A DNA stretch of 10,109 nucleotides from an uncultured Deinococcales bacterium (GTDB taxonomy: Bacteria; Deinococcota; Deinococci; Deinococcales; JAAFIG01): positions 1 to 10,109 of the forward strand of contig CAXTTL010000180.1 of the NCBI GenBank assembly GCA_964247135.1. Direction: 5' to 3'. This document shows positions 1 to 10,109 of this stretch, one piece after another. The position numbers were made by a program, and so were the translations under genes. Position 1 is the first letter of the stretch, and each line of letters starts with the position of its first letter. The notes below the pieces were generated by a model that was not told where the DNA came from, did not search any database, and worked only from the letters and a program-made list of their open reading frames with translations.

Positions 1-91
1 CGTGTCCGTAGGTCGGGGTTCAATTTCTCACACTCGAACTGTCAAGGTTCTCCGCCTTACGCTCGCCAGGGGCGTTTGTAGGGCGGACAGA

Positions 92-120
92 AGATTATCA
101 CCAAGATTGGGAACTGTCAA
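92..120 (-). promoter_or_regulatory. Sigma70-type promoter on the minus strand (TTGACA-17 bp-TGn-TAATCT), transcribing off the left edge of the window
   Basis: Minus strand reads TTGACA (120-115), a 17-bp spacer gttcccaatcttggtga, then TAATCT (97-92) with an extended-10 TG, followed by GC-rich tctgtccgccc. The target gene lies outside the window. Confidence 0.6.
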
Positions 121-299
121 GCGTTGTGGGTTGGATTGCTCGGGTTGCGTTACAGACACGAAAAAAACGAGTTCTCGGGTGAAACAATTCAAGTCTGAAC
201 TCGAGTTCACAACAAAATTCTTCGAGATTGAACGCCAAAATCAGATTTCAGTCACAGAGAAGCCACAACCCAAGCCGCGCCAGACGGTATTCTCGAGCG

Positions 300-1811
300 A
301 TGCGATTTCGATTTTCATTGATTCTGATTCTGGTGCTGTTGAGTTTTAATCAAGCTCGAGCACAATTTCAAGCCCAAGAAGGTTGGGGCAAACCGCGTTT
401 GGTGACGACTTTAACGGCAACGGGTGGTTTGATTCTGGATGCGACGAACAACACTGTTATTGCACTCGAGGAAACGGGTTTAAGCCAAGTCAACCTGCAA
501 ACGGGCGCAAAAACCAAGCTGCTCGAGAAACGCGGTTTAAAAGATTTGCGCGGCATCAACAGCAATTTTGGCATCATGGGCGTTTGGGGCGCACGCAACC
601 TCTCGAGTGATGATGCGCTGGAAGTGGGATGGTTACAAAATGGCAAACTCGAGGTCGAACAGGCATCCATAAACGGCATTCCCAGCGCGAAAACCGTGCT
701 GGCAGACAAAACGGGTCCGATTGCGGTTTGGGCTGAATCTTTGGCTGAAGATACGGTGTTGTACCTGAAAAACTGGCGGGAAAAAGCACAAATTGTTTAC
801 CGCACCAAACTTTCTATTGGGGCGCTTGCCGCCGTGCGAGACTCGAGTGGCAAGTATTTTTTCTTGTTTGCTGAAGGTTATCGCAATGCGCAAGATGAAA
901 AATTTGACGCGATTTTATTGCGCGGGAATTTGGCGAAACTCGAGCGGCAAGAATTAGGCGCGGCGGTATATACGCGTGGTCAAGAGTATTTGTTGACGCC
1001 AGATGGAACGCCGATTTGGTGGTGGGAAACCAGAGAAGACCAACGCAAAGCCGCACTCACTCAAGTGCACAACGCGATTTTGGCGTACTGGGATGGCACA
1101 AAAGCCGTACCCTTTGGCGTAGCGAATCCAACCATCACCTCGAGCAAGGACGCGCTGTACTGGTCTGAAAAAAACAGCATTTTTAGTGCCAACCTTCTAA
1201 AACTCGAGCAAGCCAAACAACTCTTGCTGGCGCCAAACAGCATCAGCTTTGCGCAATATGGGCAAAGCAAAAACAAGCAAGTCATGGTCTGGCAAAGCGT
1301 GGCTCAAGACGGATTTGCCAGCGAACTGTACGCCGCAGACACGCTCGAGCCTTATCAACCAAACTTGATTGACCGCATTGCCGTATCGCTTGGTTGGAAT
1401 CCCTGGTATGCGGGTACAAGCGCCCTTGGGCAAACTGCCGCCAGCCTGTTGGTCGGCGCATTTGGCGTGCTCATCATTACGCCCATTGCCTTTTTGCTCG
1501 GCTCGAGTTTCGGTGGCGCAGGATTCAAAGGGTTCAGGTTTGGTTTAATGCTCGCCTGGGGCTTTGGCATTCTGGCTCGAGTGCTCGGCGGTCTGGCAGC
1601 CAAAAACGCTGGAACGTTCGCCTTTACCGCATTGCTCGAGCCGAGTTGGTGGGTGGTGTTGCTGGGCTTGGGATTGGGAACGTTGCTGGCAGTGCTCAAC
1701 CGCAAACGGTTCATGCAACTCGAGTTGAACACGATCATCACGGCGGGTTTGGTGACGCTGGTTGCCAGTGCGGTCAGTGCATTCTCGAGGTTGGGATTTG
1801 TGCAGTTTTGA
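300..1811 (+). CDS. Hypothetical secreted/membrane-anchored protein (signal peptide, large beta-rich extracytoplasmic domain, about 4 C-terminal TM helices), 503 aa
   Basis: Long ORF 228-1811. ATG at 300 gives a signal-peptide-like N-terminus MRFRFSLILILVLLSFNQARA|Q and has TATTCT 6 bp upstream. Hydrophobic C-terminal segments include LLVGAFGVLIITPIAFLLG and WWVVLLGLGLGTLLAVL. Family not recognised. Confidence 0.8.
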   Translation: MRFRFSLILILVLLSFNQARAQFQAQEGWGKPRLVTTLTATGGLILDATNNTVIALEETGLSQVNLQTGAKTKLLEKRGLKDLRGINSNFGIMGVWGARNLSSDDALEVGWLQNGKLEVEQASINGIPSAKTVLADKTGPIAVWAESLAEDTVLYLKNWREKAQIVYRTKLSIGALAAVRDSSGKYFFLFAEGYRNAQDEKFDAILLRGNLAKLERQELGAAVYTRGQEYLLTPDGTPIWWWETREDQRKAALTQVHNAILAYWDGTKAVPFGVANPTITSSKDALYWSEKNSIFSANLLKLEQAKQLLLAPNSISFAQYGQSKNKQVMVWQSVAQDGFASELYAADTLEPYQPNLIDRIAVSLGWNPWYAGTSALGQTAASLLVGAFGVLIITPIAFLLGSSFGGAGFKGFRFGLMLAWGFGILARVLGGLAAKNAGTFAFTALLEPSWWVVLLGLGLGTLLAVLNRKRFMQLELNTIITAGLVTLVASAVSAFSRLGFVQF

Positions 1812-1825
1812 GGTGGGAATGCTCT

Positions 1826-1872
1826 CCACCCTCATCCCCGACCCTTCTCCCGCGAGCGGGAGAAGGGAGTTT
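1826..1872 (+). repeat. BoxC/REP-like intergenic palindromic repeat, copy 1 (pyrimidine-rich tail plus 12-bp GC-rich hairpin)
   Basis: ccaccctcatccccga-cccttctcccgc-ga-gcgggagaaggg-agttt, with a perfect stem at 1842-1853/1856-1867. An inverted second copy is at 9685-9770. It lies just after the stop of the upstream gene, so it may also act as a terminator or mRNA stabiliser. Confidence 0.75.
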
Positions 1873-1990
1873 AAGTTCTATTTTGAGAGATTGGGATATC
1901 GTTTCTCGAAAAATCCTAAACTACGTCGGGCGCTAGCACTTAAACATGGGGATCACTGCAAAATTATTCGTTCCAGACACAAAATCAGCA

Positions 1991-2101
1991 ATTACCCGTC
2001 TATGACATCCTCGAGTACCCGGCAGGCGGCATGACCGAAACTGAAATTCTCGAGGATATTCCGAGCTTGACCAGGATGATTTGCGAGCGACGCTGTTATT
2101 C
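1991..2101 (+). pseudogene. DUF433-family (putative antitoxin) remnant, N-terminally truncated and frameshifted
   Basis: Reads IT(+1)VYDILEYPAGGMTETEILEDIPSLT(-1)DDLRATLLF, matching the DUF433 pattern RITVYDILEYLAxGMTxxEILxDFPxLTxxDIRAxL. The N-terminal GxPxIRG motif and a start codon are missing. Confidence 0.7.
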
Positions 2102-2839
2102 TGAACGTGCAATCAAACTGCAAACGTGCTTCACAGTCTTCAAATGTTCAGGCAGTAATTTCGTTTGGTGCAATACGAAACTTCTCGAGTAAAGTCCCAA
2201 TGTTGCTTTGGCTCGAGTGGTGACACTTTCACCATCAAATCCAAGGGCAGTCCAGAAGTATTTCTTCCAAATTGCGTCCGTTTCGGCATCGCGCACAGCA
2301 CTCCAAAATCGATTTTCAGAATTGCTCAACACGCCATTGGCAAGAGCACCAACATCGGTTAAGGCGTTCAGCAAAGCAACAGTGGCATGTAACGCTTTCT
2401 CGAGATTGTTGTTGCTTAATCCACCTAAAATTTTTTGAACGATTTCGGCATTTTCAGCCAGTACCCAACTGATCGCAAGATCGGCATCCTTTTGCACTGT
2501 TTTCCATGAGAAGGTTTTGGCGCGTTCTTGCAAATTGGCATACCAACCATCTGGGTCAAACAGGATTTGGGCTTCCCTTGTGGCTGCAATATTGGGCATG
2601 GCTTTCCAAGGGTCATAGAGCATCGATTCACGGTTTTCTCTGTCTACAAAATAGACGTTTACCAAGCGATCTTCAAGGTAGTACATTTGAGCCGGTGGAC
2701 GTTTGCCTCGAACAACCACAAGAATATCCAAGTCGCTGTACGCATCCAACTCGTCTCGAGCGCCGCTGCCAATCAATACGACACTGAGGGTATTGCTGTC
2801 TTGCTCAATCAGATTTGTAATGGTTTGAAGAAGCTGCAT
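2096..2839 (-). CDS. Nucleotidyltransferase domain protein (Pol-beta superfamily; KNTase-like architecture with helical C-terminus)
   Basis: 247 aa with motif VVLIGSGARDELDAYSDLDILVV (GS-x-R...SDxD). TACACT lies 6 bp upstream of the ATG. Confidence 0.85.
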   Translation of the reverse strand: MQLLQTITNLIEQDSNTLSVVLIGSGARDELDAYSDLDILVVVRGKRPPAQMYYLEDRLVNVYFVDRENRESMLYDPWKAMPNIAATREAQILFDPDGWYANLQERAKTFSWKTVQKDADLAISWVLAENAEIVQKILGGLSNNNLEKALHATVALLNALTDVGALANGVLSNSENRFWSAVRDAETDAIWKKYFWTALGFDGESVTTRAKATLGLYSRSFVLHQTKLLPEHLKTVKHVCSLIARSE

Positions 2840-2923
2840 TTATAAAGTGTAATCGGTATTTTCAGTTCGCGTATAAGCGGTCTGGCGTATTCAATTAAAA
2901 TTTACGCGTGCTATTTTCTGCTC

Positions 2924-4624
2924 ATGAATTCCGCTCAGTTGGCTTCTCGAGTTGAACAACTGATTCAGCCACACATTGAGGCTCGAGGTATTCTGGGATT
3001 GTCCCTGGCGGTCATTCAGGGAAACGAAGTTGTTTATGCTGGCGGGTTTGGAAAAACCAGCACTGAGGAAAGTGGCGTTTTGGTCACACCGAACACACTT
3101 TTTGCCTTGGGTTCGGTGTGCAAAACACTGTGCGCCGTCCTGGTGATGCGATTGGTTGAAGAAGGCAAGATTGATTTGGACAGACCGGTGATCGAATACA
3201 TTCCAGAACTCAAATTCAGCAACAAGGATTTGGGCAAAAAGGTGACAACACGACATTTGCTCAGTCACACTTCGGGTCTGCCCGCATTTGGGAAAACATG
3301 GGGGTCACGTGACCCAGATGCGCTGAAGCGATTTGTCCTCGAGCAAGTTCCTTACTACACTTTTTTTGCAAAACCAGGCGCAATTTACCTCTATGCCAGT
3401 TCCGCTTTTTGCATCGCTGGATATGTTGCCGAAGTGATTACTGGGCGTTACTACGATGATTTGGTTCGTGAATATGTGCTTGATCCATTGAGCATGACCA
3501 GCACCTCTTTTGATCCCACTGAAATCCTGACCTATTCGGTTGCTTTGCCTCACGACAAAATGGATGATGGCAGTTTAAAAGTTTCCCATCAAATCCCCTA
3601 CAACGTTTGTGGCAATCCATCAGGATTTGCGTATGGAAGCGTTCTGGATTTGACCCAACTTGCAAAGATGTTTCTCAATCAGGGCAAACTTTCAGACGAA
3701 TCCCTGTTGAAGCCATCGTCTCTTGCTTCAATGACAGCAGATCATGGCAGCCTCGATTTTTTAATGTCAACACGTCCTCTAAAAAATTGTTTCCAGAAAT
3801 CTGGTTTGGGGATATTCACCGGAAATTATCGAAGCCGACCCTTTTGGGGACACGATGGGCGAATGCCAGAGTACGTGACTCTTTTGCATTTGTTTCCCGA
3901 GGACAACACTGCGCTCGTGTTGATGACGAACAATTGTGATGAAAAAGCCTTGTACCAAATTGTGCCTCAAATTTACAACGTTCTTTTGGACCTTCCTGAA
4001 AAACCTGAAGCGAACGAAACCATCACTCCTCCAGCCGTCATAGGTGATGTTGAACATCCAGAACGTTACGTGGGTCGATACCTTTCGGGAGGCGTTTTCT
4101 CGAGGGTTTCGCTGGTCAAAAATCAATTGATGTTGGAACTCGAGGACACTGTTTTGCCCCTCTTCCCGATTGGTGAACATCATTTCTATGCTTATTTTCC
4201 CCAAAAGCCACATTTTTCGGTTCGGTTCTTGCAGGCTTTCGACACACGAATTTCGCACGTCATGATCGCGGGCAATCTGTACGAACGTATGGATATGGAT
4301 GAAAGCTTCCAGCCCGATTTCACAAAACTGAAAACATACGAAGGGATTTACAAAGACCCCAGCAACACAAGATTCGATCAACTGCTGCGGGTCGAACTGA
4401 AAGATGAAAAGATCATTGTTTCAGAGTCTGGATTTGAGATGCCGTGTACCGCACTGAGCGATACGCTGTTTTTGTGTCCATACGGGCTGATCGAGTTTCG
4501 ACACACGAAATCAAATGTTCCCATTTTGGTGTGGGGTAAGGCAACGCCGTATTTTGCCATAAACGAAATAGCATGGGCGCAAAACAAGGTCGTTCAGTAC
4601 ATTGCCCAACCGTATACGGATTAA
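2924..4624 (+). CDS. Serine hydrolase, beta-lactamase/AmpC (PBP-like) family, with C-terminal extension
   Basis: 566 aa with SxxK (FALGSVCK), LLSHTSG, a YxN-position variant (YASS) and HxG (WGHDG). No signal peptide. TATTTT lies 6 bp upstream of the ATG. Confidence 0.9.
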   Translation: MNSAQLASRVEQLIQPHIEARGILGLSLAVIQGNEVVYAGGFGKTSTEESGVLVTPNTLFALGSVCKTLCAVLVMRLVEEGKIDLDRPVIEYIPELKFSNKDLGKKVTTRHLLSHTSGLPAFGKTWGSRDPDALKRFVLEQVPYYTFFAKPGAIYLYASSAFCIAGYVAEVITGRYYDDLVREYVLDPLSMTSTSFDPTEILTYSVALPHDKMDDGSLKVSHQIPYNVCGNPSGFAYGSVLDLTQLAKMFLNQGKLSDESLLKPSSLASMTADHGSLDFLMSTRPLKNCFQKSGLGIFTGNYRSRPFWGHDGRMPEYVTLLHLFPEDNTALVLMTNNCDEKALYQIVPQIYNVLLDLPEKPEANETITPPAVIGDVEHPERYVGRYLSGGVFSRVSLVKNQLMLELEDTVLPLFPIGEHHFYAYFPQKPHFSVRFLQAFDTRISHVMIAGNLYERMDMDESFQPDFTKLKTYEGIYKDPSNTRFDQLLRVELKDEKIIVSESGFEMPCTALSDTLFLCPYGLIEFRHTKSNVPILVWGKATPYFAINEIAWAQNKVVQYIAQPYTD

Positions 4625-4645
4625 AATTTAGAACAGGCAAACGTA

Positions 4646-4677
4646 CTCGAGCCTCGGTCAATCTCCAAAGGCTCGAG
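4646..4677. terminator. Possible stem-loop downstream of the serine hydrolase, built from two CTCGAG sites
   Basis: CTCGAGCCT (4646-4654) and AGGCTCGAG (4669-4677) form a 9-bp inverted repeat with a 14-nt loop. There is no U-tract, so the terminator role is uncertain. Confidence 0.25.
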
Positions 4678-4738
4678 CCATCAACAACGGGTGTGTCTGT
4701 CTCGAGGGGCTGGAACATCGCTTCTCGAGATTCGGCTA

Positions 4739-5032
4739 GAGGCTGGTAAGCACTCGATCTAACTTTCTACAAGAATTACGTTTAAAGACTAAAGCATCGT
4801 CATACACGACTTTTTTGACTCACGCTTTTTGGGTATATTTGGAGTTTGACAGGTCATCTCATACCCCGAAACCAGATTTACGAAAATAGGCGAAGTATGA
4901 AACAACAACCAAACGAGTCGAACGTATATCAAAATAGCTGTGTAGAACGGGAAATTTTAGATATAAAGATTCCAGTATTTCGGTGAAAACAGAAAACCAC
5001 ATCTCAATTTATAAGAGCTTCAAACCAGCCTC
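4739..5032. mobile_element. Putative MITE / non-autonomous IS remnant (~294 bp) with GAGGCTGGT termini and TA duplication
   Basis: Left end TA|GAGGCTGGT (4737-4747) and right end ACCAGCCTC|TA (5024-5034) are perfect inverted repeats. The interior is AT-rich, has no CTCGAG and has no recognisable ORF. Confidence 0.45.
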
Positions 5033-6081
5033 TAAGTCAACTCGAGGTAACGATCAGATTGCTCGAGATCAGCGTCCAGGGCAGCAATGGGGTTAACATC
5101 TTCAATTGAATTTCCTTGTTGAACTGTGACTGATTTTCCTTCACGTTTCAGTGCAAAAAATTGTGCTGGAACATTTGGATGCAAAGACAATTGAATTTGC
5201 AATTCCCGCAGCAAAAACAAACTGTGCGTCGCAAGAACAATCTGAATGCCCATGCTCGAGAGAATCACCAGCGTTTCGGCAAGGTGACGAATCATTTTGG
5301 GGTTTAAGTTGGTTTCTGGCTCGTCCCAAAAAAGTGTTGTGCCTTTTTGCAAACTGCCGTTCATCAGTAAATACGCGAGCATGGCAATTTTACGAATACC
5401 TTCTGCAACAAGCGGCATCTCGAGTTTCTGATTGGCATTAGAAATGTAAAACCGTCCATTTTCAACAATTATTTTGCCTTCCATTTGTTTCTCGAGCGTT
5501 TCGAGTAAGGGTTTTACTTTTTCGGCGGCTTCACCTTTCAATGGCGTAAGCGCCAAAGCATCAGCAAGATCAAGATAAGTGCTGTCAAACTCGAGTTCTC
5601 GATTGCGGAGTACTGCGGCAAAACCAGAATAAATTGAAAGGATTTCCTTAGTAGGAATAGTTAATGGACGAATAATAATGGAGTTTGTAGTAAATTTTCG
5701 CAAAAATACAAGTTTTGACTGGAATTCAATATCAAAACCAATGTCGATTGAATCAAACCCAAAGTCACTTGGTTTCTCAAAATTTCGTTTAAAAAAGTTC
5801 CTAATTTCGCAATTCGAATTTCTGGCACGATTTGAAATTAAATCACCAAGTTTTTCCACATGAAACACGGATAGCAATTGACGAGTTATTCTTTCTTGCT
5901 CACTTCCAACCAAACCCGATAATCCAGATTCAAAACTTATTTGCATCATGGAATAACCAAGTTTTAGCAAATGACTTTTCCCAGTCCCATTCTCACCAAT
6001 CACCACATTCAACCCAGGGCTAAACTCGAGCTTGGCTTCTTCAAACACGGTAAAATTTTTGATCTCGAGCGCTCGTAACAT
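5032..6081 (-). CDS. AAA_21/AAA_15-type ABC-like ATPase (defence/TA-associated class)
   Basis: 349 aa with N-terminal LEIKNF...LNVVIGENGTGKS (Walker A), signature-like AEGIRK, Walker B/D-loop LFWDEPETNLNP and H-loop LATHS. No TM segments. TAAACT lies 6 bp upstream of the ATG. Confidence 0.9.
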   Translation of the reverse strand: MLRALEIKNFTVFEEAKLEFSPGLNVVIGENGTGKSHLLKLGYSMMQISFESGLSGLVGSEQERITRQLLSVFHVEKLGDLISNRARNSNCEIRNFFKRNFEKPSDFGFDSIDIGFDIEFQSKLVFLRKFTTNSIIIRPLTIPTKEILSIYSGFAAVLRNRELEFDSTYLDLADALALTPLKGEAAEKVKPLLETLEKQMEGKIIVENGRFYISNANQKLEMPLVAEGIRKIAMLAYLLMNGSLQKGTTLFWDEPETNLNPKMIRHLAETLVILSSMGIQIVLATHSLFLLRELQIQLSLHPNVPAQFFALKREGKSVTVQQGNSIEDVNPIAALDADLEQSDRYLELT

Positions 6082-6144
6082 GCGCTCAGTTTACCTCAAT
6101 CGTGCGTCAATCGAAATCTCGAGAAATACCCGTACAATCACTTT

Positions 6145-6489
6145 GTGAATCCTGAAGCTCGAGTCATTGTTGCGTCCGAAGTCAACCTTAAAATCAGGTC
6201 GCTCGAGGATGTGTCTGATGCCATTGGCGCGGTTTATGGTGCAGACGGTTTGTTGCTGAGCGAAGCCGAACTTTCACCAGAATTTTTTGATCTGCGTTCT
6301 GGGATTGCTGGTGAACTTTTTCAGAAATTCACCAATTATCAAATTCACCTTGCAGTTGTGGTCAAGAGTCTCGAGGTTTATGGCGAACGTTTTGGCGAAC
6401 TGGCATTTGAACATAAAAATCACAAATTGATTCGCTTTTTTGATGATGTCGAAGCTGCAAAATCGTGGCTGATTAGCCAAGGAACCTAA
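6145..6489 (+). CDS. DUF4180 domain protein
   Basis: 114 aa, GTG start with TACAAT 6 bp upstream. Characteristic EFFDLRSGIAGELFQKFTNY and RFFDDVEAAKSWL. The stop overlaps the convergent tilS-tadA stop. Confidence 0.85.
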   Translation: MNPEARVIVASEVNLKIRSLEDVSDAIGAVYGADGLLLSEAELSPEFFDLRSGIAGELFQKFTNYQIHLAVVVKSLEVYGERFGELAFEHKNHKLIRFFDDVEAAKSWLISQGT

Positions 6490-8126
6490 ACTTTTTTGGA
6501 AGCTCGAGTTTGGGCAAAAAACCTTGAGAGTAACGCACTGGATTGTTTCTCGAGCACGCCAGTTCTGACCTCAATTTGGTGCGACCAATCGGCTCGAGTG
6601 GCGTCCATGACACCACCCAATGCGCCGTTCTTGCTCGAGTTTGCACCGAACACCACACGTTTTACCCTGGCTTCCAAAATTGCTCCCAAACACATCAGGC
6701 ACGGCTCGAGCGTGACAACCAAAGTGCATTCGGTTAAATACGGCGTCTCGAGTTTCAGGGTTGCATCTCTTATGGCTTCGAGTTCGGCATGACGCGTCAT
6801 ATCGGAATGTTCAAAGCTGCGGTTGCGTCCGACGCCAACGACCTCTCCCCTATGCAAGATGACCGCACCGACAGGAACTTCGCCCACTTCAAGGGCTTCA
6901 TCCGCCAAATCGAGCGCGTGTTTCATCGCGTCAATTTCCACATCTCGAGTCACGCCAATTCGCACGTCAAGAATTGGTGGCTCGAGTCCAACGAAAAGCA
7001 CTTCAGAACCTTGCGCGACTAAAGGAATGCTGTCTCGAATTTCTCGAGGAGTTTTTTGGTCAATCAAAACATCGGATAGTTTGCGAGTTCCTCCAGACAA
7101 TTGAATTCGATCTCCTGCCACTCGAGTTCTTTGAATGGCATTTGGGAAGCTCGAGAAATCGAGGTTTTGAATATCAATGTCGGGTTGGAATTGTTGAAGT
7201 TCTGTTTTGAAAATCTCGAGTTTCCCGTTTTGAATCACACCAACATAATCTTGAGGCAATGAAACTCGAGTCACGGCGGGATTCTCAAGTTTGCCGCGAA
7301 TTTCTTCTAAATGCGCGAAATCCACGTTCAATCCCGCACCCTCGAGCTGGCGTCGAATCTGGCGACGTTGCAAGACTTTTGGCTCGAGCGAAAGATCAGC
7401 CCAACTTGGAATTCTTGCCGTCAGTTCCTCAAGAAACGCGTCTTCTTCTCGAGCCAGCGTTCCGAACCTGGCGAGTGATTCAGCGGCTTTGGGATAACGC
7501 TCGAGGAGTTTGGGCATGATCTCGAGCCTGACCCAATTCCGGGTGTAGGTCGTGTCGGTGTTGCTCGAGTCTTCGCGCCAGGTTAAGCCAAGTTCAAGCA
7601 TAAATTGCTCGAGTTGAACTTTTGAAATCTCGAGCATCGGGCGCAAAATCGAACCGCGTCTTGCTGGTATTCCTGTGGCTCGAGCCGTACCGCGCAAGAG
7701 TTGCATCAAAACGGTTTCGGCGTTGTCCTCGAGATGATGTGCGGTCAGAATGGCGTTCGAGTTTGTTTTTTTGGCAACTCGAGTTAGAAATTCGTAACGG
7801 ATTTTTCTTGCGCCTTCCTCGAGACTCCAACCGCGCTTGGCAGCAATTTCGAGGATATTCACGCGTTCAGAAAAAAACTTTATCTCGAGTTTTGAGCATG
7901 TATCCCGCACAAAATCAGCATCCAAACTCGAGTCTTCTCGAATGCCGTGATCCAAATGCGCAACTGAAAAAGGCAATCCAGTCTCGAGCATCAAATACAG
8001 CAACGCGATTGAATCACGCCCGCCAGAAACCGCCAGCAGCACAGCCTCGAGTGCAATTTTTGGCTTTTGATTTGCCAAATCCTCGAGCTTGGTTTTGATT
8101 TGATCGACAAGCTTCACGCCTTGCAT
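6486..8126 (-). CDS. tilS: tRNA(Ile)-lysidine synthetase TilS fused to a C-terminal tRNA adenosine(34) deaminase (TadA-like) domain
   Basis: PP-loop AVSGGRDS, HLDHGIR, TAHHLEDNAETVLMQLLRGT, EDSSN..YTRNWVR and TilS C-terminal GDRIQLSGGTRKLSDVLID. The deaminase domain has GEVPVGAV, HAE and TLEPCLMC. The real start may be GTG at 8117 (TATCAT 7 bp upstream). Confidence 0.95.
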   Translation of the reverse strand: MQGVKLVDQIKTKLEDLANQKPKIALEAVLLAVSGGRDSIALLYLMLETGLPFSVAHLDHGIREDSSLDADFVRDTCSKLEIKFFSERVNILEIAAKRGWSLEEGARKIRYEFLTRVAKKTNSNAILTAHHLEDNAETVLMQLLRGTARATGIPARRGSILRPMLEISKVQLEQFMLELGLTWREDSSNTDTTYTRNWVRLEIMPKLLERYPKAAESLARFGTLAREEDAFLEELTARIPSWADLSLEPKVLQRRQIRRQLEGAGLNVDFAHLEEIRGKLENPAVTRVSLPQDYVGVIQNGKLEIFKTELQQFQPDIDIQNLDFSSFPNAIQRTRVAGDRIQLSGGTRKLSDVLIDQKTPREIRDSIPLVAQGSEVLFVGLEPPILDVRIGVTRDVEIDAMKHALDLADEALEVGEVPVGAVILHRGEVVGVGRNRSFEHSDMTRHAELEAIRDATLKLETPYLTECTLVVTLEPCLMCLGAILEARVKRVVFGANSSKNGALGGVMDATRADWSHQIEVRTGVLEKQSSALLSRFFAQTRASKKV

Positions 8127-8170
8127 GATACGGTTTGTTCAAAGCCAATTTCATCCCAACAGGAGAACCC

Positions 8171-9637
8171 ATGTCCTATATTCTTGCCCTAGACCAAGGC
8201 ACAACCTCGAGCCGTGCGATTGTTTTTGGTTTGACCGGACGTCCCGTCGCCAGCGCCCAACGCGAATTCAAGCAGTTTTACCCGCAACCTGGTTGGGTCG
8301 AACACGATCCGCTCGAGATTCTCGAGTCGCAAATCACGGTGGCGCGGCAGGCGCTCGAGAAATCGCCTGGAGAGGTGCAAGGCATTGGCATCACCAACCA
8401 GCGTGAAACGGTGGTGCTTTGGGAGCGCTCGAGCGGCAAACCAGTCCACAACGCGATTGTCTGGCAGGACAGGCGCACGGCTGGTTTTTGTGACGAATTG
8501 AAAGCCAGAGGTCTCGAGAAAACCTTGATCGAAAAAACGGGGCTGCTGGTCGATCCGTACTTTTCAGGCACAAAACTGGCGTGGTTGCTCGAGAATGTGC
8601 CTGGGCTTCGCAAACGAGCCGAGGCGGGAGAATTGGCGTTCGGTACAGTGGATTCATGGTTGATCTGGAATTTGACTGGCGGCAAAGTTCATGCGACCGA
8701 TGTCACAAACGCCGCCAGAACCTTGATGCTGAACCTTCATACGCTCGAATGGGACAGCGAAATCCTCGAGATTCTGAATGTGCCACGTGCCGTGCTGCCC
8801 GAAGTCCGAGCCTCGAGCGGAAGTTTTGGCGACGCTGAGATGCTGGGCGGTTTGCCGATTTTGGGCGTGGCGGGAGATCAACACGCGGCGTTGTTCGGGC
8901 AAGCATGTCTCGAGCCTGGAATGGCAAAAAATACCTACGGCACGGGTTGCTTCATGCTCATGAACACAGGCGAGAAATTGATTCCAAGCCAGAATAAACT
9001 CCTCACCACCCCAGCTTGGAAACTCGAGAAACCCACCTTCGCGCTCGAGGGCAGCGTGTTTATTGCTGGCGCGATAGTCCAATGGTTGCGCGATGAAATG
9101 CAGTTTTTCAGTTCCGCCGCCGAAGTCGAACTGCTCGCCTCGAGCGTGAACGACAACGCGGGCGTCTACATCGTGCCGGCTTTTGCAGGTTTGGGTGCGC
9201 CGCACTGGGACCCGTATGCTCGAGGGACGATTCTGGGCTTGACCCGAGGTTCGGGCAAAGCCCACATCGCTCGGGCGGCGCTCGAGTCGATTGCCTATCA
9301 AACCCGTGATTTGCTCGAGGCGATGCAAAAAGATTCTGGCATTCAACTCAAAGAATTGCGGGTTGACGGCGGCGCAACGCAGAATAATTTATTGATGCAG
9401 TTTCAAGCCGACATTCTGAATGTTCCCGTCGTGCGTCCCGCCGTCACCGAAACCACGGCTTTGGGCGCGGCGTACTTGGCTGGTCTGGCGCTCGGCGTGT
9501 TTACGCTCGAGGGCATCCGTCAGAATTGGGCGCTCGAGCGCCGCTTTGAACCCAGCATGAACCCAGTTGAACGTGAAAAGTTGATTCATGGTTGGGATCG
9601 GGCTGTGGGTCGGGCTAAAGGTTGGCTCGAGGCATGA
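8171..9637 (+). CDS. glpK: Glycerol kinase
   Basis: [64 protein letters not shown] and LRVDGGA. Shine-Dalgarno AGGAG at 8161-8165 precedes ATG 8171. 488 aa. Confidence 0.97.
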
Positions 9638-9684
9638 AATGGAGCCATCAGAAAAACAATTTGCCACTTCTCAAGAACTCAATA

Positions 9685-9770
9685 AAACTCCCTTCTCCCG
9701 CGAGCGGGAGAAGGCGACCCCGCCCGCCAGGTGCGCGTTTGGGGTCAAGAGAGGTCGGGGATGAGCGTGG
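9685..9770 (-). repeat. BoxC/REP-like repeat, copy 2 (inverted relative to copy 1) with a 39-bp internal insertion
   Basis: aaactcccttctcccgcgagcgggagaag-[9714-9752]-ggtcggggatgagcgtgg is the reverse complement of 1826-1872 except for the 2-nt loop, one substitution and the insert. Confidence 0.75.
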
Positions 9771-9842
9771 CAGAAGTCATCGCTATGGTTCCAAGCCAAT
9801 GCAACTGTCCACACGTTGCGTCCAAGTTTCGGACTCCCTCGA

Positions 9843-10109
9843 GTGACCTATTCTCGAGACATCAAAACCTTGTTCCTCACCCGTGGCGTGCGAACCTTCG
9901 CTTACGGTTCGCTGGCGGTCATCATCGCGCTGTTTTTGGCGGCTCGAGGTTTTAACGACAAAGGCATCGGTTTGTTGTTCACCCTGACTTTGGTTGGCGA
10001 TGCGGTCTTAAGTTTAGGTGTCTCGAGTGTCGCGGATCGGGTTGGACGCAAGCGCTTGTTGGTGCTCAGTTGCGCCTTGGTGGTCATGGCGGGGCTTGTA
10101 TTCGCCTTG
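9843..10109 (+). CDS. MFS transporter, N-terminal part (runs off the window)
   Basis: From GTG 9843: MTYSRDIKTLFLTRGVRTFAYGSLAVIIALFLAARGFNDKGIGLLFTLTLVGDAVLSLGVSSVADRVGRKRLLVLSCALVVMAGLVFAL. It has TM helices and MFS motif A (ADRVGRKR). It is absent from the ORF track because there is no stop codon. The start is uncertain (TTG 9816 is also in frame). Confidence 0.85.
   Translation, partial: MTYSRDIKTLFLTRGVRTFAYGSLAVIIALFLAARGFNDKGIGLLFTLTLVGDAVLSLGVSSVADRVGRKRLLVLSCALVVMAGLVFAL

Follow-up and report, generated by a model that had tools for sequence, protein, structure and literature searches.

A highly iterated palindrome, CTCGAG, in an old and uncultured Deinococcales family

The closest described counterparts of the pattern treated here are the highly iterated palindromes (HIPs) of cyanobacteria, comprising HIP1, GCGATCGC, and the alternates GGCGCC, GCsGC and rCCGGy (Elhai 2015, PMC4390886; Xu, Lawrence and Durand 2018, PMC5861425). 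The distribution of HIP1 is described as quasi-periodic at 10–90 kb (Xu et al. 2018, PMC5861425). HIP1, known so far only from a single phylum, has lacked an explanation for three decades.

Other processes are also known to shape the frequencies of short words. Uptake sequences, such as the DUS of Neisseria and the USS of Pasteurellaceae, are 9–12 nt in length, non-palindromic and present at about one copy per kb. Very-short-patch repair (Dcm/Vsr) in E. coli skews the frequencies of CCWGG-related words, with a modest effect.

In an old and uncultured Deinococcales family, CTCGAG constitutes a true HIP. Like HIP1, it is short, palindromic and contains G+C, exceeds expectation 15- to 300-fold and outnumbers every other word of its length; it occurs within genes and between them, its conservation surpasses the neutral expectation, and it is a clade-wide trait that is graded or lost in some lineages. 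In contrast to HIP1, however, it occurs in another phylum, is another word, and is a hexamer instead of an octamer. It is also denser (6,660 per Mb versus 300–2,700 per Mb; Elhai Table 2, PMC4390886), its deviations show no outer-position bias, it is accompanied by the purging of almost every other 6-bp palindrome, and no conserved cognate methyltransferase was found with it, while such enzymes are described as generally present in cyanobacteria (PMC4390886). With DUS and USS, it shares genome-wide over-representation that includes coding DNA and shapes protein sequences, and it may share accumulation by transmission bias rather than through the use of each copy, as well as the marking of kin DNA. 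Unlike these, it is a palindromic hexamer, no uptake receptor was found, and it is enriched in phage genomes too, which uptake bias does not predict. Its sequence is identical to the recognition word of XhoI and PaeR7I; yet restriction sites are normally avoided, whereas CTCGAG is enriched 25-fold here. A second, independent and denser HIP-like case offers a comparative test. The two differ in word, lineage and the apparent lack of a conserved cognate methyltransferase, and an explanation of HIPs must hold in both.

Abundance and placement of CTCGAG

The DNA analysed at the outset, termed the window, is a stretch of 10,109 bp from the source genome, G000 (Table 1). The original prediction, made from this stretch, had proposed about 97 copies in roughly 40-fold excess, lying in every gene and in intergenic DNA, without fixed spacing and without breaking any ORF. 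Exact counting yields 97, at the coordinates it had given (the first at 200, the last at 10022–10027), and an excess that is slightly higher, about 48-fold: 200 dinucleotide-preserving shuffles gave a mean of 2.0 copies (sd 1.4, maximum 8), and in 0 of 200 was the observed count reached. All eight gene-like ORFs carry the motif (3–30 copies each) and have no internal stops. Together, they contain 89 of the 97 sites, where synonymous-codon shuffles would predict 11.7; the remaining eight are located at 200, 2010, 2049, 4646, 4672, 4701, 4724 and 6118. For single genes, synonymous shuffling gave a mean of 1.2 (maximum 3) for the 527-residue ORF versus 16 observed, and of 5.2 (maximum 10) versus 30 for the TilS-deaminase fusion, a protein with 25 Leu-Glu dipeptides. 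The longest CTCGAG-free stretch of the window, 3343–4099, lies inside the beta-lactamase-family gene. In the intergenic cluster, the first two sites, extended to CTCGAGCC and GGCTCGAG, form an 8-bp inverted repeat flanking 16 nt, a hairpin right behind the stop codon at 4624. A gene responsible for the pattern had been expected to lie elsewhere, and none is recognisable among those of the window.

Table 1. CTCGAG and the annotated parts of the 10,109-bp window
Feature	Position	Strand	Remarks
CTCGAG palindrome, 97 copies, 9.6/kb	200..10027	.	Exact count; 2.0 expected
ORF, 527 aa, no Pfam family	228..1811	+	16 CTCGAG, all three frames
Beta-lactamase-family gene	2924..4624	+	5 CTCGAG, 2.9/kb, sparsest gene of the window
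Intergenic cluster of 4 CTCGAG between convergent genes	4646..4729	.	Sequence inspection
AAA_21 ATPase gene	5032..6081	-	8 CTCGAG, 7 of them as Leu-Glu
TilS-deaminase fusion gene	6486..8126	-	30 CTCGAG, 18.3/kb, densest gene of the window
Glycerol kinase gene	8135..9637	+	19 CTCGAG, 15 Leu-Glu dipeptides

In the whole of G000 (386 contigs), CTCGAG is the top-ranked hexamer with 33,925 copies, corresponding to 6.7/kb or about one per 150 bases, and the next hexamer reaches less than half that count. Confinement to a single contig, which the prediction had named as fatal to it, is ruled out, all 356 contigs longer than 3 kb holding the motif at 2.6–11.3/kb. Spacings approach a geometric distribution in which multiples of 3 are favoured (15,577 versus 8,988 and 8,974), the variance/mean ratio of 0.91 for 500-bp counts is close to Poisson, and only 30 of 4,883 1-kb segments are devoid of sites. 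Density runs flat across gene starts and ends, and a genome-wide peak of 11.9/kb is found within 25 bp downstream of stop codons. The 47 site-free stretches of at least 1.2 kb are poorer in GC (42.6%) than the genome (52.7%), which is what DNA acquired recently should show. One methyltransferase gene of G000 contains no CTCGAG, and neither do the 16S genes (1.5 kb) of three family genomes, with 13–14 copies in the 3-kb flanks of the two for which flanks were counted. The absence of conserved flanks, also part of the prediction, holds for strong ones; there is, though, a weak bias for A at -3 and G at -1, with the complements at +3 and +1, and purely non-coding sites (3,621) share this bias with coding ones (25,954). 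In practical terms, XhoI would cut this DNA to pieces of about 150 bp, and k-mer binning and taxonomic tools will be affected.

CTCGAG is created and kept at the DNA level

A by-product of codon or dicodon usage, of amino-acid or base composition, or an assembly or library artefact might be suspected from two figures: 61% of the coding sites are in the Leu-Glu frame (17,038, versus 4,400 and 6,444 in the other two frames), and the order-4 Markov observed/expected ratio (O/E) is just 1.24. The latter value is circular, because 88% of the CTCGA words in G000 already sit within CTCGAG. For orders 0–3, O/E amounts to 24.8, 35.2, 14.4 and 3.45, with CTCGAG at rank 1 each time. The excess likewise survives the codon-preserving controls that had been recommended together with Markov models, with O/E of 7.1 upon synonymous shuffling, where proteins and codon usage are held, and of 17.4 upon shuffling of codon order. 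Moreover, the motif is denser in non-coding (7.44/kb) than in coding DNA (6.52/kb), and outside it CTC makes up 15% of Leu codons and GAG 33% of Glu codons; the codon pair is, therefore, not preferred in translation. Considering also that its density is unchanged over a GC range of 44–60%, that 18 other assemblies of the family show like densities, and that the encoded proteins are intact and homologous, we reject an origin from composition or artefact as scarcely conceivable. The process that generates and maintains CTCGAG works on the DNA itself, in genes as well as outside them, and does not answer to coding needs, which is what the original prediction had held.

The consequences for proteins are considerable. 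Leu-Glu pairs are encoded as CTCGAG in 17,038 of 22,207 cases (77%), and in the other two frames 4,400 of 10,144 and 6,444 of 13,885 synonymous opportunities are realised, so that the motif occupies 43–77% of the positions that the protein permits. Leu-Glu is the most over-used dipeptide (2.40-fold), with Glu-Leu at 1.02. Beyond synonymous choice, CTCGAG has forced many amino-acid replacements. For the glycerol kinase of the window, a codon-mapped protein alignment of 52 sequences revealed residues swapped for Leu-Glu at 8312, 8321, 8354, 8909, 9023, 9506, 9533 and 9626, and 40 distant homologues average 0.55 CTCGAG and 3.3 Leu-Glu each. A force that shifts the proteome-wide use of one dipeptide 2.4-fold has implications for codon models, gene prediction and the evolution of proteins.

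Taxonomic distribution and conservation of sites

Each of the 18 other genomes searched of the same Deinococcales family has CTCGAG at 4.3–6.8/kb, at GC contents from 44 to 60%, and the 16S identity among the genera of the family is only 90–91%. The proposal of a HIP1-like, genome-wide palindrome outside cyanobacteria is, thus, borne out in the relatives to which it was to be extended. Other genera of the phylum display weaker enrichment (1.4–3.6/kb). Over about 200 phylum genomes, the trait is graded from avoidance up to 6.8/kb, and these include closed, probably cultured genomes at 2–3.5/kb, which makes gene-content correlation and bench tests feasible. Genera g9 and g7 show no enrichment or avoidance, the Deinococcus-like g7, with 0.01–0.27/kb, being an instance of the avoidance that is usual for restriction sites. 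We take g9 and g7 to be Thermus and Deinococcus, close relatives in which natural competence is known; if this is correct, competence alone is not sufficient. In keeping with the placement in Deinococcales, the GlpK of a genome of the same order has its closest match in a named Deinococcus record (76.7%). No publication on CTCGAG enrichment in this lineage was found.

Between aligned relatives of about 85% DNA identity, 1,358 of 1,751 CTCGAG sites (77.6%) are conserved, whereas hexamers taken together reach 45.6%, one-off words 39.7% and words of the same composition 47.9%. CTCGAG is the most conserved of all hexamers, and its loss is two to three times slower than that of the others. Such conservation would be expected if each copy were useful by itself—as a protein-binding site with a nucleoid or replication function, or as a protective, palindromic, Chi-like word against nucleases—and kept by weak selection in a very large population. 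The very even coverage and a flank bias that does not differ between coding and non-coding sites, in line with a protein footprint, point in the same direction, as does the CTCGAG richness of phages with their own replication genes, expected if the word benefits any intracellular DNA. For HIP1, both selection and a nucleoid role have been argued by Xu et al. (2018, PMC5861425). However, the sites are distributed in a near-Poisson rather than a regular manner, 16S genes and the 47 stretches mentioned above do without them, no candidate protein was found, and the replacement of conserved enzyme residues would require an implausibly large benefit from one of 34,000 redundant sites. While the divergence data by themselves are compatible with weak per-site selection in a very large population, we regard usefulness of every single copy as possible, if doubtful.

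Candidate mechanisms

An orphan methyltransferase acting together with very-short-patch repair had been suggested as the source of the motif. In its general form, this explanation assumes clade-wide CTCGAG methylation and a methyl-directed or very-short-patch-like repair turning near-matches into sites; Elhai is said to have proposed a model of this kind for HIP1. Like Dcm/Vsr, it would be a repair bias that alters oligonucleotide frequencies genome-wide. Several DNA methyltransferases are present in every family genome examined. In cyanobacteria, HIPs are each reported to accompany a cognate methyltransferase (PMC4390886), and natural C5 methylation of CTCGAG is described for a Halorubrum strain (PMC8112702). 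Furthermore, in a related genome of another family (G021), an XhoI-family endonuclease gene adjoins that of a beta-class methyltransferase and CTCGAG, at 1.7/kb, is not avoided.

Against this stands the gene content of the family. Vsr (PF03852) was detected in 0 of 19 family genomes, G000 included, by a search that was positive in the E. coli control and gave one match, in G029 of another family; the XhoI-family endonuclease (PF04555) was likewise found in 0 of 19. None of the G000 methyltransferases has orthologues throughout the family, their occurrence being patchy for every enzyme, and no methyltransferase orthogroup was common to more than three of the six family genomes compared, in a survey of five Pfam classes in which five of the six genomes were incomplete (91–94% and 84%). 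Among these, the closed genome G011 is without a PF01555 (beta-class N6/N4) enzyme and G008 without a PF00145 (C5) enzyme, and the beta-class methyltransferases of G000 are only about 26% identical to the XhoI-linked one of G021. The substitution pattern adds to these objections. Near-match words are not depleted in G000, as T:G-derived neighbours would be under Vsr-like repair: the deamination product CTTGAG/CTCAAG stands at 1.1 times expectation, and the transition neighbours TTCGAG and CCCGAG at 1.6 times. Where relatives differ at a CTCGAG site, the changes are ordinary transitions that affect each of the three half-site positions, CTTGAG/CTCAAG contributing 74 versus 92 and 73 for the other transitions; neither excess decay of the CpG nor a signature of a particular repair reaction was seen, and an efficient converter of near-matches is not evident. 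In addition, the effect of such repair in E. coli is modest and not 25-fold. The specificity of these enzymes is not legible from their sequences, and methylation of CTCGAG by non-orthologous or unrecognised enzymes is possible; coupled methylation and repair as the origin of the motif is, in our judgement, decidedly unlikely.

The explanation that we favour, and hold as a whole with middling confidence, is that CTCGAG accumulates by molecular drive and not through an advantage conferred by the individual site. A host DNA-processing factor would recognise the word, slightly favouring copies with A at -3 and G at -1, and would bias which DNA variants are transmitted, either when kin DNA is taken up or recombined, akin to uptake sequences and to a current proposal for HIP1, or when DNA inside the cell undergoes short-patch repair or gene conversion. 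Under restriction pressure, CTCGAG may be the one word signifying "own DNA". The drive would act on any long-resident DNA, apparently including phage genomes, and would give way only to the strongest constraints, such as those on 16S rRNA. Drive-like signs are the near-Poisson counts, the low-GC site-free stretches, the methyltransferase gene and 16S genes without sites, and the flat density. A binding, uptake or recombination protein is a possible agent; the searches for Vsr, an XhoI-family endonuclease or a family-wide methyltransferase, which yielded no candidate, count against the drive, as do the undepleted near-matches and the ordinary transitions without a repair signature, and its uptake version fails to account for enrichment in phages with their own replication genes.

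The setting in which the motif occurs is unusual. In G000, 28 of the 64 palindromic hexamers have an O/E below 0.1, including GAGCTC, GGGCCC and CGGCCG with 0, 1 and 3 copies. CGATCG, of interest for the comparison with HIP1, has only 47 copies. The purged sets vary among genera, whereas CTCGAG enrichment is constant. From this we infer a lineage under extreme restriction pressure, in which nearly all other 6-bp palindromes were purged. CTCGAG could be a positive "own DNA" word in the family, and more weakly in much of the phylum, with a non-methyltransferase system favouring or sparing CTCGAG-rich DNA, diverse restriction purging the other palindromes, and phages copying both features. We consider this scenario rather unlikely; if true, it would represent a new type of self/non-self discrimination by word density and an independent second origin of HIPs that could reveal their function. 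Any argument on mechanism from phages is weak either way, their hosts being putative only. Three IMG/VR phage genomes, two complete (CheckV 100%, terminal repeats) and one 70%-complete, carry CTCGAG at 2.6–4.5/kb in all frames and in non-coding DNA; these phages encode their own replication genes, and GAGCTC is absent from two of the three.

Excess of CTCGAG in the window, the genome and its proteins

The window holds exactly 97 copies of CTCGAG, as compared with 2.0 in dinucleotide-preserving shuffles (sd 1.4, maximum 8), which bears out the strong excess of the original prediction. Eighty-nine of these are carried by eight gene-like ORFs with 3–30 sites per ORF, for which synonymous-codon shuffles give 11.7 sites; among the window genes, the beta-lactamase-family gene is the sparsest (5 sites). 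In the intergenic cluster, the first two sites, which lie directly after the stop codon at 4624, extend to CTCGAGCC and GGCTCGAG and form an 8-bp stem with a 16-nt loop; because CTCGAG is self-complementary, any two close copies can pair in RNA. The short repeat listed in the table recurs as many scattered copies with 84–93% identity in five same-genus genomes and is probably a REP-type element.

Location and content of features in the window, the source genome (G000), a closed genome from another family (G021) and three IMG/VR phage genomes (C, contig; L, locus)
Feature	Location	Strand	Content
CTCGAG sites outside the eight ORFs	window 200, 2010, 2049, 4646, 4672, 4701, 4724, 6118
TilS–deaminase fusion gene	window 6486–8126	minus	30 CTCGAG, 25 Leu-Glu; highest density of the window genes; tRNA(Ile)-lysidine synthase TilS (PP-loop and TilS_C) joined to a C-terminal deaminase domain of cytidine/deoxycytidylate type, TadA- or MafB19-like
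Hairpin	window 4646–4683		two CTCGAG
Short repeat	window 9657–9784		between the glycerol kinase and MFS genes
AT-rich spacer	window 4734–5035		copy at G000:C10:10288–10589, 93% identity
Start of window	window 1–209		copy at G000:C202:8659–8868, 78% identity
Beta-class methyltransferase gene (258 aa)	G000:C189:4856–5632		0 CTCGAG in 777 bp, about 5 expected
D12-class adenine methyltransferase (277 aa) overlapping a 364-aa SacI-family endonuclease ORF	G000:C320:1061–2985 (L193:320–2244)	minus
XhoI-family endonuclease (312 aa), convergent with a beta-class methyltransferase (340 aa)	G021:C1:74896–76793 (L167:5897–7794)
Phage G217	L356/L320		complete, 110 kb, terminal repeats; 318 sites (2.9/kb), GAGCTC 0
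Phage G219	L315		72.9-kb record, 70% complete; 186 sites, GAGCTC 0
Phage G221	L333		complete, 56.8 kb; 258 sites (4.5/kb)

The enrichment is real and genome-wide, as had been proposed. In the source assembly (5.09 Mb, 386 contigs including the window as C180, 84% complete, with the 16S rRNA gene not among the assembled sequence), CTCGAG is the top hexamer with 33,925 copies (6.66/kb) and outnumbers the runner-up more than twofold, and all 356 contigs above 3 kb have densities of 2.6–11.3/kb. Under Markov models of orders 0–3, the observed/expected ratio (O/E) amounts to 24.8, 35.2, 14.4 and 3.45, respectively, with rank 1 throughout; at order 4 it is 1.24, a circular value given that CTCGAG itself contains 88% of the CTCGA words. 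A longer true motif was ruled out, the best 8-mer (GCTCGAGC) accounting for only 4,225 of 33,894 sites and the flanks being little informative. A weak flank bias favours A at −3 (0.40; background 0.255) as well as G at −1 (0.35), equally at 3,621 purely non-coding and 25,954 coding sites; flank symmetry is automatic for a palindrome, and the informative point is the presence of the bias in non-coding DNA. Among sequencing runs, no RNA run was listed for this sequence and only two freshwater metagenome runs were, with small shares (0.07 and 0.05); these two, which may represent the source sample or relatives, yielded a few 151-nt contigs, two of which match the window identically, CTCGAG sites included.

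Frame and codon usage were assessed on 4,211 genes called simply as longest ORFs, a set in which the density is 6.52/kb in coding and 7.44/kb in the remaining DNA. The coding sites are mostly read as CTC|GAG (17,038), with 4,400 and 6,444 sites in the other two frames. Of 27,882 coding sites, synonymous-codon shuffling retains only about 3,950 and shuffling of codon order about 1,600, so that the excess withstands codon-preserving controls; away from the motif, CTC makes up only 15% of the Leu codons and GAG 33% of the Glu codons. Codon bias or an artefact as the origin of the excess is exceedingly improbable.

The G000 proteome is reshaped by CTCGAG. Among all dipeptides, Leu-Glu is the most over-represented (2.40, versus 1.02 for Glu-Leu); 76.7% of the 22,207 Leu-Glu dipeptides are spelled CTCGAG, and 43% and 46% of the compatible tripeptides in the other two frames are turned into it. 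The glycerol kinase gene of the window contains 19 sites and 15 Leu-Glu, compared with means of 0.55 and 3.3 in 40 distant homologues. At eight positions, Leu-Glu stands where homologues usually have other residues, in one case in place of a Trp-Ser that is present in 20 of the 40. In a collection without close relatives, the top glycerol kinase matches are 57–65% identical and come from numerous phyla, so that they do not place the organism; none of 80 such loci is rich in CTCGAG.

Along the DNA, the sites are distributed in near-Poisson fashion (variance/mean 0.91 per 500 bp), and only 30 of 4,883 1-kb windows lack the word. Density is flat across gene starts and ends (5.3–8.7/kb), with a peak of 11.9/kb just past stop codons. 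Forty-seven site-free stretches of at least 1.2 kb, totalling 72.5 kb, have a GC content of 42.6% versus 52.7% for the genome and look as recently acquired DNA would; the beta-class methyltransferase gene on contig C189 is probably such a recent acquisition. In three family genomes, the 16S rRNA genes are devoid of CTCGAG, while the 3-kb flanks contain 13–14 copies in the two genomes for which flanks were counted. Hence, the force behind the enrichment can alter proteins, yet not the 16S gene.

Two readings of these data compete. Each CTCGAG could be kept by selection for a binding protein; however, the random spacing, the site-poor islands of low GC, the almost complete use of silent opportunities and the substitution of conserved residues fit worse with 34,000 individually useful copies, and we consider this explanation rather unlikely. 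Because of the same four features, maintenance by molecular drive is favoured, in which a putative CTCGAG-recognising factor would bias transmission; we give this reading about an even chance of being correct.

Conservation in the family and occurrence in the phylum

The Deinococcales family of the source organism comprises 19 genomes, and the enrichment recurs in all 18 others, which represent five genera, at 4.3–6.8 CTCGAG/kb. In samples of 77–400 kb per genome, it is present over a GC range of 43.9–59.9%. The trait is old, given that the family genera share only 90–91% 16S identity; the underlying force predates the split of these genera and persists in all family genomes searched.

Site turnover was followed in 230 kb of alignment, at about 85% identity, between G000 and five genomes of its genus. 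No other hexamer is as well conserved there: 1,358 of 1,751 CTCGAG sites are retained (77.6%), as against 45.6% for hexamers overall, 39.7% for one-off words and 47.9% for those with its base composition. The force acts at the DNA level and slows site decay. Where the genomes differ, the changes are ordinary transitions and affect each of the three half-site positions (TTCGAG 92, CTTGAG 74, CCCGAG 73; directions summed), and no excess decay at the CpG was seen in the same alignments. A core-versus-outer pattern of deviations was likewise not seen in them; in this respect CTCGAG differs from HIP1, the highly iterated palindrome of cyanobacteria, whose deviations are biased to the outer positions.

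A survey of 201 genomes of the phylum, based on rounded genome sizes, revealed diverse behaviour outside the family. The largest genus (83 Deinococcus-like genomes) avoids CTCGAG (0.01–0.27/kb); the GlpK of one of its genomes is closest to a Deinococcus sp. record (76.7%), a match on which the lineage label rests in part. One genus in the Deinococcus-like family reaches 3.6/kb. In a genus of 30 small genomes, Thermus-like in their size, the count is about that of the control word GAGCTC, and three genera of the same family have 1.4–3.5/kb. The remaining two families of the phylum range from 0.3 to 2.9/kb. Genomes with 2–3.5/kb include closed ones, probably of cultured organisms.

Methyltransferases and the purge of other palindromes

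One mechanism originally suggested is an orphan methyltransferase acting together with very-short-patch (Vsr-type) repair of near-matches. The genes resembling DNA methyltransferases number at least ten in G000: the beta class (N6/N4) has four members, the C5 and MmeI-like types have two each, and there is one SNF2-fused and one HsdM-like gene; a D12-class adenine methyltransferase is encoded as well. Ten candidates were examined as drivers by orthologue searches, inventories of five further genomes and clustering, and none proved to be family-wide. For every one of them, close orthologues are confined to 2–6 of the 18 other family genomes; the closed genome G011 (5.09 Mb) is without a beta-class enzyme and G008 without a C5 enzyme, and when all ORFs at the methyltransferase loci of six family genomes were clustered, no orthogroup was found in more than three. 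Neither Vsr nor an XhoI-family endonuclease was detected in the 19 family genomes, and no depletion of the one-off neighbours of CTCGAG was seen in G000. Since no family-wide enzyme or Vsr was found and one-off neighbours are undepleted, an ancestral orphan enzyme working with Vsr-type repair is unsupported. A methylation-linked process served by non-orthologous enzymes would accommodate these results, considering that five of the six genomes inventoried are incomplete, that the inventory covers five Pfam classes and that specificity cannot be read from sequence; we regard it as improbable, more so than selection at each site.

An XhoI-family endonuclease gene is present in G021, where CTCGAG is not avoided (1.7/kb); the linked beta-class methyltransferase shares only about 26% identity with those of G000. 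For the D12-class enzyme of G000, which seemed conserved, orthologues are present in 7 of the 19 family genomes, counting G000 itself. Judged by its gene content, the locus looks like a SacI-type restriction-modification system, which fits the complete absence of GAGCTC from 5.09 Mb; being paired with a SacI-family endonuclease, the enzyme was rejected as CTCGAG driver, as it accounts for the missing GAGCTC, not for CTCGAG.

GAGCTC is one of many purged palindromes. Against 1,100–1,700 copies expected, G000 contains GAGCTC 0, GGGCCC 1, CGGCCG 3, AGGCCT 4, CGTACG 5 and GGATCC 7 times; O/E is below 0.1 for 28 and below 0.2 for 36 of the 64 palindromic hexamers, 35 of which are missing from the window, and GGCC and CTAG have an O/E of 0.02 and 0.07, respectively. 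The entire GRGCYC set is purged, and the purge tracks restriction specificities. The purged sets vary between the family genera, while the CTCGAG enrichment is constant: CGGCCG occurs 0 times of 74 expected in G005 and 185 of 290 in G011, and CAGCTG 0 of 129 in G011 and 15 of 14 in G009. The idea that the enrichment of CTCGAG is tied to the absence of GAGCTC was, therefore, discarded; with the GRGCYC set and about 30 other palindromes purged in genus-specific sets, this is ordinary, if extreme, restriction avoidance. Such purges point to intense, shifting restriction pressure and, therefore, to frequent entry of DNA.

The candidate recognition factor and phages with the same signature

Molecular drive by a CTCGAG-recognising factor could take two forms. 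The factor might act in the uptake or recombination of kin DNA, as is currently proposed for HIP1, or it might act in intracellular repair or gene conversion; either form taken alone is far less probable than drive as such. A search of openly accessible main texts returned no publication describing either an iterated palindrome of the CTCGAG type or a comparable word in Deinococcota, and CTCGAG is absent from the two main HIP papers (PMC4390886 and PMC5861425).

A pattern scan of IMG/VR for three close successive CTCGAG retrieved phage genomes with the signature, among them the three of the table. The host search gave a single weak 137-bp nucleotide match to G000, and a 20-kb phage piece matched no more than 8 of 251 phylum genomes, in each case weakly and over short lengths; no obvious methyltransferase of the G000 types is encoded by the three phages, apart from one weak 69-aa match. 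G217 encodes a DNA polymerase, a helicase and a UvsX-like recombinase of its own. In all three, CTCGAG occurs at 2.6–4.5/kb in every frame and in non-coding DNA and spells 51–96% of Leu-Glu, while numerous other palindromes are absent. The repair or gene-conversion form of molecular drive would better fit these phage data.
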